A DNA stretch of 64,000 bases, from positions 1,728,001 to 1,792,000 of the forward strand of contig OZ242220.1 in the NCBI GenBank assembly GCA_965206745.1. Direction: 5' to 3'. The translations under genes and the position numbers were made by a program. This document shows positions 1-64,000 of the stretch, piece by piece (the first letter of the stretch is position 1; each line of letters opens with the position of its first letter). The notes beneath the pieces were generated by a model. It saw only the letters and a list, made by a program, of their open reading frames with translations, did not search any database and was not told the DNA's origin. This DNA comes from Nitrosopumilus sp. Lineage in GTDB: Archaea; Thermoproteota; Nitrososphaeria; Nitrososphaerales; Nitrosopumilaceae.

Positions 1-161
1 TTAAGTGGTGTCTTCATTCACCTGTACAATAGGTGAGGTTTTCAACTTTTCTTCATGTATGTTCCAGTCATCCCACATGTGGAGAGTACTGAAATCACTC
101 TGACTTTACAGACGAGTGAAACATCCACTGAACTTAACAGTGCAGTATTTTATACGATGTA

Positions 162-1526
162 TCAGTGAATTAATTCAGAATCAATTTTTACTAGTTTTTC
201 CAAGCTCTTTTTACTACCAATATCTGCTCTATATTCCAAGGAACCATTTTTAGATGATACAACATGTATGTCAATTGCATTGTTTATGATTAATGAAGCC
301 TTTTCTATACTATCAGAAATAACACTAAATGCACAAACTCGTGATTTTTTTAGGGTTTCATATTTGGATGGTCCTGTCTTGATACAAGATGCAAAAAATA
401 TTTTTATACCCATATCATTAATTGCCTCTTCATCAATGGTAAAGGATGTTACCTCATTACTAGTATCTGGATATTCCTTTGCCACCAAATACTTTACAAC
501 ACTTGCCTTTTTCACAAAAGAAACAACATCGTCAGATAGTGTCTTGTTCCAAAGATGAATTAATAGTTCTGAAAATGACCCTTCAAGAATGCTGAGTATG
601 TTCAACCCTTCAGGATCACCAAAGCGACTATTCCACTCCATGAATTTTATGCCGTATTTTGTTTTAAAGAATCCACCATTAATAACACCATTGAAAAAAA
701 GATTATTAGATTTCATCTCATCAATTATTTTCTGCATTATACACTGACAATCATCCAAGTCTTTATCAGTCATGAATGGAAGTTTCTTTTCAGAATTTGT
801 AAAGCAACCCATACCACCAGTTCCTGCACCTAAATCATCTTCATCTCTAAAGGGATAATCGTAACTTGCAGGAGATACTACCAAGTTTTCACCATCAGTT
901 ATTCCCATGATTGTAAATTCTATACCTTGTAATTTTTCTACCAACAGAACCTTTTCATCAGGATTTTTCTTTAGTAGATGAGATGCATAATTAAAACAAT
1001 CCTGATACGTCAATAGATGCTCAGGCATCACTTTGACACCTTTGCCTCCTGTGAGTCCCTGTGGCTTTACCACAATATCCAGTCCTTTTGATTCAAATGG
1101 AATCATTGCATTTTGCAACTCTTCAATGGTACTGATAACTTTGTAAAATGGTGTAAACTCTGGACAAACTTTTTGCATCATTTGGATGGAATATACCTTA
1201 TCCCATTCTATTCGTGTTGCCTCTTTTGTTCCTCCAATTGCTTTAAAGTTATTCTCAAGTAAAACATCTACAACACCATTAGCCAAAGGTTGGTCTGCAT
1301 TGACAAATGTATAATCTATGTTATTTTCTTTTGCAAATTGCAATACCACTTGAGGATCATCAGAATCTCCAACCAAATATTTTCCGCCAGATGATACAAC
1401 ACAGTCTACAATGAGTGGGTTTTTGTGTGAAATAATTGCATAAACTATACAATCTTTTGCCAGTCTAAAAGCAAAAGCACTTTCACGTCCTCCTCCCCCT
1501 ACAATGAGAAATTTCTTTTTCTCCAA
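162..1526 (-). CDS. purD: Phosphoribosylamine--glycine ligase (GAR synthetase)
   Basis: N-terminal GGGGRE, VVKPQGLTGGKGV, ATP-grasp TGGMG and E(W)NSRFGDPE motifs, C-terminal YRADIG. Confidence 0.92.
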   Translation of the reverse strand: MEKKKFLIVGGGGRESAFAFRLAKDCIVYAIISHKNPLIVDCVVSSGGKYLVGDSDDPQVVLQFAKENNIDYTFVNADQPLANGVVDVLLENNFKAIGGTKEATRIEWDKVYSIQMMQKVCPEFTPFYKVISTIEELQNAMIPFESKGLDIVVKPQGLTGGKGVKVMPEHLLTYQDCFNYASHLLKKNPDEKVLLVEKLQGIEFTIMGITDGENLVVSPASYDYPFRDEDDLGAGTGGMGCFTNSEKKLPFMTDKDLDDCQCIMQKIIDEMKSNNLFFNGVINGGFFKTKYGIKFMEWNSRFGDPEGLNILSILEGSFSELLIHLWNKTLSDDVVSFVKKASVVKYLVAKEYPDTSNEVTSFTIDEEAINDMGIKIFFASCIKTGPSKYETLKKSRVCAFSVISDSIEKASLIINNAIDIHVVSSKNGSLEYRADIGSKKSLEKLVKIDSELIH

Positions 1527-1653
1527 TGAAATGTTTTGAGTATTGTGGGAAATAAACCTTCATGGAATATTTTTTTAATGCAACTCTAATGTTGACATTA
1601 GATATAATAAAAAATCATTAGAATTTTCTGATAAACTTCTTAAAGCGATTATT

Positions 1654-1700
1654 GGCTCTGGTCACAAATGGTGATCTGATCACCATATTTGACCAAAGCC
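1654..1700. repeat. ~46-bp imperfect palindromic dispersed repeat, copy 1
   Basis: ggctctggtcacaaatggtgatc-t-gatcaccatatttgaccaaagcc; five further full copies in the window. Confidence 0.85.
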
Positions 1701-1719
1701 GGAACGCCTAATCAACAAA

Positions 1720-2007
1720 TCAAAGATCTAAACCACTCACAGAATAAATAACATAACTAGAAACAACATAGGCGGAAAAACATCAAAGTTATCGCAATTA
1801 GGATTATTCTAATTTTAGAAAGTTTTGTTAGTGTCAAAAAGACAGCAGACGCACCAAAAACATTAATTGGTACAAGTATAGACAAGAAGAAAACAATACT
1901 TCCTGCCCAAATATTAAGTGGTAATATTGACTCTACTAAAATATAAAAAATCCACGGTGATCCTAAAACACCAATCCAATTAATATCAGATGTATCTTAT
2001 GCAACAT
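1720..2007 (-). pseudogene. Frameshifted paralog of the membrane protein at 4528-4845
   Basis: Reads MLHKIHLILIGLVF* then, in the shifted frame, LGSPWI...PINVFGASAVFLTLTKLSKIRII, matching MLDKIYRILIGLVILGSSWI...PINVFGASIVFLTLTKFSKIRII; 3' end approximate. Confidence 0.75.
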
Positions 2008-2042
2008 TTTGTAATTTGTTTGTGTATAAATAAAGAGAGAAG

Positions 2043-2657
2043 TTACTTGGCCTCATCAAATACTGTATCTAATGATTTGCCAAACGGATGTTTTTCATTG
2101 TATGCCTTTTCTTCAATAACTTTGTACTTTCCAAACTTGCCTATTGCTGCAAAGTAGCTATCTTCATCTACTCCATTTGGACCTAGATCACTCTTACCAA
2201 TGTGCACGATAATTTTTTCACCAATTTCGAACTGAGGTTCAAAATTCAAAATATAGTGTTGACCATATAGATAATGTCCATGCAAATTAAATGTAAATTC
2301 ATCACCCTTGTCTAATTTCAGATGTGATTCTTCATTTTTGCTTTTTTTATCTACCTGAATTGTTACTGGTACATGACCCATGGCATGACCGGTTTCATGA
2401 TCCGTCCAATCCACGGGATCTCCAACAGACAACACGGTTCCAGACAGTGTTAGTACCACGCTATCCTTTGCATACTCTATATCTTCTACCATATAGGCTG
2501 AACCTTTAGCTATTGTAAGATTTGGATTTGCCTTTGTGATGTCTGATTGGGTGTAAACATATGCAGATTCTGGTGTTGCGGGTATTGCCAAAATAATCAC
2601 AGATATTGCTGCAATCAAAACACAGGTGACTAGTATTTTTTGTCTGCTCATTTCCAA
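2043..2657 (-). CDS. Hypothetical exported protein
   Basis: 204-aa ORF with N-terminal hydrophobic signal/anchor. Confidence 0.7.
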   Translation of the reverse strand: MEMSRQKILVTCVLIAAISVIILAIPATPESAYVYTQSDITKANPNLTIAKGSAYMVEDIEYAKDSVVLTLSGTVLSVGDPVDWTDHETGHAMGHVPVTIQVDKKSKNEESHLKLDKGDEFTFNLHGHYLYGQHYILNFEPQFEIGEKIIVHIGKSDLGPNGVDEDSYFAAIGKFGKYKVIEEKAYNEKHPFGKSLDTVFDEAK

Positions 2658-2825
2658 TATCCCCTAATGATACCAATCATTTATGTCCTCAGCTTGTCCA
2701 GGAATCATTGTATACAGATGGGAGTTACATTGTAAAACAATGTACAGTTGATTAAAACCATGGTGTACAAATTACAGCTACAAATTGTACATAACGCTTT
2801 TAGTCTTCTGCCATAGATATTACTG

Positions 2826-3485
2826 TTGACTAATATTTCACGGTATGTGGCTCCAATATTATTCGGACTTGTAGGCCACTTGATTGTCTCAAATTCCCTT
2901 GTTTGTGATGACAAAAAGGCAGTTAGAAAAAGTTTCAGGTTGGCAATTGTTTCATCTGGTTTGTGGACCATGCTACTTGTAACATATTTAGTTCTCGCTT
3001 CAGGTGCTGATAGGATATATGATGATGATGGCTCGACTCATTTTATTCAAGTGTATGCTATGCCCTCCTACATAGAGGCAATAAACCGAGATACGCCTTA
3101 TGTCCCACCAAAACTTACAGAGCAGGATTTGATACCTGCAAAAATAAAGCAAGGGATGGGTTATATTTTGAATGCATCAAATGCACAAATAAACGATCAG
3201 ATGATTTTTGGTGCAGGCAACAGTTCAACTGGACTGGATGGTGTTCAAACCGCTCTATCTGGTTATATGACTAACATTTACATTCTGCATGAAGAATTTG
3301 ATCAGTATAGATCATGGGCAGATAAAAATTTGGTTTCAAAGGGAATTGACTATGATTCTAACCTTTATTATTTTGAGTATGATGGGGAGGTTTTTGAAAT
3401 GTTATTTATGAATAAAAAAGACATGAATATACAAAATAGTAATTATTCAGACACCCAATATCCTAATGCTATGTTGGTGCCATGA
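2826..3485 (+). CDS. Membrane-anchored hypothetical protein, paralog family A (with 19887 and 21821)
   Basis: Shared motifs NRxTPYxPPxxTEQxL, KIKQG, QYxSWADxNL and YYFEYDGE. Confidence 0.8.
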   Translation: MTNISRYVAPILFGLVGHLIVSNSLVCDDKKAVRKSFRLAIVSSGLWTMLLVTYLVLASGADRIYDDDGSTHFIQVYAMPSYIEAINRDTPYVPPKLTEQDLIPAKIKQGMGYILNASNAQINDQMIFGAGNSSTGLDGVQTALSGYMTNIYILHEEFDQYRSWADKNLVSKGIDYDSNLYYFEYDGEVFEMLFMNKKDMNIQNSNYSDTQYPNAMLVP

Positions 3486-4093
3486 TCATGTCTGACATAG
3501 TAGAACCAAGAAAGACACTAAGTTCTGTGTGGTATATGATGCCGCTTTTCTTTGGAGTCATCGGGGGTCTGATTGTATGGATGACCAAAAAGGATGACGA
3601 TCATGCAAAGGCCAAGAGAATGCTGGTGCTGGGAATAGTGATATCAATATTGTATGTGGCAATCATTGTATATTCACAAATAACATTTTATGACACTCAG
3701 ATGAGTACGCCACAATTCTTACAAGATGCAAACTATACAAAATATTGTGACACACATTTTTCACAACCTCCTACCAACTGCGTGGTAAAAGATCAACATG
3801 GTGTACCAATAACCGAGGATTCAGTAAATCGCATATCAGAGATTAAGGATTATTCTTGTTGGTATAGGTCTGATGATAACAATGAATATCTACCTTGTAA
3901 TATAGAGAGCTTGTCTTATCCAGCAGCTGTGATTATTCAGATACTTCTGGTCGTACCCACTCTCCTGTCTTATATCTCGTTCCAGGGCTTTCCTTATCTC
4001 TTGTTATTCATTACTGGAATTGCCAGATCTGAGATCATCCCATTGGATATAACATATCAATTTATCACGTGGGTTAATTCGATCATGCCTTAG
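3482..4093 (+). CDS. Hypothetical membrane protein
   Basis: WYMMPLFFGVIGGLIVW hairpin plus further TM segments; ATGA overlap with the upstream gene. Confidence 0.7.
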   Translation: MIMSDIVEPRKTLSSVWYMMPLFFGVIGGLIVWMTKKDDDHAKAKRMLVLGIVISILYVAIIVYSQITFYDTQMSTPQFLQDANYTKYCDTHFSQPPTNCVVKDQHGVPITEDSVNRISEIKDYSCWYRSDDNNEYLPCNIESLSYPAAVIIQILLVVPTLLSYISFQGFPYLLLFITGIARSEIIPLDITYQFITWVNSIMP

Positions 4094-4216
4094 ATGGCCA
4101 AAAGTTCGGATTACAGTTTCCAAACTGTCCAAAAAATCATCCTTTTCTAGAATTTGGATCTATGTGGAGAGTGATCATGTTAATGAATCACAACAAAGCA
4201 ATAGTCCTGATAAATT

Positions 4217-4262
4217 ATTCCAGTCAAATACGGTGATCAGATCACCGTTTGTACCCAGAGCT
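4217..4262. repeat. ~46-bp palindromic repeat, copy 2
   Basis: ttccagtcaaatacggtgatcagatcaccgtttgtacccagagct. Confidence 0.75.
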
Positions 4263-4364
4263 CGTTTTTAATCATTGGGACTTTTCCAATATCTTAGATT
4301 ATTCCATTTTGATACAAAGAATCTATTTGGGATTATCTGCACCTGTCCAAAATATCACATAGTT

Positions 4365-4445
4365 TGCTTTGTTGCATGACTGCCTGTATCATCTTTCAGA
4401 TCTCCAGTTTGACAAAGTTAAATCAAAAAAGCTAAAGATCAATCA
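4365..4445 (+). mobile_element. Orphan end of the IS5-family element (TIR plus ~60 bp subterminal sequence)
   Basis: tgctttgttgcatgactgcctgtatcatctttcagatctccag...aaaaaagctaaagatc closely matches the reverse complement of 30525-30605. Confidence 0.85.
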
Positions 4446-4527
4446 TGGTTCACCTCGTATTTCGCACTTAGATCCCAAAGACTTGAGAATGCCCATTATT
4501 CAAGTAATTTGTTTGGAATGAAAAATA

Positions 4528-4845
4528 TCAAAAGTATGCATTACTTGTAGAAATAAGAACGTAAATAAAAATAGTATAGGCTGAAAAAATAATTGCCGCA
4601 ATTATGATTATTCTAATTTTAGAGAATTTTGTCAGTGTCAAAAAGACAATAGATGCACCAAAAACATTGATTGGTATAAACAGGAGCCAGAAAGCAATCT
4701 CTACTGTATAGCCTATTGCATCATAACTTGGTGTATGTGTTGCACGATCCGTAATAGATGACCATATTGACCATGAGTATAAAATAATCCATGACGAGCC
4801 TAAAATCACCAATCCAATTAATATCCGATATATTTTATCCAGCAT
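4528..4845 (-). CDS. Small 3-TM membrane protein
   Basis: Start placed at ATG 4845 (MLDKIY) by homology with the 2007 pseudogene; three hydrophobic segments. Confidence 0.65.
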   Translation of the reverse strand: MLDKIYRILIGLVILGSSWIILYSWSIWSSITDRATHTPSYDAIGYTVEIAFWLLFIPINVFGASIVFLTLTKFSKIRIIIIAAIIFSAYTIFIYVLISTSNAYF

Positions 4846-5104
4846 TTTATGATTTGTTTGTATTGGAAACAAAAAAAGGTTATCAACAGCGTTATCTCTG
4901 TTGCATAATCTGGATATGGCATCTATACGATTCCACACGTTATAATTTGAGATGGCTCTACAATTACAGAACTGAATGAGGGATTTGAATTCGAAGAAGA
5001 TCCGTATTTTAGGTCTCCCAAGATTACACAGAACCATCAGAAAGAATATTAAAAAAGAGACAAGTACAACAGATGATAGATGGTATGGTTTGGTTCAAAT
5101 GTCA

Positions 5105-5296
5105 ATGAGCAATAATGAGGATAATTTTGATTTGGATAAAGAAAGTGTTAAAAAAATAATATTAAAAGAAGTCAGGATAGGTCAGGTATTCTATCCAAGT
5201 GACATAGCTAATGAATATAATTTAGATCTGGAAACAGTGATGGATGTAATCTCTGAATTAAAAGAATCTAAACAAATTACTGAAAATTCAAAATAA
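5105..5296 (+). CDS. Small winged-helix-like protein
   Basis: FYPSDIANEYNLDLETVMDVISEL HTH-like pattern; start uncertain (ORF track begins at 4976). Confidence 0.5.
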   Translation: MSNNEDNFDLDKESVKKIILKEVRIGQVFYPSDIANEYNLDLETVMDVISELKESKQITENSK

Positions 5297-5491
5297 CATG
5301 ACAGTTCATCATAACAAAAATGATCATGGTGAAAATATTGCATGTCAGTTCAGAAAAAAGAATAAGGAGCAACTAATACGTATGATAGGAGATCATATAA
5401 GAACAAGGATGATCTAGGGTCAGTGTATTCTTCGTATTGAATCTCTTGCCACCTTGATCCTCATGGTAAAACAATAGAATTAATTTGCACC

Positions 5492-5686
5492 TTAATTGCT
5501 ACAGACTTGTTGGAATTTGATGTTTCTTTCCACTAGGGCATCATGTGCATCCTTGGCAATTTCAATCGTGTCAATGCCCACGCCTTTGAATGCAAAGCTT
5601 GCATGCAATAGGAATCCTATTGCCTTTGTCTTTTCTTCCTTGCTGGTAAAAGTAATCGTATGTGTCCTGCCGGTTCTCACACTCAT
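5492..5686 (-). CDS. Small hypothetical protein
   Basis: 64-aa ATG ORF with AT-rich promoter-like sequence upstream. Confidence 0.5.
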   Translation of the reverse strand: MSVRTGRTHTITFTSKEEKTKAIGFLLHASFAFKGVGIDTIEIAKDAHDALVERNIKFQQVCSN

Positions 5687-5833
5687 GAATATAACGAGTA
5701 TAATTGTTATAAAAAGAATAGCCTACTTTTCCACGCATTAGATGCAGCAAACCTGATCAAAGCGTACCCAGACCTGCCGACTCTCAAAGACCCGGATATT
5801 CAAAAACACCAGAGCAAAAATACAAGACGAATC

Positions 5834-7360
5834 TCAGAGGACAGAGTCCTTGGTCTTAAAGACGCGCTTAAAGTAGTCAGATGCCTCCTTTGGCTCCTCA
5901 ATGTCGTTTGTGATGCCTGCAAGGTTCTTTGCCAGATTCTTTTTGTAGCCTACCTGCATCTGCCTCTGAATCTGGATTCTCTGCGCCTGCGGCGAGCCGG
6001 CACCGTGCATCGACTCTGTAAGGTATCCCACTGCGTTTCGTCCCAGGGTCATATTCTCAATGAGCCTCAGAATCCTCATCCTATTCTCCACATCAACACC
6101 CTTTCTTCCCACAAGGTACTTTCGAAGCATCGGCCCCGCCTCAGGATGCCTAAAGTCCTTCTCAGAGGGCAGCGTCACTACCAGTCCGCCTGCGATGTCC
6201 TGTGCCAGCCTGCTGATCTCGTATGGGAACCGGGTTACGTTGTGCTTGCAGACCTGTGCAAGCATGTCATCGTTCAGATAGACGCCGGACTTCATCTGTT
6301 GTCCCTGGTATGATGATGCAATTCCTGCAGCAAAGATAGTCTCATTGAGGTGCGTCATCTCTGTAATCTTGTCCTTGATGTGCGATACTGTAGGGACGCC
6401 GTTGTAATCTGCAATCGTGGCTGCAGCACCAATGAGCACGTCACCGAGGCCAGTCTTGCAGACATAGCTGCGCCGGTGATAGCATGTAAACCTCTCGACA
6501 AGCATGGATGCAAACTCGTACTCCCCATGCATGAATATCTTGTCCCACGGAATAAACACCCTCTCAAGAATCATCAGGGCCTCCTGGCCGCCAAACTTTG
6601 CATTACCGTCATCAATGTCGCCCTCCTCCATGCTGCGCGTGTCGCAGGACTGCCTGCCGTAAATGTAGGTGATGCCCTTGGCATCTGCAGGTACTGCGCC
6701 GACTATTGCCCAGTCCTTGTCATCTAAAGTCAGCCTGATTGTCGGCATGAGAATTATCCAGTGGGAGTTGATGCATCCGGTCTGGTGGGCCTTTGCACCT
6801 GAGACATAGACGCCCTTTTCGTCCCTGTCCACAATCCTTGTAAACAGATCAGGATCATCCTGCTGTGCCGGACCCTTGCTTCTGTCCCCCTTTGGATCAG
6901 TCATCGCCCCGCCGATGACGAGGTTCTCCTGCTGGACCATCTTTACAAACTCTAGGAACCGCTTGTGATAGTCAGTGCCGTGCTTTTCGTCAATCTCAAA
7001 TGTGGTAGAGTGCAGAGAGTTTAACGCATCCATGCCGACGCACCTCTGGAAGCATGTTCCGGTGTTCTGTCCGAGCTTTCTCTGCATCTTGTTTTGTAAA
7101 ACCAAATCCTCTGCGCTCTCTGCAATGTGTAAAAATCTGTTAACCTTCAGTCCGGTAATCTTTGAATCAGCAGATGCCAGGGCCTCCTCGCGCACTGCAA
7201 GATCATAGGTCTCTGCAACTGCGTTAATTGAGGGCCTGATCATCGGATGATCCACTGGTTCTGAGACCAGCTGGCCAAATAGGTAGATTTTGAGATCCCG
7301 TCCCCTGAGGCTTTCAATGTAGTCATTTCCAGTCCTAATTGTCTTCAAGACATTAGCCAT
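5834..7360 (-). CDS. abfD: 4-hydroxybutyryl-CoA dehydratase (3HP/4HB carbon fixation cycle)
   Basis: CFQRCVGMD Fe-S motif, MTDPKGDRS, GAKAHQTG, CYHRRSYVCK, ESMHGAGSPQAQR. Confidence 0.95.
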   Translation of the reverse strand: MANVLKTIRTGNDYIESLRGRDLKIYLFGQLVSEPVDHPMIRPSINAVAETYDLAVREEALASADSKITGLKVNRFLHIAESAEDLVLQNKMQRKLGQNTGTCFQRCVGMDALNSLHSTTFEIDEKHGTDYHKRFLEFVKMVQQENLVIGGAMTDPKGDRSKGPAQQDDPDLFTRIVDRDEKGVYVSGAKAHQTGCINSHWIILMPTIRLTLDDKDWAIVGAVPADAKGITYIYGRQSCDTRSMEEGDIDDGNAKFGGQEALMILERVFIPWDKIFMHGEYEFASMLVERFTCYHRRSYVCKTGLGDVLIGAAATIADYNGVPTVSHIKDKITEMTHLNETIFAAGIASSYQGQQMKSGVYLNDDMLAQVCKHNVTRFPYEISRLAQDIAGGLVVTLPSEKDFRHPEAGPMLRKYLVGRKGVDVENRMRILRLIENMTLGRNAVGYLTESMHGAGSPQAQRIQIQRQMQVGYKKNLAKNLAGITNDIEEPKEASDYFKRVFKTKDSVL

Positions 7361-7433
7361 GTAACATCAGTTACCTCGGTGTCGTATAAATATTCTAAAC
7401 TGCCGTTTGGCAGCATCTAGGAGTGAGTCGCGA

Positions 7434-9527
7434 TCAGAGGCCTATGCGGACATCGAGAATTCTGCAGCCCCTGCCCTTCTCCATGACTAGCACGGGGTTC
7501 ATGTCAAGCTCCTTGATCTCTGCAAAGTCCGAGACCAGCTGGGAGAGTCTCTGGATGCACTCGGAGAGTTTTATAATATCAGATGGCCTCTCGCCCCTGA
7601 CGCCCTGGAGCAGCTTTTGGGTCCTAATTGATGCAATCATGTCGTCAGCCTCCATGTCAGTTACCGGTGCAAGCTTGAATGTGACATCCTTGAGGACCTC
7701 GACATAGATTCCCCCCATGCCAAGCATGATGACAGGTCCAAAGCCCGGCTCCAGCTTTGAGCCTATGATGAGTTCCTTGCCGCCCTTTACCATCTCAACT
7801 ATCAGGACGCCCTTGATCTCAGCCTTTTTGTCATATCTCTTGGCATTTTTAATTATAGTTTTGAATGCGGACCGGACCTCTGCATCGCTTGCCAGGTTTA
7901 CCTTTACGCCGCCTGCATCAGACTTGTGAATTATCTGCGGGGATGCAATCTTCATGACTATAGGATAGCCGATCTTTCTTGCAGTGTTTACGGCCTCTGC
8001 TTCTGTGGTTGCAAGCGCGCTCTTTGGCAGCGGCAGTCCGTAGGCCTTTAGAATTTGCTGTCCCTCCTCCTCTAGCAGGTTTGGCCTGCCCTCCTCCATG
8101 GCCTTCTCAAAGATCTTTTGCGCCCTTGCCTTGTTGACTTTGAACTTTGTAATCTTGCCGCTTGGAGACTTTGTCCAGTTTGAGAACCTGATCATTGCAG
8201 AGAGGGTCCTGATTGCGCCCTCTGCATAATTATAATACGGGACGTCCCCCTTTGCGAGAATCTCCCTGTTTGTGATCCCCTCATCCAGCCCCATCAGGCT
8301 TGCAAGCATTGTCTTTTTGTATCTCTTTGACATTGCAACTATGACCTCTGCGAGCTTGTCATAGTCAAGCGTACCTGACGGGGTACACATTGAGATGACC
8401 GAGCCCACCTTGGGATGCTGCAGCACGCGGTCAAGGACGTTGTGGAACCTGTTAAAGTCGGCATCACCTACAATGTCAACGGGGTTTCTAGAGCTTCCCC
8501 AGGGGGGAATTACAGCATCAATCTTTTTTCTCACACTAGTAATGTCTGCCATCCTCACCTTCAGCTTTGAGCACGCATCAGTTGAGATGATTGCAGGACC
8601 ACCTGCATTTGATACAATCACGAGATCGCCTGATGGAAGCGGCTGCTTTGAGAAGGCAGTCGCATAGTCAAAGAGTTCCTCCATGGTATCAACCCGTATG
8701 GCGCCGGACTGCCTTAGCAGCGCATCGTAAATCTCATCAGAGCCCATCAGGGCGCCGGTATGGGACATTGCAGCCTTTGCACCCTCCGGACTGCGTCCCG
8801 ACTTTAGCACAAGGACAGGTTTTTTGAGCTTTTTAGTTATACGCTTGCAGACCTTGAGAAACTCCTGGCCGTTACCCATGTCCTCAAGGTACATTACGAT
8901 TACCTCAGTCTGCTTGTGATCTGCGAGAATTTTGAGGATCTCAACCTCGCTCATCACTGCCTTGTTCCCGAGACTTACAACTGCAGAAAAGCCGATTCCC
9001 TGCGCGCTGGCATCCTCGACTAGGGCTGCACATATTGCGCCGCTCTGTGAGACAAGGGCGATCTTGCCTGATTTTGGGGTCACTTTGAGGAACGTCGAGT
9101 TCATCATCGTCTTTGGATCAAGGTTCATGACCCCGAGGCAGTTGGGTCCGATTATTTGGATGTTGTACTTTTTGGCTATACTTTTAATCTCCTCCTCGCG
9201 CCTTGCCCCCTCCTCGTCGACCTCCTTGAAGCCGGCAGTGATTATTATGACGCCCTTGATCTTTTTTCTTCCGCACTCCTCTAGTACCGGTGCGACCAGC
9301 GTGTTCTTAATCACAATGACTGCAAGATCGATGGGCTTTGGGACATCCAGGACGGTCTTGTATGCCTTCTTGTAAAAGACCTTCTCCCGGGACGGGCTGA
9401 TTGGATAGACTGTTCCCTGAAAGCCGTTAATGATATTTGAGGTGATGGTGGCACCGACGCTTCCCCTCTTGTCAGATGCGCCAATTACTGCAATGGATTT
9501 TGGTGATAGTATAACGGACTCTGCCAT
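7434..9527 (-). CDS. 4-hydroxybutyrate--CoA ligase (ADP-forming)
   Basis: CoA-binding AVIGAS, GPNCLG, SQSGA, phospho-His SHTG, ATP-grasp HKSDAGGV; adjacent to abfD as in Nitrosopumilus. Confidence 0.9.
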   Translation of the reverse strand: MAESVILSPKSIAVIGASDKRGSVGATITSNIINGFQGTVYPISPSREKVFYKKAYKTVLDVPKPIDLAVIVIKNTLVAPVLEECGRKKIKGVIIITAGFKEVDEEGARREEEIKSIAKKYNIQIIGPNCLGVMNLDPKTMMNSTFLKVTPKSGKIALVSQSGAICAALVEDASAQGIGFSAVVSLGNKAVMSEVEILKILADHKQTEVIVMYLEDMGNGQEFLKVCKRITKKLKKPVLVLKSGRSPEGAKAAMSHTGALMGSDEIYDALLRQSGAIRVDTMEELFDYATAFSKQPLPSGDLVIVSNAGGPAIISTDACSKLKVRMADITSVRKKIDAVIPPWGSSRNPVDIVGDADFNRFHNVLDRVLQHPKVGSVISMCTPSGTLDYDKLAEVIVAMSKRYKKTMLASLMGLDEGITNREILAKGDVPYYNYAEGAIRTLSAMIRFSNWTKSPSGKITKFKVNKARAQKIFEKAMEEGRPNLLEEEGQQILKAYGLPLPKSALATTEAEAVNTARKIGYPIVMKIASPQIIHKSDAGGVKVNLASDAEVRSAFKTIIKNAKRYDKKAEIKGVLIVEMVKGGKELIIGSKLEPGFGPVIMLGMGGIYVEVLKDVTFKLAPVTDMEADDMIASIRTQKLLQGVRGERPSDIIKLSECIQRLSQLVSDFAEIKELDMNPVLVMEKGRGCRILDVRIGL

Positions 9528-9574
9528 GTAAAGTTGAGTCCGGGATTTTGTATAATAAAGTTATTCACGGCAGT

Positions 9575-9671
9575 TTCGTATGAGGTCAGATACTTGAAAA
9601 AACTAGGCGTGAGAATGTTTCTGACAGTGTTGATTCGTGCCTGACTAAAAGGTATAGGAATCTCATACGAA
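9575..9671. mobile_element. ~97-bp MITE-like element, copy A
   Basis: Terminal inverted repeats ttcgtatgag...ctcatacgaa; core aaaaaactaggc...gacagtgttgattcgtgcctgactaaaa. Confidence 0.7.
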
Positions 9672-9725
9672 GTGTGATCTCAGTTTTGCACTATGGATTT
9701 TTGTATGCAAGTTATAATTTAATAT

Positions 9726-11723
9726 CTAGTCTGTGATTCTTTCACATTTGTCAGGTTTTAACAATATCAGGTTATAATCAAAGTCGTAACATTCTAACTT
9801 TATTTGTCCATTCTCATGGTAATGTTTGTAGTATTCCTTGATCTCATCATATTCATTATCTTCAGATGCAAGATATTTCACTTCAGTGTTTACATTTCCA
9901 TTTTCATAATAGATTTTGCCTAGGTAAGATTGTGAACTCCAACTTGCATAATATGTCCGAATGAGTTCACTTGATAATTCCCCATTATCATACCAGTTAC
10001 GCTGGAATTTTGTTTGTCCATTTTCGTGCCATTCTCCCTCACGTGATAACTGTCCATCTTCATTCCACCGTTTGTCAGATTTTATAAATCCGTTATCACC
10101 GTCATGATAATGAGTTTCCTGTTCCAAATTTCCATTTCCAAGCAGACTGTATTTTTTTTGGGTTTTTGGATTTCCGTTTTCATGGTACCACTTTTCATCT
10201 ATCAAATTTCCATTTTCATGGTAATGGGATTCAAAGAGATCCTTTGTTGATGTGTCTGTGATTGGTTTTATAGCAGGTATTGGTTTAGCTGCTCCTGGCT
10301 GTTCCTGTATTTTTGATTGTAAATGGGTCAGGGCATACTCTGGGATGTCAATGTTTTCATACCAGTCCTCCTCATAGATTAAATCCAGATGATGTTCAAA
10401 AAAGATGATCTCACCTTTCAGTGCTTCTATATTTACATATATTGTATGATTCCGACCGCCATCAGGCTCAACACAACGACCTACGTTTATAGTGCTAAAC
10501 ATAGTGCCGGCAAATACATCTAGTCGACCTGAATGGCCTGTCAAAGGATGTTCCTCAAACGATACGCAATATTCGGGATTAAGTAAATGCATGTGGTTTT
10601 TTACAAATTCGTGTGCACGTCTTTCCCGTTCAGCCCCACTTAGGACTAACTGGTAAAGCGATTCTACATTATTTGTCCAGCCATGAAAGACTATTCTTAT
10701 AGAAGGTTTGTCATCAGAGTTTACCCAATCAAAGGCAGTTACTGGTTTTATTCCTCCACGGACCTCAATCCTTTCACCTAGGGGATCACGTATGTCAGAA
10801 TTATGGAATCCGGCCTTTTCCATAAGCGAGGTGATAAATGCTTCTCGTTGATCAGGTGACATACGTTTGGATATGCCATAGGTTAGACCGTTTATTGCAT
10901 GTGGTGCATCGATATCAAATCTTGCTTCAAAAGACGCATGTTTCTTGCTCAGTGAAAACTCGTTACCTTTTTCTGTATGGTACAGATAACCACCATTAGA
11001 TTCTGCAGACGGTCTAAACATATTGGTGCCTTGCTCAGGTATGCGACATTTACCAGAAGCAACGCATGGGAATGATGATGAGTGGTCTATGAATGTTATT
11101 TTATCATCATTGGCTTCTGCTATGCGTTGCATTACAATTTCGGCATCTGCAAATGGCATGGGAAACCACACCGCATCAGGGTCTGGCAGCTTTGGGGCAT
11201 ACTTTGTGGTTATATGGCCACCAGCTAGTAGATACGCGATATCATTTTCAGGGGAAGATTCTGCTCGGGGTGCTGTTGTGTCAAGGGGTGCTGTTGTGTC
11301 AAGGGGTGCTGTTGTGTCAAGGGGTGCTGTTGTGTCAAGGGGTGCTGTTGTGTCAAGGGGTGCTGTTGTGTCAAGGGGTGCTGTTGTGTCAAGGGGTGCT
11401 GTTGTGTCAAGGGGTGCTGTGTTAGGGGGTGCTGCTGTGTCAAGGGGTTCTGCAATGTCGGATATCCCTTGAGGTTCAGGGGTTGGCTCGACTTGTATAA
11501 TGCTCCATCCCCGCACAAGGAGTCTTTCCAAAGTGGGATCAAAGACGCATGCAGGCTTGCCTACAGGTGACTGTATGAGGGTCTTTTCCTCACTGCATTG
11601 AATCTGGTTTATGGGAGTACCGTTTTTGAGTTGTTCCCGCGGCGATGATTCGGCATATGCCGGGGCAACCATCATTCCTACAAATAGCACTGCAAAGAGT
11701 GCCAGCATTGCATTTCTAGCCAA
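9726..11723 (-). CDS. Exported protein with APLDTT linker repeats and C-terminal MORN-variant/YwqK-like repeats
   Basis: Signal peptide (AYA site), SPREQL...C...C N-domain, YHENG/WYDNG repeats. Confidence 0.85.
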   Translation of the reverse strand: MARNAMLALFAVLFVGMMVAPAYAESSPREQLKNGTPINQIQCSEEKTLIQSPVGKPACVFDPTLERLLVRGWSIIQVEPTPEPQGISDIAEPLDTAAPPNTAPLDTTAPLDTTAPLDTTAPLDTTAPLDTTAPLDTTAPLDTTAPLDTTAPRAESSPENDIAYLLAGGHITTKYAPKLPDPDAVWFPMPFADAEIVMQRIAEANDDKITFIDHSSSFPCVASGKCRIPEQGTNMFRPSAESNGGYLYHTEKGNEFSLSKKHASFEARFDIDAPHAINGLTYGISKRMSPDQREAFITSLMEKAGFHNSDIRDPLGERIEVRGGIKPVTAFDWVNSDDKPSIRIVFHGWTNNVESLYQLVLSGAERERRAHEFVKNHMHLLNPEYCVSFEEHPLTGHSGRLDVFAGTMFSTINVGRCVEPDGGRNHTIYVNIEALKGEIIFFEHHLDLIYEEDWYENIDIPEYALTHLQSKIQEQPGAAKPIPAIKPITDTSTKDLFESHYHENGNLIDEKWYHENGNPKTQKKYSLLGNGNLEQETHYHDGDNGFIKSDKRWNEDGQLSREGEWHENGQTKFQRNWYDNGELSSELIRTYYASWSSQSYLGKIYYENGNVNTEVKYLASEDNEYDEIKEYYKHYHENGQIKLECYDFDYNLILLKPDKCERITD
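11269..11420. repeat. 18-bp coding VNTR, 8 copies
   Basis: ggtgctgttgtgtcaagg x8 encoding APLDTT. Confidence 0.95.
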
Positions 11724-11769
11724 TACAGATTTGTAAGATCTATGGTATTAAAGCAAGGCGAAGCTAAAA

Positions 11770-11867
11770 TCGTATGAGGTCAGATATTCAAAAAAAACTA
11801 GGCGTGAGAATGTTTCTGACAGTGTTGATTCGTGCCTGACTAAAAGGTATAGTGGACCCCATACGAA
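11770..11867. mobile_element. MITE-like element, copy B
   Basis: tcgtatgaggtcagata...ccccatacgaa, near-identical to copy A. Confidence 0.7.
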
Positions 11868-11921
11868 ATGAGATCTCAGTTTTGCACTATGGATTTTTGT
11901 ATGCAAGTTATAATTTAACAT

Positions 11922-13940
11922 CTAGTCTGTGATTCTTTCACATTTGTCAGGTTTTAACAATATCAGGCTATAATCAAAGTCGTAACATTCTAACTTTATT
12001 TGTCCATCCTCATGGTAGTGTTTATAGTATTCTTTGGTCATGTGATTCTCCGATCTAACATATTTCACTTCAGTGTTTACATTTCCATTTTCATAATAGA
12101 TTTTGACTAGATGAGATTGTGATTTCCAATTTTCATCCCATGTCCGAATGACGTCACTTGATAATTCCCCATTATCATACCAGTTACGCTGAAATTTTGT
12201 TTGTCCATTTTCATGCCATTCTCCCTCACTTGATAACTGTCCAACTTCATTCCACCGTTTGTCAGATTTTATAAATCCGTTATCACCATCATGATAATGA
12301 GTTTCCTGTTCCAAATTTCCATTTCCAAGCAGACTGTATTTTTTTTGGGTTTTTGGATTTCCGTTTTCATGGTACCATTTCTCATCTATCAAATTTCCAT
12401 TTTCATGATAACGGGATTCAAAGAGATCTTTTACTATTGATGTGTCTGTGATTGGTTTTATAGCAGGTATTGACTTGGCTGTTCCTGGCTGTTCCTGTAT
12501 TTTTGATTGTAAATGGGTCAGGGCGTACTCTGGGATGTCAATTTTTTCATACCAGTCCTCCTCATAGATTAAATTCAAATGATGTTTAAAAAAGACGATC
12601 TCACCTTTCAGTGTTTCTATATTTACATATATTTGATGATTCCGACCACCATCAGGCTCAACACAACGACCTACGTTTACGGTGCTAAACATAGTGCCAG
12701 CAAATACATCTAGTGTACCTGAACGGCCTGACAAAGGATGTTCCTCAAATGATACGCAATATTCGGGATTAAGTAGATGCATATGGTTTTTTACAAATTC
12801 GTGTGCACGTCTTTCCAGTTCAGCCCCATTTAGAGTTGACTGGAAAAGTGGTTCTGCATTATTTGTCCAGCCATCAAAGACTATTCTTGTAGAAGGTTTG
12901 TCATCAGAGTTTACCCAATCAAAGGCAGTTACTGATTTTATTCCTCCATAGACATCAACTCTTTCACCTAAGGGATTATGTATGTCAGAATTATGGAATC
13001 CGGCCTTTTCCATAAGCGAGGTGATAAACGCTTCTCGTTGATCAGGTGACATACGTTTGGATATGCCATATGTTATACCGTTTATTGCATGTGGTGCGTC
13101 GATATCAAAGCTTGCCTCAAAAGATGCATGTTTCTTGCTCAGTGAAAACTCGTTACCTTTTTCTGTATGGTACAGATAACCACCATTAGATTCTGCAGAC
13201 GGTCTAAACATATTGGTGCCTTGCTCAGGTATGCGACATTTGCCAGAAGCAACGCATGGGAATGATGATGAGTGGTCTATGAATATTATTTTATCATCAT
13301 TGGCTTTTGCTATGCGTTGCATTACAATTTCAGCATCTGCAAATGGCATGGGAAACCACACCGCATCAGGGTCTGGCAGCTTTGGGGCATACTTTGTGGT
13401 TATATGGCCACCAGCTAGTAGGTACGCGATATCATTTTCAGGGGAAGATTCTGCTCGGGGTGCTGTTGTGTTAGGGGGTGCTGTGTCAAGAGGTGCTGTG
13501 TCAAGAGGTGCTGTGTCAAGAGGTGCTGTGTCAAGAGGTGCTGTGTCAAGAGGTGCTGTGTCAAGAGGTGCTGTGTCAAGAGGTGCTGTGTCAAGAGGTG
13601 CTGTGTCAAGGGGTGCTGCTGTGTTAGGGGGTGCTGTGTCAAGAGGTGCTGTTGTGTCAAGGGGTTCTGCAATGTCGGATATCCCTTGAGGTTCAGGGGT
13701 TGGCTCGACTTGTATGATGCTCCATCCCCGCACAAGGAGTCTTTCCAAAGTGGGATCAAAGACGCATGCAGGCTTGCCTACGGGTGACTGTATGAGGGTC
13801 TTTTTCTCACTGCACTGAATCTGGTTTATGGGAATGCCGTCTTTGAGTTGTTCCCGTGGCGATGATTCGGCATATGCTGGAATAATCATCATTCCTACAA
13901 ATAGCACTGCAAAGAGTGCCAGCATTGCATTTCTAGCCAA
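11922..13940 (-). CDS. Paralog of 9726-11723 (APLDT linker, MORN-variant repeats)
   Basis: Highly similar protein over its full length. Confidence 0.85.
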   Translation of the reverse strand: MARNAMLALFAVLFVGMMIIPAYAESSPREQLKDGIPINQIQCSEKKTLIQSPVGKPACVFDPTLERLLVRGWSIIQVEPTPEPQGISDIAEPLDTTAPLDTAPPNTAAPLDTAPLDTAPLDTAPLDTAPLDTAPLDTAPLDTAPLDTAPLDTAPPNTTAPRAESSPENDIAYLLAGGHITTKYAPKLPDPDAVWFPMPFADAEIVMQRIAKANDDKIIFIDHSSSFPCVASGKCRIPEQGTNMFRPSAESNGGYLYHTEKGNEFSLSKKHASFEASFDIDAPHAINGITYGISKRMSPDQREAFITSLMEKAGFHNSDIHNPLGERVDVYGGIKSVTAFDWVNSDDKPSTRIVFDGWTNNAEPLFQSTLNGAELERRAHEFVKNHMHLLNPEYCVSFEEHPLSGRSGTLDVFAGTMFSTVNVGRCVEPDGGRNHQIYVNIETLKGEIVFFKHHLNLIYEEDWYEKIDIPEYALTHLQSKIQEQPGTAKSIPAIKPITDTSIVKDLFESRYHENGNLIDEKWYHENGNPKTQKKYSLLGNGNLEQETHYHDGDNGFIKSDKRWNEVGQLSSEGEWHENGQTKFQRNWYDNGELSSDVIRTWDENWKSQSHLVKIYYENGNVNTEVKYVRSENHMTKEYYKHYHEDGQIKLECYDFDYSLILLKPDKCERITD
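13477..13615. repeat. 15-bp coding VNTR, 9 copies
   Basis: ggtgctgtgtcaaga x9 encoding APLDT. Confidence 0.95.
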
Positions 13941-14451
13941 TACAGATTTGTAAGATCTATGGTATTAAAGCAAGGCGAAGCTAATGTATGGTCACAGTTA
14001 ATGGATCATAATGCTTGTCGATAAGATTGTGAGAACAGGCAAGCCTCATATGAAATTTCTGATCCCCCAGATTCCCAGCATCCCCAATCTCTCTTCTGGG
14101 AATGCATGGATTTGAAAATTTTGCAATGATTTTACACGTCAAATGACGGGATTTCATCCTTGAAATGTGTCTTGTAGATAACCAGCACTCTGAACCATCA
14201 GGCAGGATACTCCCCGAATACGAGGCAGGCTATTGGGAGGACCGTACATGAGTATTTTCAGTATAGTCTATCAAGTTGCCATACTCATCATACTCTTTTG
14301 TGGATTCCAGATTTCCGTATTCGTCAAATTGGGATTCGGATTCTAGATGTCCATCGATGTAATGTTTTTCTGATTTGGAATGTCTGTTCTCGGAAAATTG
14401 AGATTCATGTTTTAGATGTCCATCGGTATAATATTTTATTGATTTGTGATA

Positions 14452-16500
14452 TCAGTTTTCAAAATATTGATCTTCTTTTAGCTCTCCGCTGTTCAAATTA
14501 CTGAGTTGTGATTTTAGATTTCCGTTCTCGTGATACTCGTAGTGTATCTCTTCTTCTAGTTGTCCGTTGACATAGTGTTTTTTGGATTTGAGGTTTTGGT
14601 TCTCGTCATAGTATAGTTCCTGTAGTTGTCCGTTCATATGCTGTTTTACAGATTTGAGGTTTTGGTTCTCATACTCGTAGTCAATTGAAAAGTTTAGTTC
14701 TCCGTCCACATAGTGTTCTACGGATTTGGTACTTTGGTTTTCATAATATCCAATAACATATCGAACTGGGCTGCCCATATGATGCTTGTAGTGTATCTCT
14801 TGCTTTAGTTGTCCGTTGCTATAATATTTATAGGATTTTAGGTTTTGGTTCTCGTCATAGTGTTGTTCCTGTAGTTGTCCCTGTAGTTGTCCGCCCCCAT
14901 AGCGCTTTTTGGATTTGAGATGGTGGTTCTCGTCATACTCGTAGTCTATCTCTTGTTCTGGTTGTCCGTTGATATAATATTTATAGGATTTTAGGTTTTG
15001 GTTCTCGTCATAGTGTTGTTCCCGTAGTTGTCCGTTCATATGCCATTTTGAAGATTTGAGGTTTTGGTTCTCGTCATACTCGTAGTGTATCTCTTGTTCT
15101 AGTTGTCCGTCCACATAGTGTTTTCCAGATTTTAGATTTTTGTTCTCATACTCGTAGTATGTCTCACCTTTTAGTTCTCCATCCACATAGTGTTTTACGG
15201 ATTTTGGATTTTTGTTCTCATACTCGTAGTGTGTCTCACTTTCTAGCTGTCCGCCCACATAGCGTTTTACGGACTTGGTACTTTGGTTTTCATAATATTC
15301 AGCGACATATCGAATTGAGCTGTCCACATAATATTGATCAAGTTTGAAATCACCATTCTCGTCATACTCATAGTCAACTGCAAAGTTTAGTTCTCCGTCT
15401 GCATAGTGCTTTTTGGATTTGAGGTTTTGGTTCTCATACTCGTAGTGTGTCTCTCGTTCTAGTTGTCCGTTGACATATTGTTTTATGGATTTTAGATTTT
15501 GATTCTCGTCATACTCGTAGTGTGTTTCAATTACTTGTGGTCTATCCACATAGCGTTTTTCGAATTTGAGGTTTTGGTTCTCGTCATACTCGTAGGCAAT
15601 TGAAAAATTTAGTTCCCCGTCCACATAGTGTTTTTCGAATTTGAGGTTTTGGTTCTCGTCATACTCGTAGTGTCTCTCTTCTTCTAGTTGCCAGTTGACA
15701 TGATGTTTTTCGGATTTTAGATTTTGATTCTCGTCATACTCATAGTGTATCTTCTTTACTAGCTGGCCGATTACATAGTGTTTTTCGGATTTGAGGTTTT
15801 GGTTCTCGTCATAGTGTAGTTCCTTCACTAGTCCGTTTTCATCAAATTGAGATTCAGATTTTAGATGTCCATCGGCATAATGTTTTACTGATTTACGATA
15901 TTCGTTCTCATAAGATTGGGGTTTCGTCATATTTTCGTTGAAAAGATCAATGAATGGTAATTTTAGATATTCGTTCTCATACTTGTAGTGTGTCTCCCTT
16001 TCTAGCTGTCCGTCCACATAACGTTTTACGGATTTGGTACTTTGGTTTTCATAATATTCAGTAACATATCGAACCGATCTGTCCACATGATACTCGTCAA
16101 GTTTAAAGTCGCCGTTCTCGCGATACTCGTAGTTAAATGAAAATTTTAGTTCTCCGTCCACATAGTGCTTTTTGGATTTGAGATTATCATTCTCATACTC
16201 GTAGTGTGTTTCACTATCTGGCTGCCCGTCTAGATAATATTTTCTGAATTTCAAATATTCGTTGCTGTCATAGTGCTGTTCCTCCACTAGTTGTCCGTTC
16301 TCGTCATAATAGAATTTTAATTTCATATTTCCATCCTTGTCATATTGGATCAGTTGCGAGTATTCGTCTCCATAATACGTCTCAAGTGGCTCATTGACTG
16401 GAGATATTTCTGCAAGTACAGAGGGAATCATCAAAGGGAGCAGGGCTACTAGGGCCAGTAATAGGAGAACTGATCTTTTCAACAGTGTACAATAGGGCAA
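14452..16500 (-). CDS. Exported MORN-variant/YwqK-like repeat protein; frame continues past the TGA to 14230
   Basis: Signal peptide followed by many YDENQNLKSxKHYVDGQL-type repeats. Confidence 0.85.
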   Translation of the reverse strand: MPYCTLLKRSVLLLLALVALLPLMIPSVLAEISPVNEPLETYYGDEYSQLIQYDKDGNMKLKFYYDENGQLVEEQHYDSNEYLKFRKYYLDGQPDSETHYEYENDNLKSKKHYVDGELKFSFNYEYRENGDFKLDEYHVDRSVRYVTEYYENQSTKSVKRYVDGQLERETHYKYENEYLKLPFIDLFNENMTKPQSYENEYRKSVKHYADGHLKSESQFDENGLVKELHYDENQNLKSEKHYVIGQLVKKIHYEYDENQNLKSEKHHVNWQLEEERHYEYDENQNLKFEKHYVDGELNFSIAYEYDENQNLKFEKRYVDRPQVIETHYEYDENQNLKSIKQYVNGQLERETHYEYENQNLKSKKHYADGELNFAVDYEYDENGDFKLDQYYVDSSIRYVAEYYENQSTKSVKRYVGGQLESETHYEYENKNPKSVKHYVDGELKGETYYEYENKNLKSGKHYVDGQLEQEIHYEYDENQNLKSSKWHMNGQLREQHYDENQNLKSYKYYINGQPEQEIDYEYDENHHLKSKKRYGGGQLQGQLQEQHYDENQNLKSYKYYSNGQLKQEIHYKHHMGSPVRYVIGYYENQSTKSVEHYVDGELNFSIDYEYENQNLKSVKQHMNGQLQELYYDENQNLKSKKHYVNGQLEEEIHYEYHENGNLKSQLSNLNSGELKEDQYFEN

Positions 16501-16828
16501 TACTCAATTTAAGAATTGACTCAATGGAGTAGCGTTTGCATCAATTCAAGTCTTGCAATACCGGAGAATCATCAGGATAAAAGTTTCTTTGGTGTATGGC
16601 AATTACCTGAAAGTTGAAAAGATCAATGTTTTTCATATTCATGTATCCAGTCACCTGCCACAGGTTATCAGACAAGACGAGTAACCAGAAGACAGTTCTT
16701 GGTACAAAACAAATACCAGAAACGCTACACTGCTGCCAACATACAGTGGGATGCAGACATGAGTCAGACAAGAATCCAAAGACCCTGCTGCACAATCACT
16801 GCAAGAACGACAAAACAGGTGCCAGTCC

Positions 16829-17281
16829 CTATTGCTTGTACAGCCTTGTCGCCTTTACGGTAAGATTCAGCACCGCCATGTAGATGACTGTAGAGATACC
16901 CTGCGATACAATTGATGCCATGTACGGATCATACTGTGCCGTCAAAAGATAGTACTGCAGTACCCACCTCAACACGGTATAGATGATCTCGGCTATTCCA
17001 AGGGAGGTGATCAGCTTTTTCAGGTCGCGCCTCAGCCTTGCAGTGTCCGTCCCGCCAGATTCCAGCCGGTATTTTTTCCTGTTGTCGATATAGAACATAC
17101 AGCTAAAGACTGAAAAGTAAACGGCATAGTCTGCAACTGTCGTGTATGTGGTGTTTAGATAGTCGGGCTGATCAGATAGGGCCTGTGCTATGAGAGCCGA
17201 GGTCACTATTGACGCTGCAAGTGCAATGAGAACGTTCTTGTTTAGTTTGAGGTACTGCTCCAACACATTCCAAACCCCCAA
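16829..17281 (-). CDS. Hypothetical membrane protein
   Basis: Four hydrophobic segments; core-like codon usage. Confidence 0.7.
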   Translation of the reverse strand: MGVWNVLEQYLKLNKNVLIALAASIVTSALIAQALSDQPDYLNTTYTTVADYAVYFSVFSCMFYIDNRKKYRLESGGTDTARLRRDLKKLITSLGIAEIIYTVLRWVLQYYLLTAQYDPYMASIVSQGISTVIYMAVLNLTVKATRLYKQ

Positions 17282-17296
17282 TCCATTACAAATAAA

Positions 17297-17581
17297 CTAG
17301 TCCAGGGCAATCTTGAGAAACATTATCAGTCCTGCAAGCTCTGCAATGCCGACTCCCAGCATGTACGGGAATATGTCGTGTGAAAAGATCTCATCCATCG
17401 AGAAATAGGCCAGTGCCCCCATGATGTTATGCAAGAACAGCATGCCTGCCACCACTATCATGCCCAAGGGAAGCTGGGCCTGGGTCTTTTGATACATTTT
17501 GGCAAATACGCAGATCAGAATTCCAAGTATGCCCATGTTTGCAATGGATACGACAGACAGCACTAGAGAGGTGGGCTCCAT
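17297..17581 (-). CDS. Small 3-TM membrane protein
   Basis: Hydrophobic ORF co-oriented downstream of the wHTH gene. Confidence 0.75.
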   Translation of the reverse strand: MEPTSLVLSVVSIANMGILGILICVFAKMYQKTQAQLPLGMIVVAGMLFLHNIMGALAYFSMDEIFSHDIFPYMLGVGIAELAGLIMFLKIALD

Positions 17582-17605
17582 TAGAATAAAACACCTCGAA
17601 TTCTC

Positions 17606-17908
17606 TTATTTACTTTTATCCAATTTTCTCTCAATTTCTTCAAATGCCTCCATGTTGACTTCAAGGAAGGTTGAGATAAAATAGGTCACATTGTATCTCT
17701 CCCCTACCTTGCTTACCATGTTGTTTTTTTCCAGCACGCGTATATGGTGCTGGATGGCCTTGTAGTCAAGGCCCAGCTCCCGTGCAAGCTGGTTTATGTT
17801 AAACGGGTTCTCCCCTAGCTTGGAGATTATCCTTAGTCGGTTCAGGCCGCCCCGTGAGCCTGCAAACACAAACCACAGGAGTCTCTTTGCGTCAGGATCA
17901 TTGGCCAT
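17606..17908 (-). CDS. ArsR-like winged-helix transcriptional regulator
   Basis: LLWFVFAGSRGGLNR...NINQLARELGLDYKAIQHHIRVLEKNN; start set at MANDP. Confidence 0.85.
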   Translation of the reverse strand: MANDPDAKRLLWFVFAGSRGGLNRLRIISKLGENPFNINQLARELGLDYKAIQHHIRVLEKNNMVSKVGERYNVTYFISTFLEVNMEAFEEIERKLDKSK

Positions 17909-17995
17909 AAGTTGTTTAAATTTCTCCGTATTTACTACTAAAAGGATTCGGAGACACAAGTAGAAGGTATAAAAAACATAGTCAGGCAAATTCCA

Positions 17996-18889
17996 GTGAA
18001 CCAAAAAATGATGCTAAACTATGACGCCCCGCTGTACAGGCCGCCATCAGAGGCCAAATCACTTATCTTTCAGGTGACGCTGGGATGCTCGTTTAACGAG
18101 TGCTCGTTTTGCGACATGTACAGATCAAAAGAGTACTCGGAGAGGCCCTGGGAGCAGCTCAAAGAAGAGATCGACATGATGGCAGGCTACCTTCCAGACA
18201 CCAAGAGGGTGTTTCTTGCAGACGGGGATGCACTAAACGTCGACTCCCAGTACATGATCAAGGTTGTAAGGTACATCAGGGAAAAGTTCCAGGGCATCCA
18301 GAGGATTTCCTGCTATGCAATGCCCATGAACATACTGAAAAAGACGCCAGAGGAGCTAAAGATGATGAACGATGCGGGCCTTGACATGTTTTATCTCGGG
18401 ATTGAGAGCGGTTCTGATACCGTCTTAAAAAAAGTCACAAAGGGGGCAGTCGCAAAGACGATCGTCAAGTCAGTGAAGAAGGCAAAGGAGGCAGGATATG
18501 TAATGTCGTGCATGGTAATCTTGGGGCTGGGCGGAAAGGCATACTCGGAGGACCACATCAGTGGAACTGCCAGAGTCATCAGTGAGTGCTCGCCGGACTA
18601 TGTCGGCGCCCTGACACTATACCTGGAGAACGGGATCAAGGAGGAGTTTATCAGCAAGTACGAGGGCCAGTTTGCAAAGATCAGCGACGAGGAGTCACTG
18701 GAGGAGCTGTACAATTTGATAGACCAGATTGACACAAGAGAGGAGATCGTCTTTAGGGTAAACCACGGCTCAAACGCATACAGCGTAAAGGGAACGTTCC
18801 CACAGGACAAGCAGGAGATGCTAGAAAAGGTCACATGGATGAGGCAGCATCCGGAGACTGCGCGTCCAGAGGGACTCCGAGGATTCTAG
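17996..18889 (+). CDS. Radical SAM protein
   Basis: CxxxCxxC (CSFNECSFC), YRPPSE, FLADGDAL, GIESG. Confidence 0.9.
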   Translation: MNQKMMLNYDAPLYRPPSEAKSLIFQVTLGCSFNECSFCDMYRSKEYSERPWEQLKEEIDMMAGYLPDTKRVFLADGDALNVDSQYMIKVVRYIREKFQGIQRISCYAMPMNILKKTPEELKMMNDAGLDMFYLGIESGSDTVLKKVTKGAVAKTIVKSVKKAKEAGYVMSCMVILGLGGKAYSEDHISGTARVISECSPDYVGALTLYLENGIKEEFISKYEGQFAKISDEESLEELYNLIDQIDTREEIVFRVNHGSNAYSVKGTFPQDKQEMLEKVTWMRQHPETARPEGLRGF

Positions 18890-19350
18890 ACCAGGTTTTC
18901 CTGGGACTTGTACACCACTTTGAAGATCTTGACTAGATAGTCGCCATCAAATATCCTCGTTGTAATGCCGTCATCAGAGTTTAGCACCCTGAATTTGTAC
19001 TGGTAGGTGCCATCAGGACTGACATCTGCCTGGGCAAAGTGAACGGCCTCCTCGCCTCTGAAAATTTGTATAATTACAGGATAGCCATCTACGGGGTCTG
19101 CAATCTTTCCTTCAACATACGCCCAAGGTATGGTGCTGTCTTTGGGGGAATGAAAGAGGAGTGTCGACTGCTCAAGGTTAGTCGTCTGGGTCAGCGGGCT
19201 GGTTTGAGTCTGGGGCGTGTGCGTGTGGCCGTTGATGAGGACCTGGCCAGTATGCGGATGCGCAGAGGCAGAACCCAGTGAGAGTGACAGAAGAATGGTA
19301 AAAGCCAGAATGCCTGAGAATACTAGTTTGTCCATATCAGGGTATGACAT
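18886..19350 (-). CDS. Hypothetical exported protein
   Basis: Signal peptide ending SA-HPH; Ig-like GYPVIIQIF...DGDYLVKIFK. Confidence 0.7.
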   Translation of the reverse strand: MSYPDMDKLVFSGILAFTILLSLSLGSASAHPHTGQVLINGHTHTPQTQTSPLTQTTNLEQSTLLFHSPKDSTIPWAYVEGKIADPVDGYPVIIQIFRGEEAVHFAQADVSPDGTYQYKFRVLNSDDGITTRIFDGDYLVKIFKVVYKSQENLV

Positions 19351-19374
19351 GTGCTAGTTTAAGAATTTTTCAAG

Positions 19375-19626
19375 CTAGAGACTATCAACTATTAACTTGA
19401 GGTTCTCTGGGAGATCGGGCAGCTCTGTGTGGCTCTCGTTGTTTTGCAGGATCTCGGGGCCTATGCGTCTGACCCGCTGTGTCCCAATAAGGGTGTCAAT
19501 GTTTCTCATGATGTCTTTCTCAGAGAGTACAGCCCTTAGTTTTTCGGTAACGACCCCCTCGTTTTCGTACTTTTTGATCCCGTACTGAACCAGGATGGTC
19601 TTCTCCTCAGATGAGAACTCTGTCAT
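19375..19626 (-). CDS. Conserved hypothetical protein
   Basis: MTEFSSEEK start; core-like codon usage; the longer ORF-track extension is unlikely. Confidence 0.65.
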   Translation of the reverse strand: MTEFSSEEKTILVQYGIKKYENEGVVTEKLRAVLSEKDIMRNIDTLIGTQRVRRIGPEILQNNESHTELPDLPENLKLIVDSL

Positions 19627-19886
19627 GTCTTTGAGAGGCAGGTCTGGTGGTAATAATCTTTGGTCAACAGACGCACTACCAGTTGTACGAGTATCAGCAG
19701 GCCTGCATTTCAGGTGACGGCAGGCAAGAGAATTGCATGTCGCACTAGAACTTGTCCTTTGAATCAGATTAGATACGATTGCAAGATGATGGAGCCGCCA
19801 AAGGAGTAATGGTACAATCAGACATCTCTTGACAAAGACCCGTGTATTTTGGCAGGTGACATATACACAAAAAAATTGCACAGGCA

Positions 19887-20462
19887 ATGCTAGTGAACCA
19901 AATGCAAATCCAGATAAACCCCAGGATGTCTTTATTATTTGCATTGAATAAATATCAGATTCTAATCATTGCAGTTGCAGTACTGGCTACCGCCCTTGTC
20001 TTGACAATTACCATGAATACATCAATAACACTACCTGAGCCAGTCGATGGCGACCTTACTCATTCTATTGAGGTACTGACTAGTCCCTCTGAGATAGACG
20101 GGCTGAACCGAAAGACGCCTTATCTTCCACCAAAGATTACAGAGCAGGAACTGGTACATGAAAAAATAAAGCAGGGTGTGGTGTATGTTTTGGGTGCATC
20201 AAATGCACCGGAAATAAAAGGACAGGTAATTTTCAGTACTGATTATCCCCCATCCAAATACAAGATTACTCAACCCGGCCCGTTTGATTACATAACTGAA
20301 ATTTACGTCACGGACAAAGAATTCAATCAGTACAGATCGTGGGCAGATGAAAACCTGGTTCCAAAGGGGGTTGAACACGATTCTGACAGTTATTATTTTG
20401 AGTATGATGGGGAGATTATCATAATGAACTTTGTAGATACAGTCATGCGACAAGGCAACTAA
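19887..20462 (+). CDS. Paralog family A member; C-terminus formed by an IS-end remnant
   Basis: NRKTPYLPP, SWADENL, YYFEYDGE; last codons overlap gatacagtcatgcgacaaggca. Confidence 0.8.
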   Translation: MLVNQMQIQINPRMSLLFALNKYQILIIAVAVLATALVLTITMNTSITLPEPVDGDLTHSIEVLTSPSEIDGLNRKTPYLPPKITEQELVHEKIKQGVVYVLGASNAPEIKGQVIFSTDYPPSKYKITQPGPFDYITEIYVTDKEFNQYRSWADENLVPKGVEHDSDSYYFEYDGEIIIMNFVDTVMRQGN

Positions 20463-20659
20463 GACCCCGTCATCCTCCCAGTCTCATCTCCAATTCCTCC
20501 TGCAATCAGCATCAATGCAATAGCCGAATCTGCAGATTGCAGTTACAGTCTTGACTAGTAACCACACAGGCGTGAATCATTCGATGATCCCGGGAGACTA
20601 GGGGCGATACAGTCATGCAACAAGATGCTTTTATTTCTCTGATACCTGATTCTATTTTT

Positions 20660-21628
20660 TCAGTTCTCAGGATACTCGTTGGCTATTGTTCCGTCAGCCA
20701 AATAAGTGAATTTTGTATTCCCGTTCTCCCAGTACTCTGCATATAATATTCCATTTTCGCGATAGTGGAATTTTTTCTTTCTGTTTTGATCTTCTGCATA
20801 CTCGTACTCGATCTGTCCATTTGGATGATAATTATATCTTATATTCCCGTTTTCATACCATTCATCTGTGATTCTGCCTTTATCATCATAACCTGTTTTC
20901 CGTTTCCCATCTTCCCAGTACTCCATTCGTGTACTGCCATCCTCATAGTATGATACTTTGTTGGTTCCGTCTTCACGGAATTCCATTCGTGTACTGCCAT
21001 CCTCATAGTATGATACTTTGCTGGTTCCGTCTTCACGGAATTCCATTCGTGTACTGCCATCCTCATAGTATGATATTTTGCGGGTTCCGTCTTCATGGAA
21101 TTCTTCTAACAGGTTTCCATTCTTGGAATAAGATGCTTTCTGATTCCCGTTTTCCCAATACACCCTTCCCGTGTTTCCATTATTCCAGTATGATATTATG
21201 GGGGTTCCGTCTTCACGGAATTCACTAGCTTTTGTTGTCATGTTTCCAACAAGCCAATAGTCTGTTTTCACGTTTCCATTATCCCAGTATTCCGTTTTAC
21301 TGTCATCTATTCTTTCTATCGATAATGGATCATCGGAGGGGACTCGTGGCTGATGATGACAATATTCGGATACTTTGAGAAATTTTTCTTCTTGAGCAGG
21401 TGTCATGTCTGTGCCGTCAAAGTCGTCTATGACATTGCAATCCCTATTAGCCAGAACCTGATCCAGCTGTGACTGACTGCCGGCAGCTACTGTTACAATT
21501 GCTGCAACTGCGACAATCCCGATAATAATGTAAATGTATTTCATTTGAACACTTAAATTTTTAGGGATTGCAGGAGTATCCAATAATTTTAAAGAGATTG
21601 CCCATTTTAAAAAAATTGTGTTTTGCAT
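20660..21628 (-). CDS. Membrane-anchored MORN-variant repeat protein
   Basis: TM anchor, Cys pair, EYWDNG/YEDG repeats, three 60-bp near-perfect tandem units at ~20920-21100; real start probably MKYIY (~21544). Confidence 0.8.
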   Translation of the reverse strand: MQNTIFLKWAISLKLLDTPAIPKNLSVQMKYIYIIIGIVAVAAIVTVAAGSQSQLDQVLANRDCNVIDDFDGTDMTPAQEEKFLKVSEYCHHQPRVPSDDPLSIERIDDSKTEYWDNGNVKTDYWLVGNMTTKASEFREDGTPIISYWNNGNTGRVYWENGNQKASYSKNGNLLEEFHEDGTRKISYYEDGSTRMEFREDGTSKVSYYEDGSTRMEFREDGTNKVSYYEDGSTRMEYWEDGKRKTGYDDKGRITDEWYENGNIRYNYHPNGQIEYEYAEDQNRKKKFHYRENGILYAEYWENGNTKFTYLADGTIANEYPEN

Positions 21629-21653
21629 GACTCAGTTCAGATGATTGTTTGCG

Positions 21654-21698
21654 GTTCTGGTTACAAATGGTGATTGAATCACTGTGTTTGACCAGAAC
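21654..21698. repeat. ~46-bp palindromic repeat, copy 3
   Basis: gttctggttacaaatggtgattgaatcactgtgtttgaccagaac. Confidence 0.8.
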
Positions 21699-21820
21699 AT
21701 GCCCATGCAGTCAAATCTCCGATGATTCCCAAAAGAATTGGCAAAAGATACCATATGGAACACTCTACCCATGTTTTAACTCATCCTCATATCCTAGATC
21801 ACCATTTCTGATTAGCGTCA

Positions 21821-22387
21821 TCATGGCACTATTACAGGCTCAAGATCCTCTGTGTACGCCTGATTATAACTTTGTATATTTTCTTCATCCATAAAGATCA
21901 CTTCAACGACCTCCCCATCATACTCAAAATAATAACGGTTAAAATCGTGATCAACTCCTTTTGGAATCAGGTTTTCATCTGCCCACGATTGGTACTGATT
22001 GAATTCATCATGTGTGACGTAAATGTAAGTTTCAGAACCGAATGCACTGAGTTGAACAACACTATATTTGGATGGAGGATGATCGGTACTGAAAATCATC
22101 TCTCCTTGTATTTGTACATTTGATGCACCCATAACATACACCACTCCCTGCTTTATTTTTTCATGTACCAGATCCTGCTCTGTAAGGGTTGGTGGGAGAT
22201 AGGGTGTCCTTCGGTTCAATCCGTCTATCTCAGAGGGAGTAGTCTCTACTTTAATAAAATGAGTAAGGTCGTTATCGGCAGGATCAGGACTCGGTAAGAA
22301 CATAGATGCATTCATGGCCATTGCCAAGACAAGGACGGCAGCCAGTATTCCAGTCGCAATGATTGGAATCTGATATTTAGTGTTCAA
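21821..22387 (-). CDS. Paralog family A member
   Basis: NRRTPYLPP, KIKQG, SWADENL, YYFEYDGE. Confidence 0.8.
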   Translation of the reverse strand: MNTKYQIPIIATGILAAVLVLAMAMNASMFLPSPDPADNDLTHFIKVETTPSEIDGLNRRTPYLPPTLTEQDLVHEKIKQGVVYVMGASNVQIQGEMIFSTDHPPSKYSVVQLSAFGSETYIYVTHDEFNQYQSWADENLIPKGVDHDFNRYYFEYDGEVVEVIFMDEENIQSYNQAYTEDLEPVIVP

Positions 22388-22458
22388 TAGAAAAAAATGA
22401 AATCGTTTTTGCGTTGTTTTTCGTCATTGGTAGTATCACACTGTAGAGATTAATAGGG

Positions 22459-22494
22459 ATTGTGTACAATTTACAGCTGTAATTTGTACACAAT
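22459..22494. promoter_or_regulatory. 36-bp near-perfect palindrome, putative operator
   Basis: attgtgtacaatttacagctgtaatttgtacacaat; degenerate copy at ~2762-2793 upstream of paralog 2826. Confidence 0.55.
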
Positions 22495-22714
22495 GGTTTT
22501 AAGCAAGTGCACGAGGTTTTACAATGTAACTTCCATTGACGGTTTTGTGTAATCTTGGGAGGCCTGAAACATGGATCTTGTTCTGATTCAAAAATTCCTC
22601 AAATCACATCCTCTTGAAGGCAGGCCCCCACATCCGGAATTGAGCAGGCAGTCAAATATCCCCGGCTTCAGACCGTATAGGAACTTTTATTCATTTGAAT
22701 GAAACTAGCTTATC

Positions 22715-23965
22715 ATGAACTTTACACACAAGATCCTAGTGCTGGTGGCACTACAGATCATACTAATCATTACAAGCTTTTTGATCATAGTATACTTTGA
22801 GTCCCAGACTGCCCTTACTGGAAACAGGGTCAATATTGCCGGCAAGAACAGGGTATTGACAAGTCTGGTTCATGTGAATATGATTCAGAGCATGTATAGT
22901 GGTGCAGATGATGTCAGGGTGGTCACAGCACTTGAGGATTTGGAGGAGAACATTATGTTTCTCAGGGATGGGGGAATGCTAAATGACATCGAGATACCTC
23001 CTCTTCCATCAGAGTTTGTAGCCGATTGGGGTGCCGTATGGACCAAATTCACAGCATATGATAGTGTTATCAGATCCTCATTGAGTGATCTCAATCTTGA
23101 TGATGTGGACCAAGTCATGAATATAGATACAACAAACTTGGAACTAGTGGGTGTCTCTGACTCGCTCACCAGGAAGCTAGGCGACAGCGTGGATGACCTC
23201 TCTGATCATCTTATAATGCTTCAGATTACACTAGGTATAGTAAACGTGATGGTGCACGTTTTTATGATCATATTCGTACTTCGGATCTTCAAAAGTCACA
23301 CAGAGCAGAAGATAAAGACAGAACGGTTTACCACCATAGGCCAGTTTGCATCCCTGATGGCCCATGATCTGAGGAATCCACTTGGAGCGATAAGAAACTC
23401 GCTTGTAATAATAACTGGTCGCAACGACGGTAACAACGAGGTGATCGACTCTGAGTGCTCCAGAATCGACCGTTCCATAAACAGGATGGCCCACCAGATA
23501 GACGGCGTCATGCACTATGCACGCAATGTCCCACTCTTCACAAAGTCATGTTCCATGTGTGAGATCATACATAGGAGCATGGAGACGATAAATATCCCAG
23601 AAAATATAGACACAAAGTTTCCAGAGAATGACACGGCAATAACGTGTGACTCGACAAAGATGGAGTTTGTCTTTACAAACCTAATGCTCAACGCGATTCA
23701 GGCAATAGGCAGCAATAAAGGCAGCATCACAATACGGCTGACAGACCGACCTGCAGAAATCGCCCTTGAGTTTGAAAATTCCGGTCCTGCAATACCGGAA
23801 GAGAACCTACAGCGCATATTCGAACCGCTCTTTACGACAAAGATGCAGGGAACGGGTCTGGGCCTGGTCAGCTGTACGGGGATAGTTCAACGGCACGGCG
23901 GGCACATCACCGTGCGAAATGATCCGGTCACATTTACAGTGGTGATCCCAAAGGAAGGTATCTGA
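22715..23965 (+). CDS. Membrane sensor histidine kinase
   Basis: Two TMs, H-box MAHDLRNPL, N-box NLMLNAIQA, F-box FEPLFTTK, G2 GTGLGL. Confidence 0.93.
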   Translation: MNFTHKILVLVALQIILIITSFLIIVYFESQTALTGNRVNIAGKNRVLTSLVHVNMIQSMYSGADDVRVVTALEDLEENIMFLRDGGMLNDIEIPPLPSEFVADWGAVWTKFTAYDSVIRSSLSDLNLDDVDQVMNIDTTNLELVGVSDSLTRKLGDSVDDLSDHLIMLQITLGIVNVMVHVFMIIFVLRIFKSHTEQKIKTERFTTIGQFASLMAHDLRNPLGAIRNSLVIITGRNDGNNEVIDSECSRIDRSINRMAHQIDGVMHYARNVPLFTKSCSMCEIIHRSMETINIPENIDTKFPENDTAITCDSTKMEFVFTNLMLNAIQAIGSNKGSITIRLTDRPAEIALEFENSGPAIPEENLQRIFEPLFTTKMQGTGLGLVSCTGIVQRHGGHITVRNDPVTFTVVIPKEGI

Positions 23966-24330
23966 TGCATTCTAAGAAGATTCTGATCATCGATGATGAC
24001 GTGGAGTTTCGCGAGTCAATACACATGATTCTAATGGATGTGGATCACAACGTCATCTCCATTCCAAACGCCATCGAGGCTACCTCAGTCTATGCCGAGT
24101 TTGAGCCAGACATAGTGTTTCTGGACATAAGGATGCCCATAGTTGATGGGTATAGTGCCTTTTTTCAGATAACCAGGCGGGATCCTGATGCACGGATAGT
24201 CTTTGTATCAAGCTATGATCTGGATGAGAAAAAGTACAGGCGTGCCATGGATGTCGCACCCGTAGGTGTGCTTGAAAAGCCGCTCAGATTTTCAGATCTC
24301 AAAAAGATGATCAAGATGCACGCAAAATAA
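23965..24330 (+). CDS. Single-domain response regulator (CheY-like)
   Basis: IIDDD, FLDIRMP, KP motifs; translationally coupled to the kinase. Confidence 0.93.
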   Translation: MHSKKILIIDDDVEFRESIHMILMDVDHNVISIPNAIEATSVYAEFEPDIVFLDIRMPIVDGYSAFFQITRRDPDARIVFVSSYDLDEKKYRRAMDVAPVGVLEKPLRFSDLKKMIKMHAK

Positions 24331-24334
24331 GATA

Positions 24335-25174
24335 TCATGGCAAAGCATGCTTGTTCTTCATGCCGCTGACTATTCCGGCATAGTGGGCAGAGGCATTGTG
24401 AAAGAATTCAGAGTACCATCCATGCAGGTCCTCATCACCTTCCAGCATCCTGCGCATTCTCTTGGCCCTGCCCTGTGTCTTTCTGGAGTGCAGATGCGGA
24501 TACATCAGAAACGTATAGAACCAGTATGATATCTGCTCTGCCAGATCCTGCTCTATGATTGATTCCAGGTTTCTGGCATATTTGACATGGATAAACGACA
24601 TGAGTGCGTAGAGGGGATTGCTCGGATCCTGCATTACCTGGCTGTCAAGAAGTATTCCCTTTGCAAGAATCCGCAGCTTGTACACATCACTTTTCAGTGC
24701 CGATTTTAGATCCTTCCACCTGCCAAACACCCTTGGAAGCTGATCTGAATATTTTGATGCCATGGTGTCAATCTCTCTGTTGGTGGGATTCAGGACATCC
24801 ATACAGTACAGTATCCCGTGCAGGGAGAGGCAGTACAAATGGGATATCTTTTTGCCTGTTATTTTCTTACTTTTCAGCACCAGTCCAAGGTCAAACATTC
24901 CGTCGTTGTGGCTGCCTCCATCTGACCTTCCGATGAGGAGCCTTCTGTATCCCTTCTCGTTTGCCCTGATCACGCTAATCTTGGAATGCTGTATCTTTGC
25001 CATCTCCCACGTGGTGCACTGCCCGTTTGTAAACAGGATGTACAACAGTTCTCGCACGTTCCTCTGGTGTTTTGTCAGCCTCTTGCTGTTACCACCGTAC
25101 AGCCTGTGGGCTGCAGGCATGGTGTGAATCTTGTATGACATGAGGTTCCCGTAGCGTATTCCATGTTCAGTCAA
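24335..25174 (-). CDS. Hypothetical protein, possible wHTH-containing regulator
   Basis: 279-aa ORF, CTTWEMAK...YCLSLHG pattern; convergent with the two-component genes. Confidence 0.65.
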   Translation of the reverse strand: MTEHGIRYGNLMSYKIHTMPAAHRLYGGNSKRLTKHQRNVRELLYILFTNGQCTTWEMAKIQHSKISVIRANEKGYRRLLIGRSDGGSHNDGMFDLGLVLKSKKITGKKISHLYCLSLHGILYCMDVLNPTNREIDTMASKYSDQLPRVFGRWKDLKSALKSDVYKLRILAKGILLDSQVMQDPSNPLYALMSFIHVKYARNLESIIEQDLAEQISYWFYTFLMYPHLHSRKTQGRAKRMRRMLEGDEDLHGWYSEFFHNASAHYAGIVSGMKNKHALP

Positions 25175-25420
25175 TGACGTAGATGTGTAATGTTGCTATA
25201 TAATGATGTTAAGAATTGCATCAAGTTACAGTCCGGATTCGTATCATCTTGAGCATGTCCTGCCTCAAACTGGCACAGATGTGTAAATGGGTTTTGTTCA
25301 TCTCGGTTTTTCCGATCCTGCAATAAATATGGGGTTTTTTACAGTTTTCACGCCTAAGAGGCATGCCGTAGGGAGGCAGATGTCGCTAAATAACACCATG
25401 ATGATAGATATGACAATAAC

Positions 25421-26008
25421 ATGAAAAACATGCAAAAATCAGAAATGATTTTTTCAGGTATTAACAACATGAAAAATGCAAAATGTACAATACCGTTCTT
25501 GGCATTAATTTTACTGATACCAGCAGGCATCGATAATTCATTTGCACAAGAATCAAGTCAAAAGGCACCCATCTATGATCCTGCTGTTGTACAATACATC
25601 AAAGAGATCATTTCTCGAAATGGTGAACACACACAAGAGAAAACAATAGACGGGCAAACTATGTCAGTTACAACAAACATCCAAGTAACAGATGGTAGTT
25701 ATGTAGCAAGAACTACAGCTAGTGTAAACGATGAAAGAATAATGTCTGAAACTTTCAGAATAGTTGCAAATGATGATAGCACATACAAACTCATCAATGA
25801 CAATCTGGGAATTGATGAAACGTTTACAGATGTATCTCAAGGTGCAACTGGAGATGCGACTTCATCAACCAGATCTAGCATATCTCTAACCGATAGAGAG
25901 TGTGATACTTTTCATACGTTACTTCCAAGTGACAGTTATTCAGCTTGTTCTACCTTTAATCAAGAACAAATAAAATCTTTAGAGGCTGAACCGGGTGATA
26001 TCCTATAA
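25421..26008 (+). CDS. Hypothetical exported protein
   Basis: Signal-peptide-like FLALILLIPAG..SFA. Confidence 0.6.
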   Translation: MKNMQKSEMIFSGINNMKNAKCTIPFLALILLIPAGIDNSFAQESSQKAPIYDPAVVQYIKEIISRNGEHTQEKTIDGQTMSVTTNIQVTDGSYVARTTASVNDERIMSETFRIVANDDSTYKLINDNLGIDETFTDVSQGATGDATSSTRSSISLTDRECDTFHTLLPSDSYSACSTFNQEQIKSLEAEPGDIL

Positions 26009-26280
26009 TGTACAGGGACAAGGTTCAGATTATTGCAGAAATCATTGCAAGGCTTACAGAATCTGAATCAATAGTAAGGACAAATCTGCTCTCATACTGC
26101 AATCTTAATCCATCAAGGGACCAGTCAATACTAGATGAATTAGAAGAGAAAGATCTCATCAAAAAAGATGTGTACTCTAATGGCAGAAAAACAATCAGCA
26201 AATACGCAATTACGCAGAAAGGGAGAGAATTCCACCAAAGGGTACTAGAGCCATACGGGGAGTTGTTTTGTAGGAAATGA
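26008..26280 (+). CDS. Winged-helix DNA-binding protein (HTH_45-like)
   Basis: YRDKVQIIAEI...TNLLSYCNL...YAITQKGREF. Confidence 0.8.
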   Translation: MYRDKVQIIAEIIARLTESESIVRTNLLSYCNLNPSRDQSILDELEEKDLIKKDVYSNGRKTISKYAITQKGREFHQRVLEPYGELFCRK

Positions 26281-26529
26281 TTTGTTTTGCCTCAGATTCC
26301 GGAAAAACAGGATTCTAGTACAGATTGTCCTTGAATGATAAGCCGGATTAAGGCACACGCAAGTATGGCATCTATATGATTTCACACTTTGTGATTTTTG
26401 AGATGTTTCCATAATTGCAGATCTGAATGAGGGCTTTTTTGATTCAATTTTGTTGGACCGGGGAAGACTAGAGACGATACAGTCATGCAACAAGATACTT
26501 TTATCTTTCTGATACCTGATTCTAGTCTT

Positions 26530-27222
26530 TCAATTCTCAGAATATTGGTCAGCTAATGTCCCATTTTCATGATAGCGGAATTTTTTCTTTCCGTATTCAT
26601 CTTCTGCATATTCGTAGATCTGTCCAGTTGGATGATACCAATATTTTGGATTTCCATTTTCATAGAATTCATTTGTCATTCTGCCTTTATCATCATAACG
26701 TGTTTTCTCATTCCCATTCTCCCAGTACTCCATTTCCGTACTACCATTATCCCAGTATGATATTTTACCGGTTCCGTCTTCACTGTACTCATAATATATT
26801 GTTGTCGAGTTTACAGTATCCCAGTATGATATTTTACCGGTTTCGTCTTCACGGTACTCACGATATATTGTTGTCGAGTTTACAACATCCCAGTATTCTG
26901 TTTTCTTGTTTCCATTATCCCAATATTCTGTTTTACTGTCATCTATTTTTTCTATCGATGGCGGATCATCGAGTCCAATAAACGGATGTAGACCGCAATA
27001 TTCACCTAGTTTACCTAATTTTTCTGCTTGATCTGGAGATATTATCCCGAAGCTAGGGCTATTGGCTAATGCATAGCAATCCCTATTAGCCAGAATCTGA
27101 TCTAGTGACTGTTGACTGCCGATAGCCATTATTACAATTGTTGCAACAGCGATAATCGCGATAATAATGTAAATGTATTCCATTTGAACGCTTGAATTTT
27201 TAGGGACTGCAGGAGTATCCAA
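26530..27222 (-). CDS. Membrane-anchored MORN-variant repeat protein, paralog of 20660
   Basis: LDQILANRDC and IDDSKTEYWDNGN shared; shared flanking DNA. Confidence 0.8.
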   Translation of the reverse strand: MDTPAVPKNSSVQMEYIYIIIAIIAVATIVIMAIGSQQSLDQILANRDCYALANSPSFGIISPDQAEKLGKLGEYCGLHPFIGLDDPPSIEKIDDSKTEYWDNGNKKTEYWDVVNSTTIYREYREDETGKISYWDTVNSTTIYYEYSEDGTGKISYWDNGSTEMEYWENGNEKTRYDDKGRMTNEFYENGNPKYWYHPTGQIYEYAEDEYGKKKFRYHENGTLADQYSEN

Positions 27223-27430
27223 TAATTTTAAAGAGATCGTACATTTTAAAAAAATTGTGCCTTATTGCATGACTCTTCAGATGATTGGTTTGCTCTGCAG
27301 TCTGAACCAAACCATACTCTCTGAGATCATGTCGCCATCTGGAGATGTTTTTGGTGAGACTGTAAGTACGTGTGGACCCTCATACCAGTCAAAGATGGTT
27401 AAAATATGATGAATTACAAGCAAGATTGAT

Positions 27431-27922
27431 TTGGCAAGCAAGCTGGAACTGATATCAAGTGTGCTGAGGACAAGGAGGTACGCATCTGTTGCCATAGTTA
27501 GCGGCACAGGACTTGGAATAATCTACTACTTTTTGACAATGTCGCTGTTTTCATCCCATCTGGAAGTCACAATGAATACAATGCAGTCATACATTATAAC
27601 CTCCGTGGTGCTGACAGTGGTAATATCATCACTGGCAGGGATAAACTTTGCAATGATGGCATTCAAGATAAAGAGGATGAAAATGATGAATTCCGTAAAA
27701 TCAAACTCGTCGGCAGTACTCGGAGGGGCGTTTGCCGCATTCACTCCGGGATGTCCGGCATGTACTGCACCCCTTGCAGTGATTTTAAGTGCAGTCGGTG
27801 GACTCTCACTGTTCCCAATGCAGGGACTGGAGTTAAAGTTCATCTCAGTGGGGGTTTTGACATTCTCCATCTGGTGGATTGCAAGGGGCCTGCAAAGCAA
27901 GAGCTGCTGCAAGATAGGCTGA
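27431..27922 (+). CDS. Membrane protein with CxxC motif
   Basis: Four TMs, PGCPAC, C-terminal SCCK. Confidence 0.75.
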   Translation: MASKLELISSVLRTRRYASVAIVSGTGLGIIYYFLTMSLFSSHLEVTMNTMQSYIITSVVLTVVISSLAGINFAMMAFKIKRMKMMNSVKSNSSAVLGGAFAAFTPGCPACTAPLAVILSAVGGLSLFPMQGLELKFISVGVLTFSIWWIARGLQSKSCCKIG

Positions 27923-28008
27923 GGCATACCAGTAGAGCTGCCAAGTGCAATCCCTTGCTTGAGGAATATAGAGAATGAGTTTTAAATGCACAGATCAATG
28001 CAGTATCC

Positions 28009-28815
28009 GTGAGAAGAAAGAGAGCATTGCTAATCATCCTGCTCGGCATCATCACGGTATCAGGGGTGGACGCGTTTGTAATCGAGCCCAACATCATCGA
28101 GGTAAACGAGATAGACATCACAGGTACGGGAACCGAGATGAAGGTCGGCTTTATTGCGGATTTCCAAAGACAAAACTCTGATCCCGCGTTTGTTCAGCGT
28201 GCAGTCGACATGCTAAATGCAAGAGAACCTGATGTAATAGTGATTGGAGGTGATTTCATAGATACCAGTCTTGATGAGCTGCCGTCCCTTGAGCCGCTGG
28301 GGGGGTTGGATGCCAGATACGGCGTGTATGGCGTACTGGGAAATCACGATTATAGCGTGTATTCTTTTAGCCGGGGCAACGCCAACCTGGAGCTGGCTGA
28401 GGCAGTGATAGAGTATCTTCAGGGGAACGGTCCAATCAGGATTCTCAGAAACGAGAATGTTGCAGTCAAAGACATTAGGATAGTGGGCCTTGACTCTTAC
28501 TGGGCCGGTCTGAGGGATTCAGAGAAGGCCTTTGCAGGTACAGCAGACGAGTTTAAAATTTTATTGTCACACAATCAGAATGACTTGGAGATAAGCAAGG
28601 AGACAGCAGACGTGTATCTGTTCGGGCACACGCACTGCGGACAGGTCAGGCTCCCATATATCGGATCCATACCAAAAATTGCGGGCTTTGAGGGGGAGTA
28701 CGACTATAAGCACTATATCGTCAACGGCGCTGACGTGTACACGACGTGCGGCCTGGCCCCTGCGCCAAGGTTCTTCAATCCGCCTGAAATCACAATCATA
28801 AACTTGTTAGAGTAG
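28009..28815 (+). CDS. Calcineurin-like metallophosphoesterase (YkuE-like)
   Basis: ADFQ, GGDF.D, GNHD, LSHN, GHTHCGQ. Confidence 0.9.
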   Translation: MRRKRALLIILLGIITVSGVDAFVIEPNIIEVNEIDITGTGTEMKVGFIADFQRQNSDPAFVQRAVDMLNAREPDVIVIGGDFIDTSLDELPSLEPLGGLDARYGVYGVLGNHDYSVYSFSRGNANLELAEAVIEYLQGNGPIRILRNENVAVKDIRIVGLDSYWAGLRDSEKAFAGTADEFKILLSHNQNDLEISKETADVYLFGHTHCGQVRLPYIGSIPKIAGFEGEYDYKHYIVNGADVYTTCGLAPAPRFFNPPEITIINLLE

Positions 28816-28860
28816 GCTCTGGTCAAATACAGTGATCAGACCACCATTTATGACCAGAAC
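28816..28860. repeat. ~46-bp palindromic repeat, copy 4
   Basis: gctctggtcaaatacagtgatcagaccaccatttatgaccagaac, abutting the stop codon. Confidence 0.85.
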
Positions 28861-28995
28861 TTCTCATTTTGAACAAGCTGCCATTTTAGTGGTAAAATAC
28901 CCATCATATTATAGATTGATTTCAAGTAATGAGGGGCACTCATTAATGGAAAAATTATTTATCAAAGGTTTAAGAAAAGGAAAGAGGATGTTTGG

Positions 28996-29298
28996 ATGAC
29001 TGCAAATATAATGACTAAATCAAAAATTGGAAAATCAAACACATCAGCAATGGAACTATTCATGGCAGTTGATTCACCATCGGATGAAAAATTGAATGAT
29101 TTTAGAAAAAATTCAGAGTGGTTTGCTCAAAACAAAGATAGCTTGAGAAAGAAATATGGAGAAAGTTATGTTGCAATTTATGAGAATAAAATTTGTCTTA
29201 CAGATAAAGACCCGATAAAATTACTCAAACAGGTTAAAGTGAAATATGGTCATGATCCAAGTGTTGTAGTAAGCTTTATTGGCTCTAGTCAAGAGTAG
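28996..29298 (+). CDS. DUF5678-like protein, copy 1 (C-terminus replaced)
   Basis: WF..N...LRKKYG..YVAI..NKI pattern; diverges from copy 2 after SFIG. Confidence 0.7.
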   Translation: MTANIMTKSKIGKSNTSAMELFMAVDSPSDEKLNDFRKNSEWFAQNKDSLRKKYGESYVAIYENKICLTDKDPIKLLKQVKVKYGHDPSVVVSFIGSSQE

Positions 29299-29563
29299 TA
29301 ATTCAATTATAGTATTACACCACTCAGAAGATACGTTGAAGATTAGATTTTATCTGCTGGCTCTGCTATCAGGCTTGTTTCTCATTGTGGCCTTGCCTGT
29401 CGGAATTGTATTTTTGGTCTTTGTTGCCCTGTACTATGTGGTTTCCAATAGGGAGGAAACCAGGATTGAGCCTGCTAGTGCTGATGCACATCCCCCGGAT
29501 CCCGACTTTAACAGCTTGTTTAACAATGAAGACTTTGTAAACGAGCAAGAAAAGTTAAGATGA
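29279..29563 (+). CDS. Small membrane protein, copy 1
   Basis: Hydrophobic hairpin; 92/94 aa identical to 33970-34254; real start may be TTG at LKIRF. Confidence 0.6.
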   Translation: MALVKSSNSIIVLHHSEDTLKIRFYLLALLSGLFLIVALPVGIVFLVFVALYYVVSNREETRIEPASADAHPPDPDFNSLFNNEDFVNEQEKLR

Positions 29564-29569
29564 TTTAAT

Positions 29570-30605
29570 TGCTTTGTTGTATGACTCGATCAATTCAGAT
29601 GATTATTTGTCTCTGCATAATTTAATCCAGACAGTATCCACTGAAATCATGCCAGTACCATCCTGTTGTTGTACAGCAACTTGAGTTTCATCCCGTGCAT
29701 CATGTTTTTCCTTTTTCGTGCCATCACATACTCTCCAAACAGCCTCTTTATTGCAGAAAATACTGCCTCAACCAACCCATCTTTTTCCAGAACCTGCAGT
29801 CTTTTTCCATTCCGTGTTACATCTCTGCATCTTTGCTGTCATTGTGCGCGGATACGACGGGGTATCACATCTGGAATTTTTTCGGACCGGAATTACACGC
29901 CGTATTCTCTCATGGTACATGTGCTCAAATATTATGGCCGCATCATACGTATCATCTGCCAGCACACAAGATACGGTGTTTCTTTTGCCTGACTCTTCGG
30001 CCAGATCAATTAGATGCTTTGAGTCATGTGAGCTCTCATCTGTAATGATCATGCCTGTTACAGTCATTGTTTTGGTATCAACTGTACCATGCAATTTTAT
30101 GAATCCTCTTCTCGGGGTACCGTGCTTGTATCTTATCGAATCGCCACTGTTTGTTACCTTTATTCCAGTACTGTCAATTGCAATGGTGATATTGCCATGT
30201 GTGTTTTTGCTCTGGGTCAAGTCAAGCTGTAACTGGTTTATTTTTCATATGGTGCTGTATGATGGAACCTTGATTTTATCACCAAACAAGGTTTCTGCCA
30301 GACCAGATGTCTGTATGGCAATGTACAGTAGAGATGAATGTATGCATGAATCGTGATCAACTCGTCTGGATATTGGTATTGTCCTCCCAGTTTTTTCTGA
30401 TTCATCTTTTTTAATTCCCTTTTGAATCCGTTTATGAGGTTGACATCGATGCGAAAGTAACCTCGTCTGCAGAGTTTGTTGTTGTACCCATTCCAATTTT
30501 TACTCACACATGCATGAACTATTTGATGATCTTTAGCTTTTTTGATTTAATTTTGTTAGACTGGAGATCAAAAAGATGATACAGGCAGAGTCATGCAACA
30601 AAGCA
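29570..30605 (-). mobile_element. IS5-family (IS903-like) insertion sequence, defective
   Basis: 18-bp TIRs tgctttgttgtatgactc / gagtcatgcaacaaagca (one mismatch); no TSD seen. Confidence 0.88.
29647..30507 (-). pseudogene. IS5 DDE transposase pseudogene
   Basis: NWNGYNNKLCRRG, IAIDSTGIK, FIKLH, LADDTYD and VEAVFSAIKR occur in different frames. Confidence 0.9.
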
Positions 30606-30704
30606 GAATAAACCATAACTTAGAATCATGACAGCTACATAAGATATTGGTTTATTTTTCCAGTCATCCAACAAGAGTTCTTAAAATTCAACTATGAATA
30701 TGTT

Positions 30705-31088
30705 TTATCTTATCCATGAAAACCACCTTCGAAACTTTCCAAAATGTCTAGCTTTTGATTTCTTATCTAGTGCACGACCTGTTTTTATTTCTGAATCATC
30801 CCATTTTTTGGACCAGATAATTTTATTCTTCTCTATCCAGTAATGGGATTGACACGGTATATTCCAATTTCCAATTGATGGGTTTAGTGAAATTGTTTCC
30901 CCATTCCAGGTTAGATTCCAATCCATAGGTTTGATGGGCGTTACAGTAATTTCACCACAACCACAAGCACATTTGTGGATAGCTGTAGCATATGGAATGG
31001 ATATGTACAGTATTCCCTCTTCCACTGGATCTGGAATTAAATCAACAAACTCATATCTGATAATCTTATGTTTCATTTGCAACATCAC
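30705..31088 (-). CDS. DUF6527-like Cys/His-rich protein
   Basis: HKCACGCG..TPI..W.L...SLNPSIGNWNIPCQSHYWI; probable start 31076 overlapping the E1 stop. Confidence 0.8.
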   Translation of the reverse strand: MMLQMKHKIIRYEFVDLIPDPVEEGILYISIPYATAIHKCACGCGEITVTPIKPMDWNLTWNGETISLNPSIGNWNIPCQSHYWIEKNKIIWSKKWDDSEIKTGRALDKKSKARHFGKFRRWFSWIR

Positions 31089-32241
31089 TATTTGTCAAAG
31101 TGTTAGTAGAGATTCCATAAACAGTATGGTATTCATTTGGGATATCGTGATAGAATCCACAGGTCTTTTTCCATTTGATAACTGCAAATGCGGCATTTAA
31201 TGCATTCATATCAGCAACTTGGATATTAGTTGAGTATTGGTTATCTTCGTTGCCATCAAAAGGGATTTTGTTTGATGGATCATTATTAAGAGATGGATCA
31301 TAGCTAGTTGTTCGAATCAAACCAGTTAGTGCTTCATTCTCATTTAAGAGACCGATTCCCACATCAATGAAAGGTATTTTATTTTTCATAAGATAATTCA
31401 CTATAATTTTTCTAGATTCTCCTTTGTCAACACAAAGGAACACCATATCCATAGAAATTAATTTTCCAATATTTGATTCATCTATGAGATGTGGGTGTGG
31501 GATAATGTTTCTTCGCATCCGAGAATAATTTTCCGCAAACCACTCTACCTTAGTTATATCTTTTGAGAGATCATCATACGATGGCGCTCCAGGAGAACGA
31601 AAGGCATTGTGATTGTGGAATTTATCGCCATCAAAAAGATGAATTTCACCCACAGGGGTTTTAGCAACAAGATCGAGAATGTATGATCCTGTTCCACCTA
31701 ATCCAACGATAGCAATTTTATCTTTCTTTAGCTTTTCATTAATTGATGTAATACCTGCACGACTGGAAGCTGTATCCAAATAACAGAAGACAGATTCATC
31801 CTCGGTGAGTTTGACAGGATGAAATGTGGTGGCTTTAACTTTTGAGTCAATTGCTCGGGCTTCATTCTCTAATATTTTGACATAATGTGTCATCTTTTGA
31901 TGATAATTCTGATATCCTCCTGAAGGTTTTTGAGAAAACATTTGAATGGTAACTAGCCCATCGCGAATTTTTTCTGGTAAACTCCTAGTTCCTAATTTGA
32001 CTAATCGTGATCCTTTTGAATCACATGGAAAATCATCCGTCCAGAATACGACATGATTGTATGGCTTTATAGTATTACCTGACATAGTAGATTTTGATAC
32101 TAGTGATCCATATGCTATCTCTTTCTTGTCATTGACATATGGAACATGATGAATTATGAGGGTGGTATTAACAAACTCCATCTCATAACCTTCGTTTACA
32201 AGTTGTCGCAGATCAGGATTACGATTTATCAGTTCTAACAA
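31066..32241 (-). CDS. ThiF/E1-like adenylyltransferase with N-terminal DUF6791 (E2-like) domain
   Basis: IAIVGLGGTGS, LFDGD...HNAFR, FLCVD, IPFIDVG; N-domain LINRNPDLRQL.NEGYE...HVPYV; TTG start inferred. Confidence 0.88.
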   Translation of the reverse strand: MLELINRNPDLRQLVNEGYEMEFVNTTLIIHHVPYVNDKKEIAYGSLVSKSTMSGNTIKPYNHVVFWTDDFPCDSKGSRLVKLGTRSLPEKIRDGLVTIQMFSQKPSGGYQNYHQKMTHYVKILENEARAIDSKVKATTFHPVKLTEDESVFCYLDTASSRAGITSINEKLKKDKIAIVGLGGTGSYILDLVAKTPVGEIHLFDGDKFHNHNAFRSPGAPSYDDLSKDITKVEWFAENYSRMRRNIIPHPHLIDESNIGKLISMDMVFLCVDKGESRKIIVNYLMKNKIPFIDVGIGLLNENEALTGLIRTTSYDPSLNNDPSNKIPFDGNEDNQYSTNIQVADMNALNAAFAVIKWKKTCGFYHDIPNEYHTVYGISTNTLTNSDVANET

Positions 32242-32479
32242 TATCAAACACCATCCCACTCTTAATTTCAATGTCTTGACCATCTACAAGAGTACCTTCA
32301 CGATTTTCCTTTGGACCGCGACTACATTGAACAGTGAATATTTCATTTGGCCCATGTGAAGAAGGAAATGCTAAATCAATTATTTGTGGATAATTGATTG
32401 TTTTATATTTCCATAGATGTTGTCTTGCATTAACAATTATGTTAAAATGTTCGGAACATTCTTCATTTTCTTTTTGCAT
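32219..32479 (-). CDS. Ubiquitin-like (multiubiquitin-domain, beta-grasp) protein
   Basis: IIVNAR...INYPQIIDLAF...FTVQCSRGP...GTLVDGQ.I.IKSGMVFDIVRTDKS; GGAGGTG SD upstream of ATG 32479. Confidence 0.85.
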   Translation of the reverse strand: MQKENEECSEHFNIIVNARQHLWKYKTINYPQIIDLAFPSSHGPNEIFTVQCSRGPKENREGTLVDGQDIEIKSGMVFDIVRTDKS

Positions 32480-32818
32480 TGTTACACCTCCTTGAATTGA
32501 TTGCACTGCAGAACTTTATTCCAGATACAATGTCACCTTGTTTATGAGATAACTGTAATTTGTTAAGTGAATAAAATAATGAATTGATAAAAAGAGAAAT
32601 TATCTCTTTTATCTTATTTTTAGAATGAGGTTGAAATGTTTTTTTGCATTGAGATTGATCAGTGCTCAAAAGCAATCCTTTCTTAATTAGTTGTGTATCT
32701 ATGTACATATCTACATATTGTAAATATGATCATCTATTTAAGTATTTAATAATTAGACACAAATAGCCATAACCACATATGTAGAAAACTAGAAATACAA
32801 AGTTAATGTAATAATACT

Positions 32819-32959
32819 GTGGGAAAAATCCATTTGTCAATTAATGATGAAATTGAAAAAAAATTTAGAATGGCAGTAGCAAAGAAAAAAGGATACAAAA
32901 AAGGCAATCTTGCAGTATCCATTGAGGAAGCAATGAAAATGTGGACATCCAAAAAATAA
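32819..32959 (+). CDS. 46-aa ribbon-helix-helix protein (not in ORF track)
   Basis: GTG start; MGKIHLSINDEIEKKFRMAVAKKKGYKKGNLAVSIEEAMKMWTSKK. Confidence 0.7.
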   Translation: MGKIHLSINDEIEKKFRMAVAKKKGYKKGNLAVSIEEAMKMWTSKK

Positions 32960-33198
32960 TCCTACTGAAGGAATGGATGCCTGATGAAAAGGAACTGTGT
33001 GATTCTAAGATCAAATGAGGATATTTTAGATAGTATTGATGCTAAACAAATTTTGATAAATTCGTCTCATTTTAAACAAGTTGTTACTTTAGTGGTGAAA
33101 TGTCTATTATATTATAAATTGGTTTCAAATAATGAGGGTCCATTAATGAAAAAGTTATTTATCAAAGATTTAGGAAAAAAGAAGAGGAGGATGTTTAG

Positions 33199-33513
33199 AT
33201 GACTGCAAATATAACGACTAAATCAAAAATCGGAAAATCGAACACATCAGTAATGGAATTATTCATAGCGATTGATTCACCATCGGATAAAAAATTGAAT
33301 GATTTTAGAAAAAATTCAGAATGGTTTGCTAAAAACAAAGACAGTTTAAGAAAGAAATATGGAGGAAATTATGTTGCAGTTCATAAGAATAAGATTTGTC
33401 TTAAAGATGAAGACCCAACAAAATTACTCGAACATGTTAAAGTAAAATATGGTCATGATCCAAGTGTTGTGGTAAGCTTTATTGGAAAAGAACAAGTGAA
33501 ATTTTTACTATAA
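33199..33513 (+). CDS. DUF5678-like protein, copy 2 (intact)
   Basis: Same motif as copy 1; GAGGA SD upstream. Confidence 0.75.
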   Translation: MTANITTKSKIGKSNTSVMELFIAIDSPSDKKLNDFRKNSEWFAKNKDSLRKKYGGNYVAVHKNKICLKDEDPTKLLEHVKVKYGHDPSVVVSFIGKEQVKFLL

Positions 33514-33526
33514 ACTTATAAAAAAA

Positions 33527-33961
33527 TTGGAAATAAAAATTATGCAACATGGTACTAGAGCAATGGTACAAGTTGACATAGTTAGTAAAAAATTAGGAAA
33601 TCGAATAATACCAGTAAATTTTCTAATAGATACCGGAGCAGATATAACAACAATATCACCTCTTTGTGCATTAACTAATGAAATAGATTTTTCTAAATTA
33701 AGAAAAAAGAAGGAACCATCTGTAGGTATTGGTGGTACACAAATTTGTGAATATGAAATAGATGATGTGGGATTTAGATTCATGAATTTAAAAGGTAAGC
33801 CAATCTATGAAAAATTAGAATGTATTGATGTGATAGAACCAGACCTGGAAGCAGAAATAGGTTCAAATATGTTTAAAATTCCAAATCTATTGGGAACAGA
33901 TATGTTGAAAAAATTGAAACTGACTTATAATTCACATTGCAAACTTGAAGTAAAAAAATAA
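33527..33961 (+). CDS. Retropepsin-like (clan AA) aspartic protease
   Basis: FLIDTGADIT catalytic motif, GIGG flap, NLLGTDML. Confidence 0.88.
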   Translation: MEIKIMQHGTRAMVQVDIVSKKLGNRIIPVNFLIDTGADITTISPLCALTNEIDFSKLRKKKEPSVGIGGTQICEYEIDDVGFRFMNLKGKPIYEKLECIDVIEPDLEAEIGSNMFKIPNLLGTDMLKKLKLTYNSHCKLEVKK

Positions 33962-33969
33962 TATAAAAT

Positions 33970-34254
33970 ATGGCTCTGGTCAAGAGTAGTAATTCAATTA
34001 TAGTATTACACCACTCAGAAGATACGTTGAAGATTAGATTTTACCTACTGGCTCTGCTATCAGGCTTGTTTCTCATTGTGGCCTTGCCTGTCGGAATTGT
34101 ATTTTTGGTCTTTGTTGCCCTGTACTATGTGGTTTCCAATAGGGAGGAAAGCAGGATTGAACCTGCTAGTGCTGATGTACATCCCCCGGATCCTGACTTT
34201 AACAGCTTGTTCAACAATGAAGACTTTGTAAACGAGCAAGAAAAGTTAAGATGA
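33970..34254 (+). CDS. Small membrane protein, copy 2
   Basis: Near-identical to 29279-29563. Confidence 0.6.
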   Translation: MALVKSSNSIIVLHHSEDTLKIRFYLLALLSGLFLIVALPVGIVFLVFVALYYVVSNREESRIEPASADVHPPDPDFNSLFNNEDFVNEQEKLR

Positions 34255-34470
34255 TTCAATTACAAAATATATCCTCTAATGCTGGTTTGGCCTAGACTGC
34301 AAAAAGGCAGATAATCATCTGAGGGTAGCAAAGCACGATCTGTTAAAAATTAGTAAATTTTCACAGTACAGAAAAACCATCCTTTTCCATACGAGGATTT
34401 ATGATTGTAAAAGCAAATGAAACCACTCATGCAAGACAAACATGTGAACCTAGAGAGAGATTGATTAAAG

Positions 34471-34659
34471 TTAGATGTTCAGACCAAAATTGACTGATGC
34501 AACTTTGTTTTTGAATGGACAGGATTTTCCTTCATGCTCCCCATCTTGGCCAACAGGGAGTATGTCAGTGGTTTCTGCATAGACAGAGTCCATCGGAAGT
34601 GCCATGGAAAATATGGCAGCCAGTGCAAGTATTGAGAACATTGCAATTTTTGAATCCAT
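34471..34659 (-). CDS. Small exported protein
   Basis: Signal peptide ending VYA; HEGKSCP tail; TATA-like ttaaata upstream. Confidence 0.6.
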   Translation of the reverse strand: MDSKIAMFSILALAAIFSMALPMDSVYAETTDILPVGQDGEHEGKSCPFKNKVASVNFGLNI

Positions 34660-34863
34660 CTAGATACTGTTGAGTGCTTTAATATTTAAGGATATGGCGC
34701 ATTCTCGGATGTTATTCCATCCAGCTGATGTCTGGCAGTGTAGATCGCAGTCGAATCAGAGTAGCCTCAATGGTAGTGTCAAAGATATCTTTGAGCAGAC
34801 CTCATGCGCCTTTACAGAGATGATCTGATTTAGCATATCATATTTTAGGCACAGGAAAGGGGA

Positions 34864-34938
34864 TGGGCCCACGGGGATTTGAACCCCGGATCTTCGCCGT
34901 GTAAGGGCGACGTCATAACCGACCTGGACTATGAGCCC
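34864..34938 (-). tRNA. tRNA-Val(TAC)
   Basis: GGGCTCA acceptor stem, anticodon arm TCGCC-CT-TAC-AC-GGCGA, T-loop TTCAAAT. Confidence 0.95.
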
Positions 34939-35017
34939 AGAAACCTAGCCTGTTAAAATCCATTTAAACTTTGAGACAAGTGAAAATCTAGAAATTTGGC
35001 AGTGAAGCAGCAAGAAC

Positions 35018-36034
35018 ATGTCTAATTGCAGATTCTTTACCAGCCCCATCGGACTGGGCCATGTAACCCGGGACATTGCAATTGCAGATTGTTTTGAGGA
35101 TATCTCAGCGAGTTTCATCACGGGTAGCGGTGCCGCAGAGATCCTAAAGAGACTGGACTATAACGTGCAGGATGCATACAATCCGCCCTCATTTGTCATC
35201 AAGAATGGGACCCTGAAGAGTCCTGCCAGATGGCTGTGGAACTATTATCGCTACTATAGGGACTGCAAGAGTATCTCAAGGGGACTGCTCCAAAGGGACA
35301 GGCCGGACCTGGTGATCAGCGATGAGGACTTTGCATCGCTGACTGTCGCCCAGGACATGAAGATTACAACGGTGCTAGTCACTGACGTACTGGAGACCCG
35401 CTTTACCAGGGGAATTGCATCGCTTGTTGAAAAAAAGATGAACAAGTCAATGCAGGAGATCATCAGCAGGTGCGATGCAGTGATCTTTCCTGAAATAGGG
35501 GATGACCATGACAACATCAGGATGGTGGGCCCGATAGTACGGCAGACGAATCTTACAAGGGAGGAACTGAGAAGAAAATTTTCATTCCAAAAAAGAACCG
35601 TGCTAATCTCCATAGGGGGCACGGATGCAGGACTGTTCCTAATTGAGGAGGCATTGAAGGCTGCCTCAAGGATCAGTGATCTGGATATAGTTTTGGTTTC
35701 AGGACCGGCAGTAAGCAAGAGATACGAGAATGTACGGAACCTGGGATTTGTGGATAACCTGCACGAGTTAATCTATGCTGCAGACGTGATTGTGTCGCTG
35801 GCAGGAAAGTCAACCATAGACGAGGCCAACGCCTATGGCACTCCGGCAATATTCATACCGATAAAGGGACACTTTGAGCAGGAGGACAATGCAAGGGAGC
35901 AGGGCTTTGCCTTCAATGATATCAACAGACTGGAGAAATTAATTTTGGAAAAGCTGGAAGAGAGTAGAGGCAGGGTAAGCACCGGCGGTGCCAAGATTGC
36001 ATCAGAGATCATTGAAAGATTGACAGATACGTGA
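35018..36034 (+). CDS. Glycosyltransferase family 28 (MurG-like)
   Basis: GLGHVTRD, SIGG, AGKSTIDEA, HFEQEDNA. Confidence 0.85.
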   Translation: MSNCRFFTSPIGLGHVTRDIAIADCFEDISASFITGSGAAEILKRLDYNVQDAYNPPSFVIKNGTLKSPARWLWNYYRYYRDCKSISRGLLQRDRPDLVISDEDFASLTVAQDMKITTVLVTDVLETRFTRGIASLVEKKMNKSMQEIISRCDAVIFPEIGDDHDNIRMVGPIVRQTNLTREELRRKFSFQKRTVLISIGGTDAGLFLIEEALKAASRISDLDIVLVSGPAVSKRYENVRNLGFVDNLHELIYAADVIVSLAGKSTIDEANAYGTPAIFIPIKGHFEQEDNAREQGFAFNDINRLEKLILEKLEESRGRVSTGGAKIASEIIERLTDT

Positions 36035-36129
36035 TATCAGTGCACCCCACATGTAGGATGACTGGAATGTACATGGAGAAAAGTCAAAGACCACACAGGT
36101 GAGTGAAGATCCCGACTGACCAGAACAGC

Positions 36130-37062
36130 TCACCACGACAAGTAATACGGTGCAAAGTAATGCAGAATATTCATCATGAGCTTTTGTACCTCTCCAATTA
36201 AGGGACTGTATGGTTCAGTGGATTGATTGCATGCATTCTGTAATCGTGCCGTATGTTCTCGATGTTCAATTATAATTGGAAGATCTCCAGTCATGCTCAC
36301 TATTTGTCCTACTGTGTCATGTTTTACAGTGTCTATGTTTACATGAATCTTTAATCGGCCCGTGGATGCATCAATTCCTGTACCTATCACAGAGTCGATC
36401 ATGAATAATCTGGGCGCGACAAAAGACATTCTGTCTTCTAACTCATCAGGTATTTCAATTACTTGAATCGACGGTACCAGCATGTTGAATTCGGCGGATA
36501 TCTCTTCTATCATTTGATCATTTGCCAGTATGGCAGCTTGTGTAGAATCATCACCGGGAGCTGCCTTGAGTTGCCTGTTCTGTTCCAATAAATCAGGTAG
36601 TGGAGCAGCAACACTTTGGCTCTGGTCGGTGAATTCGTGACTAAGTGCAGCACGAGTGGCATAATCTAGACTGGTCCTGACTGGAAATATGATAACGGGG
36701 TTGATGGTGCTGTTGTACAGATGATCCTCGTCTACGACAGTGTCTATTGCTGAATGACGGTGTGATTTATGAGCCAATACAAGGTTGTACAGGTATTCCT
36801 CGTTTCCGATGTCACATCCTCTTTGATTGCATCCTATGCACGCTTTCTGATTTAGATAGTGCCGATAGTCCTCGTTTACCATGTCATGCGGCAGTTTCAG
36901 AGTCGTGTTGTTGTACAGGTGATCCTCGTCTACGGGGATTGTATTTGGAAGGGGATCATCAAGTCCGGGCTCTATTTGGCCAAAAGATTCGCCGATTCCA
37001 AAAGTCATTACAGCTACCAAAGAGGCAAACAGTATCGTGTTGACTGTTTTTTTATCATCCAT
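36130..37062 (-). CDS. Exported protein, possibly a truncated S1 protease precursor
   Basis: Signal peptide, internal VDEDHLYN repeat, ends shortly after PLIG. Confidence 0.55.
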   Translation of the reverse strand: MDDKKTVNTILFASLVAVMTFGIGESFGQIEPGLDDPLPNTIPVDEDHLYNNTTLKLPHDMVNEDYRHYLNQKACIGCNQRGCDIGNEEYLYNLVLAHKSHRHSAIDTVVDEDHLYNSTINPVIIFPVRTSLDYATRAALSHEFTDQSQSVAAPLPDLLEQNRQLKAAPGDDSTQAAILANDQMIEEISAEFNMLVPSIQVIEIPDELEDRMSFVAPRLFMIDSVIGTGIDASTGRLKIHVNIDTVKHDTVGQIVSMTGDLPIIIEHREHTARLQNACNQSTEPYSPLIGEVQKLMMNILHYFAPYYLSW

Positions 37063-37110
37063 GTTCTTACACCCCCATGCATCTTTATGATATAATAATT
37101 ATCAATGACT

Positions 37111-37155
37111 GTTCTGGTCAAATACAGTGATCGGATCATCATTTGTGGGCAGAGC
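37111..37155. repeat. ~46-bp palindromic repeat, copy 5
   Basis: gttctggtcaaatacagtgatcggatcatcatttgtgggcagagc. Confidence 0.8.
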
Positions 37156-37503
37156 CAGACAGGATGATGCAAGCAGAGGCATAGATAACTTATCTGCGTA
37201 TTTTATAATAGACAACATAGAATATCAATTCGAAAACACCTACCCAAAAAATCCAAATGACAACTCCCTTTTTCCAACACTCTTTTGCTTGGTCCTCTGT
37301 TAGTGTTAATCTGTAATCATCAGGTTGCACATAACAGCCATTTGGAGCACTTGCCCAGATAACCCAAAATTACAAAACAGATGCCTGCCGTAACTACCAG
37401 GCTTAAATTTAGAACATCCATGACAGGAAATGTCAACGAGTGATTGATAAATCCTGTATAATCAAATGCTTAATAGAAGGCAGTTTGGTTTTGATAGAGT
37501 GCC

Positions 37504-38919
37504 ATGACAAAGCTGATAGTTGCCAAATTTGGCGGTAGCGCACTTGGTCCGGATGGCCAGACTATCCCAAAAGTCATCCAAAGGATCACGGATCTGAAAA
37601 AGGATTCCAAAGTCATTGCCGTCTTTTCGGCCCCACTGACAATGCACAACGAGAAGAAGCGCTCGCTGACAGACGTGGTACTAGAGCAGGGCAAGAATGC
37701 AGAGGATGGCACAAAGCCGTCCCTGGAGACTGTAAAGTCGACTTATCAGAGGATTCTAAAAATGGTTAATCAGGACAACAGGGAGAACTGTGAGAAGACG
37801 ATCCAGCACCACCTAGAGAAGGCACAGGGGGCGCTTGATAAAGCCTATGAGAGCAGAGAGTTTGCAAACGAGATCCGCTCTGAGGCACTGGGATTTTCAG
37901 GAGAGATTCTAATGTCGCATGTGATGAACCACATCCTGAGGAGCAACGGCATGAAAGCCGAGGCAGTAAAATTTGAAGACTGGCCGATAGTAACTGACAA
38001 GAATATAGAATTTACAAATTTTCTCACCGCCGAGTCCAGGGAAAAGATGGGCAAGACAGAGCAGCTGGTAAAAGACAACGATGTTGTCACCATAGGCGGA
38101 TTCATCGGCAAGACAGTGGATAACATCACCACGACGTACGAGCGCGGCGGTTCGGACAGGACGGCAGCAGACCTCGGGATACTGTTCCACAGAAAATACC
38201 AGACCAGCATAGACTTTGAGAAGGACAGCTCGGTGGTATCAGCCGATCCTAGAATTGTGGATTCGGATCTAAGGGAGATCACCCAGCTGTCGTACAACGA
38301 GGCAAGGCTGGCAGGAATGTTCGGAATGAAGATCCTGGATCCGATTGCAATAAAGGAGATTGTCGAGAACGGGGTGGACATGCCAATCACCATCACCAAC
38401 ATGAAGAGCCCTGAAAAGACGACCACGATAAAAAGAAACCTGCAAGAACAAAAGGGGCATCCGATAAAGATAGTCACGGGAAAGGAGAACTGCGCCATCT
38501 TTAGAATAGAGACAAGCGCGGTTCAGAAACTACTGACATCCCTGGAGAAGGACAAGCATTACAGCGAGTTTGTCATACTATCGCCATTTACAAAGGACGG
38601 AATCGAGTTCTCCAGGATACTGTTTCTGGATGGGGACTATGTAAAGAGGAATGAAAAGTATCTGCTGGGATTTGACTCGCTTGCCACAATAACGTACAAC
38701 AGGGGGGTCATAACGCTGATCGGTGATGAGATGTGGAGGGTGCAGCAGGTGGCATCGAGGACCAGTGCAAAGATAGGCCAGTCAGGACTGAACATACTGA
38801 ACATGGATGCACAGGAGGAGACCTCGCGGATAATCATCGTCGTGGAGGATGCGCATGGCAACATCGAGAAGGCCATTGCGGCAATACACCAGGAGATCTC
38901 TAGGAATAATTTTGAATAA
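37504..38919 (+). CDS. lysC: Aspartate kinase
   Basis: KFGGS, RGGSDRTA, SADPRIV, LSYNEA, C-terminal ACT domain. Confidence 0.92.
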   Translation: MTKLIVAKFGGSALGPDGQTIPKVIQRITDLKKDSKVIAVFSAPLTMHNEKKRSLTDVVLEQGKNAEDGTKPSLETVKSTYQRILKMVNQDNRENCEKTIQHHLEKAQGALDKAYESREFANEIRSEALGFSGEILMSHVMNHILRSNGMKAEAVKFEDWPIVTDKNIEFTNFLTAESREKMGKTEQLVKDNDVVTIGGFIGKTVDNITTTYERGGSDRTAADLGILFHRKYQTSIDFEKDSSVVSADPRIVDSDLREITQLSYNEARLAGMFGMKILDPIAIKEIVENGVDMPITITNMKSPEKTTTIKRNLQEQKGHPIKIVTGKENCAIFRIETSAVQKLLTSLEKDKHYSEFVILSPFTKDGIEFSRILFLDGDYVKRNEKYLLGFDSLATITYNRGVITLIGDEMWRVQQVASRTSAKIGQSGLNILNMDAQEETSRIIIVVEDAHGNIEKAIAAIHQEISRNNFE

Positions 38920-39069
38920 TGAAAAGTGGCGTTACGGGCTCTCACCTGTAAACCGCCATTCATGGGTTTATTCTTGGACCGTTATCTAGACTTAGTCCGG
39001 CGTTACCCAAAACACGCGATACCATACGTTATAGTTACTAGTATTTAGAGTTGATCCATATAGATCCGT

Positions 39070-39285
39070 TCACACACGCTCAGCTGCATACCAAAGGACG
39101 ATGCCGGCGCCCAGCAGGGCATACCACTTGAAGTTCCTCCTGTTTAGAAAGACGTTTGCAGAGCCTGCGTCCTCATCCCTGTATGTAGTCAGGCGAATCT
39201 TTCTCATCTCAAATGCCTGACCGACCAGGCCCATTACAAGCAATGCTATTCCGGCAAATCCCAGGGTCCACTCCATGGTTACCAC
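39070..39285 (-). CDS. Small membrane protein
   Basis: Two TM segments; core-like codon usage. Confidence 0.65.
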   Translation of the reverse strand: MVTMEWTLGFAGIALLVMGLVGQAFEMRKIRLTTYRDEDAGSANVFLNRRNFKWYALLGAGIVLWYAAERV

Positions 39286-39368
39286 TTGCGGGCAATCAGA
39301 TATGTAGTTTGGTATGAAATACCAATCAAAGTTAATTCTTTAAATTAGCATGGATCTTTTGCTCACCT

Positions 39369-40283
39369 ATGAAGGAGGTCGGCAAGATATGGATGAACGG
39401 CAGACTGGTACCGTTCAAGGATGCCAAGGTTCACGTGTTAACTCACGCATTACACTATTCAACATCAATCTTTGAGGGGATCAGATGTTATGATACCCCA
39501 AACGGATCCGCAATCTTCAGACTGCCTGAGCATGTTGACAGATTCTTCAAGTCTGCAAAGCTGTACTCGATGAAGATGCAGTTCTCAAAGAAGGCAATCT
39601 CTGATGCGATTGTAAAGACGGTGCAGGCAGGAGGACTCAAGGAGTCGTACATCAGGCCGCTGGCATACTACGGGTATGGTACGATGGGACTGACCCCGAC
39701 TCCAAACAAGGTGGACGTCTCAATCTCATGCTGGGAATGGAGGATGGGCGAGTCAAAGGCAGGCAAGTTTTCAGGTGCAAAGTGCAAGGTGTCAAGCTGG
39801 ACCAAGATCGATTCTAGATCCCAGCCGATGCAGGCAAAGGCCGCATCAAACTATGCAAACGCGGCACTTGCAAGAATGGAGGCACTCGATGGCGGATACG
39901 ATGAGGCCATCATGCTGAACCATCAAGGCAAGGTTGCAGAGGGAAGTGCCGAGAATATATTCATAATCAAGGATGACATAATTCAGACTCCGCCACTCTC
40001 GGCAGGAGGGTTGGAGGGAATCACCAGGGACAGCATTATACAGATCATCGAGGAGAACGGGAGCTTTGTAGTAGAGAGGGATCTGGAACGCGACGACCTG
40101 TACAATGCAGATGAGATCTTCATGACAGGTACGGCAGCCGAGGTAAAGTCCGTAAGCCAGGTAGACAGAGTAAAGATTGGCAGCGGAAGGATGGGCAGCA
40201 TCACCAAGGCACTGCAAAAGTCATTTACAGACGTGGTCATGGGCAAAGACGAGAGGTTCCTGCCCTGGCTAAAGTTTATCTGA
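39369..40283 (+). CDS. ilvE: Branched-chain amino acid aminotransferase
   Basis: LHY...FEG, YIRP, AKAASNY, EGSAENIF, LEGITR, GTAAEV. Confidence 0.95.
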   Translation: MKEVGKIWMNGRLVPFKDAKVHVLTHALHYSTSIFEGIRCYDTPNGSAIFRLPEHVDRFFKSAKLYSMKMQFSKKAISDAIVKTVQAGGLKESYIRPLAYYGYGTMGLTPTPNKVDVSISCWEWRMGESKAGKFSGAKCKVSSWTKIDSRSQPMQAKAASNYANAALARMEALDGGYDEAIMLNHQGKVAEGSAENIFIIKDDIIQTPPLSAGGLEGITRDSIIQIIEENGSFVVERDLERDDLYNADEIFMTGTAAEVKSVSQVDRVKIGSGRMGSITKALQKSFTDVVMGKDERFLPWLKFI

Positions 40284-40323
40284 GTTCCATGAAGTTTTTT
40301 ACCTGCAAGGGATACTGCTAATC

Positions 40324-40485
40324 ATGGATTCATGCTCTACTGGAGATGCACAGGAGATCTGCTGGTTCTGCAGAAAGGATCGCCATGAGGACTGCATGGG
40401 GGAGATTCCCACGCAGGGAAGATCAGATGGGCCGCATGACTGCACGTTTGACACAAAGCTTGTTCCCTGCAAGTGCAGGCACTGA
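40324..40485 (+). CDS. 53-aa Cys/His-rich microprotein (not in ORF track)
   Basis: MDSCSTGDAQEICWFCRKDRHEDCMGEIPTQGRSDGPHDCTFDTKLVPCKCRH fills the gap between ilvE and the methyltransferase. Confidence 0.6.
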   Translation: MDSCSTGDAQEICWFCRKDRHEDCMGEIPTQGRSDGPHDCTFDTKLVPCKCRH

Positions 40486-40521
40486 CATAATATCAAATAC
40501 AGCTTGTTCCTCATTGATTAC

Positions 40522-41076
40522 ATGGACTATGACGAGGGGTTTTGGGACAGATATGCAGATGATAACGAGTCAAGATACAACGAAGAGTTTGCAAAGTTTG
40601 TCAGGGATTTGGCTACATCACTGCGCTGTACAAGCGTGTTGGAGGTGGGCTGCGGGACGGGAATCGACCTGAGGCTGTTTCCAGATACGATTCAGTTCGG
40701 GGGCATTGATCCAAATGATCATGCGTTAAACATTGCAAGGGACAGACTGCCGGATGGAAACTTTGATAATGGTACCATAACTGAGCTGCCCTTTGAGGAC
40801 TCGTCAGTAGACTTTGTATTCACCCACGGGCTGATGAACTATCTGGAGGATGAGACAATCGAGAAGGGAATATCAGAGATGTTCAGGGTTGCTAGAAGGT
40901 ACATCATGAACTGTGAAAAGTTTGGAGAGACAGAGGATAGGATTGACCAGAACCATACATCACGCAACATGCAGAAGAGATGGTCAGGGTATGATGTCAG
41001 AGTCGTAAGCAATGTCGATATGCACGAGGAGATTGAACCGGACAAGCCAAGGTTTACGCTGTTGAGAAAACTGTAA
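40522..41076 (+). CDS. Class I SAM-dependent methyltransferase
   Basis: VLEVGCGTG, LPFEDSSVDFVF. Confidence 0.9.
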   Translation: MDYDEGFWDRYADDNESRYNEEFAKFVRDLATSLRCTSVLEVGCGTGIDLRLFPDTIQFGGIDPNDHALNIARDRLPDGNFDNGTITELPFEDSSVDFVFTHGLMNYLEDETIEKGISEMFRVARRYIMNCEKFGETEDRIDQNHTSRNMQKRWSGYDVRVVSNVDMHEEIEPDKPRFTLLRKL

Positions 41077-41283
41077 GGTCTTGGTTTGATTAATACTGTT
41101 AACTACAAGATGGAATCTGGCAATCAGGATTCAAGTCATGTCATCTCACCTTTGAACAGTGATTTTTGAATTTGAAGATCATGTTTTAGCTCATCTTTGT
41201 ACAGTAACTAGAAGAGATTACTATTCTTGACCAGAGCTATTTTTTAGGAGAACTATTTATCGATCATATTTATTCTGTTTAAC

Positions 41284-43065
41284 ATGGTTAATCAAAATAA
41301 ACCTCTCAAAGCCCCTTCTCTTACAGATGATTTGATAAAACAGGATTTTGAAGATGTTTTGTATGCTTTTTTTGATCTTGAGGATTTATGTAAAAAAGAT
41401 TCATTACACACTAAGAACTATGTAACGATTAGATTAGCAACCATTATTGAACAGTTTTGTAGAAAAATTGTAGAAAATCAAATCAAACATAAAAAAGGCA
41501 AGATTCCTAAAGAAATTACAATCAAGACTCAAGATTTGGATGAAATCATCAAAGCACATACCAAGTATGTGACAAAAAATATTTCCAACGATGTTCAAAA
41601 TTTAGATAAGATTGGTGAAATAAAACAAATTGTAATTGCTGCATCATATTCATTTCAAAATATAGATGCAATAAAAGATTTGAAAGATTATAAAATTATA
41701 GGAATTTTTGATGATGATAATCTAAAAAAATCGATAGATAAATTAATATCAAAACGTCACGACGTTGTTCACACAGTTATTGACACTGATTATGATGTAC
41801 AAAAAGGATTTAAAGAAACAGAGAAACTAATAAAGATAATTTTATCTAAATCCACTTTTAAAAATGAATCCGTTTTTTACGCTATACGAGGTTATTATAA
41901 ATTAACAAAAGAAAAATATAAAGATGCAATAGAATCGTATGATGAATCAATTAGGATCAAACCTAATTATTTTACATATGTTGGTAAAGGCAATGCACTA
42001 TACCAACTTGAAAGATATGACGATGCAATAGGATCGTATGATGAATCAATTAGGATCAAACCTAATTATTTGGCATATGCTGGCAAAGGCAATGCACTAT
42101 ACCAACTTGAAAGATATGACGATGCAATAGGATCGTATGATGAATCAATTAGGATCAAACCTAATTATTTGGCACATAATGGAAAAGGCGATGCACTATA
42201 CCAACTTGAAAGATATGACGATGCAATAGGATCGTATGATGAATCAATTAATACTGAACCTAATTATTTGGCATATGCTGGCAAAGGCGACGTACTATAC
42301 CAATTTAGAAGATACGATGATGCAATAGGATCGTATGATGAATCAATTAGGATCAAACCTAATTATTTTACATATGTTGGCAAAGGCAATGCACTATACC
42401 TACTTGGAAGATATGACGATGCAATAGGATCGTATGATGAATCAATTAGGATCAAACCTAATTATTTGGCATATAATGGAAAAGGCGATGTACTATACCT
42501 ACTTGGAAGATATGACGATGCAATAGGATCGTATGATGAATCAATTAATACTGAACCTAATTATTTGGCATATAATGGAAAAGGCGATGCACTATACCAA
42601 CTTGGAAGATATGACGATGCAATAGGATCGTATGATGAATCAATTAATACTGAACCTAATTATTTGGCATATAATGGAAAAAGCAATGCACTATACCAAC
42701 TTGGAAGATATGACGATGCAATAGGATCGTATGATGAATCAATTAGGATCAAACCTAATTATTTGGCATATAATGGAAAAGGCGATGTACTATACCTACT
42801 TGGAAGATATGACGATGCAATAGGATCGTATGATGAATCAATTAGGATCAAACCTAATTATTTGGCATATGCTGGCAAAGGCGATGTACTATACCAACTT
42901 GGAAGATACGATGATGCAATAGGATCGTATGATGAATCAATTAATACTGAACCTAATTATTTGGCATATAATGGAAAAGGTGATGCGTTATCTCAACTTG
43001 GTAGGGATGAAGAGGCAAAATATTGTTATGAATCAGTAAATAAATTAAAAACAAAAACTACATAA
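41284..43065 (+). CDS. HEPN-motif N-terminal domain fused to 12 TPR repeats
   Basis: IRLATIIEQF and KRHDVVH (Rx4H); 33-aa TPR units. Confidence 0.8.
   Translation: MVNQNKPLKAPSLTDDLIKQDFEDVLYAFFDLEDLCKKDSLHTKNYVTIRLATIIEQFCRKIVENQIKHKKGKIPKEITIKTQDLDEIIKAHTKYVTKNISNDVQNLDKIGEIKQIVIAASYSFQNIDAIKDLKDYKIIGIFDDDNLKKSIDKLISKRHDVVHTVIDTDYDVQKGFKETEKLIKIILSKSTFKNESVFYAIRGYYKLTKEKYKDAIESYDESIRIKPNYFTYVGKGNALYQLERYDDAIGSYDESIRIKPNYLAYAGKGNALYQLERYDDAIGSYDESIRIKPNYLAHNGKGDALYQLERYDDAIGSYDESINTEPNYLAYAGKGDVLYQFRRYDDAIGSYDESIRIKPNYFTYVGKGNALYLLGRYDDAIGSYDESIRIKPNYLAYNGKGDVLYLLGRYDDAIGSYDESINTEPNYLAYNGKGDALYQLGRYDDAIGSYDESINTEPNYLAYNGKSNALYQLGRYDDAIGSYDESIRIKPNYLAYNGKGDVLYLLGRYDDAIGSYDESIRIKPNYLAYAGKGDVLYQLGRYDDAIGSYDESINTEPNYLAYNGKGDALSQLGRDEEAKYCYESVNKLKTKTT
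41915..43010. repeat. 99-bp coding tandem repeat, ~11 units
   Basis: gatgcaataggatcgtatgatgaatcaatt... recurs every 99 nt. Confidence 0.95.
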
Positions 43066-43264
43066 ATATTTTAAATTATTTAAAACAATAATTCCAAATC
43101 TTTGAAATTCTTCAATACTGTGTTTTCTTTTTTGTTGATTTTGTATATAGTTATCAATGATCTTGTTTGACTTACAGTTCCATCCACAAGCCCAAGATCT
43201 GTTAAACCATTGAGAATGATTGTAAGAGTTGCCCTGTTTATCTGTAAAAAATTTAACATCTTTG

Positions 43265-43309
43265 ACTCTGGTCATAAACGGTGATCTGATCACTAATCTT
43301 GACTAGAAC
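43265..43309. repeat. ~46-bp palindromic repeat, copy 6 (plus half copy 43315-43336)
   Basis: actctggtcataaacggtgatctgatcactaatcttgactagaac. Confidence 0.8.
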
Positions 43310-43387
43310 CGAGTGGATCACTATATTTGACCAAGATCATGGATCAGTTAAATCAAAGTGATGATCCAAACTGACAGTGAATAATAG

Positions 43388-43720
43388 ATGACCTTTCTTC
43401 CAACCCTTCTAAGGACCAACATGAAAAAGATAGTCATAATTCTCATATGTTTGACCATACCAATCCAGATAACCGTGACGTTTGGACTGGTGGTTACTGG
43501 TTCTCCTTTCTGTTATGAGGCAGGGCAGTATAAGTCAGAAGAGGATAAGAAATCTGACAATCCTAATCATGCGGTTCTTTCTGACATAGAAATTAAATGT
43601 ACTTGGGAAATAGATGCTTTATTCAAATTATATTACATTTTACCCTTAACCATTGTAACAATGCCCATAGTGTTGATAGTTTTCTCAATCTATTATGTGA
43701 TAAAGAGAAGAAGAGTTTGA
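43388..43720 (+). CDS. Hypothetical 2-TM protein
   Basis: Two hydrophobic segments around a Cys-containing loop. Confidence 0.55.
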   Translation: MTFLPTLLRTNMKKIVIILICLTIPIQITVTFGLVVTGSPFCYEAGQYKSEEDKKSDNPNHAVLSDIEIKCTWEIDALFKLYYILPLTIVTMPIVLIVFSIYYVIKRRRV

Positions 43721-43926
43721 GATTCTTTCCAGTTTTAGTTGATTTCTTCATCATATGTAGGGACATGCAATAACAACACGGTAGAAAGCAACTGGTACGC
43801 TTACAATATTCCTATTTTTCTGTGCATGAATTGATCTATAACATGACATATTCTTCGACGGTCACCTTTGGTTAAAAAAATTAGATCTGAATGATCCATT
43901 AAGGACTAGATTGACTTCCATGGATC

Positions 43927-44172
43927 TTGCACCTTGATTCAGATGCTTTGGAAGAAAAATGGCAGGAAGAATATCAGAAATTAGACAGAGCTTATTACAG
44001 ACTTCGTGCTTACTATAATCGTAATAGGAAATGTAAATGTCGTCATATTAACGAGTGTGATCATTTTGATGTCGTGCTTCAAAAAGTACTAGGGGATAAA
44101 GCACGGAAATTACGTCAATCTGGATTTGATATTAATTTTAGAAAATATTACGAGATAATGAAATCAGATTAA
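43927..44172 (+). CDS. Hypothetical protein
   Basis: 81-aa ORF with CKC.H...C.H. Confidence 0.45.
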   Translation: MHLDSDALEEKWQEEYQKLDRAYYRLRAYYNRNRKCKCRHINECDHFDVVLQKVLGDKARKLRQSGFDINFRKYYEIMKSD

Positions 44173-44406
44173 ATTTCCAAGAATTTCCCGGATTTTCTTT
44201 ACATCGTATTTGTCTTTGAATCTTTTGAAATTTTCATTTAATTTCACAATATTATAAGTTGCTACAGGAATAGATGGGTTACTTGTAAAATCTCTTACTG
44301 ATTCTTGTAATTTCTTTTTTGTTATTACACAAACAGCTGATGGCATAGATGAAAGCGGTTTGAATCGGAATTCCTCAAGTACTTGTTGATCCTGCTTCTT
44401 ATCCAC
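44164..44406 (-). CDS. Hypothetical protein
   Basis: 80-aa ORF in AT-rich region. Confidence 0.45.
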   Translation of the reverse strand: MDKKQDQQVLEEFRFKPLSSMPSAVCVITKKKLQESVRDFTSNPSIPVATYNIVKLNENFKRFKDKYDVKKIREILGNLI

Positions 44407-44728
44407 GGATGGCCGCCATGTATTAGTCCTAAAGGAATATGCATCGTAACCATACCAATGTAATGTCAGAGAATTCGCTACACCATTTGTAGATTTTTCT
44501 ATGCAAGAAGCCAGTCGTAAGATTTTGTCTTGAGATCGCCCTCGAAGTAATGATAATTTAAGAGAACTGTTTGTATTTTTTTTATTTGGTGTCCTTCCAA
44601 AAAAGGATATTGCTTTATTGCACTGTAAAATATAGTGGTGTTTTCACTCACCTGTAAAGTTCGTGTGCTTTCAGTTCTATCTAGGTAGTTACTACCATCG
44701 GGTCTTATTTCTATCACAAAAAAGGAAG

Positions 44729-44802
44729 CGGGTCTAAAGGGATTCGGACCCTTGACAACCGGATTAAGAGTCCGGTGCGCTACCTGGCTGCGCCATAGAC
44801 CC
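44729..44802 (-). tRNA. tRNA-Lys(CTT)
   Basis: GGGTCTA/TAGACCC acceptor, CCGGA-CT-CTT-AA-TCCGG anticodon arm; T-loop reads TCCGAAT. Confidence 0.92.
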
Positions 44803-44867
44803 ACCAAAGTAATTAGGCTCAGAGTTGTTATTAATCTTGAGATTTTAAAATGATTGAAAATTCAGTT

Positions 44868-45467
44868 TTATGCCTTTGCTTCAATCTCGTTGTATTTTTC
44901 AATGATTGCAGTAAGTGCAGTTGAGACAGGTACGTCGTTCATCTTTTTCTTTTCTGCCAAGAGCTTTTGGTATGCATCCAGTGTAATGTATACCGGAATC
45001 GAGCCGTTTCCTTCAAGTAGCCCCCTGACATTATACAGGGCAGTCTCCATTCCCTTTTCGGCAGACTTGGCAAACTTTGCCTTGTCCAGTATTGCGCCTA
45101 GCGGGCCAAACGGCATGTCATAGTCGACTGACATGGTCACCCTGGTAAGATTATTGCCTAGTGCCTTAAACTCGTTGATTATCTGCCAGTTCTTGAAGGG
45201 ACCTTCAATCTGCTTGGCAGTGATCCTCTCATTTTTGATAAACTCTGTTGTCTCACAATCCCACTCTAGGCGTTTTCCGCTAAAGTCACCGATAATTCTA
45301 AAGGTTGTTCCAACGCCCATTCCTTCCTTTATATCCATAGGAACGACTGTCATGCCTACGGTGTCGTTTTTGATCTGATCAGAGACGTGCTCTGGTCTTG
45401 CAAAGTAGGTAAAGACATTCTCTACGGGTGTCTTTATGTCGATTGATTTTGTAACGAGGGTCAACAT
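44868..45467 (-). CDS. SRPBCC/START-family protein
   Basis: SIDIKTPVENVF...GPFKNW...T.VTMSVDY. Confidence 0.85.
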   Translation of the reverse strand: MLTLVTKSIDIKTPVENVFTYFARPEHVSDQIKNDTVGMTVVPMDIKEGMGVGTTFRIIGDFSGKRLEWDCETTEFIKNERITAKQIEGPFKNWQIINEFKALGNNLTRVTMSVDYDMPFGPLGAILDKAKFAKSAEKGMETALYNVRGLLEGNGSIPVYITLDAYQKLLAEKKKMNDVPVSTALTAIIEKYNEIEAKA

Positions 45468-45561
45468 TTGGGTTTCTTGGCAATAAGGATTTAAAGGTTT
45501 TGAAGATTTTTACGCAAGAATTGATTTACAATATATTCACCGAGTTTGCACGTTATCTTAA

Positions 45562-46080
45562 ATGATTAAAAGGCGATCAGTTCTGTTGGTACTGGTTTTG
45601 GCCCTCTCTGCATCAGGTGCCGGCTCGGCATACGCGCATTCCATGTTCAACTCCGCTGAGCAGTCATACGGCGGGTACAGGGTCCAGGTGGCAACGGCAC
45701 CGGAATTCCCACAGATCGACGAGCCGTCCCAGTTTCTAGTCAAGGTAACGGAGGGATTTGACTATGACGAGGTGGACAGTTTTACGATGGGGATCAGGGT
45801 GTACTATAACGGGCAGCAAGTCGATGCGATCCCGCCTACACTGATAGAGGGAGCACACTGGGACTTTGACTATACTTGGAGAAACATAGGGAATCATGTA
45901 GTCAAGGTGGACTTGTATAATGCCGATGAGGCAGGTGATGTTCTGACCTATACGTTTAACATGGGAACGCAGAGCCCATTTGGGATACTGTTTATAGGTG
46001 CGATCACTACTGGTGCCCTGGTAATGACGGGAGTAATGCTGTATATTTACCTGCCAAGGGTCTTTAAGAGATCTAAGTGA
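45562..46080 (+). CDS. Exported membrane-anchored hypothetical protein
   Basis: Signal peptide AYA-H, C-terminal TM. Confidence 0.75.
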   Translation: MIKRRSVLLVLVLALSASGAGSAYAHSMFNSAEQSYGGYRVQVATAPEFPQIDEPSQFLVKVTEGFDYDEVDSFTMGIRVYYNGQQVDAIPPTLIEGAHWDFDYTWRNIGNHVVKVDLYNADEAGDVLTYTFNMGTQSPFGILFIGAITTGALVMTGVMLYIYLPRVFKRSK

Positions 46081-46516
46081 TCGAAGGCTTTGGGGATCTT
46101 GCGATCCTAAATGCAAACAGGGTGGTCAGCAGAACCATGGCAAACAGCCAGATTCCTATTCCCAGGTGAACTGCAACTAGTACTGCGTGAAGCTGCGTGT
46201 CAATTACCAGTGCGCCCAGCGTAATCTGGGTGATCACCAGTATAGTCGCAGTCACGCTTGTAACCTTGATTTTAAAGTCAGAGTTCCTGTTGATCAGGCT
46301 TGCAACCATGGTTGCAATCACCAGTGCTCCTGTCGTTGCAGCAACGGTCCTGTGAATCCACTCGATGAGGTACTCCTCAGAGGGCATCACCCCGTTGGGG
46401 CACAGGGGCCATTCGGGGCAGGTCAGTCCGAGTCCGGCAGCTGAGATATATCCGCCAATGAACATCAGCGAGTACAGGACAACCAGTGTCGTTAGGGCAA
46501 GGTATTGGATTGCCAA
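46073..46516 (-). CDS. ctaA: Heme A synthase (COX15/CtaA, short archaeal type)
   Basis: GLTCPEWPLC, EWIHR, AVHL. Confidence 0.88.
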   Translation of the reverse strand: MAIQYLALTTLVVLYSLMFIGGYISAAGLGLTCPEWPLCPNGVMPSEEYLIEWIHRTVAATTGALVIATMVASLINRNSDFKIKVTSVTATILVITQITLGALVIDTQLHAVLVAVHLGIGIWLFAMVLLTTLFAFRIARSPKPSIT

Positions 46517-46518
46517 AA

Positions 46519-47481
46519 TTATTCTACGATAAAGTTGCCTTGCATGCCCAGAAATGCGTGGCCTGGAACGGTACAGACGTAATAGTAATTTCCTGGCGCG
46601 CCGGCAGTAAATGTGACACTCTCGCTCTGACCGGCAGCCAGTGAGTTGGATACGGATCCGATTGCCGAGTCCATGACTATGCTGTTGACGTCCTCAGGAT
46701 TTGAGACGACTCCAAAGGCATGGGGGGATCTGCCGGCATTGTTTACAGTTACAGTTACAGTATCCCCAGAGTTTACACGGATCTCAGGATTGTTTCCCTC
46801 CTCGCCAGATAAGGCATTAAACGCATAAGAACTAAAATCTTCAGCTTCTACAAAGTCCAAGGCCAGATCGTGTGATACGCCCGTCGGGGCGGCTGCCACT
46901 GCCGGTGAGCCGTCTGACGGGGTGATGATGATCTCCCCGACCATTCCCTGCTCCCTGTGGCCTGGAACCGTACAGATGTAATAGTAGGTTCCCTCCTCGC
47001 CTGCGATAAACTCAGATGAGCCGCCTTTGCCCGATGTCAGCGGGTTTGTTGCCAGTCCAATCTCACTTCCAGGTACGATACCGGCAAAGCCTTCATCATT
47101 TTTGGTCACACCAAAGGCATGCACGCCTATACCGCCATTATCAACATTGAAGGCTATCTTGTCACCGACACTCATCTGGATTGTCGGATTGCCCCCCTCC
47201 TCTCCAGGCAGGGCGTTAAACCCCAAAATTCTCAGGTCCGATGACTCTACAAACGTAAGATCCTGCGTTATGGTCTTGCCAGTCTGCGTTCCCACCTTGT
47301 GATCGACTTTGCCTGCCATCATTGCTACAACGGGGGCAGGTTCGGATATCCAATAGTCCCACAGTGAGAAGAATATTCCCCCGCCGACTATGCAGATGCC
47401 CAACATGATGATCATCATCTTTCCGGTCCTTTCCGTAGTCGTTCTGTAAACTTGGGTATTATCGTGACTCATCTCATGCAT
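46519..47481 (-). CDS. Membrane-anchored di-cupredoxin blue copper protein
   Basis: Two HAF...YYYxCTVPGH...GM type-1 copper sites; in the cox cluster. Confidence 0.9.
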   Translation of the reverse strand: MHEMSHDNTQVYRTTTERTGKMMIIMLGICIVGGGIFFSLWDYWISEPAPVVAMMAGKVDHKVGTQTGKTITQDLTFVESSDLRILGFNALPGEEGGNPTIQMSVGDKIAFNVDNGGIGVHAFGVTKNDEGFAGIVPGSEIGLATNPLTSGKGGSSEFIAGEEGTYYYICTVPGHREQGMVGEIIITPSDGSPAVAAAPTGVSHDLALDFVEAEDFSSYAFNALSGEEGNNPEIRVNSGDTVTVTVNNAGRSPHAFGVVSNPEDVNSIVMDSAIGSVSNSLAAGQSESVTFTAGAPGNYYYVCTVPGHAFLGMQGNFIVE

Positions 47482-47484
47482 CTC

Positions 47485-49011
47485 CTAATGTGACGGATTC
47501 TTTGCCTCAAATGGGTAATAGTACTTGCCGCCGACTCCGAATGGATCCTCGGTATTTGCAAGCGGTCCCTTTCCTGAACTGTGAATCATGTTTGCTAAGA
47601 AGATTGCCATACTGACACCTATAATCATTGCGCCAACTGATGCAATCTGGTTCATGGCAATCCATTCGGGGATTGGCGGATAATCAAATATTCTTCTTGG
47701 CATTCCGTACAGTCCAAGCACGTGCTGCGTGAAGAAGACCAGCACGGTTCCTACAAATGACATTATAAAGTGGATCTTGCCCATGGTCTCATTGTACATT
47801 CTTCCCGTCACATACGGGAACATGTAGTAGAGGAAGCCGATCGAGCCAAATGCGATGGTACCCATCACAAAGAGGTGAAAGTGTCCGACCACCCAGTACG
47901 TGTCGTGGGTAGTAAAGTCAAGCGGCATGGCAGCGTTTGCAACGCCGCCTGCACCTGCAGAGAAGAACAGTGCGATTCCGCCGACTGCCCACATCATTGG
48001 GGTTGAGAACTTTATTCTGCCGTTCCACATTGTTGCAACAAAGTTAAAGACGTGCATCGCAGATGCTGGAACTGCTGCAAGGGTTCCGACCATGAAGACG
48101 GTCTTTTCAGTAAATGACATTCCGGTTGCATACATGTGATGTGCCCATGATGAAAAGCCGACGATAGATAGCAGGACAAAGGCAAAGACTCCGGAATTGT
48201 AACTGTAGATTGGCTTTCTTGAGAATCTTGGAATAATCTCATACATCATGCCGATTGCAGGAATTACCAGCACATACACTTCAGGATGGAACGTAAACCA
48301 GAACAGGTGCGCATATGCTATAGGATCCCCGCCCATTGCGGGATTGAAGAATCCGCTGACTCCGAGCCTGTCAGTTAGCAGCATGAGAAGGGCTGCGGCA
48401 AATGTTGGAATTGCAACAAGAATGATTAGTGATGAGGACAGAAAGGACCATGCCAGCAACGGAACCTGGCCAATTGACATGTCAGGATGCTTGCATTTGA
48501 GGATTGTAACTACAAAGTTGATTGCGCCCAGTACCGATGAGATGCCCAGTATCTTTAGTCCGAATATCCACATGTCTGCTGCAGGACCGGGGGCGCTGAT
48601 GATGGAATACGGCGGCGTTGCATACCAGGTAAAGTCTGCAAAGCCCAGCCAGATAAGTGCCCCTGCAGGAGGAATCATCCAGAACGCAATTGCGTTGAGT
48701 TTCGGATATGCCATGTCCTTGTATCTTACCATGATTGGGACATAGTAGTTGCCTACTGCAGATGCAAAGGGAATGATGAACAAAAAGATCAGCGTCGTGC
48801 CGTGAACTGTAAATATTCGATTGAATGTCATCGCATCGCCGATGATCTGCGCGCCAGGCAGGAACAGTTCTGCCCTGATTGCAAGGGCCAGTGATCCGCC
48901 CAGGAACAGGAATGCAAGCGATGAGATAAGATAGAGCAGCCCAACATCAGTGTGATGTGTTGAGAACATTATTTGCCAGATTGGACGTGGCTTTTGTAAT
49001 TCTAGAACCAT
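47485..49011 (-). CDS. coxA: Heme-copper oxidase subunit I
   Basis: HPEVY, WAHH, HFH motifs. Confidence 0.96.
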   Translation of the reverse strand: MVLELQKPRPIWQIMFSTHHTDVGLLYLISSLAFLFLGGSLALAIRAELFLPGAQIIGDAMTFNRIFTVHGTTLIFLFIIPFASAVGNYYVPIMVRYKDMAYPKLNAIAFWMIPPAGALIWLGFADFTWYATPPYSIISAPGPAADMWIFGLKILGISSVLGAINFVVTILKCKHPDMSIGQVPLLAWSFLSSSLIILVAIPTFAAALLMLLTDRLGVSGFFNPAMGGDPIAYAHLFWFTFHPEVYVLVIPAIGMMYEIIPRFSRKPIYSYNSGVFAFVLLSIVGFSSWAHHMYATGMSFTEKTVFMVGTLAAVPASAMHVFNFVATMWNGRIKFSTPMMWAVGGIALFFSAGAGGVANAAMPLDFTTHDTYWVVGHFHLFVMGTIAFGSIGFLYYMFPYVTGRMYNETMGKIHFIMSFVGTVLVFFTQHVLGLYGMPRRIFDYPPIPEWIAMNQIASVGAMIIGVSMAIFLANMIHSSGKGPLANTEDPFGVGGKYYYPFEAKNPSH

Positions 49012-49060
49012 AAGACAGTCTCCTCAGAGTTGAGCATTGGTAGTTGTGATAAAAGCGTTG

Positions 49061-49492
49061 TCAAGCCGCCGGATCCTCCACGATCAGAGTTCCACGCATG
49101 TTGTAGTGAATCAGTCCGCAGTATTCCCTGCATTGAATGTCATGGGTTCCTGCCTCAGTCGGAGCAAACCACACGGTGTTTACTCTGCCAGGGATTGCAT
49201 CCATCAGGACAACGTAATCGTGAATGTTAAAGGAGTGATTGACGTCTGTGGACATTATCTCAAATTTGTAAGCCTTGCCGACCTCAACATGCAGTTCCCC
49301 AATCTCCTTGGTGCCGTCTTCATGCTCAAAGGTCCAGAACCACTGCTGGCCTGTCACCTTGATTATCTCGGCACCTTCGGGAACATGCTCGACTAGTCTT
49401 TCTGCCTCCCATGCTTCAGCACCCACCCAGACCATCAAGGCCACTACAACGCCGATGTAAATCCATTCAGGCCAGTTGGAGTGCCCGCCCAT
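49061..49492 (-). CDS. coxB: Heme-copper oxidase subunit II (CuA domain)
   Basis: QWFW, DVNHSF, CREYCGLIHYNM. Confidence 0.95.
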   Translation of the reverse strand: MGGHSNWPEWIYIGVVVALMVWVGAEAWEAERLVEHVPEGAEIIKVTGQQWFWTFEHEDGTKEIGELHVEVGKAYKFEIMSTDVNHSFNIHDYVVLMDAIPGRVNTVWFAPTEAGTHDIQCREYCGLIHYNMRGTLIVEDPAA

Positions 49493-49494
49493 TA

Positions 49495-49755
49495 TTACCA
49501 GTCCGTTCCCTCATAAGGCGTTGGTTTTGCCTTGGGATGAGACTCTCTGAACCTCCAGCACTGCCAAATGATGGTTCCAGATACGACTGCACCCACAGTA
49601 AATCCAACTGTCATCAATCTATAGAATAAATTCCAGATAACCACCCTTCGATCGAGATACTCCCCTGGTTCATCGCCTGCAGCAAATGCCAAATCCACAG
49701 CTGGAATTACCATCAAGACTGCCAATACCAAGAATAATCCGACGAATTTCTTCAT
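49495..49755 (-). CDS. Heme-copper oxidase subunit II N-terminal TM part (split gene)
   Basis: IWNLF...WRFRES pattern directly upstream of coxB. Confidence 0.75.
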   Translation of the reverse strand: MKKFVGLFLVLAVLMVIPAVDLAFAAGDEPGEYLDRRVVIWNLFYRLMTVGFTVGAVVSGTIIWQCWRFRESHPKAKPTPYEGTDW

Positions 49756-49813
49756 AGTGATTGAATGACGTGGTTTGTAATTTCTATTTAAGGGTTTTCA
49801 AGATTATCGGCCA

Positions 49814-50434
49814 TCAGCCCTGATCGAATCGGGAGGGATGCATCAGGTTCAGTGCCGACAGGGAGAACTTTAGATCCTTCTCCCTGAAGACGTTAAGGGA
49901 CGCATTTGCAATGACTAGCTCAAAGAGGTTGGCAGGGGACAGGTCCACGACAGTTGAGAGCATGGCCTTTATGGGATCCATATGAGTGACAAGGACCACG
50001 TTCTCACCGGGGTGGGTCTTGAGGATGTCATCCACGATTCCCAGTACCCGTTTTTTGACCTGATCAAAAGTCTCCACCCCGTTGTGGGCAATCTCCAGCT
50101 CACCGTTGTAGAACTTCATAAAGACATTGCCATGGGTGGTAAAAATCCCGTCATATCGCATTCCAGTAAACTTTCCCATGTCCAACTCGATTAGGCGCTC
50201 ATCAACTGTAACATTAATCGAGTTGTGCTTGCCTACAATCTCTGCAGTGTGCTTTGCCCTCTGGATTGGACTGGAGTAGATTGCAGAAATGTTCATGTGC
50301 TCGAGCAGTTCTGCAGTATGCTCTGCCTGCTTGATTCCAAGATCTGTCAATGGGACTCCCGGTGTTCTTCCCGTCAGAATTCCCTGGGTATTGTTTGTTG
50401 CCTGGCCGTGTCTGAGGAAGATTATCTGTCCCAA
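49814..50434 (-). CDS. Histidine phosphatase (phosphoglycerate mutase family)
   Basis: RHGQ, SSPIQRA, VTH. Confidence 0.9.
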   Translation of the reverse strand: MGQIIFLRHGQATNNTQGILTGRTPGVPLTDLGIKQAEHTAELLEHMNISAIYSSPIQRAKHTAEIVGKHNSINVTVDERLIELDMGKFTGMRYDGIFTTHGNVFMKFYNGELEIAHNGVETFDQVKKRVLGIVDDILKTHPGENVVLVTHMDPIKAMLSTVVDLSPANLFELVIANASLNVFREKDLKFSLSALNLMHPSRFDQG

Positions 50435-50484
50435 ATTGATCGCTGTTCAAATAGAGATAATAATAACATTGTCAGGGAGATAGC

Positions 50485-51156
50485 ATGAAAGTTGGCATTA
50501 TTGGCGGAACAGGTGGAATGGGCAAAGGGTTTGCCCTGAGGTGGTCGCAGAACAATGACATAGTTATCGGCTCAAGGGATGCTGCAAGGGCATCAGAGTC
50601 CGCAGCAGAGTATGTAGCACTTGCAAGGGAGGCATTCGGCCAGATAAAGGGGACGATTACCGGAAGTGATAACCTCACAGTTGCAAAGGAGAGCGACGTT
50701 CTGATTCTATCAATTCCATATGAGAATATTGACTCTGTATGCTCGAATATACTATCTGAAATCAAAGACGGATGCGTTGTTGTATCTCCAATCGTACCAA
50801 TGACCAAGACGGATGTCGGATTTGAGTGCATCTCCATTAAGGAAGGCAAGCCGTTTTCATACAAGCTTGTTGCAAACCACATGAAGGACAAGTCAAGACT
50901 CGTATCTGCATTCCATGTAATCTCCGAGAAGAAGCTGGTCAACCCCGCACTGGAGTTGGACTATGACATCTTTGTCTGCGGGGATGATGAGGGTTCGGTG
51001 CAGACAGTCAACGGCCTGATCAATCAGATAAAGGGGCTGAGGGCAATCTACCTGGGACCAATCGAGTTGTCATATCTTGCAGAAATGTCAACACCGCTGC
51101 TGCTAAACGCGATGATCAGAAACAAGATAAAGAATCCAGGCATCAAAATAATCTGA
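50485..51156 (+). CDS. npdG: F420H2:NADP+ oxidoreductase
   Basis: IIGGTGGMGKG, GSRD, VSAFH, VCGDD. Confidence 0.9.
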   Translation: MKVGIIGGTGGMGKGFALRWSQNNDIVIGSRDAARASESAAEYVALAREAFGQIKGTITGSDNLTVAKESDVLILSIPYENIDSVCSNILSEIKDGCVVVSPIVPMTKTDVGFECISIKEGKPFSYKLVANHMKDKSRLVSAFHVISEKKLVNPALELDYDIFVCGDDEGSVQTVNGLINQIKGLRAIYLGPIELSYLAEMSTPLLLNAMIRNKIKNPGIKII

Positions 51157-51170
51157 GTCCCCGATTCATC

Positions 51171-51404
51171 ATGAGTCACGAATACTACAAACGGGGCAGG
51201 AACTGGTTTACCGCAATTGGCATACTCTTCTGCGTCATGGGCGGTATCGTCTTGATTCAGCAGCTGCTTATCTGGGGCATCGAGTTTGTCGAGGACTTTT
51301 TGGTCAACGGAGAGTTTACAAACGAAAAGGTCTCAGTTGCAATGCTCTGCTTTGGGATATTTATGATAGCGTGGGGACTGAGAGGGCATGAGCAAAAGGG
51401 ATGA
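51171..51404 (+). CDS. Small membrane protein
   Basis: Two TMs within the operon. Confidence 0.65.
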   Translation: MSHEYYKRGRNWFTAIGILFCVMGGIVLIQQLLIWGIEFVEDFLVNGEFTNEKVSVAMLCFGIFMIAWGLRGHEQKG

Positions 51405-51789
51405 GTTTCTAAGGGATCAGAAGGTACTGCGGCTGGCGACAATCGGCAGGGACAAGGCCCCGCACATTGCCCCTGTCTGGTACATGTACAGTGATAAAAA
51501 GTTCTACATTGGCACAAACACGAAAACACAAAAGGCAAAAAATGTAAAGAACAACAAGCATGTCTGCTGCTGTGTGGATGTAGGGGTCAACTCCCCGGAC
51601 ATTTATGGCGTGCTAGTACACGGGGAGGCAAGCGTCATACTTGAGGAGTCAAGGGTAAAAGAGATTGCAGAAAAGATTCTCTTGAGATATTTTAAGACAC
51701 TAGATGACAAATCTGCAAGACAGCTACTAGGCGATACTGATTGTATAATTGAGGTTGCAGCCGAAAAGTTTACGGTCTGGGACTATTGA
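51388..51789 (+). CDS. Pyridoxamine 5'-phosphate oxidase-like (PPOX) protein
   Basis: LATI...PHIAPVWY...K.KN. Confidence 0.85.
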   Translation: MSKRDEFLRDQKVLRLATIGRDKAPHIAPVWYMYSDKKFYIGTNTKTQKAKNVKNNKHVCCCVDVGVNSPDIYGVLVHGEASVILEESRVKEIAEKILLRYFKTLDDKSARQLLGDTDCIIEVAAEKFTVWDY

Positions 51790-52954
51790 CAAACTCTTCA
51801 ATCTTGTTCATTGCAGAGTCCAGAATCTCAAGACTTGGCAGGTATACCAGCCTAAAGTGTCCGCTGCCGTACTGTCTGCCAAATCCGGAGCCATGGACAG
51901 TCAGCACGCCTTTCTGTTGTAATAGTTCGGTTACAAACTCCTTGTCTGTTCCGAATGGGTTCTCCTCTATCTTTGGAAATGCGTAAAACGCACCCCTTGG
52001 ATTGGGGCAGGATAATCCCGGCATCTCGTTTAGTCGTTTAACTACAAAGTCCCGGTGCTTTTTCATCTCTGAGACAAAGTCGCCGATGTAGTTTTGCGGT
52101 CCACGCAGTGATTCCAAGGCAGCATACTGTACAGGAAGGCTCGTTGCAATCCTGACTCTTGCCAGCTTTGGCAGGTGCTCACGCAGCTCTTTTAGCTGCG
52201 GGGATTGGTTAAATGCAATGTAGCCAATTCTCCATCCGGACATCAGGTGTACCTTGGAGAATCCATTGAGAATGATTACCGGCGAATCGCCTGCGACTCT
52301 TCCGATTCCAACGAACTTTTCATCAAAGACTATCTGATCGTAAATCTCATCACAGATGATGTAGAGGCCGTGCTGATCTGCAATCTCTACCAGCTCCTTT
52401 AGGGACTTTTCATTAAATACGACGCCGGTAGGATTGTTTGGACTGATTAGGCAGATGGCCACAGTCCTTGGGGTTATTTTCAATTTGATATCCTCAATGT
52501 CTGGAGTCGAGTTGTTCAAATCCACTGCAAACTCTACAGGTACTCCGCCATGCAGCCGTACATACGAGGCGTACGGCGGATAGTATGGTCCTGGCAGCAG
52601 CACCTCGTCACCCTCCTCGACAATCGATGAGATTACCATGTCAAGCCCCTCAGAGACGCCGTTTGTGATTAGAATATCATCAGCATCAATTGAGAGTCCC
52701 TTGGCATTCTCCTTCTTGGCTATCTCCTCCCTTAGTTCGAAAAGGCCTTCAGATGAGGAGTAAAAGTTATCGCCACGGTTAATGGCACTGACCAGAGCTT
52801 CTTTGACATTATCAGGCGGTTGGAATCCAAACTGGACGGGATCGCCGATATTCAGATAGTCAACTGGCATTCCCTTCTCCTCGACCTTTCTGGCAGCAAG
52901 GACAATGTCCCTAATTGCATACTCTACTCCTACTACTTTTTTAGATACCTTCAA
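51770..52954 (-). CDS. PLP-dependent aminotransferase class I/II
   Basis: LNIGDP, PNNPTG, DEIY, SKVHLMSGWRIG; TTG start inferred. Confidence 0.92.
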   Translation of the reverse strand: MKVSKKVVGVEYAIRDIVLAARKVEEKGMPVDYLNIGDPVQFGFQPPDNVKEALVSAINRGDNFYSSSEGLFELREEIAKKENAKGLSIDADDILITNGVSEGLDMVISSIVEEGDEVLLPGPYYPPYASYVRLHGGVPVEFAVDLNNSTPDIEDIKLKITPRTVAICLISPNNPTGVVFNEKSLKELVEIADQHGLYIICDEIYDQIVFDEKFVGIGRVAGDSPVIILNGFSKVHLMSGWRIGYIAFNQSPQLKELREHLPKLARVRIATSLPVQYAALESLRGPQNYIGDFVSEMKKHRDFVVKRLNEMPGLSCPNPRGAFYAFPKIEENPFGTDKEFVTELLQQKGVLTVHGSGFGRQYGSGHFRLVYLPSLEILDSAMNKIEEFVNSPRP

Positions 52955-52998
52955 AGTATCTAGACAGATATTTAGACCCGTTAAAATCTTACTTGTTT

Positions 52999-53073
52999 GG
53001 ACTCGTTGCACAGTCTGGATAGTGCGAGCGGCTTCGAACCGCTAGGTCGAGGGATCGAAGCCCTCCGAGCCCT
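52999..53073 (+). tRNA. tRNA-Arg(TCG)
   Basis: AGCGG-CT-TCG-AA-CCGCT anticodon arm; T-arm GAGGG-ATCGAAG-CCCTC; A3:C70 mismatch. Confidence 0.88.
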
Positions 53074-53218
53074 TAATTTTTAATATTTGAAAAACAGTCG
53101 GCGTTGTTTTAGACGGATTCTTTGAATCATCAGGCGAGTCGGCGTCCCATGGCGGGAGCCATGCGAAAAAAACCCTTTAGATTCTCTTATAAGGTAAATT
53201 ATTTCTCTGCATTGTGAA

Positions 53219-53710
53219 ATGAAAGCATCGCCGTTTAAGATCGGATTGGCACTGGTTGCTATCGGAATGATTTGGACTGCACTGATCTTTGATGAAACCG
53301 AAAAGGGATACGATTCAGTCATGTTAAAACAGGCAAACTCTTTTGAAACAGAACTAGAGTTTTCTGGCACGGGTATCGGGTACTACAAACTGTACATGCC
53401 CGAGTTTGCAGGTGAGAAGATTTTTGTCCAGATATTGGATACTGGTGAGAATGTGATCTCAGAGCAGATAGTGCAGACAAAAATGTCGGTGGGATATTTT
53501 GACTTTGATGGTGATGGAAGATACACGCTAAAGATTGCAAATGTTGCAGAGAACCAGATTGATGTACAGACGGAGTTTGGAGATACAAACTCCCAAAAGA
53601 TGCTCCCCTCAGGTATGATGGTTCTTGTAGGTGCCCTGGTGCTGATGGCTGTATCGTATGTGAAGATAAAAAATTACAGTATAGAGCAGCCCGAAGAGAA
53701 TATCTCGTAG
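53219..53710 (+). CDS. Hypothetical membrane protein
   Basis: N- and C-terminal TMs around a beta-rich domain. Confidence 0.7.
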   Translation: MKASPFKIGLALVAIGMIWTALIFDETEKGYDSVMLKQANSFETELEFSGTGIGYYKLYMPEFAGEKIFVQILDTGENVISEQIVQTKMSVGYFDFDGDGRYTLKIANVAENQIDVQTEFGDTNSQKMLPSGMMVLVGALVLMAVSYVKIKNYSIEQPEENIS

Positions 53711-54267
53711 ATTTGAATGCACTGGATTGTGTGTCCGAAAAACAGTACCAGGTTAAATATCAGCCAGGTCGTAAAGAACAAAAATGCAACAATAGAGAAG
53801 GGGAGAAACAGGCCAAGCCTCGTGTGCTCCCTGTTTTTTAAAATTATAACAGCACCCAGCGATGCAAGCACCAGGCCCAGTTCCAGCGGTTGGTGGGACC
53901 AGGAGATCAGCCCGTCAATTCCAAAGACATCATGGGACAGCGAGTCTGCAAAGCCTGAGACAATCTGCAAGACGGATCCTGCAATGACTAGTTTGATTCC
54001 GGTTCTAAGAGAACCGTGAACGGATCCTCGAAGGATCAGCACTCCTCCCATTACTGCGGCACAGCTAGTCATGGATACCCCAAAGTATACCACGATGTGT
54101 GAGGGACTCCAGAAAAATTCCGGTTCCTTTTGAAGGTGGGAGATTGCGTCCCAGAATCCTGCCGAGACAATGACGATCGGGCCGATCACGGCCAGAATCG
54201 ATACAAGGGAGACCAGCGTGGTAGATTTTGCAAGTGAGGAGTTTGAAAGCCTTGCAATTAGTTTCAT
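53674..54267 (-). CDS. Hypothetical multi-TM protein
   Basis: Internal repeat WD..SH...F.SPSH / D..SH..FGID...SWSH. Confidence 0.75.
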   Translation of the reverse strand: MKLIARLSNSSLAKSTTLVSLVSILAVIGPIVIVSAGFWDAISHLQKEPEFFWSPSHIVVYFGVSMTSCAAVMGGVLILRGSVHGSLRTGIKLVIAGSVLQIVSGFADSLSHDVFGIDGLISWSHQPLELGLVLASLGAVIILKNREHTRLGLFLPFSIVAFLFFTTWLIFNLVLFFGHTIQCIQIYEIFSSGCSIL

Positions 54268-54398
54268 CTTGTTTCTACAATTATAGGACTATTTGAAATA
54301 TTGTAAATGTGTAAATTTGAAAAAATTAACGTTATGGGTAATTTTGTGGGCTGGCAAGGGAACTAACTATATTAGATGATGTACAGTAGAGAAACCAT

Positions 54399-54638
54399 AT
54401 GAGCCCGGGAATAGGATTAATGAAGAGACGCCTTGAGAAGGAGAGGGATGCTATAGTGCTGGCCATCTCAGGCATTGCCAAAAAGTACGATGTAAAGCCA
54501 GATGACATCAAGACCCTGGAGACAAAATACCATGATGATGCAGGCGATTGGTATGTCGCTTTAGGATGGGACGAAAAAAAGGCAATTATACAGATGGACT
54601 CGGTGCTGGGAACAATTACAGAGATCAAAGAGATCTGA
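54399..54638 (+). CDS. Conserved hypothetical protein
   Basis: 79-aa ORF with core-like codon usage. Confidence 0.7.
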   Translation: MSPGIGLMKRRLEKERDAIVLAISGIAKKYDVKPDDIKTLETKYHDDAGDWYVALGWDEKKAIIQMDSVLGTITEIKEI

Positions 54639-54767
54639 ATGGCAGAGAGATCCTCAATTACGATTCCGACATTATATTTTGGAGAAGATCCGTATTTCAG
54701 GTTCTTCATGACCCGACAAAATCTTAGATCATAATGATTTTAAACTAGATTGTTGTTATTATAAAAT

Positions 54768-55010
54768 ATGAATAGACAAAGTATTATCACTGATATCGAG
54801 TCTAAAGTGTCCACTTATTCCGTATGGTATATTGGAATAACTGATAATCCGGATAGAAGGAAGGTGGAACATAAAAATCCCAATACTTGGCATTCTTGGA
54901 AAGCCGATAGTGAAGAGGACGCTAGAAGTATAGAAAAATATTTTCTCGATAAGGAAATGAAAGGAGATACAGGCGGAGGGCATAACCCCACATTTGTCTA
55001 TATCTACTAA
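54768..55010 (+). CDS. Small GIY-YIG-like protein
   Basis: WYIGITDNPDRRKVEH...ARSIE. Confidence 0.55.
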   Translation: MNRQSIITDIESKVSTYSVWYIGITDNPDRRKVEHKNPNTWHSWKADSEEDARSIEKYFLDKEMKGDTGGGHNPTFVYIY

Positions 55011-55502
55011 TTTTTTTGAATAGTTGGATTAGCATCTTTATTCATAAAGTTGATGAAATAAAGACATCGTGTCTTGTACAAAAAGTAGTATATTGTACTT
55101 GAAATAAGATATCAGTTCATAAGAATTAATCACCATTCAGATAGATGGTAAACTGAAATGATTTCACATGAATTGCAACGTAAGATAGTAATATTTGAGG
55201 AGATCACATAGAACAGGACTAGAGTATCTGCCACAGACAGGTTGAGAGTGAATACATCAGAGATCTGTTTTACACTGCAAAAAGAAAGGATGTCATAACA
55301 CAGTTTGTAGAATGATACAACTATGGGTGCTCACACATGTTACCAGATGTAACAATTTAAGACAACATGAACGGACATATTAGTACAAGATGTCTCCGAA
55401 AGGAACAGTTGTTGATGAGGAATCAAAAGAATACTATGTTATCAAATAGAGAAGACATACTCTTTTTTGTATCCCTCAGATATCATAATAGAATTCAGAT
55501 AT

Positions 55503-56321
55503 TCAAATTCCACCAGATTTAAAAAATATAACTCTTGGATAATCGCATGTTATACAAAATCTAGTTGATATTTCACTAGTTACAGTATCAGATATTCCAT
55601 CAGGTCCAATATAAGGAGAAAAAAATCCACTATCACAGGATGCAATCATAAAGTTGTATTTTATTTCAGGTGTTTCTAATTTTTGTTTCAAAGTAATAGT
55701 TTCAGCTAATATTAGTTCATCTTGATGATTTGGATGTTTACGTTGAAATCGATAAAGTTGTTTAGATTCTCTATTAATTTGCTCTTTGTGTGTATCAACA
55801 ACTTCCTTTTTTTGACCTGGCGTCCAATGTTCTTCTTCTGCAATAGGATTAGATCGAGTTTTTAATTCTTTAATTCGCCATCCTTTCTTGCTATATTTTT
55901 TCCATTTATCCATTAGAAAAGATGACATCTCTTTTACATCTGTTAAATTATTTTGTACATCAGATCTAATGAGTTTTGCTCGTATTAAAGATCTTAAAAG
56001 ATTTCTCATTTTATGATCAGATGAATTCATTATAGCAACTGAATTATTGTAAAAAATTTCTTTTCTATGCACATCAGTCAACCCTGATGGAATAAAAACA
56101 CTTTTTACTGCTTTTGCTAAAACATGAAAAGATTCAGATCTAACTTTTGGTACAATATATCCGATTTTTTTATGATGGTATTTTCGAAATAAGCTAAATA
56201 ATTGAATAGATTGATCATAGAATTCATGTTTTATTTCAGTGTCAAGTTCAGCAATATTTTGAATTATACTTGCAGCTACAAGAACATTGGTGTCTACTAT
56301 AACTTTTGGATCAGTCATCAA
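55503..56321 (-). CDS. PIN-domain protein
   Basis: IVDTNVL, QDELILAE, ASCD acidic pattern. Confidence 0.7.
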   Translation of the reverse strand: MMTDPKVIVDTNVLVAASIIQNIAELDTEIKHEFYDQSIQLFSLFRKYHHKKIGYIVPKVRSESFHVLAKAVKSVFIPSGLTDVHRKEIFYNNSVAIMNSSDHKMRNLLRSLIRAKLIRSDVQNNLTDVKEMSSFLMDKWKKYSKKGWRIKELKTRSNPIAEEEHWTPGQKKEVVDTHKEQINRESKQLYRFQRKHPNHQDELILAETITLKQKLETPEIKYNFMIASCDSGFFSPYIGPDGISDTVTSEISTRFCITCDYPRVIFFKSGGI

Positions 56322-56871
56322 CTACCCTATAATGATCATCAGATTTTATGTTTAACTTATCCATTAGTTGTGTAAAGCGATATCGTAAATTATCTTTATC
56401 AATAGAATCTCTATCAATCTCTAATGATTCAATTAAATTTCTATCAGCTGCTACATTTCTCAGCTTTCTAGTTTTTTCTAAAATTATATTTATTGTATAT
56501 TCAGAAATAATATTTTCTTCAGACATTTTTAGTACAGTGTCTATTTGAGGCATCAAGATTAAAGAATCTGCTGCAACTTTTGGATTATCATTCATAATTT
56601 GAGACTTTTCAAATCTGTCTTCCATTTTTCCTAAAATTAATTCTACATTTCTTGCAGCTTGATAAAAATAAAATGCATCAGTGCTAGGATGTTCAAGCCA
56701 TTTAGTTTTAATTTCACATAAAAATTTTCTAAGTTGTTTTAAATTATCCAGTATTGACAGATCAACTTTTCCTGTTTCTTCCATATGATTTAGGGAATCA
56801 TTAATTTCCTGAATAATCTGTTCTCTCATCTTTAGTTTACTCCTTTCCCGCATATATAATAACAATTTCAC
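56311..56871 (-). CDS. Hypothetical helical protein coupled to the PIN gene
   Basis: Stop overlaps PIN start; same AT-rich composition. Confidence 0.65.
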   Translation of the reverse strand: MKLLLYMRERSKLKMREQIIQEINDSLNHMEETGKVDLSILDNLKQLRKFLCEIKTKWLEHPSTDAFYFYQAARNVELILGKMEDRFEKSQIMNDNPKVAADSLILMPQIDTVLKMSEENIISEYTINIILEKTRKLRNVAADRNLIESLEIDRDSIDKDNLRYRFTQLMDKLNIKSDDHYRVVDD

Positions 56872-56923
56872 TTATTAACAATTGTTATGGATTGTACTGT
56901 AATCTTGGGGGATATGGATAAAT

Positions 56924-57009
56924 TTTGTACGAGGTTGTCTCAAAAAACTAGGCACAAATATTTTCGACAGTGTTGATTTGTGCCTAACTAAAAAACAGAG
57001 GTGTGGCCT
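56924..57009. mobile_element. MITE-like element, copy C (degenerate)
   Basis: ttgtacgagg...caaaaaactaggcac...gacagtgttgatttgtgcctaactaaaa. Confidence 0.65.
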
Positions 57010-57063
57010 TGGGAACAACCCTACTAGAGAAATTTAATTATCAAACAGATTCTAAAAGATAAC

Positions 57064-57711
57064 ATGACCAGAGCGATTGTACTTGGAGGCTCGCGTGGAA
57101 TTGGCAAGGCAATTTCCGATTCCCTCAAATCAGCAGGCATTGACGTCTTTGCGGCATCCAAGGACGACATTGATACATCGGATCTGGACAGCGTGAGGGA
57201 GTTTCTGAAAAAGCATGCCCAGACAGACATTCTGATTTTGAATACCGGAGGCCCTGCACCAAAACCATTCTCAACGATATCAGAGGAGGACTGGAATCTG
57301 TACCACAACCAGCTGTTTGTGGGATTCTGCACCATACTGCAGAACATCAAAGTTAGTGACGGGGGGTACATTTTTTTGATCAGCTCAAATGTGATCAAGG
57401 AACCAAACTCCAAGCTGGTAATTTCAGCAGCATATCGCGCAGCATTTGCCGAGGTCTTCAAGGTATTGAGCAAAGAGTACGCAGAAAGGAACATCAACTG
57501 CATAAACATTGCACCGGGCCCGATAAACACAGACAGGACTCGGGAGCTAGTAGAGAATGTAAAAGAGTTTGAAAAGACACTGCCCATGGGAAGGCTGGGG
57601 GAGCCCGAAGAGATTGGAGACTTTGTAAAATCAATCATCGAGAATGAGATAAAGTATCTTTCAGGCGTCACGATAAACTTTGATGGTGCAAATTCAAATT
57701 ATATTTTTTAG
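57064..57711 (+). CDS. Short-chain dehydrogenase/reductase
   Basis: GGSRGIG, NTGGP, IAPGPINT, GRLGEPEE. Confidence 0.9.
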   Translation: MTRAIVLGGSRGIGKAISDSLKSAGIDVFAASKDDIDTSDLDSVREFLKKHAQTDILILNTGGPAPKPFSTISEEDWNLYHNQLFVGFCTILQNIKVSDGGYIFLISSNVIKEPNSKLVISAAYRAAFAEVFKVLSKEYAERNINCINIAPGPINTDRTRELVENVKEFEKTLPMGRLGEPEEIGDFVKSIIENEIKYLSGVTINFDGANSNYIF

Positions 57712-57713
57712 GA

Positions 57714-58352
57714 CTATTTCTTAAATTCGACATTTGGCGCGTCTGGCTGACCTGCAATTGCAATCAATCCGCCATCACGCAGCTGCTGTAGCAGTTGCAT
57801 GACCTCCTTCTCCACCTGCTTTCTCTGCAGTCCGGTCTGCTGTGCAAACACTTCAACTAGTTCAGTCACCTTGCGTTGCCCGTTGCATGACTTCCAAAAG
57901 TCAACAATTGCCTGATTAACCATAAAGCCCTGCTCGTGCTCGTTTGCCAGCACCATGGAGCCGTCTTCCTGCTGCACTATCTTGCCGACCCCTTGGGGCA
58001 AGGCAGTCTCGTAGTTTATCGGTGCAGGCGTGTTCATTGCAGTACCCATGTTCTTGATTTTCAGCTTGCCCTCCTCAGTCATCTTGTCCATGGACCATGC
58101 AGGCTCCCACACGATGTCGATCTTTACATTATTTACTCCGGGAACCTTTTTTGCAAATCTTGTTGCATCCTCAACCAGAGTCTCATGCAAAGGACAGCCT
58201 TGGGTGGTCATTGTCATCTTGATGTTGACATCGTTGTTCTCAGTCACGTCAATACCATAAATCAGGCCCATCTCCACGATGTTCAGGGGGACCTCGGGAT
58301 CCATGCATTGCCTGAGGGAGTCCTCAATTGCCTGTGCAGAAACGGTACTCAT
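57714..58352 (-). CDS. DUF59/MIP18 Fe-S assembly domain fused to a PqqD-like domain
   Basis: DPEVPLNIVEMGL, TTQGCP, WEPAW; C-terminal VN.A..FW..CNG.R.V...L..GGLI. Confidence 0.85.
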   Translation of the reverse strand: MSTVSAQAIEDSLRQCMDPEVPLNIVEMGLIYGIDVTENNDVNIKMTMTTQGCPLHETLVEDATRFAKKVPGVNNVKIDIVWEPAWSMDKMTEEGKLKIKNMGTAMNTPAPINYETALPQGVGKIVQQEDGSMVLANEHEQGFMVNQAIVDFWKSCNGQRKVTELVEVFAQQTGLQRKQVEKEVMQLLQQLRDGGLIAIAGQPDAPNVEFKK

Positions 58353-58388
58353 ATTGTATATGGCAGCTTGAAAAACAATAAAAACTTA

Positions 58389-59447
58389 CTAATTATTAGC
58401 TTGAAATAATTTTGGGATCGATTCCTCATAGGGGGCAGTAGCCACGCCTTTTTCCGTGATTATTCCCGAAACTAGTTCAGGTGGGGTCATGTCAAATGCG
58501 GGATTGATCACCCCGATACCGTCAGGGGCTGTTCTTGTATCTCCGATGCCTGTCACCTCGGATCCTTTTCGCATCTCAATAATGACATCTTGGGCCTCTG
58601 TTTTGAGATCAATTGTGGATAGCGGTGCTGCAACATAGAACGGAATTCCGTGCTGTTTTGCCATTGTTGCCACCTGATACGTTCCAATTTTGTTAAAGAC
58701 ATGGCCTGTCCCCACAATTCTGTCGGCCCCGACTATAACCTTGTTGACCAATCCGTTTGCCATGGAGTATCCTACTGCAGTATCTGGAACCAGGCTGACA
58801 TCAAATCCGTCATGTTTCAGCTCAAATGCAGTCAGTCTTGAGCCCTGTTGGATGGGCCTTGTCTCAGTTGCGATAACTTTGATGTTTTTTCCGCTCTCCC
58901 GAGTCGCCCTAATCACTCCCAATGCCGTTCCGTATGCGACAGTTGCCAACGCTCCGGCATTGCAGTGGGTCATGATGGTGTCATTATCATCAAAGAGGAC
59001 AGAGCCGTTCTTTCCCATGGCCTTGTTAATATCAATGTCATCATCTGCCATTTTTTTGGCAGCAGATACTACCAGTTCCCTGATTTGTACAGCAGAGTCG
59101 CCAGTCTTTGCTACATTGATGATCTTCTCCAGCCCCCAGCCCAGGTTTACCGCAGTGGGCCTAGTTGCAAAAAGGATTTTTCTTGCAGCATCCAAGTCCG
59201 AGAGCAGTCCCTCCTTTGTTGTTGCAGTGCTTTGTAAGGCAGCCAGTCCCAATCCAAAGGCCCCTGACACCCCAATTGCAGGTGCCCCCCTTACAACCAG
59301 GGTACTGATTGCGTCTGCAACCTGGTTAAAATCGTCATATTTTACAAAGACAAGTTGGTTTGGTAATTTTGTCTGATCAATCATTACAACTTTGCCGTCT
59401 TTCCATTCCACGGTTCTAAGTGATGAATCGACTGCAATTTCATCCAT
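58389..59447 (-). CDS. mtnA: Methylthioribose-1-phosphate isomerase
   Basis: VRGAPAIG, RPTAVNL, THCNAGALAT, ETRP, NKIGTY, NPAFD; start set at MDEIA. Confidence 0.93.
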   Translation of the reverse strand: MDEIAVDSSLRTVEWKDGKVVMIDQTKLPNQLVFVKYDDFNQVADAISTLVVRGAPAIGVSGAFGLGLAALQSTATTKEGLLSDLDAARKILFATRPTAVNLGWGLEKIINVAKTGDSAVQIRELVVSAAKKMADDDIDINKAMGKNGSVLFDDNDTIMTHCNAGALATVAYGTALGVIRATRESGKNIKVIATETRPIQQGSRLTAFELKHDGFDVSLVPDTAVGYSMANGLVNKVIVGADRIVGTGHVFNKIGTYQVATMAKQHGIPFYVAAPLSTIDLKTEAQDVIIEMRKGSEVTGIGDTRTAPDGIGVINPAFDMTPPELVSGIITEKGVATAPYEESIPKLFQANN

Positions 59448-59568
59448 GAATAATCTCAAAATGATGCTTTTTAAAAACCAATAGAAACAAGCAATCATAA
59501 GATATGATCCTAAAACAATATTTGATAAATGAGTAATTAGTATTATCAATAAATTTTTCTTCAAAGTA

Positions 59569-59660
59569 TTCGTATGCGGCAAACCACTCAAAAAACTAGG
59601 TACAAAAATATTGGTAACAATAATTCGTGCTCAATGAAAAGATACGAGTAACCTCACACA
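59569..59660. mobile_element. MITE-like element, copy D (degenerate)
   Basis: ttcgtatgcgg...ctcaaaaaactagg...attcgtgc...acctcaca. Confidence 0.55.
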
Positions 59661-59707
59661 TGCATTCAATGATAAATACAGGTTTAAGGCGTGGCTAGCT
59701 GTGATTT

Positions 59708-60330
59708 CTATTTAAAATTAAAGTAATTTAGTTTTGTCAGAATATTTTCAAGCGTGACATCGTTGTATCCTGAAACTTCAAAGGTATGGGCGCCTGAATT
59801 TTTTGCAGCAAGAATTCCTTTTGGAGAGTCCTCTACAATCATACATTCTTTCGGATCCAATTCTAATCTAGACATAGCTTGCAAGTATCCTTCTGAAGAG
59901 GGTTTAGGGGATGAAACATCCTCATTAGAAATTACAAAATCCATATATTCAAGCTGTCCTGTTTTATCCAACATTAAAAGAGCAGTTTTTCTAATACTAT
60001 TTGTAACACATACTCTCTTGTAAGATTTTGTAGCATCATGCAGCCTAATTTTATTTGGATCAACAAACGCATCTTTTTTAATTACTTCAATTGTCAAATC
60101 CTGTTTTTTTTCCCATATTAAATCAAAATCACTTTTTTCTATTCTTTTTTGTTCCAAAAGAATTTCAAGTTTTCTCATTGTTGGAAGACCATTAAAAGTT
60201 TGGATATGCTCATCTCGCTTAATTGTAAAATTCTTTGCTTGTTCTAATGCCAGATTAAGTGATTGATAATGCCATTCTGTTGCGTCAACTAAAACTCCAT
60301 CAAGATCATATAAAATTGCCTTAATCATCA
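59708..60330 (-). CDS. HAD-superfamily phosphatase
   Basis: YDLDGVLVD, VTNS, KP, VEDS..G; start approximate. Confidence 0.9.
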
Positions 60331-60881
60331 TTCCAATATTTCGGCATATCGGTACAAATTGCATCTGCTGAAATAGAATTTACAATTTCCTCAAATTGTT
60401 TGATTTCAAATTTTCTTCCATGAAGTTCAGGAGAAACAAGTGCAACTTTTAGATGTGACTTTTGTAATGATTTTAAAAAGTCAACGTCATACCAAATTTT
60501 TTCAAAACAATCTAGCCAAACCCAGTTGCAGTTTGGGATTATTTCCTTTTCATACTCACTCAATCTGAATGCACAATTCAAGTTATGTTTTATGGATTTT
60601 AGTAAAGAAGGGATACTATGATCAAATGTAAAATAGTTTTCAAAGCCATACTTGCCAAGGATTTTTTTTAATTCAAGCTCAATTTCTGAGGATTTTACGT
60701 TTATGGATAGAAACGTTTCATTGGGAATTTTATCAAGAAATGATTCTAAATCAGGTGAATTCCCATCTGGTGGATCATGTGATAGAACCAATTTATCTCC
60801 AAAATCCCTTACATCAATTTCTGCCCCATATCGATCATCAAAGAGTTCGATGGAATTTGTTCTATGTTTTAAAATTATCAT
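60321..60881 (-). CDS. PLC/GDPD-like phosphodiesterase-fold protein
   Basis: HRTN, EIDVR, SHD, NVK, SPELH, ICTD. Confidence 0.75.
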   Translation of the reverse strand: MIILKHRTNSIELFDDRYGAEIDVRDFGDKLVLSHDPPDGNSPDLESFLDKIPNETFLSINVKSSEIELELKKILGKYGFENYFTFDHSIPSLLKSIKHNLNCAFRLSEYEKEIIPNCNWVWLDCFEKIWYDVDFLKSLQKSHLKVALVSPELHGRKFEIKQFEEIVNSISADAICTDMPKYWNDD

Positions 60882-60963
60882 GAATCTTTCTATAATTCTG
60901 CATATTCAAGTCTTTTTTAGTATAAAATGCAATTTTATATGAAAGTATAAGATATTTTTTAAT

Positions 60964-61698
60964 ATGAAAATTTTAATTCCCATGGCAGGTCGTGGAAGAC
61001 GATTTGAGGATGCAGGGTATAGTTTTCCAAAACCAATAATTGATGTCAACGGCAAGCCCATGATTCAAATTATTATAGAAAATCTAAATTTCTCAGATCA
61101 GCATATCTTCATAACACAAAAGGAACACATGGAAAAATACTCGATAAAAGAGATGTTGAACTTGATCAAGAAGGATAGTGAATTAATTTCGGTAAATGAG
61201 ATTACAGAAGGAGCTACATGTACGGTTTTACTTGCAAAGGAATTGATCAACAATGACGAAGAATTAATCATTGCAAATAGTGATCAGTGGGTAAATTGGA
61301 ATAACCAACATTTCCTATCTTATTTGCGTGAAAAAGATGCAGATGGCGGAATTGTCACATTTATTGCGACACACCCAAAATGGAGTTTTGTCAAAACAGA
61401 TGAAGACGGACTAGTTACAGAAGTGGCTGAAAAAAAACCAATCAGCAATATTGCCACAGTTGGGATTTATTATTTTAAAAAGGGAAGTGATTTTGTAAAA
61501 GCGGCAGAACAGATGATTGCCAAAAACATCAGAACCAATAATGAATTCTATGTCGCACCCGTATTTAATGAGATGATTGAAAATAAGAAAAAAATTTTAA
61601 CGTATCCAGTTGCAGAGATGAGAGGCCTTGGCACTCCAGAAGATCTAAAAAGATTCATAGAAATTATCGATAAAAAAACAAATGCGACAGAATCATAG
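60964..61698 (+). CDS. Sugar-phosphate nucleotidyltransferase
   Basis: IPMAGRGRRF...PKP, TEGA, NSDQ, EKKPIS, LGTPEDL. Confidence 0.88.
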   Translation: MKILIPMAGRGRRFEDAGYSFPKPIIDVNGKPMIQIIIENLNFSDQHIFITQKEHMEKYSIKEMLNLIKKDSELISVNEITEGATCTVLLAKELINNDEELIIANSDQWVNWNNQHFLSYLREKDADGGIVTFIATHPKWSFVKTDEDGLVTEVAEKKPISNIATVGIYYFKKGSDFVKAAEQMIAKNIRTNNEFYVAPVFNEMIENKKKILTYPVAEMRGLGTPEDLKRFIEIIDKKTNATES

Positions 61699-61752
61699 AA
61701 ATGACAATTCCAGTTTTATCATACAGAACTTTTAAAATTATTTGTAATGATT

Positions 61753-62640
61753 TTAATTTGTTTGACTAAGAGTTAACTCTAATCCTTTTTTGATTGATAC
61801 AGTGGGTTTCCAACCAAGTTCTCTGATATTTGATGTGTCGGATATAATATTCTGAACTTCAACTTTGCGCTTGCTTGTTTTTAAAGAGCGGATGGGTTTT
61901 TTGGAATTGGTAAGCTTTCCAAGCATATCACATATTTCTTGAATTGAATGACTATTGCCAGATCCGACATTAAAAATTTGAAATTTTTTCAAATTCTTCA
62001 TTGCTATATGGATGGAATCTATCACGTCAGAGACATAAATGAAATCACGTTTGGGTTGCAAATTTCCAAGTTTTATAACATCTGAATTTAGGAATTGGGA
62101 TATTATGTTGGAAGTTACTAAATGAGATGGACTGTTAGGCCCATAAACAGAAAAAAATCTCAATACAGTAACGTCCATCAAATATGTTTTTGAGTAAGAT
62201 TCACAAAGAGATTCTCCAGCAATTTTACTCATTGCATAAATTGATGTCGCATGTGTGGGATGATTTTCAGATACCGGTAATTTTTCAGGATTGCCGTATA
62301 CATGGCTGGTACTTGCAAAAATTATTTTGCAATCTTTTTTTCTAGCAATATCAAGTAATTTTTGAGTGGCAACGACATTAATTTCAAAACATTTCTCAGG
62401 GTTTGAATTGCATGACTTGACATCAGACATTGAAGCAAGATGAATGATTGTAGAGTTTTTTTTAATATCAGATGAATTGATTTTTCTAATATCTTTTTTA
62501 ATTTGTTTTATTTTAGAATTATCTGACAAAGAATTTGAAATTCCTGAAAGGCGATATTGTGTTGAATTTAATGAATTAACTAGATGAGTACCAATAAATC
62601 CATTATGTCCAGTAATCAAGAGAGTTTTCACAAATAACAT
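61753..62640 (-). CDS. NAD-dependent epimerase/dehydratase
   Basis: TGHNGFIG, YAMSK, RDFIYV. Confidence 0.9.
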   Translation of the reverse strand: MLFVKTLLITGHNGFIGTHLVNSLNSTQYRLSGISNSLSDNSKIKQIKKDIRKINSSDIKKNSTIIHLASMSDVKSCNSNPEKCFEINVVATQKLLDIARKKDCKIIFASTSHVYGNPEKLPVSENHPTHATSIYAMSKIAGESLCESYSKTYLMDVTVLRFFSVYGPNSPSHLVTSNIISQFLNSDVIKLGNLQPKRDFIYVSDVIDSIHIAMKNLKKFQIFNVGSGNSHSIQEICDMLGKLTNSKKPIRSLKTSKRKVEVQNIISDTSNIRELGWKPTVSIKKGLELTLSQTN

Positions 62641-62726
62641 AATTCATAAAAACATGCCAGATAAAAATTTTTAATTTTTCCAGTATACTTTTTAAGAATC
62701 ATGTTGGAGAGAAACACAGAGAATTC

Positions 62727-63740
62727 ATGAAAAATGCACTGATTACAGGGATAACAGGCCAGGATGGTGCATACCTTGCTGATCTGCTATTAAAAAAGGG
62801 ATACAAGGTATACGGTGCATATAGAAGACTCTCTACATCAAACTTTTGGAGATTGAGTCATCTTGGAATACAAGATAAAATTACACTTATTTCAGCAGAT
62901 GTAACTGATTCAAAGTCAATATATGAACTATTAAAAAAATCCCAACCCAAAGAGGTGTATCATTTAGCGGCTCAAAGTTTTGTTGCAATTTCATTTGATC
63001 AACCCATCTCAACTATCAATACTACCGGACTAGGGACAGTTAGGATGCTAGAAGAAATTAAAGAATTCGATAACAAGATCAAGTTTTACCAAGCAGGATC
63101 AAGCGAAATGTACGGGATGGAGAAATCAAATATCAAAAATGAACAGACACCTTTCAAACCAGTGAGTCCGTATGCTATTGCCAAAGTTTGTGGTCACTGG
63201 AGCACGAATATGTTTAGAGATGGTTATGGGTTGTTTGCAGCAAACGGAATACTGTTCAATCATGAATCACCAATAAGAGGATTGGAATTTGTAACACGTA
63301 AAATATCAAACGGGATTGCAAAGATTTCACTAGGATTGGAAAAAGAGCTCAAATTAGGAAATCTTTCCGCTAAGAGGGATTGGGGGTATGCTCCAGAGTT
63401 TGTAGAAGGAATGTGGATGATGTTGCAGCAGAAAAGTGCAGACGATTATGTTTTAGCAACCAATGAAACACATACAATTAAGGAGTTCGTGGATGAGGCA
63501 TGCAAGATTGCAGGTGTTTCAACAAAGAAAGTGACATCATCAAAAGAGAACTTGAGACCATTTGATGTTACGTATTTACGTGGGGATTATTCTAAGGCAA
63601 AAAAGAAATTAGGATGGCATCCAAAAATAAAATTTAAAAAATTGGTAAAAATCATGGTGGAAGAAGACATCAATAGATGGGAAAGATGGATGAAAAATGA
63701 GCATTTCCCCTGGGATGCTCCCACGTCAGCAACAGTGTAA
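62727..63740 (+). CDS. gmd: GDP-mannose 4,6-dehydratase
   Basis: ITGITGQDGAYLA, AAQSFV, SPYAIAK, FNHESP, RDWG. Confidence 0.95.
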   Translation: MKNALITGITGQDGAYLADLLLKKGYKVYGAYRRLSTSNFWRLSHLGIQDKITLISADVTDSKSIYELLKKSQPKEVYHLAAQSFVAISFDQPISTINTTGLGTVRMLEEIKEFDNKIKFYQAGSSEMYGMEKSNIKNEQTPFKPVSPYAIAKVCGHWSTNMFRDGYGLFAANGILFNHESPIRGLEFVTRKISNGIAKISLGLEKELKLGNLSAKRDWGYAPEFVEGMWMMLQQKSADDYVLATNETHTIKEFVDEACKIAGVSTKKVTSSKENLRPFDVTYLRGDYSKAKKKLGWHPKIKFKKLVKIMVEEDINRWERWMKNEHFPWDAPTSATV

Positions 63741-64000
63741 AAAATGAAATTTACAAGGAGATTTTTAAATCCTATTTTTTATAAAGTTTATTGAGCCTAC
63801 TGGGGAAGGATCAATCTTAGAAAAAATTGCAGAATAGATTGAAGTGTAATCGAGCAAGTAAATCAGAGTAATCAATTTGGTTAAAATATTTCCAGATACA
63901 GAGAATATTTCTTTAAAATCAATATTTTGTTCTATAAAATATTCTTTGAGTATTTCAAATCTATCCTTTGTTTTTATGAAATCATTTTGGCCTCGTAAAA

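Follow-up and report, generated by a model that had tools for sequence, protein, structure and literature searches.

The operon and its genomic island

The window analysed here, a stretch of 64,000 nucleotides from Nitrosopumilus sp., carries at 30705-32506 three overlapping genes that run in the same direction on the minus strand. According to their open reading frames (ORFs) and Pfam matches, they encode a ubiquitin-like protein (Ubl) of the Multi_ubiq family, a fusion of a DUF6791 domain with a ThiF domain, and a DUF6527 protein, and we name them bubA, bubBD and bubE after the bacterial operons discussed below. All three ORFs are intact in the window. The first, bubA (32219..32479, minus strand), encodes an 86-aa single beta-grasp Ubl whose last residues, VRTDKS, are followed directly by the stop codon, and a Shine-Dalgarno-like GGAGGTG (32485-32491) lies 5 nt upstream of its ATG at 32479; an alternative GTG start at 32506 gives a 95-aa form (ORF 32219..32506). 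For bubBD (31066..32283, minus strand), which encodes the E2-E1 fusion, the longest ORF comprises 405 aa, the numbering of which is kept throughout. Its start is likely the TTG at 32241, giving 391 aa, because the database copy of the same protein has that length; residues 4-11 of the longer form fall below a pLDDT of 50 in the full-length model. The E2-like (DUF6791) domain spans 31759..32241 (minus strand, residues 15-175), and the E1 adenylation (ThiF) domain spans 31069..31758 (minus strand, residues 176-405). The last gene, bubE (30705..31088, minus strand), encodes a predicted zinc-binding Ser-His peptidase of 127 aa from a GTG start, or of 126 aa from an ATG at 31085, with a basic and aromatic C-terminal tail that ends ...FGKFRRWFSWIR. 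Overlaps amount to 23-65 nt between bubA and bubBD and to 20-23 nt between bubBD and bubE. The GC content of the operon is 0.353, versus 0.419 and 0.445 in the flanks, in keeping with an initial annotation that had described three overlapping AT-rich genes at this place. The motifs quoted in that annotation (VRTDKS, HVVFWTDDFPC, GLGGTGS, FDGD, NAFR, HKCACGCG, and CQSH) are all legible in the translations, and the four profiles it had put forward for searching (Multi_ubiq, DUF6791, ThiF, and DUF6527) were all matched in Pfam well above their curated cut-offs, at levels that chance would not produce.

The operon lies in a low-GC island of ~6.9 kb (27919..34860, unstranded), with a GC content of 0.367 between the same two flanks, that is absent from a genome of the same genus (G257), in which the counterparts of window positions 27431-27922 and 34862-36036 adjoin. 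The right-hand edge of the island is formed by a tRNA-Val (TAC) gene predicted by ARAGORN (34861..34939, minus strand), and the Bub operons of two other genomes of the genus, G174 and G107, adjoin the same tRNA and glycosyltransferase block. Directly downstream of bubE lies a degenerate IS transposase in two ORFs (29768..30507, minus strand; DDE_Tnp_1, E 8.2e-17, and a weak DDE_Tnp_1_5 match), of which the genome has further copies at 77-86% identity in other places. This IS and the Bub operon lie together between the two copies of a direct repeat (repeat families D1, D2, and D5, 85-100% identity). Its left copy (28941..29570, plus strand) holds a DUF5678-like gene, by a weak match, and a gene for a 94-aa membrane protein, while its right copy (33141..34261, plus strand) is interrupted at 33486-33970 by a gene for a retropepsin-like aspartyl protease (33527-33961; gag-asp_proteas, E 8.8e-07). 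No defence genes were found beside the operon in the window, where the neighbours encode a histidine kinase, a response regulator, a glycosyltransferase, and a metallophosphoesterase.

The Ubl, the E2-E1 fusion and the DUF6527 protein

BubA matches PF14452 Multi_ubiq (E 1.9e-12, well above the curated cut-off), and residues 20-95 of its 95-aa form align to the end of PDB 9cd2 (E 4.8e-12), the biochemically tested multi-ubiquitin protein (BubA) of E. coli ZDHYS365. The region matched is the last beta-grasp domain of that protein, and the TDKS terminus is common to both, so that the beta-grasp identity first assigned to the small protein stands by homology to a solved structure. The terminal Ser recurs in 82 of 83 other distinct loci, with the consensus T-D-K-S, and the sole exception is a bacterial bubA in which an in-frame stop is followed by ...TDKS. 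Such a C-terminal Ser marks Type II BubA almost universally. It is unusual among Ubls and, in what was available to us of the main text of Ye et al. (10.1101/2024.11.21.623953), goes unmentioned. Because the tested E. coli BubA and nearly all of these loci share the terminus, activation of BubA at its Ser end, as initially suggested, is plausible, and would take place without processing.

In BubBD, the N-terminal domain matches PF20590 DUF6791 (E 1.4e-48, residues 23-171) and the C-terminal domain PF00899 ThiF (E 5e-16, residues 182-310), with HVVFWTDDFPC at residues 77-87, GLGGTGS at 194-200, FDGD at 217-220, and NAFR at 226-229. The eight best Foldseek matches of the full-length model (mean pLDDT 92, pTM 0.88) are all chains of Citrobacter BubCD (top E 1.6e-15), a protein also retrieved by phmmer (E 2.6e-8) with NAFR placed over BubCD NLNR, so that R229 falls on its adenylation Arg motif. 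ThiF, MoeB, MccB, and UBA5 are also among the sequence and fold matches, and the E1-E2 (Cap2-type) models of PADLOC match BubBD with a best E of 3e-10, both of which speak for a different E1 system, be it the Cap2 ligase of CBASS or a ThiF/MoeB/MccB-type adenylase with a sulfur-carrier or peptide-modification role. However, all 24 PADLOC matches are weak and partial, lying within residues ~122-306 and mostly in the adenylation domain; no CD-NTase was found among the scanned window ORFs, and a Pfam scan of 10 ORFs from the island and its flanks gave no JAB domain, as the initial annotation had it; the Ubl ends in Ser and not in Gly-Gly; and the closest matches in both sequence and fold are the Bub proteins themselves. 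An E1 system of another kind is thus scarcely credible, and a Bub-type fusion is the reading we retain. Since PADLOC left BubA and BubE unmatched and gave only these partial matches to BubBD, the system is absent from that defence catalogue.

The E2-like domain (model pLDDT 85) gave nothing at E <= 0.001 in a Foldseek search against the PDB, where the best match was Atg3 (4.8e-3). An exhaustive VIA-align search placed 9eav_D, Citrobacter BubB, at the top (Z 9.1, rmsd 3.9 A, 121 of 128 residues), followed by a next match at Z 6.5 and by E2/UEV chains at Z 5-6.5, a ranking that bears out the E2-like fold proposed at the outset for the N-terminal domain.

Conservation was counted by column across 150 family representatives of BubBD with 38-59% identity. 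In the N-terminal domain, H77 is kept in 150/150, S117 in 147/150, and K119 in 132/150, and S117 is the sole Ser of that domain kept in at least 90%; in the adenylation domain, D218 and R229 are kept in 150/150 and Y350 in 149/150. There are five Cys in the 405-aa protein (12, 87, 167, 284, and 377), none of which form a CxxC pair, as first noted; none lies between residues 285 and 376, and the crossover loop has no Cys. One of the five, the Cys of the FPC motif, had been put forward as the Ubl acceptor, in which case the E2-like domain would take the Ubl as a thioester on Cys87. This residue is present here, and among the 82 nearest genomic homologues at least 90% have it, as do 105 of the 150 wider representatives; it lies, as read from the sequence, 10 residues after the invariant H77 in an H77...P86-C87 motif whose spacing is similar to that of HPN...Cys in canonical E2s. 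Yet Cys87 gives way to H, Y, R, F, S, or other residues in 45 of the 150 representatives, against the near-invariance of S117. Position and conservation, rather than a direct alignment, make S117, R229, and Y350 the counterparts of S106, R219, and Y342 in E. coli BubBD. Mutants of those E. coli residues, S106A among them, lost all in vitro BubA-BubA conjugates, and the Type II Bub E2 is described as relying on a conserved Ser together with Lys and His, and as lacking a conserved catalytic Cys, in an oxyester pathway (Ye et al., 10.1101/2024.11.21.623953). A thioester on Cys87 is, on these counts, highly improbable and Ser117 is the preferred acceptor; judging from its conservation, Cys87 may have a supporting role.

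BubE matches PF20137 DUF6527 (E 1.6e-23), with HKCACGCG at residues 38-45 and CQSH at 79-82. Across 78 sequences, C40, C44, C79, S71, and H82 never vary and C42 is retained by at least 90%, and the spacing of C40/C42/C44/C79, S71, and H82 matches that of Citrobacter C57/C59/C61/C99, S92, and H102. The initial annotation had allowed for either a zinc-binding adaptor or a peptidase. Of these, the peptidase is favoured, BubE of Type II Bub being a zinc-binding Ser-His peptidase (Ye et al., 10.1101/2024.11.21.623953) whose residues are conserved here. A prediction of the complex of BubA, BubE, and zinc scored 0.65, versus 0.02 for the best control, with a contact agreement between runs of at least 72% and a partner pLDDT of at least 82. 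Among solved complexes, 58 of 80 attain the mark of 0.65, compared with 2 of 110 mismatched pairs, a calibration that is only a rough guide, given the tool's own alignments and the riding ligand. In the predicted complex, BubE binds BubA through its tail, with residues 79-86 of BubA placed against residues 69-76 of BubE, the segment with the catalytic Ser71.

A Type II Bub operon in an archaeon

The operon is a Type II Bub system (6E.2/DUF6527), a kind known in bacteria and here extended to an archaeon, and not a new system. As defined by Ye et al. (10.1101/2024.11.21.623953), Type II Bub combines a beta-grasp Ubl (BubA) that is conjugated through its free C-terminus, an E2-E1 fusion (BubBD) that works via Tyr and Ser oxyesters and has an invariant Tyr where the crossover loop would otherwise carry Cys, and a DUF6527 protein, typically without a JAB peptidase. 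The archaeal locus has this gene complement, the beta-grasp Ubl end, the Ser/Lys/His E2, the adenylation Arg and crossover Tyr, the C4 zinc site and Ser-His dyad, and the predicted BubA-BubE complex, and all defining residues are present (H77, S117, K119, D218, R229, and Y350 in BubBD; C40/C42/C44/C79, S71, and H82 in BubE). Further, the order of the bub genes is conserved in 86 of 88 locus rows, and the remaining two rows reach a contig end. The operon type had initially been taken for an uncharacterised one, a view superseded by the published structure and biochemistry of Type II Bub; in the portion of that report at hand, ATP-dependent conjugation via oxyesters is demonstrated for the E. 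coli and Citrobacter proteins only (Ye et al., 10.1101/2024.11.21.623953). We found no published report of Bub in archaea, though archaeal entries may be included in the supplementary operon table of Ye et al., and nothing about this operon type in the ubiquitin-evolution literature that we searched.

The closest counterpart is the Type II Bub operon of E. coli ZDHYS365, which likewise has bubA, bubBD, and bubE in that order, no JAB, the same Pfam families, and the TDKS end, and which, like the archaeal copy, is reported on a mobile element adjoining a tRNA gene. The two differ in that E. coli BubA has three beta-grasp domains (222 aa) whereas archaeal BubA has one (86 aa), and in that the archaeal BubE has a hydrophobic extension that is C-terminal and strongly basic, unlike that of E. 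coli; archaeal BubBD is only ~40-50% identical to the bacterial homologues found. Besides its archaeal host, the copy described here is set apart by its surroundings, as no CapW, CapH+CapP, or CapK+CapS regulator is adjacent to it. These bacterial DNA-damage regulators were found neither in the scanned window ORFs nor when 20 ORFs flanking six other archaeal loci were scanned. Such a regulator accompanies 278 of 544 operons in Ye et al. (10.1101/2024.11.21.623953) and is therefore a frequent and not a defining feature.

The best E1 matches by sequence and fold, as well as the best E2 match (BubB), come from the Type I Bub operon of Citrobacter sp. RHBSTW-00271 (PDB 9ea4, 9ea5, 9ea8, 9eae, and 9eav), which shares with the archaeal operon the DUF6527 peptidase and, here by homology, oxyester chemistry. 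Type I differs, in the parts of its description available to us, in having the Ubl fused to the E2 and a JAB peptidase fused to the E1, in a Ubl freed by cleavage after a conserved Gly, whereas archaeal BubA ends in Ser, and in an E2 triad of Ser, His, and Asp, as opposed to Ser, Lys, and His in Type II.

Cap2 of Type II CBASS is also an E2-E1 fusion, and Cap2, Bil, and Bub are all mobile, sparsely distributed conjugation cassettes. Cap2 and Bil are described as having catalytic cysteines and a JAB peptidase, unlike the archaeal operon, with its crossover Tyr and no JAB found. In addition, Cap2 is reported to conjugate a CD-NTase, of which the archaeal locus has none that we could find, and Bil has separate genes for E1 (IAD-AAD-CYS), E2, JAB, and Ubl, whereas E2 and E1 are fused here. 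Archaea have other forms of Ubl conjugation with a ThiF-type E1, as here, namely SAMP/UbaA and the Caldiarchaeum-type operon of ubiquitin, E1, E2, and RING. In both, the Ubls end in Gly-Gly; SAMPylation is not known to involve an E2, and in the Caldiarchaeum system E1 and E2 are separate, Cys-dependent enzymes that are joined by a RING E3 and an Rpn11-like JAB. The archaeal Bub operon is without those features, its Ubl ending in DKS and its E1 being fused to the E2-like domain.

Our best explanation of the locus, to which we give a probability of roughly 85%, is that BubA and BubBD form an oxyester conjugation cassette, with BubE as its peptidase, carried as island cargo at tRNA-Val. The steps that follow are modelled on the E. 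coli and Citrobacter systems, which have been characterised and to which the archaeal proteins are homologous. The 86-aa BubA would be ready-made, needing no processing. The ThiF domain of a BubBD dimer would bind it and adenylate the carboxylate of Ser86, in an ATP site including GLGGTGS, D218, and R229, after which Tyr350 of the crossover loop would attack the adenylate and yield a BubA~Tyr oxyester. BubA would then move to Ser117, activated by His77 and Lys119, in the fused E2-like domain, with the opposite protomer probably supplying that domain, and from there would be attached to a lysine, either on a target or on another BubA. Finally, BubE, a putative beta-sandwich with a C4 zinc site, a Ser71-His82 dyad, and an aromatic, basic tail, would bind the BubA tail and cleave conjugates, acting as a negative regulator.

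Distribution, possible decay and possible role of the cassette

Among relatives, the Bub cassette is patchily distributed, occurring in 8 of 301 genomes, and its nearest relatives are other archaeal copies, with which it groups. The island and the patchy distribution uphold the horizontal acquisition suggested at first, but not a direct transfer from bacteria, which the sequences do not indicate, because the nearest copies are archaeal; the cassette belongs to a group of copies that several archaeal phyla have in common. Around six other archaeal Bub loci, where 20 flanking ORFs were scanned, lie only unrelated genes (ParB, HNH, peptidase M23, amidohydrolase, CAP-domain, and plastocyanin-like), with no conserved neighbours or regulators among them, and a tblastn search of 50,697 phage records gave no match. 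The host has an archaeal AmoA, and the three whole ORFs agree with the earlier description of an intact operon in an ammonia-oxidising archaeon.

Some features of the cassette and its relatives would suit a non-functional relic, that is, acquired cargo no longer used and going to decay. The two closest relatives, the same-genus copies in G107 and G174, have bubBD split into two ORFs, at different places, one bacterial bubA has the in-frame stop mentioned above, and in the window the IS fragment abuts bubE. Because bubBD is split in both closest relatives, this cassette lineage may be decaying. The copy in the window, in contrast, retains all three ORFs and each catalytic residue, together with the Shine-Dalgarno-like site ahead of bubA, and dN/dS values of 0.24-0.36 for bubA and bubE across three same-genus copies indicate purifying selection. 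We thus consider it improbable that the cassette is a relic, and favour a conjugation cassette that probably still works.

As to what it might be used for, the initial annotation had raised defence, a role that, in the portion of Ye et al. (10.1101/2024.11.21.623953) available to us, is demonstrated for no Bub operon, protection against phage included. Antiviral or anti-mobile-element defence and, slightly less probably, a stress response are tentative suggestions for the archaeal cassette, each less likely than not, and another role, or none, takes up the probability that these two leave. More speculatively, there could be a distinct archaeal Bub lineage, a proposal that we hold to be doubtful as a whole. 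It would consist of cassettes with a single-domain Ubl and without the bacterial DNA-damage regulators that pass between ammonia oxidisers of the Nitrososphaeria type, Bathyarchaeota, and Thermoplasmatota, and would serve in the ammonia oxidisers as a working cysteine-free system that activates a C-terminal Ser and acts against archaeal viruses or other stress. If true, it would give Archaea their first recognised oxyester-based E1-E2-Ubl pathway.

As nothing here alters the understanding of the Bub mechanism, the finding matters modestly. Its interest lies in a cysteine-free pathway, described only in bacteria, being also intact in archaea, as a separate archaeal cassette group on mobile islands, and in a host group that is ecologically important and whose virus defences are poorly known. 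The archaeal operon also offers a compact version for study, its Ubl having one domain and 86 aa and its ligase ~391 aa.

An archaeal member of the Bub system

The three genes are open reading frames on the minus strand, with adjacent ones overlapping by roughly 20-65 nt: bubA (32219..32506), which encodes an 86-aa protein if translated from the ATG at 32479, with GGAGGTG 5 nt upstream of that start; bubBD (31066..32283, 405 aa); and bubE (30705..31088, 127 aa). A database copy of the window BubBD has 391 aa, a size consistent with initiation at a TTG at 32241 and with the lengths of homologues. All four families anticipated in the initial annotation were returned by Pfam, namely Multi_ubiq for BubA (E 1.9e-12), DUF6791 (E 1.4e-48) and ThiF (E 5e-16) for BubBD, and DUF6527 for BubE (E 1.6e-23), and every motif that it quoted was found in the translated ORFs, so that the gene anatomy and placement described there stand. 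No JAB domain was detected by Pfam among the 10 ORFs scanned.

Operons formerly called "6E/DUF6527" have been renamed Bub (Ye, Gong, Chambers & Corbett, bioRxiv 10.1101/2024.11.21.623953), and the architecture in the window is exactly that of Type II Bub as defined in the available text of that preprint. The window operon is an archaeal member of this already described system. The earlier view of an uncharacterised operon type gives way to a pathway already published with structure-function work (Ye et al.). A full-text literature search for DUF6527 turned up four papers that amount to two works, both from one laboratory. We found no literature report of Bub in archaea, though the supplementary operon table of Ye et al. 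may list such cases; the 2026 EMBO J paper, in its accessible text, counts 544 Bub operons "in diverse bacteria" (PMC13373217). In the same portions of the two sources, Ye et al. found no Bub operon that protected E. coli from phage and the EMBO J paper has protection as still undemonstrated, which leaves the proposed defence role unproven.

Conserved residues and predicted folds

We infer the mechanism of the window operon by homology to characterised Bub systems. As described in the preprint text available (bioRxiv 10.1101/2024.11.21.623953), the pathway operates without catalytic cysteines and carries the ubiquitin-like protein (Ubl) as oxyesters, on a Tyr of the E1 crossover loop (Y342 in E. 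coli BubBD) and on the E2 Ser S106, alongside a conserved Lys and His; the in vitro BubA-BubA conjugate is lost with R219A, Y342F and S106A, and BubE strips conjugates as a Ser-His peptidase with a C4 zinc site. The window BubBD was compared in an alignment with 149 other sequences, each representing a 50%-identity cluster and 38-59% identical to it. H77, D218 and R229 were conserved in 150/150 sequences, Y350 in 149, S117 in 147 (with Cys in two and a gap in one) and K119 in 132, and S117 was the sole Ser of the N-domain at 90% conservation or above. The two sequences with Cys at the S117 column may be thioester-using variants. R229 lined up with the adenylation Arg motif of Citrobacter BubCD when the two proteins were aligned directly by phmmer (E 2.6e-8). 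Cys87, in the HVVFWTDDFPC motif, had been put forward as the Ubl acceptor, but it was conserved in just 105 of the 150 sequences (otherwise H in 21, Y in 8, R in 6, F in 4, S in 3, and others), compared with 147 for S117, and in the published work S106A abolishes E. coli conjugation; judged by this conservation pattern, Cys87 is an unlikely acceptor.

The full-length BubBD model was confident (AlphaFold2; pLDDT 92, pTM 0.88), and its eight best Foldseek matches were Citrobacter BubCD chains (E 1.6e-15 to 1.3e-14). For the N-domain modelled alone (pLDDT 85), Foldseek returned nothing at E <= 0.001, the best match being Atg3 (4.8e-3). In an exhaustive VIA-align search of 48,161 chains, Citrobacter BubB (9eav_D) ranked first (Z 9.1, rmsd 3.9 A, 121/128 residues), the runner-up was clearly lower (Z 6.5), and the chains below BubB were mostly E2, UEV and Cap2-type E2 (Z 4.5-6.5). 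The predicted structure thus supports the E2-like fold suggested for this domain in the initial annotation.

Residues 20-95 of BubA align (E 4.8e-12) to the final beta-grasp domain in the solved structure 9cd2, an E. coli ZDHYS365 protein whose chain ends in TQTDKS where the window BubA ends in VRTDKS; the E. coli BubA conjugated in vitro likewise bears a terminal Ser. Among 88 locus rows from genomes encoding BubBD relatives, 86 contained a BubA ORF closed by a stop, the remaining two beginning at a contig end, and 85 of the 86 ORFs ended in Ser (TDKS in 48, TDRS in 10, plus other variants). After leaving out the window's own copy and two twice-fetched loci, 82 of 83 distinct other loci did so, and the terminal Ser pointed out earlier is therefore, in these sequences, the rule for Type II BubA rather than a peculiarity of the window copy. 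The main text of Ye et al., in the part available, gives a Gly end for Type I BubA only and is silent on how Type II BubA ends. The sole non-Ser BubA, from an actinomycete (locus L045, ~2754-3045), is interrupted by an in-frame stop ~20 codons ahead of a normal ATDKS end, to which the frame continues; the gene could be a pseudogene, or the stop could be a sequencing error or be read through.

In BubE, C40, C44, C79, S71 and H82 were invariant across 78 sequences and C42 was conserved in at least 90% of them, with a spacing that agrees with the Citrobacter residues named in the available text of Ye et al. This conservation of zinc Cys and a Ser-His dyad, with the published function of BubE, supports the view that the DUF6527 protein is a zinc-binding peptidase, one of two roles offered initially. 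The predicted BubA-BubE-Zn complex scored 0.65, against 0.02 for the best control, a value attained by 58/80 solved complexes and 2/110 mismatched pairs; runs had at least 72% contact agreement and a partner pLDDT of at least 82. It places the BubA tail (residues 79-86) against BubE 69-76, the segment with the catalytic Ser, and as a model supports BubA-BubE binding.

Distribution and relatives

The host genome (1.86 Mb, 2 contigs, 99.6% complete) encodes archaeal AmoA (E 1.7e-116), and the host is therefore an ammonia-oxidising archaeon. The BubBD family is large in bacteria and rare in this archaeal lineage. Of 8000 candidates scored in a large protein collection, 7977 matched at E <= 0.001, and 478 representatives of 50%-identity clusters matched at E <= 1e-30; a species-genome scan listed at least 594 matched stretches, of which at least 529 encode relatives, and 172 plasmid records matched (73 conjugative, 57 mobilizable, 42 non-mobilizable). 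DUF6791 occurred in 8/301 genomes sampled from the host's class, the host included (7/180 in its family, 0/120 across 14 other families), and DUF6527 in 4/401 from its phylum.

Among the matches listed, the closest genomic copies carried archaeal titles (Nitrososphaerota, 84%; Thermoplasmata, 54-56%; Bathyarchaeota, 53-55%; Thaumarchaeota, 51%), and bacterial copies were 43-51% identical. A quick IQ-TREE analysis used 82 BubBD rows, leaving out the window's duplicate locus, two twice-fetched loci, two genes that are split and two loci in which no ORF reached 380 aa. The window BubBD fell within an all-archaeal group of 10 rows (SH-aLRT 99), and one Methanoperedens row was placed apart, among Bacteroidota. 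The tree shows clustering and no donor, because it is unrooted and its 80 loci were those most similar to the query.

A genomic island at tRNA-Val

In the same-genus genome G257, the counterparts of 27431-27922 and 34862-36036 directly adjoin, which identifies the ~6.9 kb separating them in the window as an insertion. It is bounded on the right by tRNA-Val(TAC) (34861-34939) and on the left by a gene (27431-27922, plus strand) for a multi-pass membrane protein of 163 aa that carries a CPAC motif, is kept across the genus and belongs to no Pfam family. This placement, with the scarcity of DUF6791 in the class, upholds the horizontal acquisition proposed initially. The GC content of the operon is 0.353, versus 0.419 and 0.445 in the flanks. 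Two other same-genus genomes, G107 and G174, carry Bub at the same tRNA-Val locus with differing intervening DNA. In these two closest same-genus copies, bubA and bubE are intact and bubBD is interrupted, leaving two overlapping ORFs; the break falls near residue 282 in one copy and near residue 155 in the other (L005 of G107, 1435-2660; L009/L010/L016 of G174). Either each copy has decayed independently or the breaks come from errors in assembly. Across the three same-genus copies, dN/dS was 0.24-0.36 for bubA and bubE.

Within the island, direct repeats (28941-29570 and 33141-34261, 85-100% identity) flank the operon and an IS fragment, and may have arisen by duplication of a small module or as a scar of recombination; both hold a DUF5678-like gene and a gene for a 94-aa membrane protein, and the right copy alone has a retropepsin-like aspartyl protease gene (33527-33961). 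The DDE transposase, split into two ORFs (29768-30507, minus strand), has copies of 77-86% identity at several other sites in the host genome and thus belongs to a multi-copy, partly degenerate IS. No CapW, CapH+CapP or CapK+CapS regulators adjoined the operon among the window ORFs scanned, nor were any present in 20 flank ORFs scanned at six other archaeal loci. A histidine kinase and single-domain response regulator (22715-24330, plus strand) lie ~6 kb from the island, with no evidence tying the pair to the Bub operon. A second small insertion (36037-37460), missing from three same-genus genomes, holds a 310-aa ORF (36130-37062, minus strand) with internal 30-nt repeats and no Pfam match. 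Another ORF without a Pfam match (26530-27222, minus strand, 230 aa) contains a tandem 69-nt repeat (26745-26882) that encodes recurring ...YWD...T.Y.EY... units.
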